Positions 1-64,000 of a stretch of DNA of 64,000 nt are shown in pieces. Each line of letters starts with the position of its first letter. The first letter of the stretch is position 1. The notes beneath the pieces are model-generated. The model saw nothing but the letters and a program-made list of their open reading frames with translations. It had not been told where the DNA came from and did not search any database. The stretch lies in the sequence record PV662128.1. The stretch is one strand, 5' to 3'. Both the position numbers and the translations under genes were made by a program.

Positions 1-1049
1 TGAGCAAGCTAGATTCCTTAGTGAAGGTCCCAAATGGGTGGCGTAGAATGGGCGACATCAAGATTAATGATGTAGTCAGTACTCCAGATGGGGGGACTGC
101 TAGAGTCTCTGGTGTTTATCCTCAGGGCGTTAAATCGCTATACCGTGTTACGTTTTATGATGGTCGTACCGCAGATGTTGGGGCAGAACATTACTGGACC
201 GTTTGGGATCCGGGTAAAGGGGATGGTGGGATCTGGCGTACACTCACTACTCTGGAGTGTCAACAACGCATGACCGAGATGAAGAAAGCGCATAACTATC
301 TTTCCGTTCCTTTGGTTCAGCCCGATAATGATCCAGATAAGAAACTTGCCATTCATCCTTATGTTCTAGGCGTGTTGTTGGGAGACGGGGGGATTTCTGG
401 CAGTTCTGTTTTAATAACCAAACCTGACAAAGAACTTTACGATAAAGTCCGCGGCCTCATTCCTGATACTCTGGTCGCTGAATGGCGTGATGAAAAAACA
501 TTCGTCATTAAGCGCAAGCCTGATGTTGAAGAAAAGACCAACGTAATGAAAGAGAACCTTAAAGGCGTTGATCTGATGGGACTTCGGTCCTGGGAGAAAT
601 TTGTTCCTACGGATTATTTAAATGGCTCTTATCGTCAGCGTTTAGAGTTGTTACAAGGCTTACTCGATACCGATGGACACGCAGGCACGGGCGGGAACAT
701 AGAGTATTGTACGACGTCTCCTAAACTCGCTAAAGACTTTGTTTACCTTGCTCGTAGCATCGGTGCTATTTGTAGTTGTAAAGAGCGTCAGACGTATTAT
801 ACCGACAAAGGAGAACGTAAACCTGGTCGGGTTTCTTATCGCATTAGCGTTCGCTATACTAAACCTTGGGAGCTCTTCACATTAAGTCGTAAACGAGATC
901 GTTTAGTTGACAAAACACGAGGGTTAAAATTTAACAGTCGTTTAACCATGCGTTCCATCGAGTATGTGGGGGAAGAAGAGACTCAGTGCATTGAAGTGGA
1001 CCATCCTGATCATCTTTACATCATGGATGATTTCGTCGTCACCCACAAC
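1..1049 (+). mobile_element. Class 3 intein with LAGLIDADG homing endonuclease in terL (N-terminus at or just before the window start)
   Basis: Block B GAEHYW, LAGLIDADG motifs VLGVLLGDGG and LLQGLLDTDG, block F TQCI, block G FVVTHN followed by Thr (codon 1050-1052). Confidence 0.92.
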
Positions 1050-2852
1050 ACGGTTTCTGCTCAGAGCATTATGTTCTGGTTAACTTACCTAACCGGGCAG
1101 TCTTACGAATCCCACTTAATCACCCTGAAAGACGATAACCGTAGTCAGTTCGTAGAGGCGCTAAAGGGTATCCGTAACAATATCCCGAGTTACTTGACCA
1201 ACGTAGGGTGGCGGGATAAGGATAGTGGTAACTCGTTAACCTATAGTGCTTTCGGGGATGATAAGAAGAACATCTTCCGTATTAGCGTGCCGCAAATCGG
1301 TAGAGAGGCGGCTCGTAACGTCGGTCGTGGTTTGACTATCAAAACCCGTATGATTGACGAACCAGCATATATCAACTTCATGGAAGAGATACTTAACGGT
1401 GCAGGTCCTAGTACGCTAACGGCTCGTGCTAACGCCAGAAGAATAGGCGAACCCTATGGGACGGGATTCATTACCACGCCTGCGAGTAAAACGACAGCAA
1501 GCGGCGAATACATGTACAACATGTTGATGGATGCGACTGAGTGGCGGGAAACCTTCTTCGATAGTTTTAACGAGAGTCATCTCTACCAACGTTTGATTAA
1601 AGCGAGTCCTGTGGAGGGAATCACCAGCCCTACAGTAGGCATGGTTTTCAACTACTTGCAGTTGGGTAGGAATAAGGACTGGGTTAAGAAAACCATAGAC
1701 GAGTTAAAACTCAGTTTAGCCGAAGCGAAGATCGACCTGTTGTTAATGTGGGACGATGCCAGTAAAGGTAAACTTTTCGACGACTTAACCCGAGAAGCGT
1801 TAAACGAGGGTAAGAGAGGAATACTCTGGAGTCAGGAAGTAGGGAACACGGGTTTGTTCATCGACTGGTTTATTACACCAGAAGAACACACCCGAATCAT
1901 TACCGGGGATAGTCAAACCTTTTACGTAGTCGGTTGTGATACCTCTGCTGCGCAAAACCGAGACGCCTGTACGGTCGTGATAAGAGACGTCATGGACGGT
2001 AAAGTTATTGGGGTGGGTCGTTATCCAATAGCCTACTTAATGGACGTAGGTGAAGTATTACAGACGATCCTGTTAGAGATTAAGAACAGCTTACTGATCA
2101 TCGAGCGTAACTTCGCGCATCACATGATCGACCAACTGCTCGTTAGTCTTCCTGCATTGGGAATCGATCCCTTTAAACGTATCTTTAATCAGATCGTACA
2201 AGATCCGGTTAAGTACGAAAAAGAAATGATCGAGTTTAAACAACGTAACTTCGCTAACCGGGACAGTCACTTCTATCTGAAATTCAAACATCTGTTTGGA
2301 TTCGTTACCAACGCCAGAACGCGTGATGAGGTATATAGTTTTATCCAAGAAGCGGTAGGAACCACTGGGGATAAAATTTATTATACTAAACTCATCGACG
2401 AACTGGTTAACCTCAAAGAGAAGGGGGGTAGGATTGACCACGAAAACAATAAACACGATGACCTGGTCATCGCTTGGTTGTTGGGATTCTGGTTCTTGAA
2501 ACTGGGTAACAATAAAAGTGAATACGGAATTCCTCCTGGCATTAGTATGAGTAAAATCACGCTTATGCGGGTTGGGGATAGTAGAAACGAAGAAACCAAC
2601 GGTGCGCACAATGAAGCGATGGTTGCGCTCTACCGTCGTAAAGTTGAAGAGCTGAGTGACAGACTTATTAAAACCACCGACAATACCGTAGCTCAAAGGA
2701 TCGAGTACATGATTGACAAGCTCAGTAGCATGATCCCTCAAGATAAGCGTAAGAGTTTGACTATCGACGAAATCGTTAGGAAGGCCAAGGAAGAGAGAAG
2801 CCGTCGAGTATTGGAAGCACGTAAGTTACGCAGTCGTTACGCGTACATGTAA
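1..2852 (+). CDS. terL: Terminase large subunit, 5'-truncated by the window edge, intein-containing
   Basis: Frame is open from base 3. After the intein end (THN/T) come TVSAQS, Walker B-like TRMIDEPAY and RNase H-like nuclease motifs VVGCDTS and HDDLVIAW. Position matches phiKZ-like terminases. Confidence 0.85.
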   Translation, partial: SKLDSLVKVPNGWRRMGDIKINDVVSTPDGGTARVSGVYPQGVKSLYRVTFYDGRTADVGAEHYWTVWDPGKGDGGIWRTLTTLECQQRMTEMKKAHNYLSVPLVQPDNDPDKKLAIHPYVLGVLLGDGGISGSSVLITKPDKELYDKVRGLIPDTLVAEWRDEKTFVIKRKPDVEEKTNVMKENLKGVDLMGLRSWEKFVPTDYLNGSYRQRLELLQGLLDTDGHAGTGGNIEYCTTSPKLAKDFVYLARSIGAICSCKERQTYYTDKGERKPGRVSYRISVRYTKPWELFTLSRKRDRLVDKTRGLKFNSRLTMRSIEYVGEEETQCIEVDHPDHLYIMDDFVVTHNTVSAQSIMFWLTYLTGQSYESHLITLKDDNRSQFVEALKGIRNNIPSYLTNVGWRDKDSGNSLTYSAFGDDKKNIFRISVPQIGREAARNVGRGLTIKTRMIDEPAYINFMEEILNGAGPSTLTARANARRIGEPYGTGFITTPASKTTASGEYMYNMLMDATEWRETFFDSFNESHLYQRLIKASPVEGITSPTVGMVFNYLQLGRNKDWVKKTIDELKLSLAEAKIDLLLMWDDASKGKLFDDLTREALNEGKRGILWSQEVGNTGLFIDWFITPEEHTRIITGDSQTFYVVGCDTSAAQNRDACTVVIRDVMDGKVIGVGRYPIAYLMDVGEVLQTILLEIKNSLLIIERNFAHHMIDQLLVSLPALGIDPFKRIFNQIVQDPVKYEKEMIEFKQRNFANRDSHFYLKFKHLFGFVTNARTRDEVYSFIQEAVGTTGDKIYYTKLIDELVNLKEKGGRIDHENNKHDDLVIAWLLGFWFLKLGNNKSEYGIPPGISMSKITLMRVGDSRNEETNGAHNEAMVALYRRKVEELSDRLIKTTDNTVAQRIEYMIDKLSSMIPQDKRKSLTIDEIVRKAKEERSRRVLEARKLRSRYAYM

Positions 2853-2865
2853 ATTTTTATAAGTC

Positions 2866-2882
2866 TACATTATCATGGTGTA
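2866..2882 (+). promoter_or_regulatory. Recurrent phage promoter-like motif (AAAT-N11-TACATTAT-N6-GTA)
   Basis: Same spaced motif found upstream of eight + strand genes in the window. Confidence 0.55.
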
Positions 2883-2913
2883 AACCTCAAATAAACTTTT
2901 AGGAGTTAACATC

Positions 2914-3129
2914 ATGAACAAATATAATGTTACTTTTATCCGTCACGACGATACCCTGGTCGCTAACGTTCCTTGTGTCAACGAGGAAAAGGATGTGTTA
3001 CTCGGAGGTGGGTTGGTAGATTCTCGTTTAGGTCATCTCGAAGTCGATATCAAAACGGGGACTCTCGTTCTCAGATCCAATTGCGCTAACGATTCACTCA
3101 CGGCGGAATGTCGGCTGCATTACATTTAA
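2914..3129 (+). CDS. Hypothetical protein (71 aa)
   Basis: AGGAG RBS, upstream promoter motif, followed by a hairpin terminator. Confidence 0.7.
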   Translation: MNKYNVTFIRHDDTLVANVPCVNEEKDVLLGGGLVDSRLGHLEVDIKTGTLVLRSNCANDSLTAECRLHYI

Positions 3130-3132
3130 CAC

Positions 3133-3166
3133 TATACCCCTACGGCGTAATCGCCGTAGGGGTATA
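3133..3166. terminator. Bidirectional intrinsic terminator
   Basis: 15-bp stem tatacccctacggcg/cgccgtaggggtata between convergent genes. Confidence 0.8.
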
Positions 3167-3173
3167 ATTTTAT

Positions 3174-3779
3174 TTAGTTTTTAATGTAATCGACCAACGC
3201 TTCAAAATCACCGTCGTAGAAATACGGTTTAATTTTGATTAAAGAACAAGCCGCAGACAGAGCATTTTCGTAACGATGAACGAATCGCTCAAAATACTCT
3301 CGGTTGAGAAGACGGGTTTCTTGATCATCTAAAACCGATCTGGATCCCGCTCTTTGTAAAAACGTATCGTGATTGATTTTTACAAAGATAAGTTTATCGG
3401 GGTACATTTGGGTGTTGAATATTTTTAAAGCCTTTACGTTGCGTTCTATAACACTGTAAAGACCTATTCGACCATTACCCTGATAAACCGCAGTAGAAAT
3501 AAAACAGCGATCGGAGATAACTGTCTTCCCTTGATTTAAAGCAGGAACAACAACTTTATCTCCTAACTCTATTCTCTGAGCAATAGCGAGATAAAGTTTT
3601 GCTTCTTCACAAATCCCGTTATCGATAATGAGATTACGGATGGTTAACAAAGAGTCTGGAGACTTAGCCGGTTCTTCTACCTGAAGAATATCGTAGCTAT
3701 CTGCTTTCAATCTCTCCGTTAGTTGTTTGGTTAAAGTTGACTTACCCGCTAAGTCCATGCCTTCGAGAACAATGTACAT
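3174..3779 (-). CDS. tmk: Thymidylate (dTMP) kinase
   Basis: P-loop YIVLEGMDLAGKST, EEP motif, ISDRCFISTAVYQG. Confidence 0.92.
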   Translation of the reverse strand: MYIVLEGMDLAGKSTLTKQLTERLKADSYDILQVEEPAKSPDSLLTIRNLIIDNGICEEAKLYLAIAQRIELGDKVVVPALNQGKTVISDRCFISTAVYQGNGRIGLYSVIERNVKALKIFNTQMYPDKLIFVKINHDTFLQRAGSRSVLDDQETRLLNREYFERFVHRYENALSAACSLIKIKPYFYDGDFEALVDYIKN

Positions 3780-3849
3780 AGTGAATTTCTCCTGTAGATT
3801 TTTATCACTATAACTTATTTATAACCGTTTTAATTTAGGAGTTAGTATC

Positions 3850-4215
3850 ATGACCGAAGAAGAGTTTGATGATGAAGTCGAACAAACAGCGAATCTTCAT
3901 AACCTCACAATTCCTTATGCCGAATATATCGTTATTAAAAAACTAGTTGGCCCTGAGTTAACATTTGGATTACTTCAGCATCTCGAACATCGGAACGTCC
4001 TTCATACCAAAGAAATAAAAAGTTTAAAATTATACATCTTCGATTATTACAACAATCTTAAACCGGGGATGGTTTTCGCTTATAATCAAGAAGAAGCGAT
4101 CGCCATGATCAAAGAAGCGGGAATTACGGGTCAACCAGATAAGTTCTATTCTTCGGTTAAAGAGATTGAAATTCCTGTCGATCCTATTTATATTCGTTAC
4201 GCCGCTGGAGAATAA
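3850..4215 (+). CDS. Hypothetical protein
   Basis: AGGAG RBS; first gene of a tightly packed + strand run. Confidence 0.7.
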   Translation: MTEEEFDDEVEQTANLHNLTIPYAEYIVIKKLVGPELTFGLLQHLEHRNVLHTKEIKSLKLYIFDYYNNLKPGMVFAYNQEEAIAMIKEAGITGQPDKFYSSVKEIEIPVDPIYIRYAAGE

Positions 4216-4218
4216 ATA

Positions 4219-4665
4219 ATGTCCAATTCACAATATTCCATTTATGGTTTAAATAATATCTCCGGTGGTATTCGACGCGGAGAAACGATGGTGATAGGGG
4301 TACATACATCGTCTAAAACTTCCATGCTGAATCAGGTCATTGACGATATCATTCTGAATTGTGGATCAAATAACGTCATGTCGGATGAAGAGGCTTTAAC
4401 CCAGATCGATAAGCTGAAGAAATTTATTGCTCTTAAGCCTGTTGATTTTGTTAGCGTTACCGCGCTCAATCTTTGCGTTCAACGTAGTGACGACACCGAT
4501 GTACTGATCAGTTTTAAGAAAATGATTGAGTCAGGCAATAGTGTTCGGGTAGACGTTATTAAGTCAAGACACGAAGTGGGTTCCGATGAGGGTGCCCCTG
4601 AAATTTTTCCTCCTCACCCAGGGTATGAACCGCTGTTTTTAATGGGTCCAGAAACCGGAGAATAA
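4219..4665 (+). CDS. Hypothetical protein resembling a degenerate DnaB/RecA-type ATPase fragment
   Basis: GLNNISGGIRRGETMVIG..SSKTS resembles the DnaB pre-Walker A segment; C-terminal VDVIKSRH resembles the DnaB arginine-finger strand. Confidence 0.55.
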   Translation: MSNSQYSIYGLNNISGGIRRGETMVIGVHTSSKTSMLNQVIDDIILNCGSNNVMSDEEALTQIDKLKKFIALKPVDFVSVTALNLCVQRSDDTDVLISFKKMIESGNSVRVDVIKSRHEVGSDEGAPEIFPPHPGYEPLFLMGPETGE

Positions 4666-4668
4666 AAA

Positions 4669-5436
4669 ATGGGAAAGAAAAAAGAACCATCTTTATCTGA
4701 ATCAGACTTGCCTGAAAATACGCTAAGAACTCCGTTTGATCTTGTCGACGATTATCAAGAAAATGGGGGTGTAAACGGAATGCCTCCAAAACTCATCCCT
4801 CCAGCCTCTGATGTCATGTGGATCAATCTTGTAGATCCAGAAACTGGAGAACCTATTAAGAGAGAAAATCTCGTTAAAGCAATGCAAGACATCGATCTGG
4901 AAGAGACGTATCCGGGCACTCGTAAAACAAATCCTGAGTTATATTCAGAGCCGTTCGTTGCCGATTATCGCAAGATGTATCCGATCAAACCCACTTCATT
5001 AGAAGAAACAATGGAGGAAGCGGTGGCTAGAGTGATTGACGAACACCGAGGTATTTCAGAAGGGGTTTTAAAATCAGGCATGTCTGGAGTAAATGAAGGG
5101 AGGGGTGGTTTGCTAGGCGCTGATTTTGACGCCGACAGTTTCTATCCCGAAGATCAGTATTTTCTTCGGTTGCGTAATCTGAAATCTTCTTTAATCACGG
5201 CAGACAAATGGTTCTTCTATCGCCATCACCAATTCCACAACATTCATCACAAACGTCGTAGAGCACACTTCGATGAAATCAGTCTTATGCTGATTCGTTT
5301 TAACTGGGTTCAGTACAAAGAAGCGCTGCATAAGAAGAAATATCATATCTTCGATAAGACCCCTCGGGCTAAGGCTGAACGTTTAAGTGCTAAACGTTCC
5401 AGAGAAAAGATTAAATCAACTTTGATGATTAGCTGA
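4669..5436 (+). CDS. Hypothetical protein with basic C-terminus
   Basis: Packed operon, GGAG RBS. Confidence 0.7.
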   Translation: MGKKKEPSLSESDLPENTLRTPFDLVDDYQENGGVNGMPPKLIPPASDVMWINLVDPETGEPIKRENLVKAMQDIDLEETYPGTRKTNPELYSEPFVADYRKMYPIKPTSLEETMEEAVARVIDEHRGISEGVLKSGMSGVNEGRGGLLGADFDADSFYPEDQYFLRLRNLKSSLITADKWFFYRHHQFHNIHHKRRRAHFDEISLMLIRFNWVQYKEALHKKKYHIFDKTPRAKAERLSAKRSREKIKSTLMIS

Positions 5437-5446
5437 GGTTATAAGC

Positions 5447-5746
5447 ATGGAGATCCCATTAGTAAGTTCGGGAATTGAGATACACGACAAGTATTACGAG
5501 ATAATCAGATATGGGTTTAACGAGTGTTTAAACGGGTTGGATGACGAAAACAATCAAGCCAATTACAAAGATTATCATGACAATATTTTTACGGTATCCC
5601 GATTGAGACCTAACAATAGCTCTAACTTTATTTATTCTTTCCGGGTAGGAGAGCGGACCCTGTTAACAGGGGTAACGGACCCGGGTACGGTGGACCTAAC
5701 GGAATACCGTAATCTTTTTAGGTTCATTAAAATCAAAGGTTATTAA
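5447..5746 (+). CDS. Hypothetical protein
   Basis: Packed operon, GAGG RBS. Confidence 0.65.
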   Translation: MEIPLVSSGIEIHDKYYEIIRYGFNECLNGLDDENNQANYKDYHDNIFTVSRLRPNNSSNFIYSFRVGERTLLTGVTDPGTVDLTEYRNLFRFIKIKGY

Positions 5747-5748
5747 TT

Positions 5749-6192
5749 ATGACTGAAAAAACTGTTTATAAATCCGGTTATTTTCCGATCAAAATCGAAG
5801 GTTGCTCTTCCGAGGAACTCGCCGATGTAAATAGTCAGTTCCTCACTCGACTTAAAGAACTTCGTAAAAACTATCTCCCTGGAGACAAGGAGATCGATAT
5901 TATCGATGATATTTTAAACGAAAAACCGATAACCGGTAACGATGTGTTCTTTTCTCTATCGTTTAAATATGATGACTGGGAAACCCTTTTTCCTATTGAA
6001 TCAATTCCCGGACCTTATGAAATTAAAATTATTAATTTGATCATCTTTCCATGGTCATGGATAAGAAGAGGTCATAAAGCCAGAAATGATGTTGATCGTG
6101 AAATTAAAAGATTGAAGAAACACTTCTTTCGTATTTATAAACACAATCTTCATAAGCGGTCTAAGTTTTATAAATTGAGGAAGATCAAATGA
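5749..6192 (+). CDS. Hypothetical protein
   Basis: Packed operon. Confidence 0.65.
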   Translation: MTEKTVYKSGYFPIKIEGCSSEELADVNSQFLTRLKELRKNYLPGDKEIDIIDDILNEKPITGNDVFFSLSFKYDDWETLFPIESIPGPYEIKIINLIIFPWSWIRRGHKARNDVDREIKRLKKHFFRIYKHNLHKRSKFYKLRKIK

Positions 6193-6509
6193 GATCTTTT
6201 ACACAACCCCTCATGATACATCGTTATCCTAGTGTCGATAAGTTCATAAGAGAACCTGGTAACAAAGCCCTGTTGTTATTGAGCCTCTTCAACTTAGAGA
6301 TCAAAATCAAGAACGCAGAGCTCAGGGCTGTCAGTAATCCCTTTCCAGGAGACACCTGGTTTACTGAGGAAGTCGGTAGCGATAAAATTCTCTTAGTAGT
6401 CCGAGTTAACCTCGGTACGGGGGAGCGCTACTACCAGCTTAATAATCTGGAATGGGTGGTTTGTACTAACTCTCTCACCGTGAGAGAACTCACTTTACTT
6501 TTAGGATAA
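6189..6509 (+). CDS. Hypothetical protein
   Basis: ATGA overlap with the upstream gene. Confidence 0.65.
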   Translation: MRSFTQPLMIHRYPSVDKFIREPGNKALLLLSLFNLEIKIKNAELRAVSNPFPGDTWFTEEVGSDKILLVVRVNLGTGERYYQLNNLEWVVCTNSLTVRELTLLLG

Positions 6510-6514
6510 TCGTT

Positions 6515-7021
6515 ATGAACGATATTAAAGTTACCGATCAAACAGAACAACGCGTCATTGACAAAGCACACGTTTATAACAAGCTCATCAACGAAACTGA
6601 TTTCGGAGATGGTAAAATCAAAACGCTTCACGAAGCTATCGTCCAACGCTTGCTCTGTGAAGCAGAGGAACTTGGTCTGAATATCGATCAAGAGCCGTTT
6701 GCTTCTCTGGGGAATCGCCAATTCACATTCTACCGCGTCCCGGAAGACGCTCATCTCATTCCATGGCATAACCATGTTTTCAACATCTGTCAAGTGGAAG
6801 ACAAACTTCAGGCACGTGACGCTAAAATCGTCGCGATGACACTGAACGGGTTTGACTACCAGATCGAGGTTGATTCGGAACGAGGAACTCGTACCTACTA
6901 CCTTAACGGTCAACGTATTTGTGATTGCACCGGTACTCCGACGTTACAAGATTTCAAAGATCTCTTCTCCGAAGAACGTCGTCGTTATCTCCAACAATTA
7001 GAGCAGACCCTTCGGGGTTAG
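6515..7021 (+). CDS. Hypothetical protein
   Basis: AGGA RBS, packed operon. Confidence 0.7.
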   Translation: MNDIKVTDQTEQRVIDKAHVYNKLINETDFGDGKIKTLHEAIVQRLLCEAEELGLNIDQEPFASLGNRQFTFYRVPEDAHLIPWHNHVFNICQVEDKLQARDAKIVAMTLNGFDYQIEVDSERGTRTYYLNGQRICDCTGTPTLQDFKDLFSEERRRYLQQLEQTLRG

Positions 7022-7029
7022 GAGTGAAC

Positions 7030-7521
7030 ATGGATAAGAAAGGTCAAGGTTCTCTTTACGGCAAAATTATTTGTACCGGTTTCAATATCGATAAAACTAC
7101 AGAAGAAGGGTTTGATCTCCTCAGTCTCGTATGGGGAAGAACACCCGGTGAACTTTCGAACTCTGAAATACCTGGGGTGTATTTAGAGCCATTCTCGCTC
7201 AAAGTAGAGAGAGTGGAGCTGAAGATGGCCGAAGAAATATTCGGTGCCGGATGTACGGTAAACTATTCGGGTATAGCGGAAGATCACAAAAGCCACGTTT
7301 ATCATGTCCGAGCGGAGACCTATGGAAGGGGACACTGTCACTTCGGATTAATTTATAATCACGAAACTGAGAAACTTCATTTCATTGAACGCAGTGATAT
7401 TGACATCAAAGAAAGTGAGGGGCTTCAACACGCAACTATTGAAAAACTCATACTTTCTTACGACGTGGTAAAATTCGAAGGCAGTCCGCAAGAATATATC
7501 GAGTTTATGAAAACCCGTTAA
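7030..7521 (+). CDS. Hypothetical protein (start moved to ATG 7030)
   Basis: AGGAG RBS before ATG 7030, in frame with the track ORF 6925..7521. Confidence 0.7.
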   Translation: MDKKGQGSLYGKIICTGFNIDKTTEEGFDLLSLVWGRTPGELSNSEIPGVYLEPFSLKVERVELKMAEEIFGAGCTVNYSGIAEDHKSHVYHVRAETYGRGHCHFGLIYNHETEKLHFIERSDIDIKESEGLQHATIEKLILSYDVVKFEGSPQEYIEFMKTR

Positions 7522-7528
7522 AACCAAC

Positions 7529-7563
7529 TATACTCTCCTCCCCGATAAGGGGAGGAGAGTATA
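7529..7563. terminator. Intrinsic terminator, TACTC-family palindrome
   Basis: tatactctcctcccc/ggggaggagagtata stem followed by a T tract. Confidence 0.8.
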
Positions 7564-7600
7564 ACTTATTTTTTTTTTCACATGCAGATAAACTAAAATC

Positions 7601-7615
7601 TATATTATTTCAGTA
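7601..7615 (+). promoter_or_regulatory. Promoter-like motif (CATGCAGATAA-N9-TATATTAT)
   Basis: The 11-mer catgcagataa lies 20 nt before the octamer here and at 28111. Confidence 0.5.
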
Positions 7616-7641
7616 TGAATACCTTAATTAAGGATTTAAAA

Positions 7642-8262
7642 ATGAAAATTGTTTTGGCTTTTGATATGGATGATACCTTAGTTAATACACGTAAAGAGAT
7701 TTATAAATTAGCTATTCTTCATTGCGTGACTAACGGTTTAAATGATCTCTTTCCTAAATTTGTAAATGCTCTTTGGTCAGGGGTAGCCGTTAGTGAGTTA
7801 AGCACTGAGATGAAAGAAATAATCGATAAAGAAGTTATTGCTAAAAGGGTGTATCTGGATTCGGCAGAGCGTTCATATTTTTGTAGTGATGAATTGGTGA
7901 GTCTTTTAAAGGATGTCAGGAACGCAGACAATGAGGTTAAAATTGTTATTTGTTCACATAGAGGAAATAACAAAGAAGCTTTCATGAGCACATATCGGTG
8001 GTTGGAAAATAAAGGACTTTTAGATTATTTCGATATGATCCACAGTATCGATAACCGGGTCCACAAAGATAAAATAAAATTTCTTAAAGCGACTTATCCT
8101 GATCACCGCATACTTTTAGTCGACGATAATCCTTATAGCGATGATAAAGAGAGTGTGATCATTTACGATAAGATTAATAAAAATAAGAAATACGAGGGAT
8201 TTGAAATTTGTAACAATCCTAATGATATTTTGCTCCGATTATTTGGATATAAAACAATTTAG
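7642..8262 (+). CDS. HAD-superfamily phosphatase/nucleotidase
   Basis: Motif I AFDMDDTL, motif II ICSHR, motif IV LLVDDNP; AAGGA RBS before ATG 7642. Confidence 0.8.
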   Translation: MKIVLAFDMDDTLVNTRKEIYKLAILHCVTNGLNDLFPKFVNALWSGVAVSELSTEMKEIIDKEVIAKRVYLDSAERSYFCSDELVSLLKDVRNADNEVKIVICSHRGNNKEAFMSTYRWLENKGLLDYFDMIHSIDNRVHKDKIKFLKATYPDHRILLVDDNPYSDDKESVIIYDKINKNKKYEGFEICNNPNDILLRLFGYKTI

Positions 8263-8276
8263 ATTAAAATCAAATA

Positions 8277-8309
8277 TATCTCTACTCTCCTCGTCGGAGA
8301 GTAGAGATA
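8277..8309. terminator. Bidirectional terminator
   Basis: tatctctactctcc/ggagagtagagata stem between convergent genes. Confidence 0.75.
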
Positions 8310-8324
8310 ATTATTTTTTTTTTC

Positions 8325-9815
8325 TTACCGGTAGGCGTCTTTAGTCAGCGTTCGTAAAACGATATACAACATCAGACTCGTTCTTAATGAACTTACCGTA
8401 ATACGGGTTTTTATCCCCGTCAGTTGTCTGACGATGTCGTCGCCTTCATCTCGCATCTTAAAGACGCTTTGGTTTTGACTACGACTACTGAGATACGCAC
8501 CACGCATTCGACGTAAGACTTCTCTCAGGTCGTTAGCTCGAATACTGTTTTCCGTTAAGTATTCGAACAAGTGAGTAGTAACCTCATCGACGAACTCTTT
8601 ATACTTCGTTCCTTTAGGCGAGTTATACTGATCGGGGAATACCCGGATAATTCGTTCCAGTTTATCCCTGGGTGAGTTGTCAATGGCTTCCGCAGCATAA
8701 CCTACCAACTCGTCCTTGTAGAACCCTGTAGACGAACTGAGGACGTTTTGGATGTAGTTTTTATACTGAGTAACGTTCTTCGTCACCTCTCGTACACTCA
8801 CTCCATCTTCCAGCGTGACCATCCCGCCGTCCAATCTGACGATATTCGTTTTCGATTTCACTTCATGGAAAACTTTGTTAATGTCGTTGATCACGCCTCT
8901 GAGTCGATCCTGGATATCACCGACCATGTAAATGATTTTCTTGTCATCGTCCATGGTAGTAAACGTTTTATAGTGAATCCCAGTTTTGGGATCTAAAATA
9001 AACTCAGCCCTGGCTCGGATTAACGCCATCCAACTACCGTAGCGTTTGATGTCATAACGCATGCTTAAACGGTTATAGGTTTCCATAGCGATCTCTTTCT
9101 TCGCCAGGTACTTATAATCGTTTGCCATAATACTTGTCAAACATTTGTAATGATACATCGCTAAGATGTTAACCATCGCATTGTGTTTAACACGATCATG
9201 GAGATCGCTATGAAACGTCCGGTATAACAAATAAACAATGCTCAGGTTGAACACGTCACCGGTAACTTTCCAGGTCGCATTGATCAGTTTACAGGCGTGG
9301 AGGTTTTCTCGTAATTCTTCTTCGTCGACATCGAAGATTTCAGCAAACCAGCGGTTTCTGTCTTCTGATGTGAAAACGATTCGGTGGATACCCAAATAGG
9401 GATTACCAAAGAATTCCACATACTGTTCGTTCTTGGTGGTAAATCCAATGACATACCGAGTAAGTCTGTCGGCCCAACGGTTATCGATTTCTAAATCGTG
9501 TCCGAATGCGTTAAACACACCGAGTATCGCGTGATCGGTATTGAAATTGTAATTGGGCAGCAGAGCTTCAAAACCAGATATCCCAAATGTTTTTTGAAGG
9601 AGTTTCTCGATTCCCTTGTCGGGTGTAATCTCCTCGAACATTTTGACTTCGGGTTCGGCGTCATACATCCCGTCTTCGACCAACATCGGATCCCCGCTTA
9701 AAATCCCGCTAGGATCAAATACGGGCAATCCAGAAAGTTTATCGAACCATTGGCGGTCGTCGTTCTGAAAATAGCTCTCAGAGCCATTGAGACGATCTGC
9801 GTACTGATTAAACAT
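8325..9815 (-). CDS. Conserved phiKZ-like protein, probably virion-associated
   Basis: Long ORF; the segment GFTTKNEQYVEFFGNPYLGIHRIVF resembles a conserved chimallivirus core protein (recalled, not searched). Confidence 0.6.
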   Translation of the reverse strand: MFNQYADRLNGSESYFQNDDRQWFDKLSGLPVFDPSGILSGDPMLVEDGMYDAEPEVKMFEEITPDKGIEKLLQKTFGISGFEALLPNYNFNTDHAILGVFNAFGHDLEIDNRWADRLTRYVIGFTTKNEQYVEFFGNPYLGIHRIVFTSEDRNRWFAEIFDVDEEELRENLHACKLINATWKVTGDVFNLSIVYLLYRTFHSDLHDRVKHNAMVNILAMYHYKCLTSIMANDYKYLAKKEIAMETYNRLSMRYDIKRYGSWMALIRARAEFILDPKTGIHYKTFTTMDDDKKIIYMVGDIQDRLRGVINDINKVFHEVKSKTNIVRLDGGMVTLEDGVSVREVTKNVTQYKNYIQNVLSSSTGFYKDELVGYAAEAIDNSPRDKLERIIRVFPDQYNSPKGTKYKEFVDEVTTHLFEYLTENSIRANDLREVLRRMRGAYLSSRSQNQSVFKMRDEGDDIVRQLTGIKTRITVSSLRTSLMLYIVLRTLTKDAYR

Positions 9816-9823
9816 ATCGTCTC

Positions 9824-10684
9824 CTAGATCCGACTCGGGACAGCATTTCTGACGGCGTTGTATTTACGATCCGGATCAGAGTAAGTCATGAGTTTTATCC
9901 AACGAGTTTTAAACAACTCCTCGTATTGGTTAAGACTGTCACGGTACTCGCTGATATCGTCACGAATAATATCAACTTGAACCCCAGAGCGGGCTACGCC
10001 TTCGTCGACTTTGTACCGAACGGTTTTCCAAATGTAGTTCTTGGTCATCAGGATAACCAGGTCGCCGAATACATCGTAAGCTCTTGGATGAATCGTGGAT
10101 AAACCGTCGTCGTAACTCAGGATAAGTTTACCCGTCAGGGAAAACACCCCACTAGGAGCACCATGAATCACAAACGAGTTATTCCCGACGAGGGTTATAT
10201 TCGTGAACGTCTGGGGAATTTCTCGATTGGGTAACATTCCGTTGATCATGGAGTTCAATGCGTCGTTGACAGTACCTACCCCGCAGGAGTCGGCATTACC
10301 AAGCACGCTCATGATCCCACTGGAAGAATTCATCGCTCCCTGGTAAACCTCCACGACCGAAATAATTTTCCTACCGCCTGTCAGGAAATCAGGGACGTTA
10401 ACCAATTCCATTCCCTGACCGAGATGTTCAATCCGTGATCCGGTTAAATCGATCAGTTCGGTCACCCCACCCTGGACGTTACACCGGGGTAGGATAATCG
10501 CATGTATAATTTTTTCTCGAATCCCTTGCTGAACGGTGGTCTGCGCGTACTGGTTATACCAGTTCCCGGTCAGATTCCCGTTAGGGTTCGAGAACGCAAG
10601 CTCCAACAGGTACTCAGGGATGTCACTCCCGTTGAGAACTTTGTTGATCGCGTAGTCCACGCAGTTCATAATCAACTCCCACAC
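9824..10684 (-). CDS. Conserved phiKZ-like virion structural protein (likely start MNCVDY)
   Basis: Long ORF co-oriented with 8325..9815; N-terminus resembles a chimallivirus structural family. Confidence 0.55.
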   Translation of the reverse strand: MWELIMNCVDYAINKVLNGSDIPEYLLELAFSNPNGNLTGNWYNQYAQTTVQQGIREKIIHAIILPRCNVQGGVTELIDLTGSRIEHLGQGMELVNVPDFLTGGRKIISVVEVYQGAMNSSSGIMSVLGNADSCGVGTVNDALNSMINGMLPNREIPQTFTNITLVGNNSFVIHGAPSGVFSLTGKLILSYDDGLSTIHPRAYDVFGDLVILMTKNYIWKTVRYKVDEGVARSGVQVDIIRDDISEYRDSLNQYEELFKTRWIKLMTYSDPDRKYNAVRNAVPSRI

Positions 10685-11184
10685 TGAGTTTCAAGACCGG
10701 AGAGATTTCCGTCTCGATAAAAATTCAACTGAGAATTTTTACTCTGGGGTTTTCGCCGGATATAATATTCCACTGCGAGAATTTAAAAACTCATCGAGTT
10801 TTATTTCCCGTATAAAATACTCCGTGCCGTAAGATAACACCCCACAGAAAAAACCTCGCCTTCGGAAAAATTCCTCGAAGGCGAGCTGCCATGATCTCAC
10901 TCGAGCAAGAATCAATCCGACATACAATCCCAATCGTTCCAAATATTTTCCATCGGGATTTTGGTTATCTGTAAATTTTTACACATGAATCTATTTTATA
11001 TTTGTATTTTTCTCGCGTGCGGATATTCTAATTTTTCAAAGATAATCTAAAACCGATTCTCGTTCTGGGTTTTTTATTTTTCTGTGTTTTGATTTTTCAA
11101 ATCCAATTTTCAAAATTCAAAAATCTAAATCTAAAAAATCTAAAATTTTAATACTCAAAAAAATCAAATTTTCCTAGGGGTCCT

Positions 11185-11413
11185 TATTACGCGTGCGTAC
11201 GCACGCACGCATATAAAAAACAAATATAATACGTAGTATTATATTTTCATTTGTTTTTATATTTTTAATTTATTAAAAATATATTAATATAAATTATTAT
11301 AAATATATTTTTTATTAGTTTGTTTTTTATAAACAAATATATAAATATATATTTATATATATTTATATTCATTAGGCGCGCGCCAGCGTGCGTATGTGCG
11401 CGCACGCGTAATA
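11185..11413. repeat. GC-rich inverted repeats flanking a ~94% AT core (origin-like element)
   Basis: tattacgcgtgcg (11185-11197) and cgcacgcgtaata (11401-11413) are exact reverse complements, extending imperfectly to ~27 bp. 11211-11374 has 10 G/C in 164 nt. Confidence 0.75.
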
Positions 11414-11816
11414 GAGAAGGGGTTATAAAAATACGAGATTTAACCTGAGAAATTATCCAGAAAAATCACACAGAGTAAAAATTTATTAACCGGAACGATT
11501 TTGAGAAGATTTAATACCCCACCTAGGAATTCGTATCGGTCGGATGAAAAAACGTCTTAGAAATCAACACAGGAAGTTTTAGAGGGTATTTCGATCGAGT
11601 TCTCAGGAAAGGATTATTCGGTGAATAAAAATATTTTAATCGGGGTAATTAATTTTTACCGCAAATTAGATTTATCGAGACGAGAAGATTTAATCACAAA
11701 GTAATTTCTTACGGAGAGCATAATCTTCTGAACAGGACTGAGATCTCGAATAGCCAGATGGAAATTATCCATCCGTTCGAAAGTTAACCTGAATTACCCC
11801 TAAGAGGCCAAATCCT

Positions 11817-12551
11817 ATGCAACCAGCTAGCCCATGGAAAAACAACAAACACGTTAAACCACAAGATAACACCACCGCAGACCGGTACGAATCTCTTCTG
11901 CGTGAATTACCTGATGCGCTCAATGCTACTCCCAGAGAGCCAGGTTACTTGATCGCAACCAAAAAGATTTTATTAGTACTGGAAATTCTCGAAGGAACTC
12001 GATTGTCAGTTCGTGACGTGATGGAAAACGAGAACCTGATTCGTAAAGTTCACGAGTTACTGGTGGAGTTGGGTTGGAAGCAAGCGATTAGCCGAGGGAC
12101 TCAGGTTTTTGTTACTCACCAGGATTTAATTAAACCGAGTATTTACCGATTGATCGATCTCGATGAAGCTGCGATAGGTTACGCCAAAGAGATCACGGAT
12201 AATATTTTATTAGACCGTCGGTTCAGTGTTCGCGTAGACGGTAACGATATCCGGATTCTTCCTGGAGACCGCAGCGCGAGTAATCCGTTTAGTCTGCTGT
12301 CCGCTAACGTAGTAAGCGGTTGGCGTAAGGCAATACGAGAGTACGATAAAACCGTCACGGGTAATCTTATTGGACATCTGACGGTTATCGGCGAAGATAC
12401 GATGAGTTGCCCGCTCGATCTAAAACTCATCTTCGGCCTACTGGATTACCTCGGTTGGCCGGAAATGTATTTAACCGGTGAACAGATCTTATTGAGTAAC
12501 CCCATGGGTGATTATCAAACCCTCGAGGTGAATTATATCGATCCTGAGTAA
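11817..12551 (+). CDS. Hypothetical protein (244 aa)
   Basis: GAGG RBS; only long ORF between two non-coding blocks. Confidence 0.7.
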   Translation: MQPASPWKNNKHVKPQDNTTADRYESLLRELPDALNATPREPGYLIATKKILLVLEILEGTRLSVRDVMENENLIRKVHELLVELGWKQAISRGTQVFVTHQDLIKPSIYRLIDLDEAAIGYAKEITDNILLDRRFSVRVDGNDIRILPGDRSASNPFSLLSANVVSGWRKAIREYDKTVTGNLIGHLTVIGEDTMSCPLDLKLIFGLLDYLGWPEMYLTGEQILLSNPMGDYQTLEVNYIDPE

Positions 12552-12803
12552 TTCGCAACCACAGTCCGATGTTATTAGTAAAGATCTTTGGGCTCCCTGT
12601 TGATTAACTAGCGACCCAACCTCATCTCTTTGAACCTCCTTACCACGAGCGAGATAGCCAAAGTAGCTAGGGATTTTCAGGGGGTTCAATCCCCATTTTC
12701 GTTAATCTTATTAGACCCACTGTCCTAAGCCCATGAAGCCTTGAAATCTCTCCTGTAGCAGACAAAGTTTTCGTTCGGTGGGATAGATTAACGTTTTTCT
12801 TCA

Positions 12804-12876
12804 CGTCGTGTTATCTGATGAGTCTTCGACGCTAAACAAGACGAAACCTAATGAATCTATTTTATTAGGTCATAAT
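12804..12876 (+). ncRNA. Hammerhead ribozyme (type I), predicted cleavage after C12871 (GUC)
   Basis: Core CUGAUGA 12815-12821; stem II GUCUU/AAGAC; GAAA 12843-12846; stem III ACCUAAU/AUUAGGU; stem I GUUAU/AUAAU; loop II CGACG can pseudoknot with CGUCG 12804-12808. Confidence 0.87.
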
Positions 12877-13510
12877 TCAACCTAAGCGTTGAACGGGCAG
12901 TTAGGGGCAATGGTCCCCGAGGTCTTCAGCTTCTTCGCCTGCCCGCACTAAAAAGTTCTTTCATGATTAGGCGCGCCGCACTCTACGAGCGGACAATAAG
13001 CAACCGAAAGTGGGAGAGAAAGAAGCGTGTCCGGTCGCTTGCCGGAAAGTTGGTTTAGGCGGGTTTCTTCCCAACCCAAACGACGCTGCCCAAGATAGGG
13101 CTGCAAGTCGTATTAGCGAATTATACCGGCATGCGGGGTTTCCGCGATAAGCCGGGTTAGCTACGGGTAAGAAACCGGCCGGAGTAATCAGCCTTTCGTA
13201 TTCGGGTAACGTGAGTTATCGTAGAGATATCTCTGAGGGTTAGGCCAACCCCCGACGTTCTCCGAGTCCGAAGGGAAGCTTGCTCAGCTTCACAGAAACT
13301 CCAAAATCTCAGACGGTCACACCTCGTAATCTTACGGCAGTATGATTGCCTATTCGTCCTTTGTCGCTCACCAAGGGGCGAGTAGGAAACCTCTGCCACG
13401 GCGTTTCGATTGCTTGCTTTTGTCATAACCCTTCTGTATAGGTTGAGTGTTAACTTCCCCAAGAGTATAACCTGTTATCTCTCTCTTCGTGAGAAGTCGG
13501 AGATAATGGG
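12872..13510 (+). ncRNA. Candidate large structured ncRNA downstream of the hammerhead; 3' boundary uncertain
   Basis: No credible ORF, visibly GC-richer than its flanks, many nested helices (12894-12900/12939-12945, 13030-13034/13042-13046, 13080-13084/13107-13111, 13126-13130/13151-13155). Confidence 0.5.
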
Positions 13511-13531
13511 ATAAATTCTTAGGAGTTCGTT

Positions 13532-13720
13532 ATGTACACATACCAGTATACCGTGCGATACCGAATACCTAATTCTGTGTTTACGACCTACAGCGGAGAA
13601 ATTACTTCTGACTGTTTGCTCAATAACGCTAATCGCATTTTTGATGTCTTGCGTACTGAAGTTCATAAGGCTGTTAACGTTGACTCGTTTAGCATTACGA
13701 GCTTCAAGCTGAAAGAATAA
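13532..13720 (+). CDS. Small hypothetical protein (62 aa)
   Basis: Strong AGGAG RBS. Confidence 0.6.
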   Translation: MYTYQYTVRYRIPNSVFTTYSGEITSDCLLNNANRIFDVLRTEVHKAVNVDSFSITSFKLKE

Positions 13721-13890
13721 GTCGAGCTACGCGCTCCGTCTACCTTAGGACCGGAAGTAGTTACGACTTAGGGGGAAAGAAGAGTCGTGCCTTTGAGTAC
13801 CCCAACCTCATTCGTGTGGTGATCTTTCACATCATCTCATGGATATTGCTACATCATCATCATTAAAGTTCTACCATGAATTTTATTCCT

Positions 13891-13922
13891 TCCAGTAGGG
13901 TTCGTCCCTACTGGACTTTTTT
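13891..13922 (+). terminator. Intrinsic terminator
   Basis: tccagtaggg/ccctactgga stem plus T tract. Confidence 0.8.
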
Positions 13923-13978
13923 CGCGTTTTATTTATCGGCGCATATAAGGTTATAGAGGAACTAGATTTTTTGAGTTC

Positions 13979-13995
13979 TAAATTATCGTAATGTA
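13979..13995 (+). promoter_or_regulatory. Promoter-like motif upstream of phuZ
   Basis: AGAT-N11-TAAATTAT-N6-GTA. Confidence 0.55.
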
Positions 13996-14053
13996 AAGCA
14001 AAAGATAATGCTTTCCATTCCAACTATCATAATTTCTTTTAGGAGTTTCATCT

Positions 14054-15016
14054 ATGAGCACATTACGTGTTTACGCGTGTGGCGGTACCGGTATTAATAT
14101 TGCGTCTAAATGGATTGCTAACAGTGCGAATAGTCTTATTCGTAAAGCCCAGTTCATCGGACTGGACAGCAGTGAAAACAACAAACCGCATAACGACGCC
14201 TTTAAGGTGGAACGTCCGGAAGGAACTCGCGGCGGCGGTAAGGAACGTAAGCTGATCGGTAAAATCGCTGCTGGGTTTATTGACAGTATTTTGACCAAAC
14301 ATAAACCGGGTGATTTCAACCTGATCATCATGAACGCGGCGGGAGCTACCGGGAGTACGTTCGGCCCGACTCTGATCAATCGTCTCCTCACCCAGGGGGT
14401 TCCGGTCATTGCGTTGGTCGTAGGCGACCTGACTTCTGAACTGGAAAACTACAACACGGTTAAAACGTTTGAAAGCCTGGACAACCAGCGCATCAATCTG
14501 GACGTCCCGGTCATTATTGATTACGTGGATAACGCCAAATATCCCAGCCGCGGATTGGCCGACAAATACGCCATCGGACGCCTCGATATCCTGAGCCTGT
14601 TCTTAACCGACGAACACGAAGAAAGTGACTTCCAAGATATTCGCAACCTGTTCTACTACAACCAGGTCACCAAGGCGGCGCCTACTCTTGCCCGTATCGA
14701 CTTCTTGACCGACACTCAGTTAGACAGCGCTACCCCCGGCCTGGTCGCTGAATTCGGTCTGTATCGTAAAGCGGATGATATCGGCAGTCATATCAAAAAT
14801 CTGGCGTATCGTTCTACTGGTGTTATTCAGGAAGGTAGCACTAACTTCCCGTCCGGCGTAGAACATCTCCACATGGTCTTTGACCACGATGCGACGATCA
14901 AAGATATCCTGGTTCTGGTTCAGGATCTTAAAGATGTTGAGATCCAAAATAACGAACGTTTTAAATCTGCTCAGCAGGTTGGAAACGGCGGCGATGATTC
15001 TGGAATGTCCTACTAA
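14054..15016 (+). CDS. phuZ: PhuZ phage tubulin
   Basis: Tubulin/FtsZ motifs ACGGTGINI, GTRGGGK, NAAGATGS, NTVKT; acidic tail ending DDSGMSY; strong codon bias. Confidence 0.93.
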   Translation: MSTLRVYACGGTGINIASKWIANSANSLIRKAQFIGLDSSENNKPHNDAFKVERPEGTRGGGKERKLIGKIAAGFIDSILTKHKPGDFNLIIMNAAGATGSTFGPTLINRLLTQGVPVIALVVGDLTSELENYNTVKTFESLDNQRINLDVPVIIDYVDNAKYPSRGLADKYAIGRLDILSLFLTDEHEESDFQDIRNLFYYNQVTKAAPTLARIDFLTDTQLDSATPGLVAEFGLYRKADDIGSHIKNLAYRSTGVIQEGSTNFPSGVEHLHMVFDHDATIKDILVLVQDLKDVEIQNNERFKSAQQVGNGGDDSGMSY

Positions 15017-15025
15017 GTAAAACAA

Positions 15026-15060
15026 TACTGCTACAGCCCTTCTATGGGGCTGTAGCAGTA
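15026..15060. terminator. Intrinsic terminator after phuZ
   Basis: tactgctacagccc/gggctgtagcagta stem. Confidence 0.8.
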
Positions 15061-15130
15061 GTTCTTTATTTTTTGCATCTATCTATAGGTCCAACCAAAA
15101 AACAGCTTATAAACCTTTACAGGAAGCTTT

Positions 15131-15436
15131 ATGATAAAAACAACCAGAGTGGTTAAAACGTTGAGTTTTCGCGAATATCATTCTGTGATACTTAATGTCG
15201 ATAATAATGTTGCTACAGCAGAAAGGTTGCTCCTCAAGGAAGCCTTAATCGAACACGGTTATCAGATCGACGATGGATTACCTGAGAGCTACCCTTATTA
15301 CCCGGAATCACTAAGGGAATTCAGAGATATGTTGAAGACCAGTATCGAACACATAACTTTGGGCATTCCCACAAACGCCAAGGTCGAATACATCAGTCCT
15401 ACGCTTGGACTCTTCAATATCATTTTTACTTACTAA
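15131..15436 (+). CDS. Hypothetical protein
   Basis: AGGA RBS. Confidence 0.65.
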   Translation: MIKTTRVVKTLSFREYHSVILNVDNNVATAERLLLKEALIEHGYQIDDGLPESYPYYPESLREFRDMLKTSIEHITLGIPTNAKVEYISPTLGLFNIIFTY

Positions 15437-15452
15437 TAGCAGGTGAGCTAAT

Positions 15453-16025
15453 ATGTACTCAGTGGGATCGGAATGGCTTAAGGACCAAATTTTAACATTT
15501 GGTTATTCAGTAGAAGAAATTTCCGACGGGGACCCGAAGCAGTTAACGAGTTTTATCCGACCTATTATCGATGGAGTGGTCGAAGCGTTGAATGCAGATA
15601 ACCCCGATGACATCTGGGATATTATCAGACGTTTTGAGCAGGCAATGGCGGGTAATCACGCTATCGAGCACATCTTTGATTACCTTACTACCAACGTAAG
15701 AAAGATGGCTAAGCAATCTGGTTATGACCCCAGGGTCAAGTTTAGAACCAGAGAAGTCAGAGCGGGACGCCGGATAAATTTCATTTTTGAAATGGACCTC
15801 GACGCAACAATAGCCGCGGTTAATTCTCTCAATCAAGAAATACTGGAAGAAGAAGATCTCGATGAAATTGTTTCCGATCACCCAGGAGTTGACGTACTTC
15901 AAAAACTTGAAAACGTTAGGAAAAGGGAATTACAAGAAAAACTTAATTCCTTTACACGAAATGTACTTGGAGTTCGTGTCATACCAGCGGGAGCTAGCAG
16001 ACGTTACCTTAATAAAGGAGTCTGA
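15453..16025 (+). CDS. Hypothetical protein (post-phuZ cluster)
   Basis: AGGTG RBS, long ORF. Confidence 0.7.
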   Translation: MYSVGSEWLKDQILTFGYSVEEISDGDPKQLTSFIRPIIDGVVEALNADNPDDIWDIIRRFEQAMAGNHAIEHIFDYLTTNVRKMAKQSGYDPRVKFRTREVRAGRRINFIFEMDLDATIAAVNSLNQEILEEEDLDEIVSDHPGVDVLQKLENVRKRELQEKLNSFTRNVLGVRVIPAGASRRYLNKGV

Positions 16026-16377
16026 TCTAGAAATCGTTTTTGGCGGATTGATACAGTACGTTATGGATGAGTTCCCCTTATCTACTCGGTGTATAACTTT
16101 TGATCAAACCTCTTTCGATAAAAGGATAGCGAGAAAATATTATTCCCCCGAGGTACTCGAGGAAATATTGGACGCAATGAAATGTGTAATAGCTAAACAT
16201 ATTTATGCGCTCACTCCTAACACTTTGATCAGAAAGCCAGTGTTCTATCATCTGATTAATACTCGCGTATTGGCGATCCTTATAAGTGATTACGATCTAA
16301 GAGAGCCCGACCATGCATCGTATCCTCGTTCCAGTAAAACCCATCGTAGACGCAATGACGACTTTCCAACTCCCTGA
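15961..16377 (+). CDS. Hypothetical protein; start uncertain
   Basis: In frame with the track ORF 15862..16377; ATG 15961 reduces the overlap. Confidence 0.6.
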   Translation: MYLEFVSYQRELADVTLIKESDLEIVFGGLIQYVMDEFPLSTRCITFDQTSFDKRIARKYYSPEVLEEILDAMKCVIAKHIYALTPNTLIRKPVFYHLINTRVLAILISDYDLREPDHASYPRSSKTHRRRNDDFPTP

Positions 16378-16681
16378 GATTGGTGCGATGTCACATAACC
16401 AGTTATTAGAAATGATTGTGAAATTGAGCTTAGAAGCTCGTTTTAAATCTTACGGACTTTCTGGTGCGATTGATATCATCAAGGATTTAATCTACGCGTT
16501 TAAACCAAAAGATTCCGTCCCAGACATTCTATTGGGTTTTTATCTTCTCCCGGGAATGACAGCCTTAGCGGAAGAAATGACCGCAATTGAGAAAGCCAGG
16601 GATGTCTTTGGATGGGATCTTTATTGCCCCAACATGAAGTCACAACATATCGTCGTCTATGCGGGAGAACCACGTGCCTAA
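16313..16681 (+). CDS. Hypothetical protein
   Basis: Chain of overlapping + strand ORFs. Confidence 0.6.
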   Translation: MHRILVPVKPIVDAMTTFQLPEIGAMSHNQLLEMIVKLSLEARFKSYGLSGAIDIIKDLIYAFKPKDSVPDILLGFYLLPGMTALAEEMTAIEKARDVFGWDLYCPNMKSQHIVVYAGEPRA

Positions 16682-17006
16682 AATAACCATCCGGCTTGCA
16701 ATGCCGCCAGGAACTGATGTGGAAGGATTCATTTCCGCATATGGGAGTCTCTTAAGAGCGCATCGGGTGAGATGCAATATCCCTAGTCAGGATGTACAAC
16801 TCAACCATCCTTTAGAAGAAGCCCGTGAACAAATTCTGGGAGACTTCCAACGCACCAATTCCCAACTTCAGTCGATCAGTGCTAAATATGCCGATGTCTC
16901 TGTGTCCAACGTTCTTTCAGATGGGCGCGGGCTGACTATCATCTTAGCGTGCGACAAACCCAATAGTGAGTTCATCAATGCGGATTTCTCACACCAGTCT
17001 CAATGA
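16659..17006 (+). CDS. Hypothetical protein
   Basis: Chain of overlapping + strand ORFs. Confidence 0.6.
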   Translation: MRENHVPKITIRLAMPPGTDVEGFISAYGSLLRAHRVRCNIPSQDVQLNHPLEEAREQILGDFQRTNSQLQSISAKYADVSVSNVLSDGRGLTIILACDKPNSEFINADFSHQSQ

Positions 17007-17295
17007 AGAAGCTTTCTTGGGAGCCATCAAACAGATATATCTGAGAGATGATCCCCTTCCTTCTGATCAGACAATTTACGAAGTCGTTTCCGAATGGGTT
17101 GATGATCTCTTTCAAAATGGTCATGTAGAAGAAGATATCATTGATCTTTTTCTGGACGGGCTCCCACCCACAGAGCTTTTGAAATCTGTAACAGTGCACC
17201 CTATTTTTAGGAAACGGGTGGCTTATTCCGTTAATCCTTTAAATGGTATGACTGAAACTGTGGGGTTCCCCTTAATCATTCTGGAGTACGTATGA
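16966..17295 (+). CDS. Hypothetical protein
   Basis: Chain of overlapping + strand ORFs. Confidence 0.6.
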   Translation: MSSSMRISHTSLNEEAFLGAIKQIYLRDDPLPSDQTIYEVVSEWVDDLFQNGHVEEDIIDLFLDGLPPTELLKSVTVHPIFRKRVAYSVNPLNGMTETVGFPLIILEYV

Positions 17296-17705
17296 GTATT
17301 AGTGTGAAGAACGGGGATATCGTTAGTTTTTCCCTGGTACAAGCAAACATCATCAACAACGATTACACCAATGTAACCGTATTAGGTCAGGGGATGTTCG
17401 ACGTCGCTCGGGGAATTGATCCCGAGCTTCGCAATAAGCATTATAATCTTTATCCCTATTTCAAGGATAAAGTTAATAATGTAGATGATCCTAACTACGC
17501 GGATGGCTATCTGATCTTAAAGCTATCCAACGGCGAGCTCAGCGCAATTGGGGTGCCTTGGATCAACGAAGATACCTTTGAGGTCATCAGCGGAGAAACC
17601 CGTGTTTACACATTCCCTACCTGGAAAAGTAAATATGAGTCAAGCCTGCATGAACTCTTGGCTAACCTCGGCGCCGAATATTCTTATACCAGCACTAAAA
17701 AATAA
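17292..17705 (+). CDS. Conserved chimallivirus protein upstream of the DNA polymerase
   Basis: GGAG RBS, ATGA overlap; resembles the conserved small gene preceding phiKZ gp50 (synteny). Confidence 0.65.
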   Translation: MSISVKNGDIVSFSLVQANIINNDYTNVTVLGQGMFDVARGIDPELRNKHYNLYPYFKDKVNNVDDPNYADGYLILKLSNGELSAIGVPWINEDTFEVISGETRVYTFPTWKSKYESSLHELLANLGAEYSYTSTKK

Positions 17706-17708
17706 ACC

Positions 17709-17740
17709 GTTACTCTCATCCCATCAGGGATGAGAGTAAC
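17709..17740. terminator. Intrinsic terminator, TACTC family
   Basis: gttactctcatccc/gggatgagagtaac stem plus T tract. Confidence 0.8.
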
Positions 17741-17806
17741 CTCTTTTATTATTATTTTTTTATTGTCATTCCTTTTTATTAGACGAAAACAATTTTAAAT
17801 TTTAAA

Positions 17807-19909
17807 ATGAAACGGAGCTTAAAGATGACTGAGACTTTTTTAAGTCCGTTTGTTGATGACGATTACAGTGCCGATAGGAATATCGTTAAACACTATCATG
17901 AACAAATGGCTTTGTATCTTGGTAAAAAGCGCAATGAAGATCCTAAAGCTATTTACGAGGTACTCTCCAAACATATCCAACCTAATCAAAACGGTTACAA
18001 AGATCGTCGTATGCAGGTTTTAGTAAAAAACAAGTACGGCGATAGAGAAGTTAAAGTCATGACGGCGTCTAATTTCTTTAATGAAGTTAGACGTCATAAC
18101 TGCCATCTTAGTCCCAGTATGGTTGCTTACAAGAACACTGAAGAAGAGCAATCCGTTAACGCGATAGGAACAGAAAAATTTCTTAGCCTTCGGTCTCACT
18201 ATAAGGGGTTAAAACAAAAGGCCAGTGACGAAGGTGATGAATGGGGTAAGAAGGCTTTCCACGAAATTCAAAACGCCTTGAAAATATTCAACAACGCCCA
18301 ATCAGGCGCAATGTCATCCCGTGGGACTCCTCTTGTTAATAAGTCAGGTCATACTGCTCTGACTAGTGCTTGCCGTGCTTTGACCAGTACCGCTAACATG
18401 TGTAATGAAAAGTTATTGGTCGGTAACCGATTCTTTAACTCGTACGAGCGAACGATGGAGAACTTACTGTCGTTACTCTCGGTCACTGACATTAAGCGAA
18501 TGGACGAAGTCATCAAGAAACTGAAGATGAACTACGCGACCATAGACCAGGTTATGGAAATGGTCAAACGTTGTTCTCGTCGCTATTGGAGAGATGCGAA
18601 ACAGCTCGGTTATATTAAAGAGTTTTTGGAGCAACTCCGTCCGGTTGAATTAACCGCTTTGCTTTGCAATATGGATATTGAGGGATTGAGGGTTACGAAT
18701 AAAGAAATCCTTTATCAGCTCTTTGACGATTTCTCTTATATCCCCGAAGTTCCAGAAGGTGCTAAGGCTGAAGATTATACTCCGCCTGATAACGGAGACC
18801 GATACACGCTTTGTGTTTCTAAACTCTTAGCGAAACCAAGCAAAGTTCAGTTAAACTTTTTAAATCAGTATCATCTGGAAATAGAACATAAATGGAGGGA
18901 CTTTATTGAAGTCTTCTTTAAATGCTCCATTCCTCCATCAGGCATTTATGAGATCAGGGACATGATCCGAGAGGTGGTTCAAACCTCAGATACCGATTCC
19001 TCGATTTACACCGTAGATAAAGTCGTAGAGGATTACACCGACGAAAAAGGACAATCGTTGAGATTGAATGGGGTTCTTACTTACTTCATTCGAATGATAG
19101 CGGTTCATCAGCACGCTCAGTTAAGTGAAAATATGAACGTTGCTAAACGCTATCGTAATCGCCTGACGATGAAGAACGAATACCTATTTGGAGGATACGT
19201 TACGACATTAATGTCAAAACACTATTTTGCCACACAGTTGATGGTAGAAGGGGTATTGAATAAAAATGTTGAAATGGAAATCAAGGGTGTTCACTTGAGG
19301 AGTTCTAAAGTAGCTCATGAAATAAAGGATTTCGCACACAAACTCATGAGGGAGATATTGGACTGTATCTATGACAAACGTCAAATGGATGCAGCCGATA
19401 TTCTCTTTAGAGCAGCAGAGTTAGAAAGGGCCATCATTAAGGATATCAACGAAGGTCAATGGGGTTGGTTAACACGCAACACGATAAAGAGTGACGACGT
19501 GTACACATTGCCGGATCAATCAGTGTATCAATACCACTTACTATGGGAGGAAGTTTTTTCTCCTAAATACGGGCATGCCCCACCACCGCCTTATGCTGCG
19601 ATGAAAGTAAACCTCGATTTAGGAAATAAGGGTAAGGTTGAAGAGTTCTGTAAGGATCTCGAAGACAGAGAACTTGCAAATCGTTTATTGGATTTCTTCG
19701 TTAGGAAAGAGAAAAAAGAAATTAGTACGTTCTTTGTTCCTGCTGATGTATTACCGAGATTAGGTAAATTACCCGATGAAGTTATTAAAGCCGCCGATAT
19801 CCGACAGATCATTAAACAGAACTTAAAATCCGTTTATGCCGTGTTGGAAGCTTGCGGACTCTATATTGTTAATGACAAAATAACTCGATTAATCAGTGAC
19901 GAGCATTAA
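17807..19909 (+). CDS. Split family-B DNA polymerase, catalytic subunit (phiKZ gp50-like)
   Basis: Motif B-like KIFNNAQSG, motif C SDTDS, EIKGVHLRSS; no exonuclease domain or motif A. Confidence 0.85.
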   Translation: MKRSLKMTETFLSPFVDDDYSADRNIVKHYHEQMALYLGKKRNEDPKAIYEVLSKHIQPNQNGYKDRRMQVLVKNKYGDREVKVMTASNFFNEVRRHNCHLSPSMVAYKNTEEEQSVNAIGTEKFLSLRSHYKGLKQKASDEGDEWGKKAFHEIQNALKIFNNAQSGAMSSRGTPLVNKSGHTALTSACRALTSTANMCNEKLLVGNRFFNSYERTMENLLSLLSVTDIKRMDEVIKKLKMNYATIDQVMEMVKRCSRRYWRDAKQLGYIKEFLEQLRPVELTALLCNMDIEGLRVTNKEILYQLFDDFSYIPEVPEGAKAEDYTPPDNGDRYTLCVSKLLAKPSKVQLNFLNQYHLEIEHKWRDFIEVFFKCSIPPSGIYEIRDMIREVVQTSDTDSSIYTVDKVVEDYTDEKGQSLRLNGVLTYFIRMIAVHQHAQLSENMNVAKRYRNRLTMKNEYLFGGYVTTLMSKHYFATQLMVEGVLNKNVEMEIKGVHLRSSKVAHEIKDFAHKLMREILDCIYDKRQMDAADILFRAAELERAIIKDINEGQWGWLTRNTIKSDDVYTLPDQSVYQYHLLWEEVFSPKYGHAPPPPYAAMKVNLDLGNKGKVEEFCKDLEDRELANRLLDFFVRKEKKEISTFFVPADVLPRLGKLPDEVIKAADIRQIIKQNLKSVYAVLEACGLYIVNDKITRLISDEH

Positions 19910-19912
19910 ACT

Positions 19913-19945
19913 CTACTCCTACTCCCAATAAGGGAGTAGGAGTAG
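19913..19945. terminator. Bidirectional terminator/palindrome with the same arms as 52640-52669
   Basis: ctactcctactccc-aataa-gggagtaggagtag. Confidence 0.8.
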
Positions 19946-19955
19946 TTATTATGTT

Positions 19956-20951
19956 TTAAAGGGGAGAGCAACTCTTAATAGTTTTAGCAATAGAAGAAAT
20001 CGTATCCATAAACTCGTTCGTGTTACTTATAATGCTTGAACAAAGTTTAAGAATATTCTTAAGTCCATCGATAAAGGGTTTGTCCAATTGTTTATCCAAA
20101 TCATTCCCTTTGTTCATTTCTTCTTCTAATTTATGAATTTTCTTTTCAAGATCAGATTTAGACGATTTGATATTTTCTAAGTTATTCGAAATGGCGTTAA
20201 TGTATGATGCAGAATGTGACAAGAATGTGGAAGCCGAGTTGAGGTCTTTAATTCCGGCCGCTTCCTTTTTAGCTTGAACCATTCCGTTTAAAACGGGTTG
20301 GGAGCCCTGAACTAACGCAGATATTTTTCTACTGATGGTCTCCCCGTACCCTTCCGGAGTAATGGCTGGAGATTCCACTTTCTTAATTTTTTCAAGCTGA
20401 TCTAAAAAGCCGGCATGAAGAGATTCAAGTTTTTTGCTTTGCTTATCAAAAGAGCTTGACTGTTCCGCATTAAATTCAAAAACTTTCTTAGCGACTTCTT
20501 TTACACTGGCGGCCGGAACAACGTTAATCCCATTACGTTTAAGGATGTTCCTTAATTCTTCCTTTCGCTGTGCTGCCTGCTGACCTGTTCTTGACGAGAT
20601 CTTTTCGACCATTGCGTTAGCTTGAGCCAGAGTCATCTCCGGAGGAGACTGGACTTCTTTAATCGTATCTTGGGCTTCTTTAACCTCTGTTTTAACCGCT
20701 TCAACTTTCTTCTTAGAAGATCCCCCGAATAACCAATCGAAGATCTTTTTAAACATCCCTTTAATGTACTCCCAAGCTTTCTTTATTCCGTCGGAGACGG
20801 TATCTACAAACCCTTCGTTGCCAGAAACAAACATATTACTGGGTTCGTTAGCCCAGAGTACACCGCCTAAGTAACGCGAAGCGTACGTTTCATTCCCGCT
20901 AATGCGGTCATACAACCCGTTGAAAACGAGTTCAATGTGATCGTTGTTCAT
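19956..20951 (-). CDS. Putative internal head (ejected) protein, paralogue of 51859..52632
   Basis: Two SGNE sites fitting the S/A/G-x-E prohead protease motif, then an amphipathic helix KKAWEYIK; coiled-coil body. Confidence 0.65.
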   Translation of the reverse strand: MNNDHIELVFNGLYDRISGNETYASRYLGGVLWANEPSNMFVSGNEGFVDTVSDGIKKAWEYIKGMFKKIFDWLFGGSSKKKVEAVKTEVKEAQDTIKEVQSPPEMTLAQANAMVEKISSRTGQQAAQRKEELRNILKRNGINVVPAASVKEVAKKVFEFNAEQSSSFDKQSKKLESLHAGFLDQLEKIKKVESPAITPEGYGETISRKISALVQGSQPVLNGMVQAKKEAAGIKDLNSASTFLSHSASYINAISNNLENIKSSKSDLEKKIHKLEEEMNKGNDLDKQLDKPFIDGLKNILKLCSSIISNTNEFMDTISSIAKTIKSCSPL

Positions 20952-20960
20952 TTAGTTTTC

Positions 20961-22073
20961 CTATTTAGATAATTTATTTTGTTTCAACATGGCGGTGACT
21001 TGTTCTAAGTATTGTACTTGCAACGGTCCTGGAATGAAATGCTTAATCATTCCTTTGATATCTTGTCTAGCCCAAACATCGATATGACCATTGATCGTCC
21101 CCATTGCGTTAAAGCTTTTATTATTGAGTGCTAAACTGAGCGTTAATAACTTCATTATTGGGAATTGCCAAATGGCGTTTGTTTGACTATATCGATTGTA
21201 TCTCTTCGCATCTACAATGAGAGGGCTGACATCCATCGTCATAAAGTCGCCTATTCTCTGTATGACGTGTTCAGGAGAATAGCTCGGTGTTAGCGTTAAA
21301 GTCTCGACCAGGAAGGTCAGGAATCCTTTGAGTAATTCACCCACTGGATTGATATTGAACTCCCCCTTGACTACCGTTAATTGGTCGTCGATACTTTCCC
21401 CACTAACCACGACGTTATACAACGAATTGAATACACTTAATTGATGTTGCAAACACCTTGCGTTGATTAGAGGCGTGCCAGCTAAATAACGATGAGGACC
21501 TAATCCAGTTTCCGATCCTTCGGCTAATCTCTCGTTAAGGTAACGCCAATAACCTATACCCAAAGCCGTGATATCCACCCCTATTACTGCGAACCCACCA
21601 TAATTCATCGGGTCGTTTTTGAGCGAGGTGGTGTTAGTGTAACGGATGTCTGTATCGGTACTAATCAATGGGATAATGCTGCAGATGTCTCTTTCGTCTA
21701 AATCGAAATAATCATCAAGGTTATCTTTAGCCGGATAAGAGACCAACATTTCAGTCAACCCATTCCCGTACATCACGTTTTGTTTTACGACGCCTTTATT
21801 GTATATAGACGTGATTCCGATGGTGGACGCCCAGCTATCTACCTGCATTTCGATCATTGCTTTAAGGTAAGCTGGATCCCATTCTGCCTGAATGTTCATC
21901 AATGAAAGCAACTGAACTAAAGGATGTTGGTTCTGTAAAACGTAGGTGGTGTTGTCGTTCCGTGCTATCCACTGATTACGATTAAAATCCAAGATACGTA
22001 TTACATTACTGAGCCTACCATATTTATAGACGGCAGGACGATGATCGGTTGTTATTAATTTTAAAGGTTTCAT
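20961..22073 (-). CDS. Conserved hypothetical protein divergent from chmA
   Basis: 370-aa ORF, AGGA RBS, syntenic position between polymerase and chimallin. Confidence 0.7.
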   Translation of the reverse strand: MKPLKLITTDHRPAVYKYGRLSNVIRILDFNRNQWIARNDNTTYVLQNQHPLVQLLSLMNIQAEWDPAYLKAMIEMQVDSWASTIGITSIYNKGVVKQNVMYGNGLTEMLVSYPAKDNLDDYFDLDERDICSIIPLISTDTDIRYTNTTSLKNDPMNYGGFAVIGVDITALGIGYWRYLNERLAEGSETGLGPHRYLAGTPLINARCLQHQLSVFNSLYNVVVSGESIDDQLTVVKGEFNINPVGELLKGFLTFLVETLTLTPSYSPEHVIQRIGDFMTMDVSPLIVDAKRYNRYSQTNAIWQFPIMKLLTLSLALNNKSFNAMGTINGHIDVWARQDIKGMIKHFIPGPLQVQYLEQVTAMLKQNKLSK

Positions 22074-22231
22074 TGTAGTCCTGTTAGTAACTCAGTATTA
22101 TGTTATTACATATATCTATTATATGTAAACAAATACACCTCTCCGAAAGGAGGGGAGACCAATGCCGCGGAGTAGAAATCCGTTAAGCATAAAATCGATC
22201 AGTTTTTACCACCCCTAAATAATTTCAGACC

Positions 22232-22247
22232 GATATTATTTAGGTAG
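22232..22247 (+). promoter_or_regulatory. Promoter-like motif upstream of chmA
   Basis: AAAT-N11-GATATTAT-N5-GTA. Confidence 0.5.
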
Positions 22248-22331
22248 ATAAACAACACAAATGTTTATCTGTTTTGATCAAACTAAATAACATCCCCTTT
22301 ATAAAAAGCTAATAGCTATTAGGAGTTAAGA

Positions 22332-24344
22332 ATGTCCGACAATCAAAATGGCAACAACTGGGAACAAACCGTCCTGAACACCGCTGCTGGTAAAGGAGAG
22401 CCGATCGTCTCTGCTTCTGCCGAGAATTTCGGTTCTCAGCTGCTCGGTCTGCTCGGCCAGGCTTCTCTTCTGGGTTCTTCCAAGAACGTACCGGAAGTAG
22501 AAGAAACCGCAACTCTGATCAAGAAACGCGTAACCGATCTGAAAAACGGTACTCCGGGCGAAACCCAGAAGAAGATCCTGCCGGAAGTGAACATCATCAC
22601 CAAACCGATCATCTCTGCGCTGCCGGGCATCGTGCTCTCCCTGCACATGAGCAACAACCCTGCGGTATACGTCATGCCGGTGCTGTTCTCTAACCGTCAC
22701 CTGACCAATACCCTGGAAGAGATCCAGATCGACAACGGCGCCAACCAACAGCGCAAAATGTCCATGCCGTTTACCCCGGATTCCTACGCTCGTGCTGATC
22801 TGTTCGAACAGATCAAAATGCACTACAAAGCGATGCTCCAGGATAAAGGTGTGAGCGAATGCGTGATCATCAACGTGATGGTTATCGACCTGGAACAGAT
22901 CGTCGGCGACGATATCCTGAATCAGGGCAAATCGCCGCTGCTGCGTGATGAAATCATGCGTAGCTGGGAACAGGGTCTGATGGTACAGATCGCGAAAATC
23001 GCAGCCAACCAGCCGAAAGCGTCTCTGCCTTCTCCGTTCTCTGCGACCGGTGGCAAAGCCTATGGTCAGCACGGTAATGCGATTGCTCGCGTTGAACCGA
23101 TCCGCGGTCAGTACGTTAACGAAGGCCTGTTGTCTCCGGCGAACCTGACCATCCGCATGCAAACTGCTAACCACAACGGTTATCAGGGTAATGCGGAACA
23201 GTCCCGTGAAATCGTCAACACCTACGCGACCGTTAGCCTGATGGGTTCTCCGATCCAGCAGTTCAACCCGCAGCTGACCGGTAACATCCCGCAGCCGTAC
23301 CTGCAGACCCCGAACGGCCGTCCTCAGGGCTACACCCCGCTGCAGCCGGTGGTTATTATGAACCACGCTAAAGCTGGCGAAGTGCTGGGCGACGCAACGG
23401 GTCTGTCGACCTACTTCATGGGTCTGTTCTCTCTGATGGCGACCAACAGCAACTACCTGTTCGCTGAAGGTCTGCGTTCTAAGAACGTAGGTTCTCGTGG
23501 CTCCCTGCCGGATATGGAACATCGTATCCGTCAAATGGAAATGGGCTTGCCGCCGCGCACTAAGGGTACTGAGATGACCGACGCTAAACTGTCGGATATC
23601 GATTTCACCACTAACTGGCTCCGTAACAACGTCGGTCCTAAAGCGGTATTCGCTGCAGACCTGATTCAGTTCGGCCCGGATGCGGCAATCTCCAACTTCC
23701 TGTTCAACCTCACCTCCGGTGCGAAAGACTACAGCAAATGCGTGAAAACCGTTATTGCTATCGTCGACTCCATCTCTGGTGATGCGAAAGCCATGTCTGC
23801 GGTTATCGCAGAAAACCAGGCCAACAACAACGCCAACGGCGGATGGGTTCCAGGTAAACCGGTTCTGCACGTTTCTAACGCGCTGATCCCGGTCGGTACT
23901 GCTGTACTGGATAACAAACGCATCGCGCTCGGCGAAGTGGACGAGATGTTCCTGTCCAAGCACTACAAAGATCAGATCACCCCGATGAACCAGTACCTGG
24001 AAAACATGTACGGGTCTAACCCGAACGTTCCGGAAAAACTGCGTCGCTATAACCTGCTCATCCAGCTGTCCACCATCTTCTCTGAAGGTGTAAACCTGTT
24101 CGGCTTCGCTCGTCGTTGCTACTGGGATCCGCTGTTCATGGATGCGTTCACCAAAGCGATGAACACCATCGGTTCTCTGCAGGTTACTGGCTCCATGGGT
24201 CAGTTCGCTGCTAACGTTCAGGTCTTCGCTCCTGGTCAGCAGTATGTTTCTCAGGCGACTGCTGGTAACTCCGGTGGTGTGGTTCTGGGTAATGGCATGA
24301 TGCTGGGTGCAGGTGGCGGTCTGGTGTTTGGTCCGTCCTACTAA
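22332..24344 (+). CDS. chmA: Chimallin, major nuclear shell protein
   Basis: 670 aa, extreme highly-expressed codon bias, directly upstream of nvRNAP beta-prime as in phiKZ gp54/gp55, Gly-rich C-tail. Assigned mainly by synteny and size. Confidence 0.8.
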   Translation: MSDNQNGNNWEQTVLNTAAGKGEPIVSASAENFGSQLLGLLGQASLLGSSKNVPEVEETATLIKKRVTDLKNGTPGETQKKILPEVNIITKPIISALPGIVLSLHMSNNPAVYVMPVLFSNRHLTNTLEEIQIDNGANQQRKMSMPFTPDSYARADLFEQIKMHYKAMLQDKGVSECVIINVMVIDLEQIVGDDILNQGKSPLLRDEIMRSWEQGLMVQIAKIAANQPKASLPSPFSATGGKAYGQHGNAIARVEPIRGQYVNEGLLSPANLTIRMQTANHNGYQGNAEQSREIVNTYATVSLMGSPIQQFNPQLTGNIPQPYLQTPNGRPQGYTPLQPVVIMNHAKAGEVLGDATGLSTYFMGLFSLMATNSNYLFAEGLRSKNVGSRGSLPDMEHRIRQMEMGLPPRTKGTEMTDAKLSDIDFTTNWLRNNVGPKAVFAADLIQFGPDAAISNFLFNLTSGAKDYSKCVKTVIAIVDSISGDAKAMSAVIAENQANNNANGGWVPGKPVLHVSNALIPVGTAVLDNKRIALGEVDEMFLSKHYKDQITPMNQYLENMYGSNPNVPEKLRRYNLLIQLSTIFSEGVNLFGFARRCYWDPLFMDAFTKAMNTIGSLQVTGSMGQFAANVQVFAPGQQYVSQATAGNSGGVVLGNGMMLGAGGGLVFGPSY

Positions 24345-24368
24345 GAGTTCGGCTGTAAGCTCACTAAA

Positions 24369-24397
24369 GGAGGAGGCGGAAGCCTCCTCCCTTTTTT
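24369..24397 (+). terminator. Intrinsic terminator after chmA
   Basis: ggaggaggc-ggaa-gcctcctcc plus T tract. Confidence 0.85.
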
Positions 24398-24415
24398 ATG
24401 CATTTCATTTTTTGA

Positions 24416-25834
24416 GTGAACGGAGACGTTATGGATCAGTACGGCGATCGTATTATTGATGCATTAACAGCGCCTGAATTTTCATCGTTGCAACCAGAGG
24501 CTCAGTTTAAAACTTACGCCAAACAATACGGCGGCGATCTTTCTGACGATAAACGTTTTTATGAGCCGCTATATCCCGACTTCACTGACTATAACCGTTT
24601 GCATGATACCGCTAAGGTTGATCCGGTTTACCTGAACGATTTCGATTTTTGTTTGGAAGAAGACCGAGAACGAATCGCATCCTTAATTCGTATGGACTTC
24701 AACACCGACACATTCGAAACCGTGGCGAGATGTAGTTGTGGTCACTTGAAGGGCAACTATTTGTTGGGTCAGAAGAGATCGTGCCCCATATGTCAATCCC
24801 TTGTAGAGAAAGTCGTGGAGACTTCCTTAGATACTAAGGTGTGGGTCAGGGTTCCAGAAGGCGTGGTTGCATTTATCAGCCCGGCTTATTACAAAACCTT
24901 CTTATCGAAGATCGCGACCAATTCTCCAAAGATTGAGATCGTGACTTGGCTCATTGATCCGTCTTATCGTCGGGGTAGTCGAGCACAACATACTGAGTCG
25001 GGTCGTCGCATGTTGGCTGAACTCGATAAACTCGGAATAGTCCCTGGGCTTAATAGCTTTATACTGAACGCGGACAAATTCATGGAACACTTCCTTGTTG
25101 GTGAAGGAAGAGGCGCTGTGAGCATGAAACCAGCTGACGGTAAAAAGCATTTGGATAAGTATTACGAATATCGTCATCTTATCTTCCCGCGCTATTTGTC
25201 GGTACCCAATAAACTCGCTACCATCATCGAGCAAGATGGTAAAGATAAGTACGTTTCTTCAACCCAATTGAAAACCTCGGCAATCTACCAATCTATTGCG
25301 GATACGAGAGATTCTACTGAGTTTTATAAATGTACGATTAAGGATCTTAAAGAGAACGCTGATATCGTCGGGAAGGCGATAGTTCGATTAGGTAAACAGA
25401 ACTCTGATAACTATAAGAGTCAGCTGTTTGCTAAATCGAGCCTGATACGTAAACACGTCATCGCGGGATCGTTATCTTTATCAGGTCGTGGTGTTATCAC
25501 GTCAACGACCGGATTGCATGATGCTGGTGTTGCTAAGATACCTTGGATCATGGCAGTAGCTATGCTGAAGAAACACATCCTGGGATATCTTTACCGTTTA
25601 GGGTACAGTCCCCTGAGAGCTGAAAGTGTAATCAGTACAGCTGCGCACCAGGTCGTCCCGGTTATCGATCAATTCTTTACCAAGCACGAAAAGCAAAAAG
25701 ACATTGTCTGCATTTTAGGAAGAAACCCATCAATTCAGTACCTGTCAGCAAAAGCCTTCTTTATGTCGATCAACCGAGATTTAGAAGACGAATCGATAAA
25801 CTTACCGATACTCTCAGTTAAAACCTTCAATGCT
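24416..25834 (+). CDS. nvRNAP beta-prime N-terminal subunit (phiKZ gp55-like), exon 1
   Basis: Zn finger CSCG..CPIC, RKHVIAG, GRNPS; the frame reaches FNA of the NADFDGD motif and then runs into intron sequence. Confidence 0.88.
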
Positions 25835-26199
25835 AAACATATTGGCCCAGTAGACGCGAAAGCTCTGCTGCGTACTCTCTCTAATTGCTGGAAACTCCTA
25901 AAGCTCGTTCACCTCGTATAGAGGGGTCGAAAGACAGAAACAACGAACGAGATATCTCACGCTAACCAATAATGCTAAAAGATAAATAATGGGTTACCTA
26001 GCAGCGAACCCTACCTCGGTAGGAGACGTTCAACGACTAGAGCTGAAATGCTCGTAGGATCCTAGTGTGGATCCGAAATGGGAGAGGACCTAAGTTTGAC
26101 AGTAGTCAAATATGGTTAAGATATAGTCTGTGCCCTCAGGAAATCTGAGGGAGGGTGTCTCAGCACACCTGCTCCATATGGAACGGAGTGGACAATCAG
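25835..26199 (+). ncRNA. Group I intron 1 (IA2-like), no ORF
   Basis: 5' exon ends in U; P AAUUGCUGGAAA 25883-25894; Q UAGCAG; R GUUCAACGACUAG 26028-26040; P7.1 and P7.2 hairpins; S AAGAUAUAGUCU 26118-26129; P9 hairpins; terminal G 26199. Confidence 0.92.
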
Positions 26200-26211
26200 G
26201 ATTTTGACGGT
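26200..26211 (+). CDS. nvRNAP beta-prime micro-exon 2 (12 nt, DFDG)
   Basis: gat ttt gac ggt supplies exactly the missing residues of NA-DFDG-D. Confidence 0.88.
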
Positions 26212-26522
26212 AAACGTATTGCCGCCTAGCTTAGTAATGAGTTAGTGAATAAGTGCGGAATGAAGCGTAGAAGCTGAAATGCCGATGCGAACCGAAGGAC
26301 TAAGAGTAACGTCTTAGCCAGGGGCAGAGCGTAGGAGATGAAACCATTTATGGAATATAATTCTCCCAAGAGGCCGCACCACGATGAGTATTGATCTCAT
26401 CCGCTCTATTAGAGCGCCTATCGTGAACGAGGGTGAAAACGTACGCCACACAATCCGAATAGAAAGGGTTGAGCTAAGAGATAAAAAACTCTTAGGCGAA
26501 TAGATTTTTATTCGTAATGATG
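26212..26522 (+). ncRNA. Group I intron 2 (IA-like with variant P7), no ORF
   Basis: P1 GACGGU/GCCGCC with U.G at the splice site; P10 GUAUU/GAUAC; P3 GUGCGG 26253-26258 / CCGCAC 26374-26379; P7 GCGUA 26329-26333 / UACGC 26442-26446; terminal G 26522. Confidence 0.85.
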
Positions 26523-26711
26523 GATACCATGTACTGTTATGTATTGAGTGATTTGAAAGGTAAGGCCAAAGCGTATGGGTCGTTCGGTCATCAGTCCATG
26601 CTTGATGAAAACGAACCATTTACAATAAGTCGATTTGCTGATCAAACTTCAACGAATTTGATGAACCTCAACAACATGATGAGAGGAACACCAATCAATG
26701 AATGCGGCTGA
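26523..26711 (+). CDS. nvRNAP beta-prime exon 3
   Basis: Begins D-T-M-Y, completing NADFDGD; continues KAKAYGSFGH...TNLMNLN; spliced product 539 aa from the 24416 start. Confidence 0.85.
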   Translation, partial: DTMYCYVLSDLKGKAKAYGSFGHQSMLDENEPFTISRFADQTSTNLMNLNNMMRGTPINECG

Positions 26712-27333
26712 CGCGTTTAGCTTTAGTTGTGCCGGCGCTATTGACGAAGGTCGAATGCGTCAGTATGCCGGCTATGTCCAAATGAATTTTGATAACGTGA
26801 AAGGCATGGGAGGTTGGCTGGCGAAAGAAGCAGAAAAAACGTTAGACCGATTTTCTAACTTCATGAATTCCAGGGCGTGGGAGTTATCCAAAATCCTAAC
26901 GGGGAATGGCGATGGTGAATACGTAGGTCGATTCGACATCGGTTATTTAGGTTCCCTCAACGCCCAACAGCAAGCCCAGGGATTCATGCGGGATTACATC
27001 ATGGCTAACCCATTGGTTATGCAGATGTATCTGGATGGAGGATTGGAAGGCTACGGTGGTGAGTTCTCCCCGTTCTGTAATACCGTTGGTAAGAACAACG
27101 TTTTCTATCGTAACGCCACCCATGGTATAGTACAAACTGAAACTAAAGACGACGTTCAGAAAACCTGGTTTAGTCACTTTGGTGATGTGCCGGGTACAGG
27201 AATGTCCTTTAGGGAACAAGCAGACATCATGAGAACTTGGAAAGCGACCAATCACCTGATAGGTTCTCAACTCTTTGATATGACCTCACCATCGAATAAA
27301 AAGATGAATGAGGATAACGAAGAGGAAACATAA
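26698..27333 (+). CDS. Conserved chimallivirus core protein downstream of beta-prime
   Basis: 211-aa ORF overlapping the end of exon 3; synteny. Confidence 0.7.
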   Translation: MNAADAFSFSCAGAIDEGRMRQYAGYVQMNFDNVKGMGGWLAKEAEKTLDRFSNFMNSRAWELSKILTGNGDGEYVGRFDIGYLGSLNAQQQAQGFMRDYIMANPLVMQMYLDGGLEGYGGEFSPFCNTVGKNNVFYRNATHGIVQTETKDDVQKTWFSHFGDVPGTGMSFREQADIMRTWKATNHLIGSQLFDMTSPSNKKMNEDNEEET

Positions 27334-27381
27334 ACATTTTTGGGGGAGGAAACTCCCCCATTTAACATCGAGAGTAAACTT

Positions 27382-27744
27382 ATGAATAGCGAACAAACCA
27401 AACCCATGCATAGTGTTTTTATGCAAATCATCAGTTCCGAAGAAATCGGTAATTTGAAGAATGCCGTTCGGAATACCGAATTCCTTTTAGCCGAATTAGG
27501 CGAATCGGAAGACGGCAAACCATTGGATCCGTCCCATCTGATCTTTATTGTAACCGACATGTCTTTTGACGAACACGGAAACCTGATGGGAAGAGTAACC
27601 CCCACCGGCCCATACAAGGACAAGGGGCGGGAATGGATTTCGACTAAAAAATATAAAACCCCTATTTTTAAGTTTATTCCGAGAGTGGCTACCAATAACC
27701 GCAACTGGACCTTCATCAATAAACTCGACGTGGTGGTCAAATAA
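27382..27744 (+). CDS. Hypothetical protein
   Basis: In frame with the track ORF 27340..27744; ATG 27382 preferred. Confidence 0.6.
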   Translation: MNSEQTKPMHSVFMQIISSEEIGNLKNAVRNTEFLLAELGESEDGKPLDPSHLIFIVTDMSFDEHGNLMGRVTPTGPYKDKGREWISTKKYKTPIFKFIPRVATNNRNWTFINKLDVVVK

Positions 27745-28106
27745 TGGAAACCACTCGGGATTATACGGCGAAGATCAAATGGCCTTTTGTTGTTGTGTTT
27801 AATCTCAATGATGATCCGGAGGAAGTTTCCTCCGTGATCATTAAAACCAAGATCCCTTCTGGCGGTTATAAGGAATTCCATATCTACTTAAAAGATTTAA
27901 TCGATCGAGCTCGTTTAAACGTTCGGGGGTCAATCTCAGATAAAGATTTCTTAACCGATATTAGCGAGTATTTTATTTTGTCTGTTGCTTCTAAATCGGC
28001 GGATAAGAAAACCTTGGCTGAGGCCTGTCGGTCGGTTTTAGAAGGTAGTGTGTTTAATCGTAAAATATTCGTTCCCTTTTACGGACTCAGGCCGAGAGAA
28101 GAATAA
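27744..28106 (+). CDS. Hypothetical protein
   Basis: TAATG overlap with the upstream ORF. Confidence 0.65.
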   Translation: METTRDYTAKIKWPFVVVFNLNDDPEEVSSVIIKTKIPSGGYKEFHIYLKDLIDRARLNVRGSISDKDFLTDISEYFILSVASKSADKKTLAEACRSVLEGSVFNRKIFVPFYGLRPREE

Positions 28107-28130
28107 TTGACATGCAGATAATTATACATC

Positions 28131-28147
28131 GATATCATCAGGGTGTA
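28131..28147 (+). promoter_or_regulatory. Promoter-like motif
   Basis: CATGCAGATAA-N9-GATATCAT-N6-GTA. Confidence 0.55.
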
Positions 28148-28183
28148 TAAACAAATGAATATTTTATTTATAAGGAATCTATT

Positions 28184-28309
28184 ATGTCGATCATCGCCTC
28201 TATCGCCATCGTTGTTATTATCACCGCAGTAGTTTACACTCTCACCAAAGATGCCGTGGAAGAAATCTTCCCGGCTCGTAAAGAAATGGCTGTTCGTAAC
28301 AAACGTTAA
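28184..28309 (+). CDS. Small single-pass membrane protein (41 aa), absent from the ORF track
   Basis: MSIIASIAIVVIITAVVYTLTKDAVEEIFPARKEMAVRNKR; TAAGGA RBS, own promoter motif and terminator. Confidence 0.7.
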   Translation: MSIIASIAIVVIITAVVYTLTKDAVEEIFPARKEMAVRNKR

Positions 28310-28319
28310 TTTATTGTTA

Positions 28320-28341
28320 CTCCCCTCCTTTCGGAGGGGAG
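28320..28341 (+). terminator. Terminator-like hairpin
   Basis: ctcccctcc-tttc-ggaggggag with a T tract downstream. Confidence 0.65.
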
Positions 28342-28375
28342 CCTAACCATGATTATTTTTTTTTTCATGAGGTTC

Positions 28376-28774
28376 ATGATGACCGGATTTTGCGTTGCAA
28401 CAATGTCGACGTTGGGCTTTATAGCCGATGACGTTAAACTCGCTATGGACAGACATCTCACTTATTGGTTTGCATCCAGACGCGATCAAAATAAGTTAAT
28501 AGGTGAGGTCGATTCCTTTGAATATCTTCTGATGACCTACCAAGGTAATCGGAGCGCTTTGGTCAGTAATGTCGAAAGCTCACTCAGGACTTACTTCCAG
28601 CAGATTTTCAGTACCGTAGAAGTTCAAGTGTCAGATTCCGATATGCCGGGTGAAACAGAAAACTTTACACTGGTCATGGCGCTTAGGGTTACACACGAAG
28701 GCGTCCCTTATGACCTTCAAAATGCCGTTATCGTATCCGGCGCTTCTTATACTCTTCTTCCGAGAGGTAACTAA
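28376..28774 (+). CDS. Conserved chimallivirus protein
   Basis: GAGG RBS before ATG 28376; MSTLG..DRHLTYWFAS resembles a conserved core gene (recalled). Confidence 0.65.
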   Translation: MMTGFCVATMSTLGFIADDVKLAMDRHLTYWFASRRDQNKLIGEVDSFEYLLMTYQGNRSALVSNVESSLRTYFQQIFSTVEVQVSDSDMPGETENFTLVMALRVTHEGVPYDLQNAVIVSGASYTLLPRGN

Positions 28775-28776
28775 CA

Positions 28777-29538
28777 ATGTCCGACAAAATGCCATCCGAA
28801 CACTACGCGCTTAAATTCTTAGAGGGCGGCGTCCCTAAAGTTATCAATGGTAAACGCTACCTGGAAATGAACGGCGAACTGGTGAACGTCGCCACTTCTA
28901 TTTCAGAGGCGACCTTCGTCAGAGATTGGCTTCTCGGATTCTCGTTAGGTTATGTCGGCGAGAAGTCTTATTTTGATTTTGCACGGTGGATGGAAATTAG
29001 TAACGAAGGACGTTCGGCTGTTATCGTCCATGATAACGAAGACGAAAATAAACCTATCTTTGTTGTTCCTCCTCTGACCGATACGAAAATGACGGCTCAG
29101 GAAATGGAAGTTCTTCAGGTAGCCGCTGGCGTGATGAGCAATGCTTATGGCGCGCAATTCGGCGGATCGACCAGCAGAAGTACCGAAATACTTTTACAGG
29201 GTCTGTCCATTATCCAAAAAGGTCTGCAGTCTGGCGAATACACCATAACTGATCTCGTCCCACCCTTCATCTATGAAAAATACTCGATCAATCCTCGAGT
29301 ATTTAAAAAGATGATGCATTGTAAAAATACCTTTGGGTTGGATACCAATGATGAGAGCTGGAAAGTTCTAGAAGCTTGTTTCAGAGTCATTGACGAAGGC
29401 AAAGTGTTAAAACAACAGCAGTATGACTTCTTAATGGCGATCACGCAAAATACAGCAATCGTCCCTGATCAATGTAAACCTGACAGTAAAAATAAACAGG
29501 AAGATCAATTTACAGAGATCAACCCATTTGAGTGTTAA
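28777..29538 (+). CDS. Hypothetical protein
   Basis: GAGG RBS, packed operon. Confidence 0.7.
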   Translation: MSDKMPSEHYALKFLEGGVPKVINGKRYLEMNGELVNVATSISEATFVRDWLLGFSLGYVGEKSYFDFARWMEISNEGRSAVIVHDNEDENKPIFVVPPLTDTKMTAQEMEVLQVAAGVMSNAYGAQFGGSTSRSTEILLQGLSIIQKGLQSGEYTITDLVPPFIYEKYSINPRVFKKMMHCKNTFGLDTNDESWKVLEACFRVIDEGKVLKQQQYDFLMAITQNTAIVPDQCKPDSKNKQEDQFTEINPFEC

Positions 29539-30671
29539 GCATGATTAATTCCCCCAAGAAAATTAGGATGTTGTGGTCAAGTGATCATCACACACTTCAT
29601 GAAGGCACCCCCACAGTTCACATCTTAAGTAACCTGGGGGAATTCTTTTATAAGTACAACTCCCTGGCAGAAACAGACATCGTTGTTTTTGGCGGTGATT
29701 TTTTTCATAAGCTAGTCGATGCTTCTAACAGCTCGATGCGTTTATGTGAATATTGGATTAATAAATTTTTAATCCGGTGTGCTGAAAATAACGTTGTGGT
29801 GAGGGTACTGGAAGGGACGAGTTCCCACGATTGGGAACAGCCGGAAATATTCCAAATATTGAGCCCGGATAACCTTGATTTAAAATGGGTTAAAGAGCTG
29901 AGTATTGAGCGCATTGAAAAACTGGATATGACCGTGCTTTACGTTCCGGATAACATGGGGGGTAAGAAGCCCGAGGTTATTTGGGATGAGGTCATCGATC
30001 TTCTAACTAAGCATAACCTGGAGAAGGTAGATTTTATCTTTTTCCATGGATCGTTTAAATACCAGTTAGACGAACGTTTCAGTAAACACAGTCACGATGA
30101 AAAATTGTGGTCAACGATTGTTAACTATTATATCTTCGCTGGTCACATCCACAAACCTTCAGAATGTGGGCCGATCAGATGTTCAGGATCCTTCGATAGA
30201 ACGGGTCATTCGGAGGAACATCCTAAGGGCGGATATATCGTTGATTACTTCCCAGAAGATAAGAAGTGCACCGCCACTTTTTATGAGAATAAAAAGGCGC
30301 TACCTTATATTACCCTGAGAATTACACCGGAAACAACAACAGAAGAACTAAATGATAAGCTTGGGTTCCTAATGGATAAGCGATACCCCAAAGCCAGTCA
30401 TTTTTGGATTAGAGGAGGGAATCCTCTCGTCGTCAATCCGATCATTCAGTTCTTCAAACAACAATATCCTCAGTATGACTTTAAGAAAGAAAACGTCGTT
30501 ACTCATGAAGCAGTAATTGACGATGAACTTTATACTGAAGATCTTTATTCCGGTATAACGTTAACGAAAGATAACATCATCCCTTCTCTAATGGGCTATT
30601 TGAATAAGAAGATTTTGTTAGTGGATGAAGAGTTAGATTCCCTAACAAAAACAATGGAGGAGTTTATCTAA
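29532..30671 (+). CDS. SbcD/Mre11-like metallophosphoesterase nuclease (phiKZ gp65-like)
   Basis: Motifs SDHH, GGDFF, GTSSHD, FHG, AGHIH. Confidence 0.88.
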   Translation: MLSMINSPKKIRMLWSSDHHTLHEGTPTVHILSNLGEFFYKYNSLAETDIVVFGGDFFHKLVDASNSSMRLCEYWINKFLIRCAENNVVVRVLEGTSSHDWEQPEIFQILSPDNLDLKWVKELSIERIEKLDMTVLYVPDNMGGKKPEVIWDEVIDLLTKHNLEKVDFIFFHGSFKYQLDERFSKHSHDEKLWSTIVNYYIFAGHIHKPSECGPIRCSGSFDRTGHSEEHPKGGYIVDYFPEDKKCTATFYENKKALPYITLRITPETTTEELNDKLGFLMDKRYPKASHFWIRGGNPLVVNPIIQFFKQQYPQYDFKKENVVTHEAVIDDELYTEDLYSGITLTKDNIIPSLMGYLNKKILLVDEELDSLTKTMEEFI

Positions 30672-31471
30672 TGAGGGCGTTAGGGGCGTTAAATATCTCG
30701 GTAGGGACGTCTTTAGCATTCGAAGGGGCGGCTAAAATACAGTTGCTCCAATCGGACTCCTTACTCATCAATCTACGGACGATAGCGCGTAATGCCAGGG
30801 AGGCTTACGATAAAGATGATTCCGACGGAAAGGATGTCGATCTTCTTACAGCAGCGGCAAGCGATGATTTGATAGGGCTCATTAAAACCATTCAGGGATG
30901 GATGGAACAAAAAACGATCAATCTTATCGTTTATCTTCCTTCTTACAAATCGCTACCTAAGATTTTTAAAAGGGCGAATCTCTGGGAACCGACAACGGAT
31001 ATCCAGAAAGAAAAAGATAGACTTGATACCGCCATACTGAACAATTTAAAAAAACGGTTCGGGGCTAACGTTAAGGAGACGGACATCAATCTCCCTGAAT
31101 TTATAGGGAATGGTTTGATTTTAACGCATCACCCCATCGATCTTGTTATGACAGGAAGCGGGACAAGGTTGCGTTTAATCGAATCCTATACTGGGACTTT
31201 GAAAGGACATTCTCAGTGGTACACGAAATTTTCCGGTGGGGAAAAACTGTTTAATATTCCCCTAAACAAATTAACCATTCAGATATTCGGGGATGGTCCG
31301 GTTAATTTTAAATCGGAAAAAAGTCATAAACTTAAAGACCTAATAAAAGATATCGCTATTAAAGGTAAATGGACTTCAGTGACCACCCTGGATGGTGTGA
31401 GATCAAGTATTAACGCTCACGCCAAAGGATTTGATCGAGATGGATTATTAATACTTTTAAACGGCGGGTAG
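30671..31471 (+). CDS. Conserved protein, possibly PIN/5'-3' exonuclease-like
   Basis: Synteny after SbcD; LINLRT and THHPIDL segments; fold is inference. Confidence 0.55.
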   Translation: MRALGALNISVGTSLAFEGAAKIQLLQSDSLLINLRTIARNAREAYDKDDSDGKDVDLLTAAASDDLIGLIKTIQGWMEQKTINLIVYLPSYKSLPKIFKRANLWEPTTDIQKEKDRLDTAILNNLKKRFGANVKETDINLPEFIGNGLILTHHPIDLVMTGSGTRLRLIESYTGTLKGHSQWYTKFSGGEKLFNIPLNKLTIQIFGDGPVNFKSEKSHKLKDLIKDIAIKGKWTSVTTLDGVRSSINAHAKGFDRDGLLILLNGG

Positions 31472-31511
31472 CTTTATATTAGCACAAACCCAATTTCAAA
31501 GGATTTACGTC

Positions 31512-32255
31512 ATGAGTGATTTCAACAACGGTAATGCTAACGCTCGTCCCAAAACTCCACTGAACGATTATCGTTACCCACATCCTAAAACCAAAGAGCC
31601 TCTTCCGGGCGGCAAATACCCGGCGCAGATGTACTGGGAACTGACTGCAGCCGGCAAGATCGTTTTCAAAGTGCAGGATGGTGTATTCGGCGGCGGCGAT
31701 AACGCGTACAAGAAAAAAGAAATTGAAATGATCGCGTTCGAACGCAATGCCATTTTCCAGCTTCTCAGAGAAGCGGCGACTGATCCTAATTTCACCAAAT
31801 CCCAATACACGGTTCGTGATCGTCAATTCATTCGTGAAGGCGGTCAAGCTAAGATGTCTGACAACCCGATGACCATCGGTGTGTTCACAGTCATCCGCGA
31901 TTCGAACGGCGTTGTTCAGCTCGGATTCAGCAAGTCTGATTTCAAAGCCCTGTTCGTTTTCGACAATGCCCGCGAATCCACTCTGGTCGATTTTGTCGAT
32001 GGCGAATTCAAACCGGCTCACGGTCGCATGAGTCGTCTGTATGTTCTCGGGTATCTTTCGGCCGTGGAAGGTTGGCTGAACGCCGCTGAGTTCGCTCGCT
32101 ATCAGCCACCTAAACCTAAAAATGGTGGTAATGGTAACGGCGGTGGTGGCTGGAACAACAATAACGGCGGCAACCGCGGTAATGGCGGCGGTAACAGCTG
32201 GGGCGGTGGTGGTAATGCGCCAGCGGATGACTTCGCGGAAGACATTCCGTTCTAA
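31512..32255 (+). CDS. chmC: ChmC-like nucleus-associated nucleic-acid-binding protein (phiKZ gp67 position)
   Basis: Directly upstream of the gp68-like subunit; strong codon bias; G/N-rich disordered tail ending DDFAEDIPF. Confidence 0.6.
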   Translation: MSDFNNGNANARPKTPLNDYRYPHPKTKEPLPGGKYPAQMYWELTAAGKIVFKVQDGVFGGGDNAYKKKEIEMIAFERNAIFQLLREAATDPNFTKSQYTVRDRQFIREGGQAKMSDNPMTIGVFTVIRDSNGVVQLGFSKSDFKALFVFDNARESTLVDFVDGEFKPAHGRMSRLYVLGYLSAVEGWLNAAEFARYQPPKPKNGGNGNGGGGWNNNNGGNRGNGGGNSWGGGGNAPADDFAEDIPF

Positions 32256-32270
32256 ACACAAAGATACTCT

Positions 32271-32294
32271 CTCCTACTCCCTAGGGAGTAGGAG
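32271..32294. terminator. Perfect 24-bp palindrome / terminator
   Basis: ctcctactccct|agggagtaggag. Confidence 0.75.
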
Positions 32295-32322
32295 ATTACT
32301 TTTCGTTATAATTTTTTAGCAC

Positions 32323-32339
32323 TATATTATTTTACAGTA
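32323..32339 (+). promoter_or_regulatory. Promoter-like motif
   Basis: TATATTAT-N6-GTA upstream of the gp68-like gene. Confidence 0.55.
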
Positions 32340-32373
32340 AACCCCGGCTAAAAAAATTATTGGGAGTAACAAC

Positions 32374-33960
32374 GTGGATTTTAAATTCAGTTTAAAACAG
32401 AGCGGGAAAAGTCCATTTGCTGGAGTTATTGCGCAATATGGCGAAAGCGTTATCGAGTTCAAAGGCAGTGGCAGGTTAAATTGTGGTACGATTTACGATG
32501 ATCTTTTCTTTTCTTTTAACGAATACGTCGGGCATTTAGAAGAAAAGAATAAAGCCCGTTTATGGGAACTAATGGTTGCGGGTAAGACCATTTTGGATCC
32601 TTCTTATTTCGACATTGATAACGTCGACGAAGAACTGATGTTGAACAACCGGGATTATAATTTCCTCGTTAAGAAACTCAAGCCCATCGTCGCTGAAATC
32701 TTCGATGTGTTGAAAATGAAGAACTATGAGTACTTCATGGAACAGTCCGGGTATATCGATCCACCTAAAGATCTTACCTCGATGTCTGGTCTTGGGGAGT
32801 ATCCGGCCGAGACAACTATCACCGCCGAGGATTATCGTAATCTGGCGGCGTTGGTTTTAGGTTTACGCGGTCCACTCCCCATCATCACCGAGATGATTTA
32901 TAAAGTCGAGAGTATCGCCGGTAAAGCATATAAGGAAGTCGTAGCTGGGGATCTGATAAACGATATCGAGTGGGTCAAGCAGCACGTCGGCTGGAATCGT
33001 TTAAACGAGTACATCTCTTTTACTTATAGCGCGAAGGGAAGGGGTCCTAATGGACTGAGAATCGATATTGTCAGTGACGATCGATTCACTACTCATGTCG
33101 TCTATAAGGCGTTGTTCGGGCGTTTATGTTTAAGTCACGTGCCCAGCAAAGATCCACGAAAGAATTTGGTTAAATCGCTTTATTCCATCGTCAACCAATC
33201 CGACAAAGTTCCTAGTAGTGTAAGGGAAAAGAAAGGAGGGGGTAAAGACGAGAGTAACGATAGAAGGAGTTCTTACGAGATCTATCAGTTGCGAGAAGAA
33301 GTGAACGCAACCGATGAAGCGGCTGTGGCCGAGTTCTTTACGTTCGGTATGTTTGATGAAGATGACAATCCGATTTATAAAGATCGATTCGTACATCAGT
33401 GTAACGGTTTGAACATAGCCGATCCTAACAAAGCAGAAATTCTACATGATCTTCTGCCGGATAACTGGGATTATGAACCGAGACAGCATATTGTTAAATT
33501 GTGTCAGATGGCTTTCTCTGACGACATTCCTTTTAACATTTATTATGCGTTGGATTATCATCAATTGATGTCGGCCATTGTTTTGGCTCAGTTAAAGTTG
33601 CATCAAATGGGATATCCTCACCTCGCGGTATTGTTAACGTCAGTTGAGGATCCTGAAGGTGAGCGAATCAACGCAGACGTAATCTTCTCTTTAAACCAAA
33701 CAGAACGTCAACGTATCGAATCGTTATGTGATGTAGTTAAAGGAGACGGTGCCACATCAACTAATAACGAAGCGGTATCAGCGGCACTTGAGTTCTTTAA
33801 GGAACTCGGTAACAGTGCATGGCAGTCAACCATAGAGCTTGGTCTTATCGATGACGATAAAGCTTTAGAAAGTGCACCACGTGGTTTTTTATACGAAGTC
33901 AATTTGGATATTCAGATTAAAGAAGAGTTCATTCGTCTTTATGAAGAAATCAACAGCTAA
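32374..33960 (+). CDS. nvRNAP promoter-specificity (sigma-like) subunit, phiKZ gp68-like
   Basis: 528 aa, GTG start with GGAG RBS; size and synteny. Confidence 0.65.
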   Translation: MDFKFSLKQSGKSPFAGVIAQYGESVIEFKGSGRLNCGTIYDDLFFSFNEYVGHLEEKNKARLWELMVAGKTILDPSYFDIDNVDEELMLNNRDYNFLVKKLKPIVAEIFDVLKMKNYEYFMEQSGYIDPPKDLTSMSGLGEYPAETTITAEDYRNLAALVLGLRGPLPIITEMIYKVESIAGKAYKEVVAGDLINDIEWVKQHVGWNRLNEYISFTYSAKGRGPNGLRIDIVSDDRFTTHVVYKALFGRLCLSHVPSKDPRKNLVKSLYSIVNQSDKVPSSVREKKGGGKDESNDRRSSYEIYQLREEVNATDEAAVAEFFTFGMFDEDDNPIYKDRFVHQCNGLNIADPNKAEILHDLLPDNWDYEPRQHIVKLCQMAFSDDIPFNIYYALDYHQLMSAIVLAQLKLHQMGYPHLAVLLTSVEDPEGERINADVIFSLNQTERQRIESLCDVVKGDGATSTNNEAVSAALEFFKELGNSAWQSTIELGLIDDDKALESAPRGFLYEVNLDIQIKEEFIRLYEEINS

Positions 33961-33993
33961 CATCCCCCATTAATCTTTTTAGGAATAATCATC

Positions 33994-35466
33994 ATGTCTA
34001 CTGAAGGCAAAATCTATCTCGTCCGTGCGCGTTTTGGTTTGGCGAACATCTATCAAAATCAGGTAAACAGAACACAGAGCATGAGCATCAACTCCCAAGA
34101 TGTCGATCTGCTCAACGTCTCAAAAATTAATGGTCGGGTCAGCCAGAACACATTGCACGAAATCGGCGTGCGGACAGGTGGAGTATCTACTCAAGCCGAC
34201 GGTTACGCGTTTATCGAAGATGGCTGGGATGCGCCCCGTCGTGGTCTGGCGATGCTTGAATTCGAAATTGAATCAGCAATGAACGTCGAAGAAAAACTTC
34301 ATATCCTTGGGTATCTGGCCGGGGGTAGTCCGTCTGTTGATGAAGGTGTTCCGGAAGACGTTATGTTTGTGCCGGTGCGTAATTGGGTGGTTAACAAAAC
34401 CATGCAAATGATGCATACCGGCCTGATGAAGTCCACAAGTAATTTGACAAGTGCGTCTCAGGTCCTTTTAAACAACCCGATAGCTTCAGGTGGCTCGTTC
34501 GCTATTCGTCCTCTGGATATTGTTGACGGCGCCTCAGGCATGGTCGCTGATGACGTTCAGGATCAATCGATGAACGGCGGGATGGAATCCCAATATGTCG
34601 GAACCAGTAACTCCATTCTTCAGCATACCGGTGCCGCTTACTCTAAAGCCAAAAACCAATCTCCGGGGGAATACGCGAAACAATTACTCAAGTCGAGTTT
34701 ACGAGCCGGGTCCTCTATGGAGACTTCTCGTGATCCGTATGGCTCTATGGGCGATGCGTGTATGGACCCCGGTCTGACCGAGACAGCCCTGCACCGAGAC
34801 CCGTTCTTTAAAACCATGCGTCATGCATTAGGTATGGGTCAGATGCAAGGGTTCCAGGGTTTCTCCGTGGGTCAGATCGCATACGTCTTTGAGAATCTTC
34901 CTGACGTTATGGATATCAATGCGTGTGATGGTGATCGCTTCCAGATAGAGGACCATCGCCTGGCGACGAATGAATTGGGTTCGTCTAACTATAACGAAAT
35001 CATCGGTAATGAGTTGAGTAGCCTGGCGCAGTACATTCTCGTTGAATCAGAGTTGGGTTTTCTGGATATCGCAGCGACAAACAACGTCCAGAATTCCATC
35101 GACAATATCAACGGTATGCCGGTAGGTTTCGTTGTAGGGGAATGTGGTCTGCTGGTTGATGGACTGGAAGGTTCTTTGGAGGAACGTGTCGAGAAAGCAA
35201 AAGAACTCTTCTTGAGTCATTTCTTCTTGAAGTACGCCACTCCGTATCTGCATGACCGCACTTTGATCAGCTTCCGTATGACGATGCGTCTCTTCGGCGA
35301 AACCGTTATCGAGATCTTCACTAATGGCGACGAAAGCAACAAACGCCGTATCGCTTTCCCGACCTTCTCGACTAACCGGACCGACCTGACTCTGGCTTCT
35401 ATGGAATCTGCGGTTAGCACCGGCACGACTTTCTTCCGTAACCTGAAAGACTATTTTAACTTTTAA
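33994..35466 (+). CDS. picA: PicA/Imp1-like nuclear import factor (phiKZ gp69 position)
   Basis: 490 aa directly after the gp68-like gene; synteny-based. Confidence 0.55.
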   Translation: MSTEGKIYLVRARFGLANIYQNQVNRTQSMSINSQDVDLLNVSKINGRVSQNTLHEIGVRTGGVSTQADGYAFIEDGWDAPRRGLAMLEFEIESAMNVEEKLHILGYLAGGSPSVDEGVPEDVMFVPVRNWVVNKTMQMMHTGLMKSTSNLTSASQVLLNNPIASGGSFAIRPLDIVDGASGMVADDVQDQSMNGGMESQYVGTSNSILQHTGAAYSKAKNQSPGEYAKQLLKSSLRAGSSMETSRDPYGSMGDACMDPGLTETALHRDPFFKTMRHALGMGQMQGFQGFSVGQIAYVFENLPDVMDINACDGDRFQIEDHRLATNELGSSNYNEIIGNELSSLAQYILVESELGFLDIAATNNVQNSIDNINGMPVGFVVGECGLLVDGLEGSLEERVEKAKELFLSHFFLKYATPYLHDRTLISFRMTMRLFGETVIEIFTNGDESNKRRIAFPTFSTNRTDLTLASMESAVSTGTTFFRNLKDYFNF

Positions 35467-35481
35467 TAGGAACGTTTAATA

Positions 35482-36870
35482 ATGAATAACTTGAACAAAC
35501 TTTATCTGTCCATGCTGGAAGCTTGGGGTGCTAAAATGGAACCCGATCATAGTCTGGTTATGGTTCTGGATGGAGAGAAGTACCCTATTAAGGTTGATGG
35601 AATGAATGTCTATCTCCCGGTAGACACGGTTCTGGATGGTAACACCATGGATAAAGTTTTCTTCCATCCGGCCTGCGAGAGCATCATCAGCCGCGAAACA
35701 GAGATCTTTAAAGTCATTCGTAAACTGACTGGCATGAAGCTTCTGGATACCTTTAAAAAGCTCCCCCTGGTCCTGTTCAATGTCGCGTCAAAACGTTCCA
35801 ACAAAAATCTGCGCAGTGATCTGGTTGATATCATCGATCCTTTACGCGACGTCAAAGAAGCAACGCGTAAAGAAGTAATGAATCTGTTTGAACAAATGCG
35901 TGTCGATCTCGAAGAGAACGCAACTGTCGACAATCGTTTCATTCATTTCCAAACGACCCGTGGCGGCCGCAGTAAAGTAGGTGGGGAAAAGATCTGTTAT
36001 AAAGCTAAACCCATTTTCCCTTTCTATTCGGAAATGTCTAAAAAGCTGAATCGCAGCGAAGGTCTTCCGGATAACCAATCTGTTGATGTTAATGGATGTC
36101 AGATTAGTGTGGGTGGGCTCCGAATCGCAGTGGGTATCTTTAAAGCGGTGTTCCCGGAAATCGATACGCCGGACTTCTACGAGTTCGAATATCATCATCC
36201 GGACGCCGCTCGACTCTGTGCGTTCTCTGGGGCGTATGTCAACGTGGCTGAATCCATCAACTCTCTGCAGAACTCGTTCCGTACTGAGTTCGATAAGGTT
36301 GGAGTGTATGGGTTGGAAGTGGGCTTCTTTGAGAAGATGGATAATATCTCCGAATTCTACAAACAAGTTCCTGCCATGAACTATAACTCCCAGAATACGG
36401 TGGCTGATAGTTCATCAGGTAAATCACATTTGATCGACCAGGTGATCAACACTCAGTCGGTGATTAACCAGAATCAGCCGCAGCAGAACCCCCAACAACA
36501 TATCGGTGGTGACAGCAACAACGGTTTCCGTTCCGTTGTAGAAGCCAGCATGCAGCCTGGTGAAGTTTATCAGGGTTGGTATTACGACCAGAACACGTCG
36601 TTCTATATCCACACAACGATGTCTACTGCCGGTCAGGTAAGCTATCGGATAACTCGCGCCGGCAACTTACTCAGCCGAGAATATAACGGGGTACCTCAGC
36701 AGCAAGGGATGTATCAGGGTTACGGTCCGTATTATCAGCAGCAGTATATGCAGCCTATCGCTTACGCTAACATGGGAGCGCCTCAGCAACAATATGTGGT
36801 GGCCACTCCTCAGATGCAGCAATCGGTTGTGAACACCGGTTATCAGCAGCCGTCCATTGTGACTTTCTAA
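35482..36870 (+). CDS. Conserved protein (phiKZ gp70 position) with Q/Y/N-rich C-terminus
   Basis: Synteny; low-complexity tail QQNPQQ...YGPYYQQQYMQP. Confidence 0.65.
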   Translation: MNNLNKLYLSMLEAWGAKMEPDHSLVMVLDGEKYPIKVDGMNVYLPVDTVLDGNTMDKVFFHPACESIISRETEIFKVIRKLTGMKLLDTFKKLPLVLFNVASKRSNKNLRSDLVDIIDPLRDVKEATRKEVMNLFEQMRVDLEENATVDNRFIHFQTTRGGRSKVGGEKICYKAKPIFPFYSEMSKKLNRSEGLPDNQSVDVNGCQISVGGLRIAVGIFKAVFPEIDTPDFYEFEYHHPDAARLCAFSGAYVNVAESINSLQNSFRTEFDKVGVYGLEVGFFEKMDNISEFYKQVPAMNYNSQNTVADSSSGKSHLIDQVINTQSVINQNQPQQNPQQHIGGDSNNGFRSVVEASMQPGEVYQGWYYDQNTSFYIHTTMSTAGQVSYRITRAGNLLSREYNGVPQQQGMYQGYGPYYQQQYMQPIAYANMGAPQQQYVVATPQMQQSVVNTGYQQPSIVTF

Positions 36871-36881
36871 CTTAACCTGTG

Positions 36882-36916
36882 TAGTGAATGGGGAAATCCC
36901 CATTCACTATTTTTTT
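36882..36916 (+). terminator. Intrinsic terminator
   Basis: tagtgaatgggg-aaat-ccccattcacta plus T tract. Confidence 0.85.
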
Positions 36917-36926
36917 GGGATAAAAT

Positions 36927-37277
36927 ATGCGATCTGTCGTTTTAACTAAAGATTATTTGCTTTACTGGGAAAAACAAAACCGCATTACGGTCAGAAATAT
37001 TGTAAATCTCCTCAACGTTAAACCGATTTACGGAGAGCTTTTATCTGATCTTCATGCCAGAGTGGATTCAGAAAGGCTCACCGTTGAATTTCGTAACGTC
37101 GTGGCGAAGTTTGAAAGATTTAAACTAACCCCCCAATTGAATATTGAAGCGGACGTTTCTTTCATGGGAAGCCTAAAAGAAAACACGCCTCCCTCCTCCG
37201 ACGTGGTTTACCACGCCAGAGGGTTTTTAATGGGAGAACGTTTAAATCTTGTGGCGATCGATATTTCGTTAAAATAA
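36927..37277 (+). CDS. Hypothetical protein
   Basis: GGGA RBS, 116 aa. Confidence 0.6.
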   Translation: MRSVVLTKDYLLYWEKQNRITVRNIVNLLNVKPIYGELLSDLHARVDSERLTVEFRNVVAKFERFKLTPQLNIEADVSFMGSLKENTPPSSDVVYHARGFLMGERLNLVAIDISLK

Positions 37278-37311
37278 ATTAAAACTACACATTGTATCTT
37301 AAGTGACTATG

Positions 37312-37635
37312 CTAACTTAACCTCTGAGTGTTGGCTTTGGAGATTAAGTTATCGACGATTTGCTGGTCGACATAAAGAAAAGTAGTCATCCCGCTAACAT
37401 CTTGACTGGGATCCGTGATTTTATTTAAAAAACAAGTTATCCATCTCATTTCAATGGGTATATTGTGCGCCCTTAAAACACGACTAAAATCGTATTTGTG
37501 CGCATTAAGAAAACTTCTATCGGAGATAACCTGGGTCTTAGCCATGGACGTTAAATAATCGATGTTGCTGCGTAATAAGACCTTGGTATCCTCGGAGAAG
37601 TAAACGTCATCAACGGTGACAAAATTACTGAACAT
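37312..37635 (-). CDS. Conserved small protein, possibly baseplate wedge/LysM-like
   Basis: AAGGAG RBS; KYDFSRVLRAHNIPIEMRWIT resembles a conserved chimallivirus motif; function is inference. Confidence 0.6.
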   Translation of the reverse strand: MFSNFVTVDDVYFSEDTKVLLRSNIDYLTSMAKTQVISDRSFLNAHKYDFSRVLRAHNIPIEMRWITCFLNKITDPSQDVSGMTTFLYVDQQIVDNLISKANTQRLS

Positions 37636-37655
37636 AAGCTAACTCCTTTAAGACC

Positions 37656-37672
37656 TATATCATCGCGACGTA
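37656..37672 (+). promoter_or_regulatory. Promoter-like motif upstream of nvRNAP beta
   Basis: TATATCAT-N6-GTA. Confidence 0.5.
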
Positions 37673-37710
37673 CCACAACTTTAGGAATAACAACGATAGA
37701 GGCGCATTTC

Positions 37711-39822
37711 ATGGCAGAAAAATTAGTCTATAAGAAACCCATAAATCAGCTTAAGCCAGAGTTGATGTCCATCAATATTAACTTGAACTCATTTCCCTGG
37801 TCTGTTTCGTCGTCACGTCAGTATATGTTGGGCGGTAACGTAGCTAAAGCGGTTTCTATACAGGGTGCGACAACAAGACGCAATCCTACTGGTTTCGAAC
37901 CAGAATATGCTAAGTACGCTCGTAAAGTCGTAGCGCCATCAAACATGACTGTGGAGAGAACATTTTATCAGCGATCTCTACAGCCGGGGACCAATCTTGC
38001 GGATGATTGGGCGGAGATCCACGTTATCTTCTTTAATGAAGAGCATCAGCTTTATGATCTCTTAACTATACCGCGATTTAACACGCAGAATACTTACGTT
38101 GGGTTTGAGTACAAACTTAACAAAGATAACCTTCGTAAACTCAGTACGGAAGCTCCGACCTTTAAGAAAGGTGATGTGTTTGCGTATTCTCCAAATATCA
38201 GCGACACTGGAGAGTGGATGTTTGGTACGGAGGCGATGGTTTGTGGGATGACCGCACCTTATACCGAGGAAGACGGAATTGCAATCACTGAGAGCTTTGC
38301 TCGTAAGCTGACTAGCATCTTCCAACATTCTCGTAAGTTCTCCTGGAACGAAGCAGAGTACGTCCCCCTGAATCTTTATGGAACATTAGATTCTCCACGG
38401 CCTTTCCCTGAGAACGGAGAAAGTGTTCGTAGCGACGGAATCGTCATGGGTTTCCGTAGACGTGACACTTCGAGCGCTCTGGTGGGTTTAACCAAAAAAG
38501 CACTCATGCGTCCTGATCAAACTTACGATATTCTTTTCTACGCACCTAAAGACTGCGTTGTTAAAAACGTCTCTGTGAAATCGGATCGCTATAAGAACGT
38601 TTCTAATAACAAACGTCAGGAGAAGATTACTCAGCCGCACACTCAGTTGCTGGAACGTTATGAACAGCGTTCTAACCAAATGGCGTTTGAGGTCCAGGAA
38701 TGGTATTATCGGATGGATGCGAAGTTTAAGGATTCCGACCTTCCTTTCACCCATGCGCTCGAAGAGTTCATCTCTAAGCAATTGGGGGATGTCACTAAAA
38801 ACTTCGCTACCGGCAAATATAATCAGGTTAAACGAACCCACCGCAATAAGGCGCTTTTGGATTGGAACGTCGAGATTACTTTAAAGGAAAGAGTCACTGC
38901 GCGTAAACGTTTTAAAATTACCGACACTCAAGGTGCAAAAGGCGTAATCGTTCACATTATACCCGATGCTAACGCACCACGATACGCCGATGGACGCCGA
39001 TCAGAAGTCATCATTAACAACACTCCTGCTTTTAGACGTCAGATCTTTTCAGCGTTAATAGAAGCCGGAGTTAACTTAATAGGCTTGGAGATAGAAAACA
39101 GGATCAGGATTCTCGTTGCTCAAAACGGAGGGTATAAGAAAGCCTATCAGGAGCTCATTAAGTTTTATCGTTCTACTGCTCCGGAGTTTGCTGATATCGT
39201 TGACGCCGCTCTCCCTACGGAAGAAGAGCAATTTGATCACGTTGACTTTGTGTTGAGTGATAAGATCTGTGTTCAACGTCGAAGTGACACCCAGCTGTAT
39301 GGGGCTGACATTTTGAGATTGATGCGTGAGACCTATCCGGATATCAAACCTCAAAAGGCAATCTACGTTAACGAACTCGGCCAGGAAATCACCACCATGT
39401 TCCCGGTCAGTATCAGTAGCATGTATTACATTCTGTTAGATAAGTTCGGTAACGACATGAGCTGTCAGTCATTCCCTAAACGTAACGTGTACGGCTTGCC
39501 GTCTAAGTTGAATCATGGCGATCGTTATAGGGATTGGCACCGTGCTCAACCAGGCCGTAATATGGGCGAGGCAGAATCACGTCAGAAGAATACTCAGATG
39601 GGGGGAGAAGAAGTTGTAAGGCAGTTGGCGGCAGCTAACTCCCCTTACGTTTGTATCATGATGACGAAGCGTATTATTCGGGCTAATAACCCGTTTCGAA
39701 TTAAAACCATTATTAAACCTGAAGAGTATGCGATGAGCCGATCTTTGGGAATGACAATGAATTTACTTAACGACGCGGGTTATACTTTACGTAAGGAAAA
39801 AGACAGTGATCTTACTTCGTGA
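37711..39822 (+). CDS. nvRNAP beta subunit, C-terminal part (phiKZ gp71-73-like), uninterrupted
   Basis: YTEEDGIAI, FKITDTQGAKGVI, PGRNMGEAE match conserved beta-subunit motifs. Confidence 0.9.
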   Translation: MAEKLVYKKPINQLKPELMSININLNSFPWSVSSSRQYMLGGNVAKAVSIQGATTRRNPTGFEPEYAKYARKVVAPSNMTVERTFYQRSLQPGTNLADDWAEIHVIFFNEEHQLYDLLTIPRFNTQNTYVGFEYKLNKDNLRKLSTEAPTFKKGDVFAYSPNISDTGEWMFGTEAMVCGMTAPYTEEDGIAITESFARKLTSIFQHSRKFSWNEAEYVPLNLYGTLDSPRPFPENGESVRSDGIVMGFRRRDTSSALVGLTKKALMRPDQTYDILFYAPKDCVVKNVSVKSDRYKNVSNNKRQEKITQPHTQLLERYEQRSNQMAFEVQEWYYRMDAKFKDSDLPFTHALEEFISKQLGDVTKNFATGKYNQVKRTHRNKALLDWNVEITLKERVTARKRFKITDTQGAKGVIVHIIPDANAPRYADGRRSEVIINNTPAFRRQIFSALIEAGVNLIGLEIENRIRILVAQNGGYKKAYQELIKFYRSTAPEFADIVDAALPTEEEQFDHVDFVLSDKICVQRRSDTQLYGADILRLMRETYPDIKPQKAIYVNELGQEITTMFPVSISSMYYILLDKFGNDMSCQSFPKRNVYGLPSKLNHGDRYRDWHRAQPGRNMGEAESRQKNTQMGGEEVVRQLAAANSPYVCIMMTKRIIRANNPFRIKTIIKPEEYAMSRSLGMTMNLLNDAGYTLRKEKDSDLTS

Positions 39823-41785
39823 TTATGCGAATCTGACCGAACGAGAGCTCCTGACCAAATGGTGGAAGAATCGTGTTAAAGTTGTGGTTAAGGATGACCA
39901 CGGTGAAACACTAGAAACCGATTCTTACGTGTTGATGGTGAATTGGTATGGATTATCGATTCACCGAGCCTATAACAAAATCCCTTATTCCATACAAGAG
40001 ATATTCCAAGCCAAAGTCTGGAATGACAAAACGATACAGCGGCCCATTAACTGGTTCCTCCAAAATCAGTTGATGCCGTTAATTGATGATCCGGTTGAAA
40101 CTGATCGGATCAAGCAAATGATTTACGAGTGGCAGATCAAGCTTAATAACTTCTTGCACTTCTTTGGGCAGGGTGCTGAGATATCGGCATTGGGGTACGA
40201 TATACTCGACGTTATGGATCATCCTTTGATGAAGAGTATCAAGGAACGTATCCATTCCCTTGATATCACCATCGATGAAGGGGAAAACGAATTCAAGGCA
40301 CTAATATTAGGTCATGAAGATTTCGACAACAACACCTTTGCGTTACTTGCTCGAACGGGTTCAGTCTCGGTAAACCAAGGTTTCCAAACGGTCATCATCA
40401 GGGGATCGGTGTTCGATCTGAACAACCAAATCCTACCTAACCCGGTGGAGACTTCATTTGCTGAAGGTCTGGTTAACTTGGCTGACGCTCAAGGGGAGTC
40501 AAAATCAGCGGGTAAGGCTCTCATCAGTAACGGCCGTGCTTTGGAAGACTCAGAATGGTTCCATAGGAAACTACATATTGTAACTTCTGTGGTGACTGAT
40601 CTGCAGCATCAAACCGATTGTGGGACAACTTTCACGGTACCGATTAAAATTCTTTCCAGGGATATGCTTTCTGCTATGAAAGGGAAGTATATTGTGGAAG
40701 AAGGTAAGTTGGTCTTATTAACCGATCAAACAATTAAACGTTACCATAAAGGCGACGTTCTTAATATGAGGTCGGTTAAAGGATGTCTCACTCATACTCC
40801 TGGATCTCCCTGTGGGGTATGTTACGGTAAGATGAAGGCGTCCATACCGTACAACGTCATCATGATGAAATCTGCAAACCCCGGCATGTATTCCGCCACG
40901 GCTATTGCAGAACGTATTGGTCAGGCTCTTCTCTCGACCAAACACTTTATGAGACATACTCAGACTATTCCGTTCTTTGTTAAACCAACAGATGCGGATG
41001 TGATTTTCTCTGATACTAACTACATCTTCTTAAATAAAGAAATGTGTCGTAAAGGAACTAAGGTCATATTGGATGGGCTGATTGGAAGCGAGCTTTCTGA
41101 CTTCCGAAATCTGGAATCTCTGGATGAGATCAATTTTGATCAGCTGCGGACTTTCCCTTCTGTTGCATTTGAATATGAAACAGAAGACCCGATGACCGAA
41201 GGTATTGCGATCACACAACGTAATATCACAACATCCGTATCCTCTCGTAGTGCAAGGATGTCAAGAGAGTTTATCGAGTACGCCATCGTTAAAGGTTGGG
41301 AGAAAGATAAAAAGTTGATTACCGTCGACCTGTCTGATTATCGTAGTGAGGACCCCCTGTTCTTCCTTCCTTATGTGCATGAGGACCTGGATCAGTATCG
41401 TCGTCAAATCGAAGGATTCGTCTCTTTCTCCAATCGTAACAACGCCTGGAAACAAAGAGAAATAACCCCTGAGATCTTCGGTGAGGTCTTAGGAGAAATG
41501 TGGAGCTTGGTAAACCGTAAGTTTGCCGGGATCAACATTATTCACTCCGAGATCATCCTCTACTCCCTGTTAACCAGGGATCCGTTTAACGGATTGTATA
41601 GGATACCTAGAGGTGACGAGCCCCAGTATTTCTCCGCTTTCACGCATTGCATTAACAATCGAGGAATAGGGACCCTGGCGATTTACCAGAAGCAAAATCA
41701 GATACTCGAATCCCCTGAGACGTACGATATTAAAGAACGTCAAGGAGGTGCCTTTGAGTGTTATCTGGCTCCAGCTGTCCTATAA
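39806..41785 (+). CDS. nvRNAP beta-prime C-terminal subunit (phiKZ gp74-like)
   Basis: Bridge-helix-like ALEDSEWFHRKL, Zn site C..CGVC, trigger-loop-like IGQALLSTKH. Confidence 0.88.
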   Translation: MILLRDYANLTERELLTKWWKNRVKVVVKDDHGETLETDSYVLMVNWYGLSIHRAYNKIPYSIQEIFQAKVWNDKTIQRPINWFLQNQLMPLIDDPVETDRIKQMIYEWQIKLNNFLHFFGQGAEISALGYDILDVMDHPLMKSIKERIHSLDITIDEGENEFKALILGHEDFDNNTFALLARTGSVSVNQGFQTVIIRGSVFDLNNQILPNPVETSFAEGLVNLADAQGESKSAGKALISNGRALEDSEWFHRKLHIVTSVVTDLQHQTDCGTTFTVPIKILSRDMLSAMKGKYIVEEGKLVLLTDQTIKRYHKGDVLNMRSVKGCLTHTPGSPCGVCYGKMKASIPYNVIMMKSANPGMYSATAIAERIGQALLSTKHFMRHTQTIPFFVKPTDADVIFSDTNYIFLNKEMCRKGTKVILDGLIGSELSDFRNLESLDEINFDQLRTFPSVAFEYETEDPMTEGIAITQRNITTSVSSRSARMSREFIEYAIVKGWEKDKKLITVDLSDYRSEDPLFFLPYVHEDLDQYRRQIEGFVSFSNRNNAWKQREITPEIFGEVLGEMWSLVNRKFAGINIIHSEIILYSLLTRDPFNGLYRIPRGDEPQYFSAFTHCINNRGIGTLAIYQKQNQILESPETYDIKERQGGAFECYLAPAVL

Positions 41786-41801
41786 ACAATAGGAGTTAAC
41801 C

Positions 41802-44432
41802 GTGCGTAAGACGGTGGTCATTAACAAAGCGCACAATTACCTCAGAATAACGGATTATTCTGAGGAGTTTGTGAACAGAGTGATAATGCCGTTCTGTCGA
41901 CGGTATCTTTATAAGTACGCCAAAAAACCCATCCCCGGAACAAGAAAAACTCAGAGTTACGTGAGTCATGTGTTCGCTCGTATGAATAATGACAAAACGG
42001 AATTCCGTATATCCGCGGGTCTTCTAAAAGAATTCCTGAGTTTTATGGAATATTGCGGGTATGCTCCTAACAGGGCAGAAATCCGAGATGTCCCTGAAAT
42101 TGTTCCGACTAAGGTAGAGTTCGAATGGAAAAAACCCTTTGGAGAAAGACGAGACCACCAAGTGGAATGGTGCGAATATCATTTAGCTTCAGGGGGTATC
42201 AAGGTTAATAATGCTGGGACAGGGCAGGGTAAAGCCGGAGTACTGTCTTCACGTATCAAAATCCCTGGTGGTTGGAGCACCATGGGAGAGATGAAAGTCG
42301 GGATGAAGGTTATAGCCTGGGATGGAACTGTCGCCAGAGTGAATGGGGTTTATCCCCAAGGTGTAACTAAAGTTTACCGAGTGCATTTCGGCGATGGACG
42401 TTATACCGACGTTAACCCAGATCACCTATGGAAGGTCTACGACGTTAGTTTATCAAAAAGTCTGAGAACCAGAGCTTACTCTGAATTAACTCAGGAAGAG
42501 AAAGATAATCACCGGTGGAGGATCTATACTACCGCTGAACTTATCGAACGTTTAAAATTGTCGGAACCTAGACTTTACATCCCTCTGTGTTTATCCGAAC
42601 AGAATCCCGATGCCAAGCTCCCAATGGATCCTTATCTGTTAGGAGTCATCTTAGGAGATGGCTGTACCAAGTCCACCACCCCAACTATAACCAAACCTTA
42701 CCAACAACTCTTTGATAAAATCCAGTCTAAGTTACCTGATTGGATGGAATGTAACTGGATGGACAAAAAGAAGGGGAGTTTTAGCTTAAAGCGCAAAAGC
42801 CAGCTAGGCGGGGATAGGAGTAATTGGGTAAATAAAGCTCTGATATCGATGGATGTCATGGGCCTTAGGTCTTGGGAGAAGTTTATACCTGACGTTTACT
42901 TCAATGGTTCTACGGAGCAGCGTTTAGAGCTCCTCAGAGGGCTGCTGGATACTGACGGAACGGTAGGAAAGAATAAATCCGTTTCTTTCAGTAGTTCGTC
43001 TGAAAAACTTTCTAAAGGTGTTCAGTACTTAGTTCGTAGTTTGGGGGGGATTGCTAAGATATCTAACCGGATTACTCACTATACGTATAAAGGAGAACGT
43101 AAAGAGGGGAGGATGGATTATCGAGTATTCATTCGATTCCCTAACCCTGAATTGTTATTTACGCTAGACCACAAAAAAGAGAGGGCGAATAAAGGTCAGT
43201 ACTCGAATATCCTTAAATTAAGGGTAGTTGACATCGAGGAAAGGCCCGATGAAGAGACTCAGTGTATTTCAATAGACCATCCAGACCGTTTATACGTTAC
43301 GGATGGTTTCATTGTAACTCACAACACCTACATGTCTACCGACACAATGGTGAATATGGGTGTGAGAACTCTTATCACCGCCCTGCCTAGATATATTCCT
43401 ATATGGAGCAAATCTCTCTTCGAATACCTTAATCTCAAAGTTGAGGATGTGGTTTACGTCGAGTCTGGGGAAATAGAAGAGGTTGCAGAAAATATTCAGA
43501 AAGGGATTATTAATCCCAAAGTTATTATTTTGCCGCTGACCAGGATAGATACCCACTATAAACGGATGAGAGAGGATGACACCGTTCCAGACTTAGATGA
43601 ACTCTACGCTAAGATGGGAATCGGGTTGAGGATCATGGATGAAGGACACGAATCTGTTTATCAGGTTTATATGTCCATGCTTTACGGTAATTTCTCCAAG
43701 ACCCTGGCGTTGTCAGCAACCCTGAAAGCGGATGATCAATTGATTAACAGGATCTATAGTTATATTTATCCTTACAACATTCGTTTAAAGGAAGGAGAGC
43801 AGAAGAAATACATCGATGTTTATGCTTACCATCACTGGATTGATATTAGGAAGTTCAGGATTAACCCCAGAGGATTTGGGGGGTATAACCACGTGAAGTT
43901 CGAACAAGGGATTATGAAGTCCCCTTACCTGCTCGGTAGGTATTACGAACTCTGTAAACAGGCGTTTGAAGAGTTTTATGTCAAAGACTTGTTACCCGAG
44001 CAAAAAGCCCTCTGGTTCTTTGCGACGGTAGAAATGTGTGTCAACATGTTGGAGTTCTTTAAAAGGGACTACCCGGAAATGGATTTCGGGAAATACACCA
44101 ACGAGGAATCGTCTAAGGCGGATACCAAGGATAATTACCTCAAGCACCAAGTCCTGATTACCACTCCTCAGAGTTGCAGCACCGGTAAAGATATTGAGAA
44201 ACTCTACGTGGCGTTTAGTCCCTATGCGGTTTCTTCTAAACAGCGTAACGCTCAGTCATTAGGGCGTTTAAGGGAAATAACGAAATGGTGGCCCGATCTT
44301 TCTCCTAAGTACGTTTACTTCGTTTGTCAGAATGTGGACAAGCAAGTTGACTACCATCGCAAGCGAATGGAGGAGTTCGCCAACAAAGCGAAGAGCATTA
44401 CCAATATCAATAGCGGGCATTCCATTCCTTAG
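41802..44432 (+). CDS. SF2 helicase (phiKZ gp75-like) with intein
   Basis: Walker A GTGQGK/T split by the intein, Walker B MDEGHE, motif III SAT, motif VI QSLGRLR. Confidence 0.88.
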   Translation: MRKTVVINKAHNYLRITDYSEEFVNRVIMPFCRRYLYKYAKKPIPGTRKTQSYVSHVFARMNNDKTEFRISAGLLKEFLSFMEYCGYAPNRAEIRDVPEIVPTKVEFEWKKPFGERRDHQVEWCEYHLASGGIKVNNAGTGQGKAGVLSSRIKIPGGWSTMGEMKVGMKVIAWDGTVARVNGVYPQGVTKVYRVHFGDGRYTDVNPDHLWKVYDVSLSKSLRTRAYSELTQEEKDNHRWRIYTTAELIERLKLSEPRLYIPLCLSEQNPDAKLPMDPYLLGVILGDGCTKSTTPTITKPYQQLFDKIQSKLPDWMECNWMDKKKGSFSLKRKSQLGGDRSNWVNKALISMDVMGLRSWEKFIPDVYFNGSTEQRLELLRGLLDTDGTVGKNKSVSFSSSSEKLSKGVQYLVRSLGGIAKISNRITHYTYKGERKEGRMDYRVFIRFPNPELLFTLDHKKERANKGQYSNILKLRVVDIEERPDEETQCISIDHPDRLYVTDGFIVTHNTYMSTDTMVNMGVRTLITALPRYIPIWSKSLFEYLNLKVEDVVYVESGEIEEVAENIQKGIINPKVIILPLTRIDTHYKRMREDDTVPDLDELYAKMGIGLRIMDEGHESVYQVYMSMLYGNFSKTLALSATLKADDQLINRIYSYIYPYNIRLKEGEQKKYIDVYAYHHWIDIRKFRINPRGFGGYNHVKFEQGIMKSPYLLGRYYELCKQAFEEFYVKDLLPEQKALWFFATVEMCVNMLEFFKRDYPEMDFGKYTNEESSKADTKDNYLKHQVLITTPQSCSTGKDIEKLYVAFSPYAVSSKQRNAQSLGRLREITKWWPDLSPKYVYFVCQNVDKQVDYHRKRMEEFANKAKSITNINSGHSIP
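42234..43325 (+). mobile_element. Class 3 intein (364 aa) with LAGLIDADG homing endonuclease
   Basis: Starts with Ala (AGVLSSRIKIP); block B DHLW; LLGVILGDG and LLRGLLDTDG; block F TQCI; block G IVTHN/T. Confidence 0.93.
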
Positions 44433-44445
44433 AATTTTTCAGTAC

Positions 44446-44462
44446 TAAATTATGACTAGGTC
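44446..44462 (+). promoter_or_regulatory. Promoter-like motif (weaker)
   Basis: AGAA-N11-TAAATTAT-N6-GTC. Confidence 0.4.
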
Positions 44463-44521
44463 AAGAGCTGGGGGTTTCCTCAGCTCCCACCTATTATGCA
44501 TTTACAAATTTAGGAGGAACG

Positions 44522-44974
44522 ATGATGCGTTCCGTCATGATCATAAGAGCAGGAAAGGAGATCGAACCCTTTGCATTGGAAGCCTTGATTGCTGGCATTT
44601 TGGACTACACGATGCATCAGAAACTTGAAGATGCGTATGAGATTATGGACTCTTTACTGTCGAACATTGTCACGGATAGTTTGGACGAACTTAATGACAA
44701 AATGCTCGAACCCACCACTCGGCCTCTTTCCATATACGAGAAGGAAAAATATCAGCATTATTTGAACGAAAAGAAGAACGAACGTTATATTCGTTTCTTC
44801 CAATTACGTCAACGTACTCTGAGTGCTTTCTCGACGTTTCTTGAAAACTTTAACGACCCCATCCTATCTATGTCTAAAGGTAATGATCTTTTACCCAAGT
44901 TGGAAGCCGAGCGAAATAATATTTTGTTCGTCTCATTAGAGCAGAAGAAGAATGGAACCAAAACAAAACAATAG
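44522..44974 (+). CDS. Hypothetical protein
   Basis: AGGAGG RBS. Confidence 0.7.
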   Translation: MMRSVMIIRAGKEIEPFALEALIAGILDYTMHQKLEDAYEIMDSLLSNIVTDSLDELNDKMLEPTTRPLSIYEKEKYQHYLNEKKNERYIRFFQLRQRTLSAFSTFLENFNDPILSMSKGNDLLPKLEAERNNILFVSLEQKKNGTKTKQ

Positions 44975-45350
44975 CCTGATTTCGGTATTGCGATCTCGCT
45001 CCAATTATTCTGAGGAAGGAGGCTTGGTAGCTGGAGAATATCTGGCGGATTATTTGGAAAACGCCATTATTCAAGAGCATATGGATTTGGGTTATTTAAG
45101 AAACATGTGTTATGAACAGGCGTTAATGGGCAACAGGTCATTAACAAAACCGGGCTGGATGCATCCAGCCCTCTCTTACGACGCAAGTGACGTCTGTGAC
45201 GATTTATTTACAGAAGCGATGGAAATACTCGCTGAGGTTAATAATGACGTCACAGAGGCTCTGAATTGCATTAATTCGATTTCCTTTAAACGTACTTCCC
45301 GGCTCCTCTTTAGTACCGGAAGTGTAATTATGATAAAAACCCAATGGTAA
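44952..45350 (+). CDS. Hypothetical protein
   Basis: Overlapping operon. Confidence 0.65.
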   Translation: MEPKQNNSLISVLRSRSNYSEEGGLVAGEYLADYLENAIIQEHMDLGYLRNMCYEQALMGNRSLTKPGWMHPALSYDASDVCDDLFTEAMEILAEVNNDVTEALNCINSISFKRTSRLLFSTGSVIMIKTQW

Positions 45351-45715
45351 ACAGAATAAGAAGTTTGATTAGGGTCAGTGTCCCGGCAGACATCCCCTGG
45401 GCTTCTGATTCGAGGTTGTACCACGCCAGCGCGTTATTCTTTGAACGCTGGATTTACTATGGTGATTTCTCTCCTGAAGCTTACGACGAACTCTTTATCG
45501 ATGTCGAATCTTTATTTGAGAAACCACCGAAATTAGATGTCAATGAGATGTTTGATGAATGTTTACTCTTAGTGGAAAACATTCGTAATGACGAACTTAA
45601 CAGTGAAGTGAAACATCTTATTGAGAGCAGTCGTTTTAAGGTATCGGTTGAGGGCACGAAGCTCATCAATTGGGATCATCAACGTTTTTTAATCTTAGTG
45701 GAAACTTTAACATGA
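45344..45715 (+). CDS. Hypothetical protein
   Basis: Overlapping operon. Confidence 0.65.
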   Translation: MVNRIRSLIRVSVPADIPWASDSRLYHASALFFERWIYYGDFSPEAYDELFIDVESLFEKPPKLDVNEMFDECLLLVENIRNDELNSEVKHLIESSRFKVSVEGTKLINWDHQRFLILVETLT

Positions 45716-46164
45716 GTAGAAAATCTATTGTATTGCGTCTTCCGGCTTCAACTGTTGCCGACCTCAAGGAATTCGACGAAGAGGCACAACTTCTTATTCT
45801 CACAGCCTGCCTCTCACTCGCCAAACGACCCACTCAGGAACTCGTTAAGGAAGACGAAGACACCGATCCTCGCTCCATCATTTCCAAAGAGGTCGATGAT
45901 ATTCTCGACACCATCGACGATAACTTCGAAGAGGCTGACGACGGAGACGAGGATGAGGAATCTTCTGAAAACCGTAAAGATGAGCAGCGCACAGTGATCC
46001 ATCAGCAAATGGCAGACTTTATTGAAGAGTTTGTTGGGCTACTGGTTGATCCGGAAACTGAGAATTATGGCGTTTTCAGCGCTATCGTTATGGACGATCT
46101 CAACACACCTATCAGCTGGGCCGCTGATGACAAAACTGGCTTGACCACGATTGTATACGGCTGA
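45712..46164 (+). CDS. Acidic hypothetical protein
   Basis: ATG 45712 overlaps the upstream stop; D/E-rich. Confidence 0.65.
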   Translation: MSRKSIVLRLPASTVADLKEFDEEAQLLILTACLSLAKRPTQELVKEDEDTDPRSIISKEVDDILDTIDDNFEEADDGDEDEESSENRKDEQRTVIHQQMADFIEEFVGLLVDPETENYGVFSAIVMDDLNTPISWAADDKTGLTTIVYG

Positions 46165-46167
46165 CAG

Positions 46168-46200
46168 TAATCCTCCTACCCCATTGGGGTAGGAGGATTA
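46168..46200. terminator. Bidirectional terminator
   Basis: taatcctcctacccc/ggggtaggaggatta between convergent genes. Confidence 0.8.
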
Positions 46201-46219
46201 GCTTGTTTATTTTTTTTTT

Positions 46220-47512
46220 CTAGAAAAGTGAATCGTAAAGATTAAGCACTGTTGTTTCTACTTTAGAAACGTGGGCGTTTTTCATCTTAGTCAACATAAA
46301 CCGGGTTGGGATGTTAACGACCTCACTACTTAAACGACTGGCCGATTTACCCAAAGAAACCCCGCAACAAACTTTGCAATGGTTATCTTCTTTTGTCTGA
46401 CAGAGATAAGGAACGCGCATCTTAACCGTACTACCTATCATTTCGGTCTCAGTGCCTTCCAGAACGGTCGGTTTACCATTCTTAAGGTAATATCCCCCCT
46501 TCCAGTTCTTGAGGCTGTAAGGGTCGATATAGACGTCTTCGGTATAGGTTGTTCCGCAATCGTCTTCAGCTACAACGATTCGTGAGGTTAACCGCATCAG
46601 TTCTTTAACCCCAGCGCCGCCTTCACCCGTTGCCTTACCACGGTCATAGGACGCGGAAACTGCGGTATTGATGTAGTGGGTGATTTGATCGTAATTCCAA
46701 ATCTCATTAAGGGGTTGTTTTATCAGAATAAACTCACCCGTGTTAAAGTCCCTTTCCAGACCAAAGACCAGGAACATTTTCTTACGGGCGTTATCGATAA
46801 ATTTCTTATCGATGAAGAAGTCAGAAGAAGCGCCGTTCAATTGCTCTTCCATGTCGAGGTCTACGATCTGTTTGATGATGTTCGCTGCGACAATGGGGTC
46901 GTTTAACTCATGAGCGTGCTCTTTAAATAATCTTTCTCTTAGTGCAATGACTGCTTTACTTACGGTAACTGCTTGAATGCTACCCGCTTTAGTAAAGATA
47001 TCATTTAACCCCATCAGATAGTTGGCTTGTTTCGTAACCTTGAGGCATTCGGTTACGCTTGCTTTATCGGCCGGTATCACTTCACCCGGCTGAGGGTCGT
47101 CTACCATTAATTCGGCGATGACGTCTTCCACTAATCTACCGGTTATGAGTTTATTGTGATACGGGGTTCTGTTTTGGAATACTTCCCAGAAAAGACATCT
47201 ATTAAGTAACAAGATCCCCATTGTGGTGGTGATGCTCCCCTCAATACTCGGGTGCCATTTATTATCTATCACCAACTTCTCGTGTTTGTAGAATAGAGGG
47301 TACGCGAGATCCCCTTCTATTTCTATGGTATCTCCGTCATCGTTATAACACCAAAGTCCGTTAGGGCTGCGATGAAGGAACCAGGGAGTTTTACCTAACA
47401 GAGTCTCGTTCTTTACATTATCAGTAAGAACGGAGAAGGTGCTCAGTATCCAGAGTTTCTTTTGATACATACGCCTTTCAAAACACTGGAAGAGGTAATC
47501 GATCTTATTCAT
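46220..47512 (-). CDS. Virion RNAP beta-prime subunit (phiKZ gp80-like)
   Basis: SYDRGKATGEGGAGVKELMR (bridge helix), EDDCGT, Zn site C..HCKVCCG, TKMKNAH. Confidence 0.85.
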   Translation of the reverse strand: MNKIDYLFQCFERRMYQKKLWILSTFSVLTDNVKNETLLGKTPWFLHRSPNGLWCYNDDGDTIEIEGDLAYPLFYKHEKLVIDNKWHPSIEGSITTTMGILLLNRCLFWEVFQNRTPYHNKLITGRLVEDVIAELMVDDPQPGEVIPADKASVTECLKVTKQANYLMGLNDIFTKAGSIQAVTVSKAVIALRERLFKEHAHELNDPIVAANIIKQIVDLDMEEQLNGASSDFFIDKKFIDNARKKMFLVFGLERDFNTGEFILIKQPLNEIWNYDQITHYINTAVSASYDRGKATGEGGAGVKELMRLTSRIVVAEDDCGTTYTEDVYIDPYSLKNWKGGYYLKNGKPTVLEGTETEMIGSTVKMRVPYLCQTKEDNHCKVCCGVSLGKSASRLSSEVVNIPTRFMLTKMKNAHVSKVETTVLNLYDSLF

Positions 47513-48389
47513 TGGTTAACCCCAGTTTTTTCACTAATCCGTCGGCGTAGTACAGGCTTTCCACGTCAGAGAAATCTTCCCCTAAGCGAGCAGAAAGTTT
47601 ATCAAGGAAACTCTCATTAGTGATCCCGCTACAGAGCATCAAGGAAATGATCTCTTTAATGTATTTTTTAGGTTCGTTCTCTTTCATCTCGTTGAGGCGG
47701 TCAAGATAATACTTATAAATGACCAGCCACCCGATTCCTAATTTACCTGCGCTAACTACGTGCTCCCACGCCAACGTTCCGCGTAAGAATTCTTTGTTAC
47801 CCCTGACTCGGCCGCTGACATATTGAGGAACTTCAACATCGGCATCAGGATTAATCAACGACGTTCTTAAAACCTCTAACAGATGTTCAGATACGTCGGA
47901 GATGATCATCTCATACAGGCTGGTGTCTTCCAGATCAAGGAGCTTTTCGATCACCGCTATGAAACGATCTTTTGTTTCTAAGTCGGTTGCTTCCAAAATA
48001 ATACTTAAGGACAGAAGGTCCTCGTAGCCATCAAGAATATAAGCGACGTCGATGATATTAGTGAGCAAGGGAAGATGATCTATGGTGACTTGATCTTTAT
48101 CTATTTCAACGCCAAGCTCTGTAATGATTTGAATACTATTAGCGATGAGGATATCCCTTACTGCGTTAGTCTGTTCCGTAACTGTCATTCCTTCATCAAT
48201 GAGTATTTCCAGGATTTGACTTTGTACGGTTGTTTCTTCCTGACTAATCGCAATTAAATTATACGCTTTATCGAATGTATTGAAATTAAATTCGGTAATG
48301 GATTTAGCAAAGGCCAACCAGGTTTCTCCTAACTCAGATGTCAGGATACTGGCTTCAGTGAGGTCTATTGCTCGTTTTTCAAAAATCAT
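47505..48389 (-). CDS. Conserved hypothetical (virion) protein
   Basis: Coupled to the vRNAP gene; 294 aa. Confidence 0.65.
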   Translation of the reverse strand: MIFEKRAIDLTEASILTSELGETWLAFAKSITEFNFNTFDKAYNLIAISQEETTVQSQILEILIDEGMTVTEQTNAVRDILIANSIQIITELGVEIDKDQVTIDHLPLLTNIIDVAYILDGYEDLLSLSIILEATDLETKDRFIAVIEKLLDLEDTSLYEMIISDVSEHLLEVLRTSLINPDADVEVPQYVSGRVRGNKEFLRGTLAWEHVVSAGKLGIGWLVIYKYYLDRLNEMKENEPKKYIKEIISLMLCSGITNESFLDKLSARLGEDFSDVESLYYADGLVKKLGLTNE

Positions 48390-48411
48390 GGTTTAACCCC
48401 TGCTAAAGGTC

Positions 48412-49140
48412 GTGGGTAATAGGAGACATAAAATGCGTAGTAGCCAGCAGAAAGCCAAGGCTAGTCAAAAGAAAGCGATCAAAAATACTCAACGCAAGAA
48501 AAACTGCAGCGGAAAGAAGATCGTTTTAACTAAGAAACAGAAAGAAAGAAAAATGATTGAAACGGTCACCGCTATGGCAAAAGCCGGGGATGTCTCCAGT
48601 GTTCAATTACTGGCCGCAGCCAGTGCCAAAGCTAAGGGTGTTAAATCGGGAGAGCTTAAGACCAAGCAGCTTATCGAGTTGGTAGATGAAAATATTCAAC
48701 AACTCATTATCTCTCACGCTCTCGTGGAAGGCGTTGCTGAATGTTTAGATGAAGGGCTTATCGAAGATCCCGATAACGCCATCTCTGATAAAGTCAAAGA
48801 ATGCGACGAATTGACTGTGCGTTGGATGGAAGACGCTAACGCCGTTATTGCGCTCAGCCACACCGAACTTATTCCGGAAGATTACGTCGATATGGCCATC
48901 AGCTTTATGGCCAGCACTATCGGTATCATGTCCGATAGCTATCCTCGGCTCATCGAATTAACCGAAGATATGAAATCAGTCATTAATAAGAAAATGACTG
49001 AGATCATCGATGCGGTGAAAGATGACTATCCGGACGCTACCGAATTCGAACAGGTCTCCAAAATTCACCAGAAGCGAATGATGGAAATCATGCCGCTTTA
49101 CGGAACCCCAGCGCCTGTAGAAGAAACTGAAACCGTTTAA
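48412..49140 (+). CDS. Hypothetical protein; start uncertain
   Basis: Long ORF with a basic N-terminal extension. Confidence 0.65.
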   Translation: MGNRRHKMRSSQQKAKASQKKAIKNTQRKKNCSGKKIVLTKKQKERKMIETVTAMAKAGDVSSVQLLAAASAKAKGVKSGELKTKQLIELVDENIQQLIISHALVEGVAECLDEGLIEDPDNAISDKVKECDELTVRWMEDANAVIALSHTELIPEDYVDMAISFMASTIGIMSDSYPRLIELTEDMKSVINKKMTEIIDAVKDDYPDATEFEQVSKIHQKRMMEIMPLYGTPAPVEETETV

Positions 49141-49157
49141 TCATAGGACCGATATTT

Positions 49158-50774
49158 ATGTCTGAAGAAAACAACATTCCGGCCCAAGGGACGGCGCACG
49201 ACAAGAACAACCACACGATGAGTCAGTTCCAGGAACCCAAAGATCTCAAGTTGGGGGTGTTCGATCCAAAAGAAGATAATAATTTCATTAAGGTCTTCTT
49301 AGGTGTTGACTCAGAAGAGTACAAGAAACTCTCTGGGCTTATCTCAAGATGGCTAGAATACAACTTCGTCCTCAACGAACCCAATGCCAAACCGGCTCAG
49401 ATTAACGCGGTTAAAGATAAATACTTCGGGTATCTTAAAGAACAGTACCCGAGCAAAACAGAGGAAGAGGTTAACGAGCTGGCTCAGTCATACTACAGCT
49501 TCGCAACCAACTTCACTGAAAATCTGTACCGCCGGAACGAAACCGTTAATGGGGCGAAAACGACTAACGTCTCTTTAAAAGCCCAGGGTATCGTCGAGGG
49601 AGACATTGTTGGTCGCGCGCCAGGAATAGGTAAAAAACTCCCTATGCGCGACATGATGCGTCGTCATTTCCGTCGCACCACTAACGAAGCAGAAAACTTC
49701 GATGTTCTCCTGCGTAACTCATTTATTCAGTTGCGTATTTCTCGCCCGACCATTCTGGAACTGGGACGTCTGCTGGAAGATATTCAGCTCGAAGTGAAAA
49801 ACTACGTTCGTCAGGTTAATGGTAATTCATTAACTCTCGCTCGTGTTTCCATTGCGCGGGTTATTTGGAAATTCGTTTCTGATCGTATCGTATCCTGCTC
49901 CGTCAAAGATACTGACGATTATTACGATCTCGCCAACAATATCCTTTGGAGTGACTTCGGTGCACTTTGCATCTCGTTACTTTCCGCTTCGTCCTCTAAG
50001 GGTGTGAATCTTCAACTCGAGTGTCTTGCGAACAACTGTGATTGGGAGGAGTATCAGGTTGTAGATCCTTCTCTCTTACTTCGTCCTATTCCTGAGAATC
50101 TTTCAGAAGAGCAATCTATCGCTCTGGGTAATATCGTTAACGGGGTTCAGCGCTATTCCCGTGAAGAGATTACTAAACTTCAGAATAAGACCAAGTACGA
50201 TTTCGATACCAAATTGGTATTCGACGAAGGTCGTCAATATTTCGAAATCGCTCCGCCGACGCTGTCCGTTGCGTTTGAAACATTCGACATGTTCGTCGAT
50301 AAAGTCATTCCCTCGATCCAGCAATTGCGTGCCAACACCATCAACGATCAGGAATATGCTGTTGCGCTGGCTAACCTTATCCAGAGTATCGCCGGTAGCG
50401 AATACGCCCATTGGGTTAAATCCTACGTGATCAATCCGGAGAGCGGCACGGATGGCGCGCCTACCAAGTACGATCGTTTGGGTGAAGGCGGGTCTCGTGA
50501 GTTTAATGAAGGCCTCTTCGATATCCTCGATAGCGATGTGAAACTTTCCGAAGAACTCATCAAAAAGATCAACCGTATCGGTCCGTCGATGACACTCACC
50601 ATCATCGGGGTGCCGAACTACCATTGTCCTCGTTGTGCGAAATCAAGTTCTGAAAGCGGCATCACTTATAAAGGCATCACCCCTATTGATCCGCTTATGG
50701 CTTTTTTTACCCTAACCCAGTTGATGTTTATGGATCGGGTGGTGAATCTAAGCGGGCTCGACGCAACCCCTTAG
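49158..50774 (+). CDS. Conserved chimallivirus protein with Cys pairs, possibly baseplate hub assembly
   Basis: AGGA RBS; CLANNC and CPRC; function is inference. Confidence 0.6.
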   Translation: MSEENNIPAQGTAHDKNNHTMSQFQEPKDLKLGVFDPKEDNNFIKVFLGVDSEEYKKLSGLISRWLEYNFVLNEPNAKPAQINAVKDKYFGYLKEQYPSKTEEEVNELAQSYYSFATNFTENLYRRNETVNGAKTTNVSLKAQGIVEGDIVGRAPGIGKKLPMRDMMRRHFRRTTNEAENFDVLLRNSFIQLRISRPTILELGRLLEDIQLEVKNYVRQVNGNSLTLARVSIARVIWKFVSDRIVSCSVKDTDDYYDLANNILWSDFGALCISLLSASSSKGVNLQLECLANNCDWEEYQVVDPSLLLRPIPENLSEEQSIALGNIVNGVQRYSREEITKLQNKTKYDFDTKLVFDEGRQYFEIAPPTLSVAFETFDMFVDKVIPSIQQLRANTINDQEYAVALANLIQSIAGSEYAHWVKSYVINPESGTDGAPTKYDRLGEGGSREFNEGLFDILDSDVKLSEELIKKINRIGPSMTLTIIGVPNYHCPRCAKSSSESGITYKGITPIDPLMAFFTLTQLMFMDRVVNLSGLDATP

Positions 50775-50821
50775 AACTGACTACCTTTACAAACTCGCCT
50801 GATTATCTGCAGGCGAGTAAA

Positions 50822-51211
50822 ATGTTCTTAGGGAAGTCTATCAAAATGATCACCCCCACGGAACTCAACGTTATCGATAGCAAATTAAATCGCATCGGTA
50901 TGGGGTATGTGGGGCTGAGCAAAATGACTCCCTTCGATCCTATCAGTTGGGTAGAGGAAGAACATGAGTACACTCACCCGTTTAGTCTTCAACGCCGCTT
51001 TTACGACTACGGTTATTTCCGCCTAAAAGAAATCTTTACGTTAAATGAATACTTAAACATGGAAGCTTACCTTTTGGATAAAGCAATGAAATATATTCGT
51101 TTAGGGGCCGATTCCAGATTGAAAGATGAAATCAGAGCCAATAAAGATAAGGGTGAACCAGAAATGGGCGAGGTCGAAAAAGTGATGAAAAACCTATTAG
51201 GTAGAGGATAA
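50822..51211 (+). CDS. Conserved small protein
   Basis: Follows 49158..50774; 129 aa. Confidence 0.6.
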   Translation: MFLGKSIKMITPTELNVIDSKLNRIGMGYVGLSKMTPFDPISWVEEEHEYTHPFSLQRRFYDYGYFRLKEIFTLNEYLNMEAYLLDKAMKYIRLGADSRLKDEIRANKDKGEPEMGEVEKVMKNLLGRG

Positions 51212-51216
51212 TTATT

Positions 51217-51798
51217 ATGTCTTATTCTAAACCTTCAAGTACCTCTATCACTCCAACCAGTAAGGTGATCGAGGAAACTGAAGAAGTCGTTCAGCAACAA
51301 ATCACGTTAGAAAAACAAAACGTCCCTACTGTTGTGCTTGCCAGTGAAATGGTGGGCTCTAAAAGTAATGCGGTCACCGACGTTTTTGTAGAAGCCCTGA
51401 CACGTTATAAGGATGTCCTGGCAGGTAATCTTGTTCTTAACAAATCCCAGCTCAAAGAAGAGCAGGCTGCGTTTATGAACACAGTGAGTAACACGATGAA
51501 TCTTGAGTTTAAAGATTACGTGTTAACCACTGATGCGTTGGTTCTTTTAATGCGTGATAACAAAGAAGCCTTCAACGAAAAGCGTCTGTACGAACTGTTT
51601 TATTATGTTCAAGGCGACTATTCTAAGAAGGCGGCTGAACGTTACATGAAATACATGTCGGCACTTTATACCCTATCCCAGAACCTTCGCAATCGTTCTC
51701 GGATTGGCAAGATGGTCGACATCGTCAGTCTGTCTTCCGGTTATACGACGAAAGCCGCCACTAACATCCAGAATTACTTTAACCGTAACTATAACTAA
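51217..51798 (+). CDS. Hypothetical protein
   Basis: GAGGA RBS. Confidence 0.7.
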   Translation: MSYSKPSSTSITPTSKVIEETEEVVQQQITLEKQNVPTVVLASEMVGSKSNAVTDVFVEALTRYKDVLAGNLVLNKSQLKEEQAAFMNTVSNTMNLEFKDYVLTTDALVLLMRDNKEAFNEKRLYELFYYVQGDYSKKAAERYMKYMSALYTLSQNLRNRSRIGKMVDIVSLSSGYTTKAATNIQNYFNRNYN

Positions 51799-51802
51799 TC
51801 AC

Positions 51803-51834
51803 TTATCCTCCTTCACTTCGGTGAAGGAGGATAA
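51803..51834. terminator. Terminator-like hairpin with UUCG loop
   Basis: ttatcctccttcac-ttcg-gtgaaggaggataa. Confidence 0.7.
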
Positions 51835-51858
51835 TATGGATTAACTAAAGGATATCGT

Positions 51859-52632
51859 ATGAAAAACGATCACATTGAACTCGTTTTCAACGGGTTGTAT
51901 GACCGCATTAGCGGGAATGAAACGTACGCTTCGCGTTACTTAGGGGGGGTGCTTTGGGCTAACGAACCCAGTCAAATGTTTGTCTCTGGTAATGAAGGTT
52001 TTCTAGATAACGTCTCTGACACGGTAAAGAAAGCCTGGGAATATATCAAGAAATTCCTGAAGTATATCAAAGACACGGTTTCTGCTTTCTTTAAGAGCGG
52101 GAAGATTAAGAATGCTAGTGCGAGTGTGAAAGAATCATTGAAAGTTCCTGAAGCCGATCTCTCTGATTCTGTCGAGTCTAAACTGAAACAAGCCAGTGAA
52201 CGCGCTCAGCAGATTATCGATGCTTTAGAGAATGTAACGAAAGATGGCGATGACATTAAAGATTTCCTGAAAACCGATGAAATCTTTAAACTCGGGCATG
52301 GCGGTTACGTCGCTGTGCTGGAGAAAGAACGCGATCGTCTGGTTAAAGCTCTTAAAGACGTACAAGCGAATCTGCAAAACGATAAACGCCGTGAAGCTCT
52401 CCAGAAGTGCGACACGTTGCTGACGATCATCACTGGGATTAACAACGTCTACGGCACGGGCGCTAATGGGATTCAACGCACCCTAGATGCGATTGAACAT
52501 TCAGATGCTAAGAATGACGACACGAACATGCGTATTAAAACTCTGAAGTGGATACTGAAAGGGTTCGATGCGCTGTGCGCCCAAACGATCAGTGCGACTG
52601 CACTGGTTGAAAAGATTGCCAAGATTAAATAA
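51859..52632 (+). CDS. Putative internal head protein, paralogue of 19956..20951
   Basis: 46 of the first 48 residues identical to the paralogue; two SGNE sites. Confidence 0.65.
   Translation: MKNDHIELVFNGLYDRISGNETYASRYLGGVLWANEPSQMFVSGNEGFLDNVSDTVKKAWEYIKKFLKYIKDTVSAFFKSGKIKNASASVKESLKVPEADLSDSVESKLKQASERAQQIIDALENVTKDGDDIKDFLKTDEIFKLGHGGYVAVLEKERDRLVKALKDVQANLQNDKRREALQKCDTLLTIITGINNVYGTGANGIQRTLDAIEHSDAKNDDTNMRIKTLKWILKGFDALCAQTISATALVEKIAKIK
51865..51944 (+). repeat. 80-bp perfect repeat, inverted relative to 20866-20945
   Basis: Base-by-base comparison with the reverse complement of 20866-20945. Confidence 0.9.
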
Positions 52633-52639
52633 ACTCTCC

Positions 52640-52669
52640 CTACTCCTACTCCCTAGGGAGTAGGAGTAG
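52640..52669. terminator. Perfect 30-bp palindrome / bidirectional terminator
   Basis: ctactcctactccct|agggagtaggagtag. Confidence 0.8.
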
Positions 52670-52672
52670 TTA

Positions 52673-54394
52673 TTAGGCTGCTAATTTTTCGTATATGGCT
52701 TCTATTTCAGTGATGCTTGGGAATCGATGTAACGTTTGACACAAACTCAACGCATTCGCTTTAGGACTGCTCGCATAGTTAACACCCACTTCCCTAAACT
52801 GGAAGCGATTCAATCCTTCTATCTTACACGCTTCCATGCGAGTGGTCTTATTCGATACGTTTAAAGCAACGGTTGCGGTTGGATAAGCACCAGTAACGTC
52901 GATATCATCAGTCAAACCACGACCACGACTTCTTATACTCGGCATGCCGATAAAGAGCGCTTTACCCATGTCCTCATTCTTTTCAGTCTCCAGCAATGCA
53001 ATCCAATCTTTGAGATCTGGTTTAAGATCATCAAGTTCGTCTTTGCTTGTTGTTCCGCGGGTACCCCAAACGTAACCATTGTCTTTGGCAACAAAAGACA
53101 GTTCGTCGGAAATACATTTCGGTTGACTAGGATAGTTAAAGAATTCAGACGATTTCAAAAGCATAGGTAACGAAAGACTTAAATCATCTGTCTTTTCGTT
53201 AAGTTCCTCTATGGTGATGTTATCTTTGATGTTGTATATGCAATATTCAAAGATATGATTCTTTTGCATATAACGGTGCCAGTCGGGAGAACCTGCTGGT
53301 AAGTGACTACCTGATTCGGTATAGAGTTTACCCTCTATCCCATTATCTTGAGCGGTGAATTCCAATCCATAAGAGTCCTTCTTACCCTGAGGTGCGCGTT
53401 TAATCGCATAGAACGAAGCAGCGTCCAACCATTGCCATGACGACATAGCTTGAACGGTAGGGAAGCTTTCTTGCCACTCCAGAGGTTGTTTATCGCCATT
53501 CTCCTTTACCTTATGGGTTCTCCCTTTATTGAACCAATAATTTTGGAATTCTTCAGGAACATTCGGGTCGCTGTAGACCACAGCTGGATCAATGTTGTAA
53601 GCGAGTAACGCATCCTCGTTCTTCTCCATATCGAACTTGGCGTTCCAAGACGCTATCCAATCAGGATGCCAGTCATGCCACCGCGCTACATTACTTTCTA
53701 CTACCTGGGCTTGGTTGTCAAAGAGCTCCCAAATCACAGTCGCGTTACGTCGTTTTAAAACATCTCCTAATAATCGCTCAGCTTCAGATTCTAAAGTCTC
53801 GATAATCTTCTTATCAGACATTCCATTAAAAATCCAACGAACTGCTGAGAAGTAAATCTTTTCTTTAAACGTAGTCGACGCCATAATGATAGAGTCATCA
53901 TTATTGTTGATCATGTTTGTTTCTACGTCATATGCCGCCGTAGTGTAAGATTCAGTTTCTTGGTATTTCGCCTGTGTTCTAAAATAGTAGTTCTTTATGA
54001 GTACCGGAGTGGTTTGCTCGCAACCGTAGACATATGGAGAGTTCTTCATAGTCAGCAGGTCGGCTTTTTTATCAGGGACGCCGTAGAGGATTCGGCTGAT
54101 ATTCATCGCCATACGAGCACGTGTGCTTTTAAAACTATCGCATAATCGTTTGTCGATGTAGTCTTTCTTATCTTTAAACTTACGGAATTTTTCTTTCGTG
54201 ATATAAAAGTCGACAACGAGATCGGGAATACCTATCAGCGAATCAGATCGAGACCCGTCTTCATGGACATTGGTTATTTTAACTAGGTTATAGTCTTTTA
54301 ATTTGTCGTACCGTGATGTGCTGTAAGCAACTTTTTTACAAACTTTTCCAATGATAGGAGAGTCATTTTTTTCTCCTGATCCTAGTGTAATCAT
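52673..54394 (-). CDS. Split family-B DNA polymerase, 3'-5' exonuclease plus motif A subunit (phiKZ gp82-like)
   Basis: ExoI AYDVET, ExoII WNAKFD, ExoIII YNIKD, motif A DIDVTGAYPT. Confidence 0.85.
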   Translation of the reverse strand: MITLGSGEKNDSPIIGKVCKKVAYSTSRYDKLKDYNLVKITNVHEDGSRSDSLIGIPDLVVDFYITKEKFRKFKDKKDYIDKRLCDSFKSTRARMAMNISRILYGVPDKKADLLTMKNSPYVYGCEQTTPVLIKNYYFRTQAKYQETESYTTAAYDVETNMINNNDDSIIMASTTFKEKIYFSAVRWIFNGMSDKKIIETLESEAERLLGDVLKRRNATVIWELFDNQAQVVESNVARWHDWHPDWIASWNAKFDMEKNEDALLAYNIDPAVVYSDPNVPEEFQNYWFNKGRTHKVKENGDKQPLEWQESFPTVQAMSSWQWLDAASFYAIKRAPQGKKDSYGLEFTAQDNGIEGKLYTESGSHLPAGSPDWHRYMQKNHIFEYCIYNIKDNITIEELNEKTDDLSLSLPMLLKSSEFFNYPSQPKCISDELSFVAKDNGYVWGTRGTTSKDELDDLKPDLKDWIALLETEKNEDMGKALFIGMPSIRSRGRGLTDDIDVTGAYPTATVALNVSNKTTRMEACKIEGLNRFQFREVGVNYASSPKANALSLCQTLHRFPSITEIEAIYEKLAA

Positions 54395-54472
54395 GGGCTC
54401 ACCACATTTTATGAATGTTGAAGTTCTCTAAACAATTACGCTTATAGTTATTTTTAACAGAGGCCTTATTAA

Positions 54473-55798
54473 ATGATTGACATCAGTTTTCTCCGTCCTG
54501 CTAAGGTGGGTGGGATGGAGTTTATGGATTTCCAATACACCAATTTCTTCGACGAACTCAGCAGGGCCTTTGATGACGTAATTGTCGAGGGTGAATTAAA
54601 GGAAATTCCTGATGAGGTTCTTGGGCTTGTGCGCAAGTATACCGGATTTAGCAATATCGAAATTAATTTGGTAGAGGTGGGCAATCTTGCTATTGAAGCC
54701 GGATATTTAAACCCCAATAACGTGTTTAATATTGAGGACATTGAAAAATATCTTCCTCGGTCTGAGTCTACTTTGTACCGTTGGTTTACCGGAAATAAAC
54801 AAACGTTCTTTAAAGGTACAATAGATTACCAAACAGGATCCGTTGGCGGCGCTTACGCCGAACTACCCTTCCGTTTATTTATTAATTCTCGCCTTAATAC
54901 CTTTTTATCCAAATCGTTCCTGGACAAGTACAAGGCTAGTCACGGTCAGGCGTTAGCCGCTGCATTTATTCATGAGTTGGGTCACGCATTTGGTGCGATC
55001 ATGATGATCCATCAATCCGTTTACGACGCTATCACCGTAAGAACAGCGGTTGATTTCTTTACTCGGGCTAAAACGCCTAAAGATCGTGTTACCGTAATAA
55101 AGGACGGTTACCGGTTACTCGACCCAGATGCTAAATCCGATCAGAAAATCGAAAGCGAAATCGCGAACGCCGAAGACGGTAACGAATTCGTTATTTTTCT
55201 GTCCAAGATAGCCTCGCAACGTAACCTCAAACGCAGTTTAAGCTTGGGCGTCACTAAGATGAACTCTGAGGTTGTTGCGGACGCTTATTCGGTCAGAATG
55301 GGGTGCGGACGATCTCTTGCCGTGGCAATAGGGTCAATAACCAAGAACAGTCATTTAGGTCAGCTCGTGTTTACTTTAATGCTATCTCTTATGAGTGCGT
55401 TTTACGGAGCTTCTCTTTCTCTTGTCTTCGGCGGTGGCATGGGTATCGGCGCCCTAGTAGTCTTCTCCTTGCTTATCTACATGGGTAACAATACGCCGGA
55501 TGTCTATAATTCAGAACACCGTAGAATGACCGATATTCTTACTCAGATGATCGGTAAGCTGAAAGATAATAAATTTATTTCAGCTCAAGATAAACAAAAG
55601 TACTTGGGTCAGATTATCGAAACTCAGAAACTCATTGATGAGAACAAACCCTTCATTGAGGGTTCCGTTTTCCAATCGATGTGGATGTGGTTAAAGAGCG
55701 GATCCGATGCTAAGTTAACCAATATCGAACATTACACTTCGCTTATTGCTAACAGCAAAACGAATGTATTGTCAGAACAATTTAATTCCCTTTCCTAG
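54473..55798 (+). CDS. Putative virion protein with zinc-metallopeptidase motif and hydrophobic helices
   Basis: FIHELGHA, downstream SEVVAD, two hydrophobic segments near residues 290-330. Confidence 0.6.
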   Translation: MIDISFLRPAKVGGMEFMDFQYTNFFDELSRAFDDVIVEGELKEIPDEVLGLVRKYTGFSNIEINLVEVGNLAIEAGYLNPNNVFNIEDIEKYLPRSESTLYRWFTGNKQTFFKGTIDYQTGSVGGAYAELPFRLFINSRLNTFLSKSFLDKYKASHGQALAAAFIHELGHAFGAIMMIHQSVYDAITVRTAVDFFTRAKTPKDRVTVIKDGYRLLDPDAKSDQKIESEIANAEDGNEFVIFLSKIASQRNLKRSLSLGVTKMNSEVVADAYSVRMGCGRSLAVAIGSITKNSHLGQLVFTLMLSLMSAFYGASLSLVFGGGMGIGALVVFSLLIYMGNNTPDVYNSEHRRMTDILTQMIGKLKDNKFISAQDKQKYLGQIIETQKLIDENKPFIEGSVFQSMWMWLKSGSDAKLTNIEHYTSLIANSKTNVLSEQFNSLS

Positions 55799-55807
55799 AG
55801 GTATGAC

Positions 55808-56206
55808 ATGTCACATTTAGCCCACACCATCACCCTGAAGAGCAAACTCTTAGAGTTGGGGGTTACTGACCCTGCGGATCAAAAACGTATTGTTGAGAAC
55901 GCTTATGTTCGTGCGCTGGTAAAATACCTGTTTACCTACAAATATGTTTTCTCCGGATACACCGAGGAAGTCGAATCCAATATTTACCACCGTCTGGGCA
56001 AGTGGAATGAGATCTCGCCTATTAACGGCCCTTTCATTGTCGAGAAACTCAAAGCGATCGTTCGCAATCTGAAAAACGAAGCTTTGGCAGGCGGTCAGTT
56101 CACCCCAATTAAAAATGCGAACGAAACTTTCGATGAACTGAGTTCGGAAGAGTTTATCAAATTGATGGACTGGTTGTTCGGAGAGATGGTGACCGGTAAT
56201 GACTGA
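55808..56206 (+). CDS. Hypothetical (virion) protein
   Basis: GAGG RBS. Confidence 0.65.
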   Translation: MSHLAHTITLKSKLLELGVTDPADQKRIVENAYVRALVKYLFTYKYVFSGYTEEVESNIYHRLGKWNEISPINGPFIVEKLKAIVRNLKNEALAGGQFTPIKNANETFDELSSEEFIKLMDWLFGEMVTGND

Positions 56207-57704
56207 TAAAAAAGATCCTGTTGTTACCACCTATCCTTTAATTGGTGAAGGTGGTAAAGTGGTCCCGGGAGACCAAGAGGAACAATTGATCGATCTCGAC
56301 GCCGCCTACAAGAAGACAGGTGAAACGAAAACCAATGAGCTTGTAGAAGGCCTGGAGCGTTACATCAACCAAAAAATTCTCGGTAAACGGGAAATGGAAT
56401 TAGCTGGAGTTAAAGGAGGGGAGAATTTCGATCCCCTCCCATCCAAGCGTAATGCCGTATTGGGCGGTGAATCTTTCATCACCGCCGTAAAAGACGGTTT
56501 TTTGAAGATCATTGATTTCATTATCAAGTTTATCAAAGGCGCCGTTAACTGGGTTATCGAGCGCATTAAAGTCTTACTGGGCTTTAGTAAAACAAAGGCC
56601 GAGATTAAAGCCTGCGAAGATGCCAGATCGGATATGGAGAAAGAGGTCAAATCCACTCTGTCAGGATTTGGAATCAACCCTTCTTTCTACAGCCTGGATC
56701 AGCTGGTAGAATCTGCCCCTCGCGGTATCGATCGAGTGCAGATGGTGAAATACCTGTCGGCCAAATCCAAAGACGAAACGGAGATGGCCAAAGCGCTCAC
56801 CGCGGTCATTCCTGACCTGACAACTCTGACGCGTAAGTTAAGAGATTCTTCTGACAGCTTAACTAAACGGTACAAGCGATTCAAAGTTGTTCTGGACGGG
56901 ACCCGTAGAAAATTGACCGCTAATAGTGTTGGGGATGCTGACGCTTACGAGCTGTCTAAAGCTATCAAAGACGTTATGGTCATTTCCGAAGACTATGGCG
57001 ATGTGGTTGCCTCTTTGTCTGCAGTAGTCTCTAAGTTATACGGGCTTAATCTCGATGACTCTAAAATCCTTAAAGAGGGATTTGGCGTTTTACGAGAAAA
57101 TATTGCCCGAAATCGTGCGGTTGCAACCAGTAAGCTCAATCCGGAAAAACTGACCGGTCTTTACGCTGAAATCGGAACGTTAAATAACCGGATTATTTCT
57201 GAATCGGGTAATGCGTTCGATTTATCTCACGTCGACACTAAAGTTCTAAAAGAAGTGGTCTCTTTGGATGACGCCAATTTCATCAATAATTTATCTGATG
57301 TGGTCGGTAATCGTCAACTCATCGCAGACTATCAGGCTATGGCTGTTTCCGTCAGGGACTTTACTGCGATTCTGGAATCGTCTTCTGCTATTTGCGCTGA
57401 TATCTCCCGTGAAATCGCTAATTTCACTAAGTGGAAAAACAACGTAGATATGTATCTCGCCGTGGCGGTTACAGAAGATCTTAAACTGATCGCTTCTACG
57501 CTGATCGCTTCTGCTGGCGCCGGAGAATACGATCTCGATAAGTTAGGTAAGAGCAAACCTGTTGTTCTACCTGAACCAGGCCTGGTTAAGAAGACCGGTT
57601 TGATCACCCAGGAAATTCTTGACGCTGATCTCCATGGCGTTACTTCCGCCGTTAACAATTTTGCGAAAACTGCGGGACTCAACGTGAGGGTTAAACCACG
57701 ATGA
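56199..57704 (+). CDS. Putative internal head protein
   Basis: GGE sites (KGGENF, LGGESF) followed by an amphipathic helix like that in the 20 kb and 52 kb paralogues. Confidence 0.6.
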   Translation: MTDKKDPVVTTYPLIGEGGKVVPGDQEEQLIDLDAAYKKTGETKTNELVEGLERYINQKILGKREMELAGVKGGENFDPLPSKRNAVLGGESFITAVKDGFLKIIDFIIKFIKGAVNWVIERIKVLLGFSKTKAEIKACEDARSDMEKEVKSTLSGFGINPSFYSLDQLVESAPRGIDRVQMVKYLSAKSKDETEMAKALTAVIPDLTTLTRKLRDSSDSLTKRYKRFKVVLDGTRRKLTANSVGDADAYELSKAIKDVMVISEDYGDVVASLSAVVSKLYGLNLDDSKILKEGFGVLRENIARNRAVATSKLNPEKLTGLYAEIGTLNNRIISESGNAFDLSHVDTKVLKEVVSLDDANFINNLSDVVGNRQLIADYQAMAVSVRDFTAILESSSAICADISREIANFTKWKNNVDMYLAVAVTEDLKLIASTLIASAGAGEYDLDKLGKSKPVVLPEPGLVKKTGLITQEILDADLHGVTSAVNNFAKTAGLNVRVKPR

Positions 57705-58381
57705 ACGAAACCCTAGAAAAATTGCTGAGTAACGCACTGACTCACGATAGTGATTGGGAATCAGACGCTCAACAATTTAAAGAAGGCATAAAGGAGATTC
57801 ATCAGCTCCTGGAGCGTAGACTGGACGCCAAGCTTCTGATGGAAGCCCTCGCTTTCTTCGATGCGTGTGAAGAAACCATCATTGATGTAAGAGCCAGGAT
57901 GGTAACCGGTCCTTCTAAAGTCAATAACGATTTATTCTATAATTTCTGTAAGTTTAAATACACGCAGAAAATCATGGGAATCTCGGTATTGGCAGACGGC
58001 GTTTTAGTCGCTAAGGATTTCGATACTGCTATTGGTGCGGTGGTTGATGATTTGTTTAAATCATTTAATCAATCTACTGATAATGATCGTTTCCATAAAG
58101 CGATTTGTCTTCGTCGTGATGTGAAACGACTTAAGATCGCGTTGGAAGATCCTTATACCTTTAACCTGGGTGTGGATTGGACAGCCATTGAACCAAAAGA
58201 AGATTACATCGAAGACTCTACCGATCTTGACTTCCTGAAAGCATCGAGAGAACGTCTTGCTGTTAACGAAACGTCTTACGAGTTCTGGGCGATCGAAAAT
58301 CGTATCCGTCAAATTACGTCGGAGAACTACATTCGTCGTTCGTTCTTAGAGCGTCTTGGTCTTTACTACAAAAAAGATTAA
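57701..58381 (+). CDS. Hypothetical (virion) protein
   Basis: ATGA overlap. Confidence 0.65.
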   Translation: MNETLEKLLSNALTHDSDWESDAQQFKEGIKEIHQLLERRLDAKLLMEALAFFDACEETIIDVRARMVTGPSKVNNDLFYNFCKFKYTQKIMGISVLADGVLVAKDFDTAIGAVVDDLFKSFNQSTDNDRFHKAICLRRDVKRLKIALEDPYTFNLGVDWTAIEPKEDYIEDSTDLDFLKASRERLAVNETSYEFWAIENRIRQITSENYIRRSFLERLGLYYKKD

Positions 58382-58388
58382 TGTTAAA

Positions 58389-58418
58389 TACTCCTCCTAC
58401 CCTAGGGTAGGAGGAGTA
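58389..58418. terminator. Perfect 30-bp palindrome / bidirectional terminator
   Basis: tactcctcctaccct|agggtaggaggagta. Confidence 0.8.
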
Positions 58419-58422
58419 TAGT

Positions 58423-61338
58423 TTAGGATTTATGCAATTTAAAGTTTAAAGTAATATCTTCAGCAACTGTCAACAACGTATTATTGTTGTTGTTCAACAC
58501 TTTACGAATACTGAACCCAGTCGTCGCATCTTTGTTACTAATGACATCAATGCTGGTAGAACCCGCAAACGATTCCAGTTTTATATCAACCACGTCATCG
58601 CCAGAAATATCTTTAAGTGCGGAGATAAGACTGGAGTTAGAAATGGTTGAGTTAGCCAGCATGCTGTTGATGGTCTCAGGATATGCGTTAGCGAGATTGG
58701 TTTGCAGTGCGTCTGACTCATACCCATTTTTAGTTAAGTAAACCGTAATGGAGAAACTGAGATCACTTCTGATCGTTGTTTCGATATCAGCGTTGATAAT
58801 AACGTCGATATTACCGATCTTAGCTTTAGGAAGAAACTTAACTTTGGTCTCATCCAGACTTCGATTGTTAATCGCTGTCATATCTTGCTTGATGTTGTCA
58901 GTCAGATAGGTTTTGGTTGACTCGTCGAAATCCGTATCGTAGGTATCGGTTGTGAAGAAGTAAGCCCCATCAAAGCCTAAGAAGTCGAAGTTGTACTGCA
59001 GCTTCCTAGGTTCAACTTCCACATTGTTTCCATCGGCATCTTTAACAAAATCCCCGATGAGATATTTGTACGTCGGATTACCCTGAGTATCCAGAATGGG
59101 GTCGCCTTTCTTATGCAAGAAGATCGGAAGACCGTCATCACCTAAAACCAATTTCCCGTCGTTATCGCGTTCAGGATAATCTTTATCATAAGTATCCGGA
59201 ACGTTATAAGTGTACTTCTGATAACGAGCGTCGCCAGTGATTGGTCGGATACGAGTGTACATGTAATCGAGGCTCTGCCCCAGAGTAATGTTCCACTGCG
59301 TTTCGATAATCGCTTGCATGTCAGCAGAGAAAAGACTAGAAGCGATTTTGTTGTCGCTATCTGATCTGTTTGCTGTGTCATCGGTAGTTTTGAGCAGGAG
59401 GAAACTGAATGTGTTGGTTAGACTACTTGGAATATCATTCGCATCTGCATCGTACTGAGTCAGGCTGTTAAGATAAAGCAAATCGTTGTTATCGATATCA
59501 AAATTACTCGATAATACAAACTGCCAAATCCTTTCACCAGAACTGTTGGTTCCTACCAGTTCGCCTTTAACAGATGCAAGCGCCGCCGCATTAGCGGGAG
59601 TGAAACAGAGTTGTGCTCCGACTTCACTGTCTTCCAGAGCCTTATATTCTTTACCCGACTTACAAACAAGGGTAAACACGTAACCCGTTTTCGTTACGGA
59701 GATGTTGATACTCGATACACCGAGTTCTATCCCCAGGTTTGTGTTCTCGTATAAGAATCTCTGGTAGTTGCCGGTAGGAGAATCCATCCGGTACATTCTT
59801 AACGAGGCTTGGTTGTCAGTAAGGTCCATGACGTAATGGAACGGAGTGTAAACCAACGCATTCCCATTGACATAGTTGGAAATGTCTTCAAACCCAGAAT
59901 TCTGGATGGCGGTTAGTTCTGTTAATGGAACTATCCTGGTGGTTGTTTTCGAAATATCAAATACCGTCTTGCTCGGTATGGTGATCCGCTCGCCGTTGTC
60001 AAACACCATTCCTGTCGCTACCAGATCTTCGGCACTTTGCAGAATCGATCCGATGTAGGTGTTCATGCTAGAAACCATCCCGTCTTTATTAGACTGAGCA
60101 GGAAGATCTCTGGATGCCTTGTACAAGCGATTGGTGATGTAATCAATGGAAAGTACTTCGTCGTAACCACGATCTTCAATATTGTAAGAATATTGATTAG
60201 GGGTAATCGGTAAACTATCCCGCCGGTTGCCGTAGATGCTCGCTCGACGAACACTTTCAAAACTACGAGGATTGGCTCCGCCGGTTACAGCGCTGACAGT
60301 AATCCAGGCTTGGTTATTCGCACTCAATAATGGCGAGGAGTACACGCCCAATTGGTTGTTGTCGTAATTATAGTCGAGATATTCCGGGGTGTGATCCGCA
60401 ACACTGATCGTTTTGAGATCCTGCTCGTAATAACCGACGGTAGTATAAACGTACAACGCGATCTTACCTACACCCAACCCACTTGTTATATACGCAACCG
60501 GAACTTCATAGGTAAACGAACCGTTATCATTATCCAGGGAGACAACCAAAGTCGGTACAGTCGTATCGAAGTTGGCTTTGTTGTAGCTAATAGCCATCTC
60601 AGCTGTACTGCCGTCTGAATAAGTGATAAAGGCACGGATGGCATAAAGATAGTTACTGAAATAAAAGGTATCTTTAGCCAAGCCGGAGGCTGCTGTTGTC
60701 GCGATATTGAACTTAGGTGTGTTGTTCAATTGACGAACAGGAACGAGGATGCGGAGGAACTTAACGTTCCTGATAACAACGTAGTCGGTATCCAATACGT
60801 TTTCCGAAATTGGATTGAGTGGATTGTTGACAGTCGAATCATAAACAACGCTATGACCGCCGTGCTCCATTAAACGAATTTCGAAACCGTTTTCAATACT
60901 GAAGTAAGTGGAGTTAACCAAAATTCGAGTATCTTTAGGAACCAACAGTTTCCGATATTTGTTTACTACCGCGCCGTCTTCTTCTTGGTATTCAACGGCC
61001 AGACGTTTTATCTCACTCACTGGAATAAGATAAGCCATCGTTGTACCGCTAGGAACACCGAGCAGACCGTACCATTCTTCGTCAGATAGATTACGGCTGA
61101 GGTCGGACATGTTCCTCGCCTGGTTTTTATACATCTGAGCAGCTGCGTCACTATGACGACTCAACAGTGTATACGCCTCACCCACGATCATATCCATGGC
61201 CGTGATAAACGGATGGGTGGGGCTGTTAAAGGCGATGTTTTTACCTGACCATGCATCTTCGATCATGGAGAGTACGTTAGGAATAACTCGAGTGGGGTTA
61301 TTCGATATTTTTTCTAAGTCGGAGTAGGAATAACTCAT
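58423..61338 (-). CDS. Baseplate wedge (gp6/J-like) structural protein
   Basis: 971 aa, beta-rich; GGANPRSFESVRR resembles the baseplate-J GG..E..E.LR motif. Confidence 0.65.
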   Translation of the reverse strand: MSYSYSDLEKISNNPTRVIPNVLSMIEDAWSGKNIAFNSPTHPFITAMDMIVGEAYTLLSRHSDAAAQMYKNQARNMSDLSRNLSDEEWYGLLGVPSGTTMAYLIPVSEIKRLAVEYQEEDGAVVNKYRKLLVPKDTRILVNSTYFSIENGFEIRLMEHGGHSVVYDSTVNNPLNPISENVLDTDYVVIRNVKFLRILVPVRQLNNTPKFNIATTAASGLAKDTFYFSNYLYAIRAFITYSDGSTAEMAISYNKANFDTTVPTLVVSLDNDNGSFTYEVPVAYITSGLGVGKIALYVYTTVGYYEQDLKTISVADHTPEYLDYNYDNNQLGVYSSPLLSANNQAWITVSAVTGGANPRSFESVRRASIYGNRRDSLPITPNQYSYNIEDRGYDEVLSIDYITNRLYKASRDLPAQSNKDGMVSSMNTYIGSILQSAEDLVATGMVFDNGERITIPSKTVFDISKTTTRIVPLTELTAIQNSGFEDISNYVNGNALVYTPFHYVMDLTDNQASLRMYRMDSPTGNYQRFLYENTNLGIELGVSSINISVTKTGYVFTLVCKSGKEYKALEDSEVGAQLCFTPANAAALASVKGELVGTNSSGERIWQFVLSSNFDIDNNDLLYLNSLTQYDADANDIPSSLTNTFSFLLLKTTDDTANRSDSDNKIASSLFSADMQAIIETQWNITLGQSLDYMYTRIRPITGDARYQKYTYNVPDTYDKDYPERDNDGKLVLGDDGLPIFLHKKGDPILDTQGNPTYKYLIGDFVKDADGNNVEVEPRKLQYNFDFLGFDGAYFFTTDTYDTDFDESTKTYLTDNIKQDMTAINNRSLDETKVKFLPKAKIGNIDVIINADIETTIRSDLSFSITVYLTKNGYESDALQTNLANAYPETINSMLANSTISNSSLISALKDISGDDVVDIKLESFAGSTSIDVISNKDATTGFSIRKVLNNNNNTLLTVAEDITLNFKLHKS

Positions 61339-62369
61339 TTAGCAGTCCACCATTCTAATTCCATGGTACTTAAGTTTATCCAAGGATAAACGTTGTATTG
61401 TTTTTCTAAGAATTCACTAGGTTGTATTTGACGATAGTAAGAGGAACGCTGGTCATCACCCATGTTCGGATTAAAGAATACGGTAGCACCATTAAATCCG
61501 TCAACGACCTCAAATGTATCGAACCTCGCGCCAACACTACTGAACTGAATTGTCAGTTCATCTTGTCCTTGACCGCGTCTGACAGTACTCTCGTTATCAA
61601 TCGCCGACATAGCACCCATGGGGTAAGTCACGGGGATGGATTGAACTGTCATGTACATGCTTTCTATATTTCGTAAGTTTTTGTTCATAATGAAATGATA
61701 GATGCGACAGTCGAAATCCCAGTAGTTACCAGCCAGTGCCTCAAGAGAAGGCTCCATGTCATTATCGCCTAATCTCACTTCGGGAATATAACTTTCCCAA
61801 GTTTGGAAAATATAGGGAATGATGCCCGGCTTTGGATTATAGAACGTCGTGTTGATGGTCAGTGGTCCGTTCTCATCCAAAATCCCAACCGGGGCCTGAT
61901 GAACCTCGTTACGAATTCCCGGATTACTTTTCCTTACTTCTAAATCTAAATCGGGGAACCCATTACTGGCTTTACACAAGTTAGTCAGCGGGGCTATCCA
62001 AGCCAATTTATTGTCGAGATCCGGATGCGGATAAAGGTTACCTGAACGATAATCCAATAACCCCCTGACATAAGCAGGAAGGCTATCGGTTTGTGCTTTA
62101 TAGAAAGGGGCCAATCGAGGAGACTTTACAACGTTATCGTCTTCGAGATTTAAAACAGGTCGTGTAACGAAAAATAATCCTATGACGTTGTCTGCAATAG
62201 GCGTCATCTGCACGCCTGGTCCCAGAATACGGATTCCCTTTAAAGTATTTGCAAGGGGTGATGTATAGGAGGAACCTCCATTTGCTGTAAACACATCATC
62301 AAAGATGCTCAACCTGTCCGTTAGGGCTTCTCCAGTGAAGTTCTCGGAACTATTGAATTTGATATCCAT
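61335..62369 (-). CDS. Virion structural protein, possibly tail-tube-like baseplate component
   Basis: Coupled to the wedge gene; DFDCRIYHFIM..PVTYPMG; fold is inference. Confidence 0.55.
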   Translation of the reverse strand: MDIKFNSSENFTGEALTDRLSIFDDVFTANGGSSYTSPLANTLKGIRILGPGVQMTPIADNVIGLFFVTRPVLNLEDDNVVKSPRLAPFYKAQTDSLPAYVRGLLDYRSGNLYPHPDLDNKLAWIAPLTNLCKASNGFPDLDLEVRKSNPGIRNEVHQAPVGILDENGPLTINTTFYNPKPGIIPYIFQTWESYIPEVRLGDNDMEPSLEALAGNYWDFDCRIYHFIMNKNLRNIESMYMTVQSIPVTYPMGAMSAIDNESTVRRGQGQDELTIQFSSVGARFDTFEVVDGFNGATVFFNPNMGDDQRSSYYRQIQPSEFLEKQYNVYPWINLSTMELEWWTAK

Positions 62370-62397
62370 TATTTATTTCCAAAAAAGAGGAACGACT

Positions 62398-63513
62398 ATG
62401 ATCACCGCTGTGCTGTCCTGGGGATCCGCTATTCTTAGCCTGGCTAAGATGCTTAATCCTGACAACAAAAACTACGATGAGAGCAAAAAGGTCATTGATA
62501 AATTGGGTAGTGTGGCCGGAATCGTCAGCACGAGTTCCGCAGCTAAGTCAGCACAACGCGCCATTATCAACCCGATGGTTGTGGTGGAGCGACCGCTCCT
62601 CCACCAAGAATATATGAATGAACTTTTAACGATCATACAATTACGCGACATCATGAACGTCCTGACTCACCTGAGTTTGCAGGGTGAAATTGGTGGCGTT
62701 AAGATCGCTAAACTGGTCGAAGGTATCAACCCATCTCGCTCCGGTTTCCTTTCGCTGATGGGTGCTGAGTCTTTTGGTGGGACCCATATTCTTCCACCCG
62801 TGGCTGGTACTGAAGCCGATCTGGTTACCGTTAAAGATAAAGACGGTGTGATGATCGACACTAAACTTCAAAATACTCTCAACGAATATTCCCCGCTCGC
62901 TCTGGGTAAAGTCGTTGCCGCTGAAGTTAGCATCGATGGTAAACGCAGTACGTTCCCTCTGGTATTCCGTCAGATCCCGGTTCCTGCGGATACCAAGCAG
63001 CTCGAGAACGTATTCCAGGTAGCCAAACCAGAAGACGGTTTCCGCATGCGTATCATGATGCTCAAAACAGGCGAAATCACACCTGCTGAGTTCCTTACCG
63101 GCAGCGATCTGGTTAAGAAAGAATTTACCGTTCGTAAGAACGATTTGACCGGGTACTACGAAGAAGCCCAAAAACGAGCCACTCGTAACCGTGCTGAAGC
63201 TATCCGTACTGGTGAAGCTTCCATGAACACCATGGCTAACGTTTTCGTCATGTCTTCCGATACCGCTCGTCAGATCGAGCTCGAAATCGGTTTACGTTTC
63301 TCCAACGCCTCTTCTCGTGATCGCATTTTCAGCAAAACCGTTGCTAACACCATTGTGGTGGTCAACGAAGGTCGCGGTGTATTTACGTTCTACACTCATG
63401 GCCAGGATATGCCGGAAGTGTACACGCGTTCAGAAATCAAAGTGAAGGCTGCTAAAGATACCTCTTCTAACAGTCTGCAAGATTTGCTTAAACTCTTTAA
63501 CGGTGGTGTATAA
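62398..63513 (+). CDS. Inner head/inner-body protein (phiKZ gp89-like)
   Basis: GAGGA RBS before ATG 62398; processing-like sites MGAE and AGTE; synteny. Confidence 0.6.
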   Translation: MITAVLSWGSAILSLAKMLNPDNKNYDESKKVIDKLGSVAGIVSTSSAAKSAQRAIINPMVVVERPLLHQEYMNELLTIIQLRDIMNVLTHLSLQGEIGGVKIAKLVEGINPSRSGFLSLMGAESFGGTHILPPVAGTEADLVTVKDKDGVMIDTKLQNTLNEYSPLALGKVVAAEVSIDGKRSTFPLVFRQIPVPADTKQLENVFQVAKPEDGFRMRIMMLKTGEITPAEFLTGSDLVKKEFTVRKNDLTGYYEEAQKRATRNRAEAIRTGEASMNTMANVFVMSSDTARQIELEIGLRFSNASSRDRIFSKTVANTIVVVNEGRGVFTFYTHGQDMPEVYTRSEIKVKAAKDTSSNSLQDLLKLFNGGV

Positions 63514-64000
63514 TGGATCTGGTGAAATACGCTAAAAGCGTAAAGTCGCTTAAAAAGAAAGATGTCTACGATACTATCGCGTTACAGAAAGGCATGGTGA
63601 ACACGATCAAAAACATGCTCGCCCTCAACGCCAGTAACGACGTCGGATACGACCAGTACGCTCAGCGCTGGGCACTGACCAAAGGTATCCTCAAAGATGT
63701 TGGTCGCCGGGTAACTAATCCGAGCATGACTGACGTTTTCGTCGATTCCATTAAAGGGATCGAGTTCATCCTGTCTCGTCTGGAACAACAGGCCAAAGGT
63801 ATCGACGACACCATTGACGGAACAACCCTGACCATTAAAGAAACCAACATCCTGATCATCCTGGATAACATTGGTTTTTGGACAGGTTACACTCTGGACC
63901 TGGTGGAAGTCCTTTCTTCTTTTGCTCTGGAAGGCAAAGAAGATGAGCGCGGGATTAATAAAGCCGACCTGACTTTCCTTAATAAGACCTGGTCTTATTA
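63513..64000 (+). CDS. Inner head protein (phiKZ gp90-like), 3'-truncated by the window edge
   Basis: TAATG overlap; frame MDLVKYAKSVKSLKKKDVY... appears open to the window end. Confidence 0.6.
   Translation, partial: MDLVKYAKSVKSLKKKDVYDTIALQKGMVNTIKNMLALNASNDVGYDQYAQRWALTKGILKDVGRRVTNPSMTDVFVDSIKGIEFILSRLEQQAKGIDDTIDGTTLTIKETNILIILDNIGFWTGYTLDLVEVLSSFALEGKEDERGINKADLTFLNKTWSY

Follow-up and report, generated by a model that had tools for sequence, protein, structure and literature searches.

The segment at 12804–12876 of the window (the whole 64,000-nucleotide stretch analysed here) is a hammerhead ribozyme by every criterion of sequence and structure, and its catalysis is predicted. The three stems covary among phage homologues, and in six lineages the motif has a fixed position directly ahead of a conserved structured RNA, here called RNA-B. 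We consider it probable that this is a functional type I hammerhead in a + strand transcript through the surrounding non-coding gap, where it would cut itself and so give RNA-B and the small open reading frame (ORF) that follows a defined 5′-OH end. The ribozyme itself is a member, and a recognisable subfamily, of a well known class; the more interesting part of the locus is the downstream RNA, which is possibly a new class.

The phage and the locus

The 1.8 kb around the ribozyme is 100% identical to Raoultella phage VB_ZK_P1 (PV662128.1, 257 kb) and 92–97% identical to the Klebsiella phages KPN8, YC1, phiKp_32 and Miami and to 'Stenotrophomonas' phage BUCTxx100. A gene for a DUF7484 protein and a divergent family B DNA polymerase lie near the ribozyme locus, and a gene for the phage tubulin PhuZ lies downstream (Table 1). 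The identity to the VB_ZK_P1/Miami group, together with PhuZ, identifies the phage as a Miami-like jumbo phage of the nucleus-forming kind; an earlier note made from the sequence had called it a jumbo phage, and the 257-kb genome with PhuZ bears this out. The host label of one relative looks odd: L005 (OR529409.1) was deposited as a Stenotrophomonas maltophilia phage, is nearly identical here to Miami and has about 92% identity to the Klebsiella phages.

The flanking genes and the terminator-like hairpin ahead of PhuZ are all on the + strand, like the ribozyme, and this hairpin is probably the 3′ end of the transcription unit. No promoter was identified for the ribozyme transcript, and a σ70 scan is irrelevant to the polymerases of this phage. 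A candidate promoter motif common to three lineages, TCCGRTRTWAY, was rejected as it is not enriched in the window (17 observed versus 16.8 expected). The DUF7484 gene and the 244-aa ORF diverge in orientation, and the region 11000–11400 between them is very AT-rich (19–27% G+C) and is likely to be a promoter region; the deposited phiKp_32 genome begins close to it.

Further elements were seen elsewhere in the window. A group I intron (RF00028, 63.8 bits, E 7.5e-14) at 25825–26151 (+) begins inside the end of a 501-aa ORF without Pfam family (24416–25921) and probably interrupts a gene with a second exon downstream. Two large ORFs, 21–2852 (+) and 41802–44432 (+), contain internal LAGLIDADG_3/Hom_end homing-endonuclease domains (residues 206–260 and 370–431) and look like inteins.

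Table 1. Features of the ribozyme locus, in window coordinates.
Feature	Position	Strand	Remarks
244-aa ORF, upstream side of the gap	11817–12551	+	Without family
Non-coding gap with the ribozyme	12552–13531		980 nt, between the 244-aa ORF and the 62-aa ORF
RNA-A, upstream non-coding segment	12552–12803	+	Predicted to stay with the ribozyme in the 5′ product
T-loop-like hairpin	12680–12694	+	GGGGGUUCAAUCCCC
Pseudoknot, 5′-tail strand	12804–12808	+	CGUCG, complementary to 12827–12831
Stem I, 5′ strand	12810–12814	+	GUUAU, pairs with 12872–12876
Catalytic core, C3–A9	12815–12821	+	CUGAUGA
Stem II	12822–12826/12838–12842	+	GUCUU/AAGAC, 11-nt loop CGACGCUAAAC
Pseudoknot, loop II strand	12827–12831	+	CGACG
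Core, G12 A13 A14 A15.1	12843–12846	+	GAAA
Stem III hairpin	12846–12855/12861–12870	+	10 bp, 5-nt loop, closing pair A15.1–U16.1; descriptor search and MFE fold
Predicted scissile bond	C17 (12871)/A1.1 (12872)	+	Position by hammerhead consensus
Stem I, 3′ strand	12872–12876	+	AUAAU, first bases of the predicted 3′ product
RNA-B	12872–13531	+	Predicted cleavage site to p62 start codon; MFE and conservation
RNA-B core, part 1	13030–13075	+	H1 13030–13046; invariant AAGUUG 13047–13052; H2 GUUGG 13049–13053/CCAAC 13071–13075
RNA-B core, part 2	13188–13279	+	Junction UCAG; H5 CCUUUCG 13192–13198/CGAAGGG 13269–13275; then AAGC
p62, small ORF (62 aa) 3′ of RNA-B	13532–13720	+	AGGAG 7 nt ahead of ATG
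Intrinsic-terminator-like hairpin and U-tract	13891–13915	+	10-bp stem with six G–C pairs, then CUUUUUU; ahead of PhuZ
PhuZ (phage tubulin)	14054–15016		PHROG 4733, E 4e-76

The hammerhead and its homologues

The motif is a type I hammerhead with stems I, II and III of 5, 5 and 10 bp and an additional pseudoknot of 5 bp that joins loop II to the 5′ tail. The core-adjacent pairs (G12822–C12842, U12814–A12872 and A12846–U12870) are free of mispairs. The MFE folds lack stem I, which is short and weak, and in a nested fold the pseudoknot competes with stem II, as expected. All of the hammerhead elements listed in the earlier note were found on the + strand where it had placed them, with two small corrections: the return strand of stem II is 12838–12842 and not the implied 12839–12843, a trivial shift of one base, and stem III has 10 pairs, three above the earlier count.

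An own type I descriptor search returned this motif as the sole good type I hammerhead in the 64 kb; the only other matches on both strands (128 kb) were two 3-bp junk matches. None of 300 dinucleotide-preserving shuffles of the window reached stems of at least 5/5/7 bp, and a loose 3/3/3 descriptor gave 0.17 matches per shuffled window. A subfamily covariance model, trained only on L014, L083, L118, L134, L135 and L138, found 12801–12878 of the window at 55.9 bits (E of about 4e-13 under a rough calibration), with the next match at 14.8 bits. This model recovers every other homologue gathered here, and gave nothing in Aphrodite1, PDCC-1, RisingSun or the ribozyme-free contig L133.

The motif reaches the gathering score of no Rfam hammerhead model. 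Its core does align to the consensus of two of them, both below threshold: RF00008 (Hammerhead_3, type III) at 23.7 bits against a gathering score of 48.5, in the wrong (type III) register, and RF03152 (RAGATH-1-hammerhead) at 19 bits against 56.3, in the correct register. For RF00163 (type I) no match was reported after clan competition. Standard Rfam scans therefore miss the present subfamily. These sub-threshold scores might be taken to indicate a non-functional relic or a chance match, and the GenBank annotators assumed a protein-coding region, with − strand ORFs annotated here as Miami gp268 and gp269, KPN8_253 and KPN8_254, and VBZKP1_16; a 101-aa − strand ORF is present at 13157–13462. 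Such readings are contradicted by the data and we regard them as extremely improbable. The shuffles, the independent model and the covariation described below all speak against chance. A six-frame comparison between lineages rules out a protein-coding reading of the gap, as it reveals the ribozyme core only and no conserved reading frame, whereas the neighbouring p62 is conserved as a protein. Moreover, the annotated ORFs vary from genome to genome; the 'hypothetical proteins' called on the − strand within 12948–13462 differ between GenBank records, have no protein conservation across lineages and are probably spurious.

Homologues were gathered through homologues of the flanking proteins and through DNA-pattern scans. 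The ribozyme is present in the close relatives L001–L005, L010 and L103, in L009 (other contig L131), in which the upstream protein is just 42% identical, and in two syntenic metagenomic phages, L123 and L132, with PhuZ proteins that are 46–49% identical. It was also found in other jumbo-phage contigs, namely L134/L136 (273 kb), L135 (232 kb), L196/L214 (287 kb) and L207/L208 (271 kb), and in other contexts in L014, L083, L118, L138 and L200. L208 is Erwinia phage RAY, the locus of which is 99.3–100% identical in the listed relatives (Ea35-70, Simmy50, Special G, Deimos-Minion and others); 16 of the 17 Erwinia phage records that match it do so at 99% identity or more. Salmonella phage SA002 and the Erwinia phages pEa_SNUABM_37 and pEa_SNUABM_48 contain sequence similar to L134. 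All members are built alike: CGUCG, a U, the first strand of stem I (5 nt), CUGANGA, stem II (5 bp, with the loop CGACGYUAAAN), GAAA, stem III, UH and the second strand of stem I. In L196 and L208, stem III is interrupted by an insertion of about 120 nt.

The subfamily was found solely in phage and metagenome contigs. A pattern scan of a genome collection of 185,579 species gave 57 matches, none of which is a hammerhead or has stem II plus GAAA, and all of which are attributed to chance. In IMG/VR neither a PhuZ query nor the exact window-type ribozyme pattern gave a match, and an nhmmer search with the non-coding region gave none in Aphrodite1, PDCC-1 or RisingSun. A repeated element, CGUCGUCUGGACUGAGGAGCUUGCGACGAGGGAAGACGGCGCC, was picked up by chance in nine actinomycete contigs from Actinomadura, Spirillospora and others (L154, L163, L170, L173, L176, L178, L184, L190 and L193); it is arranged in tandem about 100 nt apart in L154 and L163 and is not a hammerhead.

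Covariation was assessed in an alignment of 12 sequences from which the variable interior of stem III had been trimmed by hand. In this alignment 92.9% of the pair cells are standard-paired, compared with 75.5% in shuffles and 27–51% in slid registers. Both sides have changed in 14 of 21 pairs (among them five in stem I, four in stem II and four in stem III), a number reached in none of 500 shuffles. All five pairs of stem I show such changes, and G12810 is A in KPN8 and phiKp_32, which turns a G·U into an A–U pair. In stem II every cell is paired and four of the five pairs have compensatory changes, and the loop II consensus CGACGYUAAA is kept across the subfamily. The inner four pairs of stem III covary, and A15.1–U16.1 is A–U in all 12 sequences. 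CUGAUGA is invariant except at N7, the free position of CUGANGA (U to C in L010), and GAAA is invariant in 12 of 12. Position 17 is never G: it is C or A in the aligned homologues and U in L196, which lies outside the alignment.

The pseudoknot is supported in the same way. Its pair set is unchanged in 10 of the 12 homologues, and two independent compensatory changes were found, in L132 (ACGUCU/AGACGU) and in L200 (CGUCC/GGACG); in L009 one pair is lost. The covariation in all three stems and the compensatory changes in the pseudoknot support the earlier description of a complete hammerhead with a pairing between loop II and the 5′ tail.

The RNAs on either side of the hammerhead

RNA-B (12872–13530) has an MFE of −247.9 kcal/mol, with z = −8.46 on the + strand versus z = −3.36 on the − strand. 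In comparison with phage Miami, the region 12800–13400 is 96–100% identical per 100 nt, against 76–87% for the gene of the 244-aa protein (84% at the protein level) and 87–95% for most of the 7.8 kb compared. The RNA behind the hammerhead evolves several times more slowly than the surrounding protein genes. When 12300–13800 was compared with 4227 Rfam 15 covariance models, only chance-level matches were obtained at E up to 10, and across the whole window no Rfam family was found apart from the group I intron elsewhere.

Six lineages (the window, L132, L123, L135, L196 and L208) share the same order of elements in RNA-B: a hairpin H1 that abuts the invariant AAGUUG, a hairpin H2 starting within GUUG and, at a distance, GCAG, helix H5 and AAGC. 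The GCAG junction is UCAG in the window, and H5 always starts with CCU and ends with GGG. All four scored pairs of H1 covary in the six lineages; H5 is 95% paired, with compensatory changes in four of seven pairs; and H2 is partly supported, with 81% of its cells paired. In the helix alignment as a whole 91% of the cells are paired, compared with 70% in shuffles and 36–55% in slid registers, and 10 of 17 pairs are compensatory, figures that are inflated to an unknown degree because the helices were chosen by eye and the alignment was cut by hand. The changes in H1 and H5 can nevertheless be read directly from the raw sequences. For the 3′ domain, plain MAFFT with RNAalifold gained little (three compensatory pairs, one hairpin misaligned), and while three helices are established, a global fold of RNA-B was not derivable. 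An RNase P-like reading of GGAAAGU...AAACCGGC was dropped, as just AAGUUG is kept in the other lineages and Rfam was negative.

The combined RNA-B signature occurs once in the window (with H5 at 13192–13275) and once 3′ of the hammerhead in each of L132, L123, L135, L196 and L208. It is absent from chimalliviruses without the ribozyme and from the ribozyme loci L134, L138, L200, L014 and L083. In the six lineages RNA-B, at 310–660 nt, always lies directly 3′ of the hammerhead, and the upstream sequence and the downstream ORF vary. That ORF encodes a p62 homologue in four lineages; in L135 its product is an acidic protein of 80 aa, and in L196 and L208 a DUF5617-like protein of 140 aa. The p62 protein matches no Pfam or PHROG family; its homologues occupy the same position just after the structured RNA in L131 (65% identity), L123 (38%) and L132 (36%). 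In L134, L196 and L208, PhuZ (27–34% identity) and DUF7484 are encoded within a few kb, and the element therefore keeps its genomic neighbourhood even in distantly related members of the group.

The ribozyme is not specific to RNA-B, since the same subfamily lies ahead of an Amidoligase_2 gene (E 1e-6) in L014 (reverse complement 10909–11523), L083 (reverse complement 1207–1803) and L200 (reverse complement from 435), where a leader of about 200–300 nt lacks the RNA-B motifs. Across all contexts the ribozyme heads a long structured leader or RNA. Judged by sequence comparison, its constant partner in the PhuZ-encoding phages is the downstream RNA and not the upstream one.

RNA-B is either a non-coding RNA in its own right or a leader under unusually strong constraint. 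An independent role is favoured because RNA-B is nearly invariant and the ORF that follows it changes between lineages. On the limited comparative evidence it may represent a new RNA class. A further-reaching reading, which we offer tentatively and hold to be possible rather than probable, is that the RNA released by the hammerhead (12872 to approximately 13400–13531) belongs to a new class of large structured non-coding RNAs in nucleus-forming jumbo phages, with a range covering the Miami-like Klebsiella phages, Erwinia phage RAY and its relatives and several uncultured lineages. Such an RNA would act on its own (as a scaffold, a catalyst or a partner of proteins) rather than as the leader of the small ORF behind it, and the hammerhead would be its dedicated maturation device.

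The upstream segment, RNA-A, folds no better than shuffles (z = −1.36) and is not conserved in sequence across all lineages. Compared with Miami it is 98% identical in 12600–12699 and has a variable patch at 12720–12780. The sequence ACCUCCUUACCAC at 12634–12646 (+) is found exactly in the window, in L009 (1505) and in L132 (470), three lineages with flanking proteins that are 42–74% identical; it sits in a hairpin loop, the stem of which differs between lineages. Nine of its bases equal the anti-Shine–Dalgarno 3′ end of 16S rRNA. An anti-Shine–Dalgarno reading of the loop loses strength from the more distant lineages, in which CCUAACUUAC or AACUUAC stands at apparently the same place.

Elements related to tRNA occur upstream of the ribozyme in several lineages. 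ARAGORN found no tRNA or tmRNA genes in the window, and Rfam gave no tRNA or YrlA match there. In L134 the MFE fold of 2800–2895 is a cloverleaf, about 20 nt upstream of the ribozyme, and L196 and L208 have, by eye, an acceptor-like stem and a GGYGGUUCAAYUCC T-arm some 60–170 nt before it; the loop in the elements of these three contigs is AACUUAC or CCUAACUUAC. L208 (RAY) has a YrlA-like match of 44.5 bits at 683–746, and in L200 the hammerhead starts directly after a tRNA-Arg-CCA. L133, which is without the ribozyme, has two tRNAs (3525–3596 and 4062–4133) in a 2.1-kb non-coding region ahead of PhuZ. The region ahead of PhuZ in these phages is an RNA-gene island, with tRNAs in L133, tRNA-like folds in L134, L196 and L208, and only a T-loop-like hairpin in the window.

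Proposed role and comparison with known systems

Hammerhead cleavage leaves a 2′,3′-cyclic phosphate and a 5′-OH. In the mechanism that we favour, a + strand transcript would span the gap between the 244-aa ORF and p62 and end at the terminator-like hairpin. Stems II and III would fold during transcription, and pairing of the 5′ tail with loop II would place stem I alongside stem II. Self-cleavage after C12871 would then give a 5′ product of the upstream segment and the ribozyme with a 2′,3′-cyclic phosphate end, and a 3′ product starting at A12872 with a 5′-OH. The latter should be released because it is held only by the weak, A/U-rich 5-bp stem I. The purpose would be to uncouple the downstream unit of RNA-B and the small ORF from upstream transcripts (mRNA, tRNA or tRNA-like RNA) and to provide it with a precise, non-phosphorylated 5′ end. 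A 5′-OH end is a poor entry point for 5′-end-dependent decay by RNase E or RppH, and protection from such decay may be the benefit here. The proposal in the earlier note that the cut creates, at A12872, the 5′ end of the structured RNA downstream gains comparative support, in that a conserved and structured RNA begins right after the hammerhead in six lineages.

The ribozyme could instead serve the upstream RNA, forming the 3′ end of a tRNA-like or regulatory RNA-A in place of a terminator, a task that other small ribozymes perform beside phage tRNAs, with the downstream 5′ end a by-product. The tRNA in L200, the cloverleaf-like element in L134, the acceptor-like stem and T-arm in L196 and L208, the YrlA-like match in L208 and the two tRNAs in the equivalent region of L133 all point this way, as do the T-loop-like hairpin of the window, its hairpin loop conserved in three lineages and the finding that Theta ribozymes process the 3′ ends of phage tRNAs (PMC10879173). 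Against this, the window contains no tRNA or tRNA-like RNA according to ARAGORN and Rfam, RNA-A has no more structure than shuffles, the ribozyme itself would remain after the cut as a 3′ trailer of over 60 nt, and it is the downstream RNA that is conserved across lineages and not the upstream sequence. We therefore consider an upstream role unlikely as the main explanation, although it is compatible with a downstream role and the two are not exclusive.

Two further roles concern the fate of the cleaved ends. The mRNA has a long structured leader and carries the ribozyme in its 5′ part, and in the MFE fold the AGGAG of p62 is inside a hairpin, as might be expected of a decay switch in which an exposed 5′-OH marks or destabilises the p62 message, as with glmS, and RNA-B is a modulating sensor. 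However, every element of the hammerhead, the tertiary pseudoknot among them, is constitutively present, the only alternative pairing found that could gate the core is the competition between the pseudoknot and stem II, and the downstream ORF varies among lineages that share RNA-B; a switch of this kind is distinctly improbable. Least probable of the roles is one end of a circular-RNA pathway, with cleavage followed by ligation by an RtcB-type ligase. The hammerhead products, a 5′-OH and a 2′,3′-cyclic phosphate, are RtcB substrates, and Perreault et al. considered such a fate for phage hammerheads, though they detected no products of this kind (PMC3088659). The present ribozyme is single, with no second hammerhead in the window or in the homologous loci, and the Rfam searches revealed no other self-cleaving class, so that we give this pathway hardly any weight. 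Release of the downstream unit with a defined 5′ end remains the reading that we prefer.

Phage hammerheads have been known since 2011 and their roles are mostly guesses; the present locus is a concrete, testable case of what one is for. In the phages that carry it a protein 'nucleus' keeps transcription apart from translation, and the non-coding RNAs of these phages are almost unexplored. Two recent reviews of nucleus-forming phages mention introns and unspecified phiKZ non-coding RNAs only, and a search of a library of papers found none linking hammerheads with PhuZ, phiKZ, chimallin or nucleus-forming phages. The locus points to an unannotated RNA gene in the laboratory-model phages RAY and Miami that is currently labelled with spurious 'hypothetical proteins'.

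Hammerheads between phage or prophage genes have been documented, and the processing of long phage transcripts was proposed for them (Perreault et al., 2011; PMC3088659). Around 40% of natural hammerheads have a pseudoknot linking stems I and II, and such pseudoknots are required for rapid cleavage at 0.5 mM Mg (PMC3088659). The present motif resembles the type I pseudoknot hammerheads described there in its core, three-helix junction, open stem I and phage-intergenic location, and in having a 5-bp pseudoknot instead of a loop–loop tertiary contact. It differs from them in the signature of its own subfamily (CGUCG-U-N5-core-5 bp-CGACGYUAAAN) and in heading a large conserved RNA in nucleus-forming jumbo phages. 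The Theta ribozymes of gut phages, which are minimal HDV-like ribozymes, are likewise a small self-cleaving class in tailed phages, associated with tRNAs or tRNA-like elements and with RNA end formation (PMC10879173). Theta cuts at the 3′ end of the tRNA (PMC10879173), whereas the predicted cut of the present hammerhead is about 65 nt further on and would define the 5′ end of what follows. Unlike the loci associated with Theta, the window has no detectable tRNA, although one member of the subfamily, in L200, abuts a tRNA-CCA.

RNA-B is similar to GOLLD, ROOL and YrlA (RF02553) in being several hundred nucleotides long, strongly structured and phage-encoded, in a neighbourhood rich in tRNAs or tRNA-like elements. 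GOLLD and ROOL are large phage-associated structured RNAs of unknown function. To our knowledge, none of the GOLLD, ROOL and YrlA families has been described as having a 5′-terminal hammerhead. RNA-B is further set apart from all three by the lack of an Rfam match in the window and by motifs of its own, AAGUUG and GCAG/CCU...GGG/AAGC.

Follow-up and report, generated by a model that had tools for sequence, protein, structure and literature searches.

A conserved structured RNA behind a predicted hammerhead ribozyme, upstream of phuZ in a Miamivirus-like jumbo phage

Very few large structured RNAs are, to our knowledge, known in phages. GOLLD and ROOL are linked to phages and prophages, are hundreds of nucleotides in length and fold into multiple helices; we know of no function for either. 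Phages also carry type I hammerhead ribozymes (Rfam clan CL00010; RAGATH-1-hammerhead, RF03152) with three stems, of which stem I is open, and a GUC triplet at the cleavage site. In other systems, a structured RNA and one short ORF share a transcript, as in Staphylococcus aureus RNAIII with hld, SgrS with SgrT, and the leaders of ribosomal protein mRNAs, where the product of the autoregulated leaders is an rRNA-binding protein.

The locus described here has elements of all three. Its source is Raoultella phage VB_ZK_P1 (PV662128.1), a Miamivirus-like jumbo phage of Klebsiella/Raoultella, whose first 64,000 nucleotides are referred to as the window. The stretch 12872–13510 lies shortly upstream of phuZ, the tubulin gene, and its description in an initial annotation as ORF-free, GC-richer and packed with helices holds: a conserved ORF is absent, GC content is 0.52–0.55 at 12900–13350 compared to about 0.42–0.47 in the flanks, and the fold z-score relative to shuffles is -5.6. 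Like GOLLD and ROOL, the RNA is large, multi-helical and phage-borne, but it is joined to a small ORF, has a ribozyme at its 5´ side, occurs in few jumbo-phage lineages and has no match in Rfam. The comparison with the large phage RNAs suggested at the outset was made by cmscan of 10600–14200 (Rfam 15, E≤10), which returned two weak hammerhead matches and three at chance level and left GOLLD, ROOL, RNase P, tmRNA, group I and II introns, riboswitches and other RAGATH motifs unmatched; ARAGORN found no tRNA or tmRNA in the window. The RNA can thus still be called undescribed. The likeness to RNAIII, SgrS and the ribosomal protein leaders is an analogy of layout only, with no homology in sequence or structure.

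The ribozyme is a type I hammerhead at 12803–12876 on the + strand, recognized by the core CUGANGA, GAAA and an A15.1-U16.1 pair followed by the cleavage nucleotide H17. Core elements CUGAUGA (12815–12821) and GAAA (12843–12846) are surrounded by an open stem I (12810–12814/12872–12876) and loop-closed stems II (12822–12826/12838–12842) and III (12847–12852/12864–12869). The core, the A12846-U12870 pair and C12871 are invariant in the window, in phages KPN8 and Miami and in a distant metagenomic relative, L011, and all 21 modelled pairs form in each of these four sequences. The window and Miami are identical throughout the ribozyme. Stem I carries compensatory changes, from U-A to C-G at one pair and among G-U, A-U and G-C at another, and in stem III an A-U pair is changed to G-U; compared with shuffles, this covariation is not significant (108/500), with only four sequences available. 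A hammerhead ahead of the RNA, as originally proposed, is accordingly present and conserved, with covariation in stem I. From the GUC triplet, self-cleavage is predicted to occur after C12871 and would give a mature 5´-hydroxyl end at A12872, in agreement with the start coordinate of the initial annotation. Differences from the Rfam hammerheads are seen in the scores, with no match at gathering thresholds (Hammerhead_3, 23.7 bits, E 0.079, threshold 48.5; RAGATH-1-hammerhead, 19 bits, threshold 56.3), and in an 11-nt loop II that appears to pair through 12827–12831 with the 5´ flank CGUC(G) at 12804–12808, a pairing kept in both of the lineages compared. The nearest-neighbour minimum free energy (MFE) structure of the isolated region misses stems I and II. 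The stem III loop has a 15-nt match at 10985, which was judged to be a chance or low-complexity repeat.

Searching IMG/VR by stem II retrieved 127 phage hammerheads; those inspected share the type I layout, and the stem II GUCUU/AAGAC of the window is common to at least 119 IMG/VR phage stretches. Several, like the hammerhead of the window, precede a gene that is read from the same strand. In several of those inspected, a Shine-Dalgarno (SD) sequence and start codon follow within tens of bases, as expected of 5´ processing of mRNAs, whereas conserved structure extends for 660 nt behind the hammerhead of the window. These IMG/VR hammerheads, retrieved with a loosened pattern, form an unrelated family from gut phages; searches of IMG/VR and of GTDB genomes with a pattern specific to the hammerhead were negative.

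The predicted 5´ cleavage fragment contains a conserved block (12568–12719, + strand) that diverges by 1.3% between the window and Miami, compared to 30% in the adjoining linker 12720–12778. It includes an anti-Shine-Dalgarno-like 13-mer, ACCUCCUUACCAC (12634–12646), identical in L011 (470–482), and a GC hairpin with a U-rich tail (12680–12704) flagged as terminator-like; it shows no excess folding (z -0.06). A tRNA-like reading of its GGGGGUUCAAUCCCC hairpin was rejected, as ARAGORN was negative and the hairpin rather resembles a weak terminator. Motif searches did not define a promoter. Upstream lies a 244-aa ORF, once put forward as a partner of the RNA. This role is not supported, as the ORF occurs in the Miami-like group only, the L011 locus having an opposite-strand gene upstream instead; the predicted model of the protein has a pLDDT of 44.

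The RNA body extends over 12872–13408 on the + strand. Divergence of the hammerhead and of the 537 nt behind it is 0–2% in 15 Miami-like genomes. Between the window and Miami, the pair to which the main divergence figures refer, the body diverges by 2.0%, compared to 2.2% at codon positions 1 and 2 of PhuZ, and is thereby 6–18 times less divergent than the flanking third positions (13–37%). Strong purifying selection thus acts on the body in the absence of a conserved reading frame. Interspersed linkers diverge by 24–30%, among them the one at 13409–13441 with its 9-nt indel, and the last hairpin by 2.2%. The 62-codon ORF that follows diverges by 6.9%, and it is odd for a mere leader to be more conserved than its own ORF. 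The linker 13409–13441, between the body and the last hairpin, could be a site of RNase processing.

Folding of 12873–13531 gives an MFE of -247.9 kcal/mol, and the z-score is -5.55 for the + strand compared to -3.49 for the - strand; the neighbouring 244-aa coding sequence, at the same length, has a z-score of -0.02. The + strand of the distant relatives L011 (-5.03) and L010 (-4.66) is likewise more strongly folded than the - strand. Within the Miami-like group, substitutions at positions paired in the MFE structure are consistent in 14 cases and disruptive in 9. Five hairpins (P1, Px, Py, P15 and Pt) are collinear in L010 or L011, and because they differ in sequence and hold many G-U pairs, the + strand is identified as the folding strand. 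A covariance model (R1) built from the Miami-like sequences of 13020–13166 alone had its top match in L011 at 704–832, the collinear place (21 bits, E 0.001). The stretch is a real, strongly conserved and heavily folded RNA, and the original claim of a structured + strand RNA is supported. The covariation analysis proposed with it was fruitful in part: homologues were found, and compensatory changes occur in stem I, Px, Py, Pt and a 3´ stem-loop, but with three lineages only they are suggestive and not statistically decisive.

Most helices listed initially are present in the MFE structure (12895–12900/12939–12944, 12974–12978/12986–12991, 13030–13035/13041–13046, 13080–13111, 13126–13155 and 13471–13482/13499–13510), and two need correction. 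With CGUAA/UUACG, only 2 nt would remain for the loop, and U13327C disrupts the best register of this helix in 14 of 15 relatives; for UCGCUC/GGGCGA, a 15-bp hairpin, 13349–13363/13372–13386, is the better pairing. The 5´-terminal hairpin P1 (12877–12892, UCAAC/GUUGA, loop CUAAGC, 5/5 pairs) directly follows stem I and has an equivalent, ACGAC/GUCGU, at the same place in L011. Px (13030–13046) has a conserved GGUCGCU loop and an AAGUUG 3´ tail, and reads UCCGGU/GCCGGA in the window and CCUGGU/ACCGGG in L011, the changes being U-A to C-G, C-G to U-G and U-G to U-A; in the Miami group, C13032U creates a U-G pair. A three-way junction (13058–13180) is closed by the inverted repeat GGC.GGUUUCUUCCC/GGG.AAGAAACC.GCC and holds the hairpin 13080–13111 and Py (13126–13155). 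Of the relatives, 13 have U-A in place of the C13130-G13151 pair of Py and one has a U-G intermediate; in L011, the same UAUACCGGC anchor precedes CCGGCGG/CCGCUGG. The 15-bp hairpin P15 (13349–13386; 15/15 pairs, 3 G-U, z -6.0) has a collinear counterpart of other sequence in L010 (78–111; 15/15 pairs, 4 G-U, z -5.6). The last hairpin, Pt (13471–13510), ends in the conserved UAAUGGGA and is fully paired in the window (12/12), L010 (13/13) and L011 (17/17), with double changes, 2–5 G-U pairs each and z-scores of -3.8 and -3.7. A long-range pairing of the P1 loop (CCUAAG) with a 3´ loop motif (CUUAGG) can be drawn in the window; it was discarded, as it is not kept in L011.

In the collections searched, the RNA occurs in three lineages, the Miami-like group, L010 and L011, the latter two being intermediates recovered with PhuZ from a search of 5.8 billion proteins. 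A profile of the 62-aa protein found only the same three clusters in that search, and IMG/VR yielded no further homologues when searched with PhuZ or with the 244-aa protein. A scan of JGI metagenomes with a Px-based pattern yielded one Miami-like contig in addition to chance matches in GC-rich bacterial DNA, and when the phage collection was searched by blastn with L011, matches were confined to the hammerhead. No similarity to E. coli genomes or plasmids suggested a host origin, and complementarity between the RNA and the rest of the window is limited to 12–13 nt, which is chance level and gives no sign of targets in trans. A full-text literature search for hammerheads and non-coding RNAs in nucleus-forming jumbo phages returned only the general remark that phiKZ expresses non-coding RNAs, and no large structured RNA is known to us from these phages.

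Downstream of Pt, a ribosome binding site (RBS; UAGGAG, 13520–13525) precedes the 62-codon ORF (13532–13720, + strand). All three lineages carry the ORF (65% and 34% identity), and 9 of its 15 substitutions are at third codon positions. The protein has no Pfam or PHROG family; its AlphaFold2 model (pLDDT 93) has a beta-beta-alpha-beta fold that weakly resembles ribosomal protein LX/eL20. Of the two neighbouring ORFs first named as partners, it is this one that is syntenic with the RNA in three lineages. A stem-loop (13718–13770) spans the stop codon, with a loop motif, CCUUAGG(A/G)CCG, common to the window, L010 and L011; its outer stem is fully paired (7/7) both in the window and in L011 and shows two double changes from A-U to U-A, its inner stem covaries too, and the fold z-score of the 3´ UTR is -4.3. 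An intrinsic terminator (13891–13925; 10-bp GC-rich stem at 13891–13915 and a T run) has equivalents in L010 and L011, and the order of RNA, ORF, 3´ stem-loop and terminator is identical in all three lineages. Direct repeats between the RNA and its own 3´ UTR were judged to be chance or low complexity. The SD is paired in the MFE structure of each lineage, each time with a non-equivalent partner, and the predicted sequestration is therefore not taken as evidence.

Based on these observations, we consider the stretch to be the structured 5´ two-thirds of a hammerhead-processed transcript of about 1.05 kb, an RNA without a described family, and put the probability of this reading at roughly one half. 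Transcription would enter from upstream, either coming from the 244-aa gene or starting at a promoter behind it, and the hammerhead would cut after C12871, leaving a 5´-hydroxyl at A12872 with a hairpin directly behind it. RNase E senses 5´-hydroxyl ends poorly. The next 540 nt or so form the conserved hairpins and the three-way junction, followed by the short, fast-evolving linker and the last conserved hairpin abutting the RBS of the 62-codon ORF; the stem-loop over the stop codon and the terminator close the unit. The folded domain would most likely work while joined to the mRNA, which it would stabilise, and would set the timing and amount of the 62-aa protein, possibly by binding that protein.

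Alternatively, once the hammerhead has cut, a second cut by a host or phage RNase in or near 13409–13470 could free an RNA of about 540–600 nt that acts in trans, e.g. as a scaffold for proteins or as a decoy in the course of nucleus-based infection, with the mRNA of the 62-aa protein as a by-product or a separately regulated partner. We regard this as possible, if doubtful. It would fit with a body that is more conserved than the ORF, with conservation of the sequence itself beyond pairing, a trait of RNAs that form tertiary structures or have protein partners, and with the neutral-looking linker that parts the body from Pt and the RBS. It faces the difficulty that the interval from 12872 to the RBS lacks a recognizable 3´ end, be it a terminator, a second ribozyme or another signal, and that Pt and its UAAUGGGA tail directly abut the RBS in all three lineages. 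Position 13510, initially taken as the end of the RNA, is the end of the last hairpin and has no recognizable 3´-end signal, and the first terminator is the one at 13891–13915, which speaks against the free RNA of about 600 nt first envisaged. In L011, moreover, only about 350 nt separate the cleavage site from the ORF, implying that much of the 600 nt is dispensable expansion.

Further support for action in trans comes from a second large structured RNA upstream of phuZ, found in Vibrio phages Aphrodite1, 2 TSL-2019 and phiKT1019 and in Photobacterium phage PDCC-1. Like the Miami-type RNA, this Aphroditevirus RNA directly precedes the phuZ promoter, and the loci are syntenic. With a length of 470–610 nt, it is GC-richer and absent from Rfam, has a fold z-score of -5.65 and 25 covarying pairs, and consists of conserved blocks broken by variable hairpin expansions. 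Unlike the Miami-type RNA, it carries neither a hammerhead nor an ORF, the 62-aa ORF included, and ends directly in a terminator of its own. Against this support, the two RNAs have no detectable homology: neither nhmmer nor R1 found a significant match in the phuZ-upstream gaps of Aphrodite1, PDCC-1 and RisingSun, and a model built from the Aphroditevirus RNA (R2) did not match the Miami-type RNA. The 8–9-mers common to both (CGAGUCCGA and CCUAUUCG) and the resemblance in a GGGUUCUU/AAGAAUCC helix do not exceed chance expectation and were set aside. Position is the sole tie of the Miami-type RNA to phuZ, and it is strengthened because the Aphroditevirus phages carry a structured RNA at the same place.

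That the stretch acts as DNA, with incidental RNA folds, is very improbable. A non-coding, conserved stretch could be a replication origin, a packaging site or a promoter cluster, and the phage uses RNA polymerases of its own, for which the motif searches defined no promoters. However, the two strands fold unequally, the 2–5 G-U pairs per helix would be A-C on the other strand, and compensatory changes preserve pairing. The stretch has no iterons or AT-rich unwinding element and has a hammerhead on the same strand at its 5´ edge, and a far better origin-like region is found at 10685–11816.

A coding function is very unlikely. The candidates are small translated ORFs, of which the longest on the + strand is 46 aa, and a 101-aa ORF on the - strand (13157–13462), annotated as hypothetical in two of six GenBank relatives (phages Miami and KPN8). 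The latter is open across the Miami-like group, with the 9-nt indel in frame. It has a TTG start, however, and an Arg-rich, low-complexity product without Pfam or PHROG match; its frame contains two stops in L010, and no ORF or frame of the stretch is shared with L011. In addition, conservation covers 12872–13157, where no ORF exceeds 52 aa. Small translated ORFs, named initially as what might explain the region away, are thus very unlikely to account for it.

Closure into a circle by an RtcB-type ligase, also suggested early on, is just as improbable: RtcB does use the 5´-hydroxyl that hammerhead cleavage yields, but joins it to a 3´-phosphate or 2´,3´-cyclic phosphate, which would require a second cleavage, and the window holds one hammerhead-like core with a paired stem II, cmscan of 10600–14200 found no other self-cleaving ribozyme family, and the intrinsic terminator at the end of the unit leaves a 3´-hydroxyl. 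The RNA is probably not a free or circular 600-nt molecule.

In conclusion, the locus offers a testable case in which the purpose of a phage hammerhead may be to set where a defined RNA begins, and a candidate RNA-protein pair on one transcript. Miami, KPN8 and their relatives can be grown on laboratory strains of Klebsiella. Large structured RNAs that are this tightly conserved usually have sophisticated roles. We speculate, with considerable reservation, that nucleus-forming phages of the Miamivirus and Aphroditevirus groups keep a folded RNA upstream of phuZ in two versions too diverged to align, of which the Miami type would be hammerhead-matured and encode a small protein partner, and that this RNA would be part of a trans-acting ribonucleoprotein needed for infection, e.g. 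for handling RNA at the nucleus of the phage or for taking over the host. The locus and the Aphroditevirus RNA jointly hint that a structured RNA next to phuZ may be a shared trait of this branch of jumbo phages.

The region queried matches Raoultella phage VB_ZK_P1 (PV662128.1) exactly, at the same coordinates, and reaches 93-97% identity with four Klebsiella phages (KPN8, Miami, YC1 and phiKp_32) and with 'Stenotrophomonas' phage BUCTxx100; these are Miamivirus-type jumbo phages of ~250 kb. On the plus strand, an orphan ORF of 244 aa (11817-12551) is followed by 980 nt without an annotated gene, an ORF of 62 aa (13532-13720), a gene-free stretch of 333 nt and the 320-aa ORF of the PhuZ tubulin (14054-15016). 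The initial annotation had placed a novel RNA at 12872-13510 and described the stretch as ORF-free, GC-richer than its surroundings and packed with helices. This description is borne out: the longest plus-strand ORF is only 46 aa, GC content is 0.52-0.55 vs about 0.42-0.47 around it, and 12873-13531 folds with an MFE of -247.9 kcal/mol (z -5.55, dinucleotide shuffles). The reverse strand gives z -3.49; for an equally long segment taken from the adjacent 244-aa CDS, z is -0.02. Most of the helices it had named are present in the MFE structure, and two need correction; the long-range helices of this model are predictions. As had been claimed, Rfam comparison and a tRNA/tmRNA search recovered no described family, and the body of the RNA (12872-13408) belongs to none. 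The stretch shows no similarity to E. coli genomes or plasmids and is not host-derived, nor is it a repeat or iteron array. Elsewhere, the window carries a group I intron (25825-26151; Rfam RF00028, 63.8 bits, exceeding the gathering threshold) and an ORF-free region of 1.1 kb (10685-11816). In the latter, an almost purely A+T tract of ~150 nt (11221-11374) lies between GC-rich palindromes in which purines and pyrimidines alternate (~11196-11220 and ~11375-11410), and AAATCTAAAA-type repeats occur at 11100-11150; the region is a candidate for a replication origin or a hub of divergent promoters.

Divergence was followed in alignments of 6, then 15, distinct Miami-like sequences, with segment figures taken from the window vs Miami. 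The locus is a mosaic that switches, on a scale of tens of bases, between conserved segments and segments that look neutral: an upstream block A (12568-12719) diverges by 1.3%, the linker after it (12720-12778) by 30%, the hammerhead by 0%, the body by 2.0%, a linker with a 9-nt indel (13409-13441) by 24%, and the last hairpin with the RBS by 2.2%. Third codon positions of the flanking genes diverge by 13-37% and codon positions 1+2 of PhuZ by 2.2%. This alternation cannot be the work of a recent sweep or recombination and shows that purifying selection acts on the non-coding sequence, which is the strongest evidence of the analysis. For the fold itself, the Miami-like group gives a weak signal, with 22 substitutions at MFE-unpaired positions and, at paired positions, 14 that are consistent and 9 that are disruptive.

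The hammerhead, on the plus strand, consists of the core CUGAUGA (12815-21), stem II (12822-26/12838-42), GAAA (12843-46), stem III (12847-52/12864-69), U12870 and C12871 followed by the predicted cut, and stem I (12810-14/12872-76); with stems II and III closed as hairpins and stem I open, it is of type I. Rfam scores it below threshold only. An identical core is found in a metagenomic relative, L011, whose PhuZ is just 49% identical and in which stem I changes from U-A to C-G and from G-U to G-C (A-U in KPN8 at the second of these positions) and stem III from A-U to G-U. In each of the four sequences, the 21 modelled pairs all form. The 5´ flank, (A)CGUC, is able in both lineages to pair with GACG of the conserved 11-13-nt loop II, a plausible tertiary contact, with the caveat that the MFE fold of the isolated region favours this pairing and misses stems I and II. 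No further hammerhead-like core with a paired stem II was found in the 64-kb window. The ribozyme adds a new member to a class already described. At least 119 phage stretches in IMG/VR have hammerheads with an identical stem II; all of those inspected share the type I layout, and a Shine-Dalgarno (SD) sequence and start codon lie within tens of bases downstream of several. From such sequence context, phage hammerheads of this kind look like a 5´ processing device for mRNAs, which favours the view that the RNA studied here is a processed mRNA whose leader is exceptional. The IMG/VR family with stem II GUCUU/AAGAC and loop UGAAAAUU (L022-L101 and further loci) is widespread and of type I, and some of its contigs carry two or three copies each.

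Beyond the Miami-like group, two relatives of the RNA were found, both in Logan assemblies and reached through PhuZ: L010 (PhuZ identity 74%), in which the contig begins within the RNA, at a point corresponding to 13256, and L011 (49%), in which the whole locus is covered. IMG/VR, JGI metagenomes, GTDB genomes and the protein database (62-aa profile) yielded no others, and the family is narrow, with three lineages. The hammerhead, GGUCGCU..CCGG.AAGUUG, UAUACCGGC and UAAUGGGA are short collinear anchors common to L011 and the window. A covariance model made from Miami-like 13020-13166 alone has its best match at the expected place in L011 (704-832; 21 bits, E 0.001) and found no paralogue elsewhere in the window. 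The distance from cleavage site to ORF is ~350 nt in L011 vs 660 nt in the window; taken with the match, this indicates a shared core and a lineage-specific expansion that makes up much of the window's 600 nt and sits chiefly within about 13156-13335. The plus strands of the relatives fold with z -5.03 (L011) and -4.66 (L010; minus strand -2.74). Hairpins are collinear across lineages though their sequences differ: P1, directly after stem I (12877-12892; UCAAC/GUUGA in the window vs ACGAC/GUCGU in L011), Px (13030-13046; UCCGGU/GCCGGA vs CCUGGU/ACCGGG), Py (13126-13155; CCGGC/GCCGG in the window, CCGGU/ACCGG in the Miami group, where one genome has a U-G intermediate, and CCGGCGG/CCGCUGG in L011), P15 (13349-13386; 15/15 pairs in the window and in L010, with unrelated strands) and Pt (13471-13510; 12/12, 13/13 and 17/17 pairs in the three lineages, always ending UAAUGG(G)A). 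The 2-5 G-U pairs in each helix mark the plus strand as the folding strand. Covariation of the global fold rests on three lineages, too few for statistical significance.

The last hairpin and its conserved tail lie 10-16 nt from the RBS in 3/3 lineages. The 62-codon ORF is likewise kept in all three (65% and 34% identity), with substitutions mostly at third positions, and is a real gene. Its product is modelled by AlphaFold2 (pLDDT 93) as a beta-beta-alpha-beta fold; in structure it comes closest to archaeal/eukaryotic ribosomal protein LX/eL20, for which the E-values are weak, and to small phage proteins that are uncharacterised, and the modelled resemblance to LX/eL20 is a lead only. The stems of a stem-loop over the stop codon (13718-13770; loop motif CCUUAGG(A/G)CCG) covary across all three lineages; behind it come a second covarying hairpin (about 13769-13805) and a strong intrinsic terminator, also conserved (13891-13915). 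The free RNA of ~600 nt originally envisaged is not supported: from the cleavage site up to the RBS (UAGGAG, 13520-25), nothing resembles a 3´ end. Given this and the terminator downstream of the ORF, the mature RNA is predicted to span about 1,050 nt, from 12872 to ~13925, with a structured leader of 660 nt, an ORF of 189 nt and a structured trailer of 200 nt.

We give a probability of about one half to a mechanism in which the hammerhead-cut RNA is stabilised and its body, still attached, governs expression of the 62-aa protein. Its observed basis is the conservation, fold propensity, hammerhead anatomy, kept hairpins, lack of an internal 3´ end, ORF and terminator. Co-transcriptional cleavage would leave a 5´-OH followed by hairpin P1. 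RNase E senses 5´-OH ends poorly, and the RNA downstream of the cut would thereby gain stability and no longer be coupled to the message upstream. The folded body would stay joined and control expression of the 62-aa protein, which may itself bind the body, Pt or the 3´ stem-loop. The leading alternative, less probable, is that a second cut near the variable linker frees a trans-acting RNA. Action at the DNA level, a coding function and a circular RNA are each highly improbable. The 101-aa ORF that the Miami and KPN8 annotations place on the minus strand is without family and interrupted in L010, no ORF or reading frame is common to the window RNA and L011, and the circularisation once suggested has no visible means of closure because a second ribozyme is absent. 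Two GenBank records, Miami (CPT_Miami_269 and _268) and KPN8 (KPN8_253 and _254), annotate hypothetical-protein CDSs across the RNA on its minus strand (13157-13462 in the window), and these CDSs are very likely spurious.

Block A, in the predicted 5´ cleavage fragment, is conserved to the same degree as the body. It contains the 13-mer ACCUCCUUACCAC (12634-12646; identical at L011 470-482), nine bases of which match the anti-SD 3´ end of 16S rRNA; a second CCUCCUUA lies just upstream of the L011 hammerhead (518-525). There is no conserved ORF around the 13-mer on either strand, and from its sequence it could be an SD-pairing element.

The combination of a ribozyme, a conserved fold of 540-660 nt, a small ORF and a conserved trailer appears undescribed, and the literature searched contains no report of such an RNA in jumbo phages. 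In the nearest other genus, Aphroditevirus (PhuZ ~41% identical), Vibrio and Photobacterium phages have a large structured RNA in the syntenic gap upstream of phuZ (L004:4503-4985, L005:4363-4985, L145:863-1485 and L146:861-1485), 470-610 nt long, with a fold z of -5.65, variable hairpin insertions and its own terminator; 25 of its 149 predicted pairs show compensatory double changes among the four phages. No ORF, hammerhead or Rfam match was found in it. It seems to be a separate, undescribed RNA and, as no homology to the Miami-type RNA is detectable, is a positional parallel. The 656-nt gap upstream of phuZ in Erwinia phage RisingSun (L006:4345-5000) folds moderately better than chance (z -2.9) and has a terminator at its end. 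The Aphroditevirus parallel keeps alive the idea that the RNA itself, rather than the small ORF, is the point of the locus.

Follow-up and report, generated by a model that had tools for sequence, protein, structure and literature searches.

The window, a 64,000-nucleotide stretch of sequence record PV662128.1, belongs to a jumbo phage that forms a nucleus, Raoultella phage VB_ZK_P1, and carries on its plus strand a gene in three pieces that adjoins the nuclear-shell gene on its downstream side. Exon 1 (24431–25834, or from an alternative GTG start at 24416) matches PHROG 2987 (E = 9.9e-123) and ends in KTFNA, its last codons being ttc aat gct (25826–25834). It is followed by a 365-nt intron with no ORF (intron 1, 25835–26199), a 12-nt micro-exon, GATTTTGACGGT (gat ttt gac ggt, Asp-Phe-Asp-Gly; 26200–26211), a 311-nt intron with no homing-endonuclease gene (intron 2, 26212–26522), and exon 3 (26523–26711), which starts DTMYCYVLSDLKGK, opens with gat acc atg (DTM) at 26523, and runs in frame to ECG and the stop codon TGA (26709–26711). 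As anticipated in the initial annotation, standard gene models fail here: GenBank holds a truncated CDS (VBZKP1_28, 24431..25921) that overruns exon 1 into intron 1, and a 64-aa orphan corresponding to exon 3 (VBZKP1_29, 26517..26711), both filed as 'hypothetical protein'. The predicted spliced product is 539 aa long from GTG 24416, the length given in that annotation, or 534 aa from ATG 24431, the GenBank start, whose equivalent in phage Miami bears an annotated ribosome-binding site.

Judged by its sequence, the split gene is homologous to that of phiKZ gp55, which makes up the N-terminal portion of beta' in the non-virion RNA polymerase (nvRNAP). Database searches were run on the window pieces separately, with the natural intronless orthologue of Klebsiella phage KPN8 (98.7% identical to the window's exons) as the yardstick. 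This intact orthologue matches PDB 7ogp_A (phiKZ gp55 + gp56.1; E = 4e-36), the Pfam family RNA_pol_Rpb1_2 and, at about 1e-5, bacterial beta' with NADFDGD aligned. On their own, the pieces from the window match PHROG 2987 ('RNA polymerase beta subunit'), exon 1 over positions 2–417 and exon 3 over 422–475, leaving a gap of exactly four positions (418–421) that is the micro-exon. Exon 3 additionally matches PHROG 34135 ('unknown function'), a family that seems to consist of the orphaned 3' exon and nothing else. Only one locus in the VB_ZK_P1 genome matches gp55. The NADFDGD motif contains the three catalytic, Mg-binding aspartates of the enzyme; it is complete in the window only once both introns are removed, two of the three aspartates being encoded by the micro-exon. 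In phiKZ, the nvRNAP transcribes middle and late genes and is needed for both (PMC7598289).

Exon boundaries and independence of the two insertions

In three near-identical phages (KPN8, YC1 and BUCTxx100), the gene is an uninterrupted frame of 539 codons reading FNADFDGDTM, the same motif that the initial annotation had restored by splicing both introns in silico, and these alleles lack exactly 676 nt (365 + 311), the breaks falling at 25834|25835 and 26522|26523. The KPN8 gene, which encodes KTFNADFDGDTMYCYV across the motif, aligns to window positions 24400–25834 and 26523–26750 with exactly 12 nt between the two blocks, namely GACTTCGATGGC, the counterpart of the micro-exon. Alignment with intronless homologues had been proposed as a check, and it shows the exons to be continuous and bears out every coordinate first assigned (25826–25834, 25835–26199, 26200–26211, 26212–26522 and 26523). 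Exon 1 is 95.7% identical to the KPN8 gene at the DNA level, up to exactly 25834, with 62 nucleotide differences that change 4 amino acids, while the micro-exon and exon 3 show no amino-acid difference at all, the exon 3 protein being 100% identical to KPN8 residues 473–534. The exons are thus under strong purifying selection.

Other relatives carry an intron at only one of the two sites: the A|D site alone is occupied in EL, where the 12 nt of the micro-exon are contiguous with the downstream exon, and the G|D site alone in Miami, Aphrodite1, FishSpeaker and HHBS47_1, with the same 12 nt contiguous with exon 1 in Miami. As each site is filled alone in other phages, the sequences establish the two insertions as independent. 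Both introns end in G and both 5' splice sites are preceded by U. The introns are unrelated to each other in sequence, and neither further copies of them nor other group I cores were found in the window. A twintron, in which one intron would be nested within the other, was considered and rejected, the cores lying side by side, 12 coding nt apart, and each occurring alone in relatives. The double arrangement was found again in a second isolate, phiKp_32, with introns 98–99.7% identical to those of the window.

Architecture of the two introns

Intron 1 is a complete group I intron, as first proposed: it matches Rfam RF00028 with 63.8 bits (gathering score 50; E = 7.5e-14) over the full model, positions 1–253. 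Its P1 pairs 25832–25836 (GCU|AA) with 25842–25846 (UUGGC), the last exon U of the 5' splice site (gcT|aaa) facing a G, and is followed by the R element (26028–26039), the P7.1/P7.2 region (26040–26074), the S element (26118–26128) and the terminal G (26199). In the RF00028 alignment, a 37-nt insert after GUUCAACGACUA folds into two hairpins (GAGC..GCUC and GGAUCC..GGAUCC), and the position of these P7.1/P7.2 hairpins between P7 and P3' assigns the intron, on sequence features, to subgroup IA. Removal of intron 1 restores the reading frame, with boundaries that match the KPN8 allele; its minimum free energy (MFE) has a z-score of –4.2, and the fold gives the same P1, which includes only three exon base pairs. 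P10 would be of about 3 bp, with the 5' end of the micro-exon as its likely partner. The intron is missing from KPN8, YC1, BUCTxx100 and Miami, and relatives are present in the RNAP genes of many jumbo phages.

The same model search, suggested in the initial annotation for both introns, recovered intron 1 but failed for intron 2, which has no match to RF00028 even at E <= 10; its Aeromonas homologues have no Rfam match either. That intron 2 is also a group I intron, of IA-like type, is established through covariation only, in an alignment with five homologues comprising 12 helices, with P3 and P7 placed by hand in the RNAalifold consensus, as this program cannot draw pseudoknots and had mispaired this region (GUGCG with CGUAC, a pairing replaced by P3 and P7). 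In this alignment, 95.1% of cells are paired and 26 of the 67 base pairs are changed on both sides, compared with 3–6 in slid controls, and none of 500 shuffles attains the observed value. Covariation is found in P2, P4, P5, P6, P7, P7.1, P7.2, P8, P9 and P9.1, and supports the helix order P1–P9 with P3–P7 pseudoknot topology; P3 is invariant, hence uninformative, and P7 shows one compensatory change (G-C to A-U, in AhC3_1). The successive elements are P1 (26208–26213/26219–26224, CGGUAA/UUGCCG), P3 (26253–26258/26374–26379), P4 (26266–26269/26286–26289), P6 (26297–26305/26312–26319), P7 (26329–26333/26442–26446), P7.1 (26334–26338/26362–26366), P8 (about 26380–26435), expanded through about 46 inserted nt that are specific to the window, P9 (26452–26456/26466–26470), P9.1 (26474–26480/26489–26495), P9.2 (26496–26502/26509–26515) and the terminal G (26522).

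The 5' splice site of intron 2 (ggT|aaa) forms a U.G wobble in a P1 built on the 3' end of the micro-exon, and its P10 guide GUAUU (26216–26220) pairs with GAUAC (26523–26527), the first five bases of exon 3. In Miami, where the third position of exon 3 is C instead of T, the equivalent elements read GUGUU and GACAC, a compensatory change. The MFE z-score of intron 2 is –3.8. A nhmmer profile of the family matched more than 100 viral loci, including a distant member (L079, 1786–1999) that is recognized by both the family profile and RF00028 (49.3 bits). Given the covariation and the size of this family, the Rfam miss was not counted against intron 2; conversely, since the standard model misses so large a family, surveys based on RF00028 undercount phage introns.

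Proposed splicing of the gene and rival explanations

It is very probable that the nvRNAP beta' gene was invaded twice, 12 nt apart, that both introns splice, and that the phage depends on both. Two unrelated, endonuclease-less group I introns at the A|D and G|D junctions of NADFDGD would each act as an independent ribozyme: intron 1 would form P1 with the last bases of exon 1 (GCU) and use the start of the micro-exon as its 3' exon, and intron 2 would form P1 with the four bases that end the micro-exon (CGGU), a U.G wobble marking the splice site, while the exon 3 start GAUAC would pair in P10. Both would have to be removed, whichever goes first, and the 12-nt exon kept, so that the mRNA would read FNA-DFDG-DTM and give a polymerase with all three Mg-binding aspartates. 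The predicted spliced junction is TTCAATGCT-GATTTTGACGGT-GATACCATG, i.e., GCT-GATTTTGACGGT-GATACC, and the predicted tryptic peptide covering both junctions is TFNADFDGDTMYCYVLSDLK. Both introns are presumably spliced in infected cells, alone or helped, with the phage presumably depending on it, and homology with phiKZ suggests that middle and late transcription would depend on both events. For phiKZ itself, a transcriptome study with long reads reported none that were spliced at the predicted introns (PMC10914365).

One or both introns could instead be non-autonomous, their excision depending on a protein cofactor from the host or the phage, or on the adjacent RNAs acting together. This would fit the failure of intron 2 to match the general group I model, the expansion of its P8 in this lineage, the short P1 and P10 of intron 1, and the fact that several phage introns are spliced in vivo yet not in vitro (PMC11878797). 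It is nevertheless unlikely, as every core helix of intron 2 is maintained by compensatory changes and relatives of each intron are found alone elsewhere; the spread of the intron 2 family over unrelated viral contigs also argues against the need for a specific partner. We give a similarly low probability to alternative splicing, in which the 5' site of intron 1 would be ligated directly to the 3' site of intron 2 in some transcripts, leaving out the micro-exon. Because the micro-exon is 12 nt long and both sites fall between codons, the product (FNA-DTM) would stay in frame and lack two catalytic aspartates, and could be waste, a regulator or a poison subunit. The micro-exon and exon 3 both begin with GAU, the guide UAUU of intron 1 pairs with exon 3 (GAUA) at least as well as with the micro-exon (GAUU), and exon skipping has precedents in Twort orf142 (23-nt exon) and the Coxiella 23S rRNA (34 nt) (PMC10136302), and in phage SIOphi (PMC11878797). 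However, the proposed route through a single large ribozyme involves similar introns (PMC10136302), while those of the window are unrelated, and skipping would in any case supplement the splicing of both introns rather than supplant it.

That the gene is dead, a pseudogene disrupted by degenerate mobile elements, might be suspected from a frame broken twice and from pieces publicly annotated as hypothetical proteins, but is highly improbable for a phage isolated as a viable virus, whose exons are under strong purifying selection, which has no second copy of the gene, and whose arrangement is maintained in phiKp_32 with introns 98–99.7% identical, all the more as the model phage requires this enzyme to transcribe its middle and late genes (PMC7598289). 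Hardly credible, finally, is a composite intron (a twintron or one large intron) that takes up the whole 688 nt, with a chance DFDG match inside. GATTTTGACGG is the only DFDG-coding 11-mer of the 64-kb window, a count that is not significant alone because 0.35 are expected by chance; what counts is its placement exactly between two ribozyme cores, which are complete and separated by exactly these 12 nt. Moreover, an invariant motif would be left without its DFDG if the full 688 nt were removed. Relatives have either half by itself, with the 12 nt joined to one exon or the other, and the design recurs in phages PS1 and ACP1, where the exon is of 9 nt.

In at least VB_ZK_P1, phiKp_32, Miami, PS1, ACP1 and CF8, the annotation hides an essential polymerase subunit behind two 'hypothetical proteins'. 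The 12-nt exon (9 nt in PS1/ACP1) would be the 3' exon for one ribozyme and would also provide the next one with its P1 substrate, a double duty that coincides with the encoding of invariant catalytic residues. The arrangement is therefore a small natural system in which to study how tandem group I introns choose their splice sites and skip exons. Ribosome help for intron folding has been described in T4. Since transcription and translation are separated in nucleus-forming phages (PMC12908238), these introns must fold without help of that type.

The motif as an insertion target, and known systems

Five intron insertion sites were found within the NADFDGD codons across relatives, the fifth in one of 45 IMG/VR loci encoding gp55 relatives (L173); most of these 45 loci have an intronless motif, and none is a double-intron allele. 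A second double-intron lineage is represented by Aeromonas phages PS1 and ACP1, with the 9-nt micro-exon. No credible ORF, and no homing-endonuclease gene, was found in either intron of the window. In phiKp_32, by comparison, the P1 loop of this intron 1 contains a 339-aa HNH ORF, and the site-2 intron of Miami has a 328-aa HNH/NUMOD ORF. Silent differences from KPN8 are concentrated next to the insertion sites, with 14 in the 57 nt formed by the micro-exon and the first 45 nt of exon 3 (26523–26567) compared with 63 in the other 1548 nt of the gene (odds ratio 7.7, Fisher p = 1.5e-7). This co-conversion-like tract contains no amino-acid change, is common to the window, phiKp_32 and Miami, and fits past homing.

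Could such stacking be functional rather than accidental? It is a doubtful proposition that the 21 nt of NADFDGD in chimallivirus nvRNAP beta' genes are a contested landing strip, with at least five insertion sites, all located between codons and where the third base of the preceding codon can be U. If so, an allele with stacked introns could resist several homing endonucleases at once in a co-infection, much as in the interference known for PhiPA3 gp210, and the clustering of five sites at the active site would fit intron endonucleases that jumbo phages use as weapons against one another when they infect the same cell. Alternatively, skipping of the micro-exon could give an in-frame beta' devoid of catalytic activity, by which the polymerase would be tuned or poisoned.

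The closest known system is phiKZ gene 55, the orthologous nvRNAP beta'-N gene, which also lies directly downstream of the nuclear-shell gene and whose codons for NADFDGD are likewise interrupted by a group I intron, of IA type (RF00028, 75.6 bits). Its gp55 / HNH gp56 / gp56.1 arrangement agrees with the statement of the initial annotation that single introns occur in this gene in phiKZ-like phages, and the 7ogp_A chain, named PHIKZ055 + PHIKZ056.1, reads straight through NADFDGD. In contrast to the window, phiKZ has no micro-exon and a single intron, which contains an HNH endonuclease gene and is inserted at N|A, a position that precedes the first site of the window by 3 nt. Another chimallivirus RNAP subunit gene, PhiPA3 gp210, is also known to be interrupted by a group I intron that is mobile and encodes an HNH endonuclease (PMC11620839). 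This intron resembles the introns of phiKp_32 and Miami, which hold comparable HNH genes, but lies in a virion RNAP gene (an RpoB homologue according to PMC11620839), and the endonuclease gene has been lost from the window introns or was never present.

Both phages and bacteria provide documented cases of tandem group I introns around short exons (PMC10136302, PMC11878797). In Staphylococcus phage Twort (Landthaler & Shub 1999, as recounted in PMC10136302), introns 2 and 3 of orf142 are likewise tandem group I introns, both of which must go while a short internal exon stays, but this exon is of 23 nt (12 nt in the window, 9 nt in PS1/ACP1), the introns are close relatives instead of unrelated, and the gene is structural, whereas here an enzyme active site is split; splicing and exon skipping were moreover shown experimentally in Twort, whereas they are predictions for the window. 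Two group I introns of different subgroups are also stacked close together in conserved sequence in the 23S rRNA gene of Coxiella burnetii, around a 34-nt exon (PMC10136302), and in the ribonucleotide reductase of phiNIT1, a nucleotide-metabolism gene, around a 'small exon' of unstated length (PMC11878797). Mini-exons of the same size class (under about 4 codons, between organellar introns) are routine in mitochondria and lead to the same annotation failure, with conserved residues absent from gene models, but they occur in organelle genomes with protein-assisted splicing, and not in a virulent phage gene (PMC10352661). A literature search found no earlier account of a tandem-intron micro-exon in RNAP genes, while the general kind has precedents; the double-intron nvRNAP gene is an unusually extreme, unannotated new example of a known phenomenon.

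Organization and identity of the split polymerase gene

The region matches Raoultella phage VB_ZK_P1 (PV662128.1) with 100% identity and unchanged coordinates. On the plus strand, the sequence reads as exon 1 ending in ...acc ttc aat gct (to 25834), intron 1 of 365 nt (25835-26199, terminal G 26199), a micro-exon gat ttt gac ggt (26200-26211), intron 2 of 311 nt (26212-26522, terminal base G26522), and exon 3, which starts gat acc atg tac and stays in frame to the TGA at 26709-26711. All coordinates of the initial annotation read exactly as claimed. A megablast search with 24400-26750 as query matched seven related records, and the counterpart of this region in the near-identical intronless relatives KPN8 (a Klebsiella phage), YC1 and BUCTxx100 measures 1675 nt versus 2351 nt, 676 nt less, which equals 365 + 311. 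Pairwise alignment with KPN8 breaks at 25834|25835 and 26522|26523, leaving 12 nt (GACTTCGATGGC) unaligned between the two blocks. In KPN8, the gene is annotated as a single uninterrupted 539-codon CDS whose product contains ...SVKTFNADFDGDTMYCYVLSDLK...; by tblastn, its residues 1-468 fall on exon 1 and 473-534 on exon 3 (100% identity), the four residues absent from these blocks being DFDG, coded at 26200. The comparison with an intronless homologue advised in the initial annotation therefore finds the break points at the predicted places, with DFDG between them. Similarly, when the pieces are searched separately, exon 1 covers positions 2-417 of the PHROG 2987 profile and exon 3 positions 422-475, a gap of exactly four positions. 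The mis-annotation foreseen for such a gene is also found, as GenBank gives a truncated CDS (24431..25921) and a 64-aa orphan (26517..26711). Exon 3 (26523-26708) is also matched by PHROG 34135, a 62-position profile of 'unknown function' (E = 2.4e-23), which appears to be a family made of orphan 3' exons of split gp55 homologues.

The ORF at 22332-24344 encodes the nuclear-shell protein chimallin (PHROG 4795, E = 5.8e-100; same annotation in relatives), which makes VB_ZK_P1 a nucleus-forming jumbo phage. The split polymerase gene comes next, in the same order as phiKZ gp54 then gp55, and is the only gp55-like place in the genome. The intact KPN8 orthologue matches the phiKZ non-virion RNA polymerase chain 'PHIKZ055, PHIKZ056.1' (PDB 7ogp_A, E = 4e-36), the Pfam family RNA_pol_Rpb1_2, and bacterial beta' subunits (about 1e-5); in the beta' matches, FNADFDGD lies opposite the catalytic loop. 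In multisubunit RNA polymerases, the catalytic Mg is held by the three aspartates of this motif. The phiKZ-type non-virion enzyme is made post-infection and transcribes middle and late genes (PMC7598289), and by homology the VB_ZK_P1 polymerase would be expected to have a role in middle/late transcription.

Two further features were observed in this neighbourhood. Between the chimallin and polymerase genes, a GC-rich hairpin precedes a T run (24357-24398, ggaggaggcggaagcctcctccc tttttt), and a terminator is annotated at the equivalent place in the related phage Miami. A 545-aa ORF also runs on the minus strand (22326-23963), antisense across the chimallin gene. Rather than a real gene, it most likely reflects the strongly biased, host-like codon usage of chimallin, which was judged by eye to be unlike that of neighbouring genes.

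Two group I introns

Intron 1 was described beforehand as a complete group I intron, and the Rfam model RF00028 agrees, matching 25825-26151 over its full length (63.8 bits against a gathering score of 50, E = 7.5e-14). The alignment contains the P, Q, R (GUUCAACGACUA, 26028) and S (AAGAUAUAGUC, 26118) elements, and between P7 and P3' an insertion of 37 nt folds into two hairpins, the P7.1/P7.2 pair that marks subgroup IA. The minimum free energy fold has z = -4.2, and P1 is predicted to pair GCU|AA with UUGGC. In phiKp_32, a second isolate with both introns, intron 1 is 99.7% identical, but its P1 loop is longer by 1.07 kb and codes for a 339-aa HNH endonuclease, an ORF absent from the VB_ZK_P1 copy. 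Other relatives of intron 1 lie in RNA polymerase genes of SPN3US-like, EL-like, Vibrio and Aeromonas jumbo phages.

The proposed search with group I models, successful for intron 1, failed for intron 2, which had no Rfam match even at E <= 10. Distant blastn homologues were nevertheless found in the Aeromonas jumbo phages ACP1, CF8, AhC3_1 and PS1, at the equivalent DFDG|D (...GGDFDG|DQL...) of the other beta'-like gene (PHROG 2986). An alignment of six sequences fits a group I layout (P1, P2, P3, P4, P5, P6, P7, P7.1, P7.2, P8, P9 and P9.1), with 95.1% of cells paired and changes on both sides in 26 of 67 pairs; sliding the structure by 1-3 columns leaves only 3-6 such pairs, and the observed value was reached in none of 500 shuffles. 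P3 (GUGCGG/CCGCAC) shows no variation across the alignment, P7 (GCGUA/UACGC) has one compensatory change (G-C to A-U), and the two helices cross, as in every group I core. Segments that by eye look like the canonical R and S elements lie at J6/7-P7 (CAGAGCGUAG) and J8/7-P7' (AAAACGUACGCC), and the helices between P7 and P3' lead us to call the intron IA-like. Immediately upstream of the 5' splice site, U26211 is paired with G26221 in P1 (CGGUAA/UUGCCG), and the guide GUAUU (26216-26220) could pair with GAUAC of exon 3, the equivalent places in Miami reading GUGUU and GACAC.

A scan of IMG/VR with the 16-mer CAGGGGCAGAGCRTAG from the J6/7-P7 region matched at least 111 viral contigs (loci L018-L128), nearly all of which have near-full-length matches to the six-sequence profile (E from 1e-39 to 1e-9). 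One of these contigs (L079, 1786-1999) is matched both by this profile and by RF00028 (49.3 bits), tying the family to canonical group I introns. On this comparative evidence, intron 2 is read as a genuine group I intron, belonging to a common family that escapes Rfam. In the four Aeromonas phages (L005-L008), members of the family split the PHROG 2986 gene at DFDG|D; the same motif position is occupied in two paralogous polymerase genes, which suggests that the family moved between paralogous target sites. The earlier interpretation of a polymerase active site coded by three exons around two group I introns is supported by the sequence as to boundaries, gene identity and both introns.

Insertion sites and a possible homing history

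Among gp55 homologues, five insertion sites, named by their flanking residues, lie within the 21-nt motif; none of them splits a codon, and the codon before each ends in U. Site N|A is occupied in phiKZ (L129, 4169-5541; HNH gp56 in the P1 loop), A|D in VB_ZK_P1 (intron 1), phiKp_32 and EL, D|F in PDCC-1, AVP1, CF8, PS1 and ACP1, G|D in VB_ZK_P1 (intron 2), phiKp_32, Miami, Vibrio 5 TSL-2019, Aphrodite1, VP4B (as L134), FishSpeaker, HHBS47_1, PS1 and ACP1, and D|Q in an IMG/VR jumbo phage locus (L173, about 5830-7340). In Miami, exon 1 continues through ...AAT GCT GAC TTC GAC GGT to one 1415-nt intron at G|D, of IA type (RF00028, 42.9 bits) and with an HNH/NUMOD endonuclease ORF inside. In EL, only A|D holds an intron and the downstream exon starts GATTTTGATGGTGATTCC; in its close relative HHBS47_1, the intron is at G|D instead. 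As each site is filled alone in relatives, the 12 nt of the micro-exon are ordinary coding sequence, isolated only when both sites are filled, and the two insertions are independent of each other.

Double occupancy arose a second time, independently, in the Aeromonas phages PS1 (L017, 4887-6521) and ACP1 (L176, 2082-2943), which read ...AAT GCY GAT | intron | TTCGACGGT | intron | GAT AAC ATG. Their micro-exon has 9 nt (Phe-Asp-Gly), the first intron lying at D|F, not A|D. Both PS1 introns match Rfam (42.4 and 79.6 bits), and public records of the two phages annotate only fragments of the gene. No further double-intron allele was present among 45 IMG/VR loci with gp55 relatives.

The micro-exon differs from KPN8 at each of its four wobble positions, and exon 3 has 11 silent differences, 10 in its first 42 nt and 8 in its first 30. 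Differences number 14 in the 57 nt beside the sites versus 63 in 1548 nt elsewhere (Fisher p = 1.5e-7); none changes an amino acid in the micro-exon and exon 3, and 4 amino-acid changes occur among the 62 nucleotide changes of exon 1. This silent tract is common to VB_ZK_P1, phiKp_32 and Miami, yet the G|D intron cores of VB_ZK_P1 and Miami differ. It looks like exon-flank co-conversion during endonuclease-driven homing, after which the endonuclease-bearing intron would have been lost or replaced.

Proposed splicing and known precedents

We infer that both introns are spliced and that the phage depends on this. Two autonomous ribozymes would each perform the usual two transesterifications: the last four micro-exon bases and first two intron bases would form P1 of intron 2, and intron 1 would use the 5' bases of the micro-exon as its 3' exon, with a P10 of roughly 3 bp. 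As these two demands on the micro-exon do not overlap, either splicing order should work. Neither site interrupts a codon, so that hypothetical skipping of the micro-exon would be in frame and yield a protein without two catalytic aspartates, and since micro-exon and exon 3 both start with GAU, the short guide of intron 1 would discriminate poorly between them. Exon skipping is on record for other tandem group I introns (PMC10136302; PMC11878797). In nucleus-forming phages, transcription takes place apart from translation (PMC12908238), so that the introns presumably have to fold without ribosomes to clear the exon upstream of them.

An IMG/VR contig (L052, IMGVR_UViG_3300043009_000020; minus strand, about 7070-8140) has four group I introns in series, two Rfam-type and two of the intron 2 family, flanked by a GIY-YIG-like ORF (8157-9194) and an ORF (5931-7055) terminase-like by eye only. 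A 15-nt exon (GGAAGAAGACACGGT) separates two of the four, so phage genes may contain micro-exons between stacked introns more often than published work indicates.

Single introns in this gene were already said to be known in phiKZ-like phages, and phiKZ gene 55 indeed has an intron on record within the same motif; mobile introns in chimallivirus RNA polymerase genes have also been reported (PMC11620839). In a literature search of incomplete coverage, no description was found of stacked introns in an RNA polymerase active site, or of a phage gene with an exon of 12 or 9 nt. Tandem group I introns surround a 23-nt exon in Twort orf142 and a 34-nt exon in Coxiella 23S rRNA (PMC10136302), a 'small exon' lies between tandem group I introns in phiNIT1 (PMC11878797), and mitochondria routinely have mini-exons shorter than about four codons (PMC10352661). 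Beside these systems, the VB_ZK_P1 case stands out by its extreme exon size, its place in a catalytic motif, and a second intron to which Rfam is blind.
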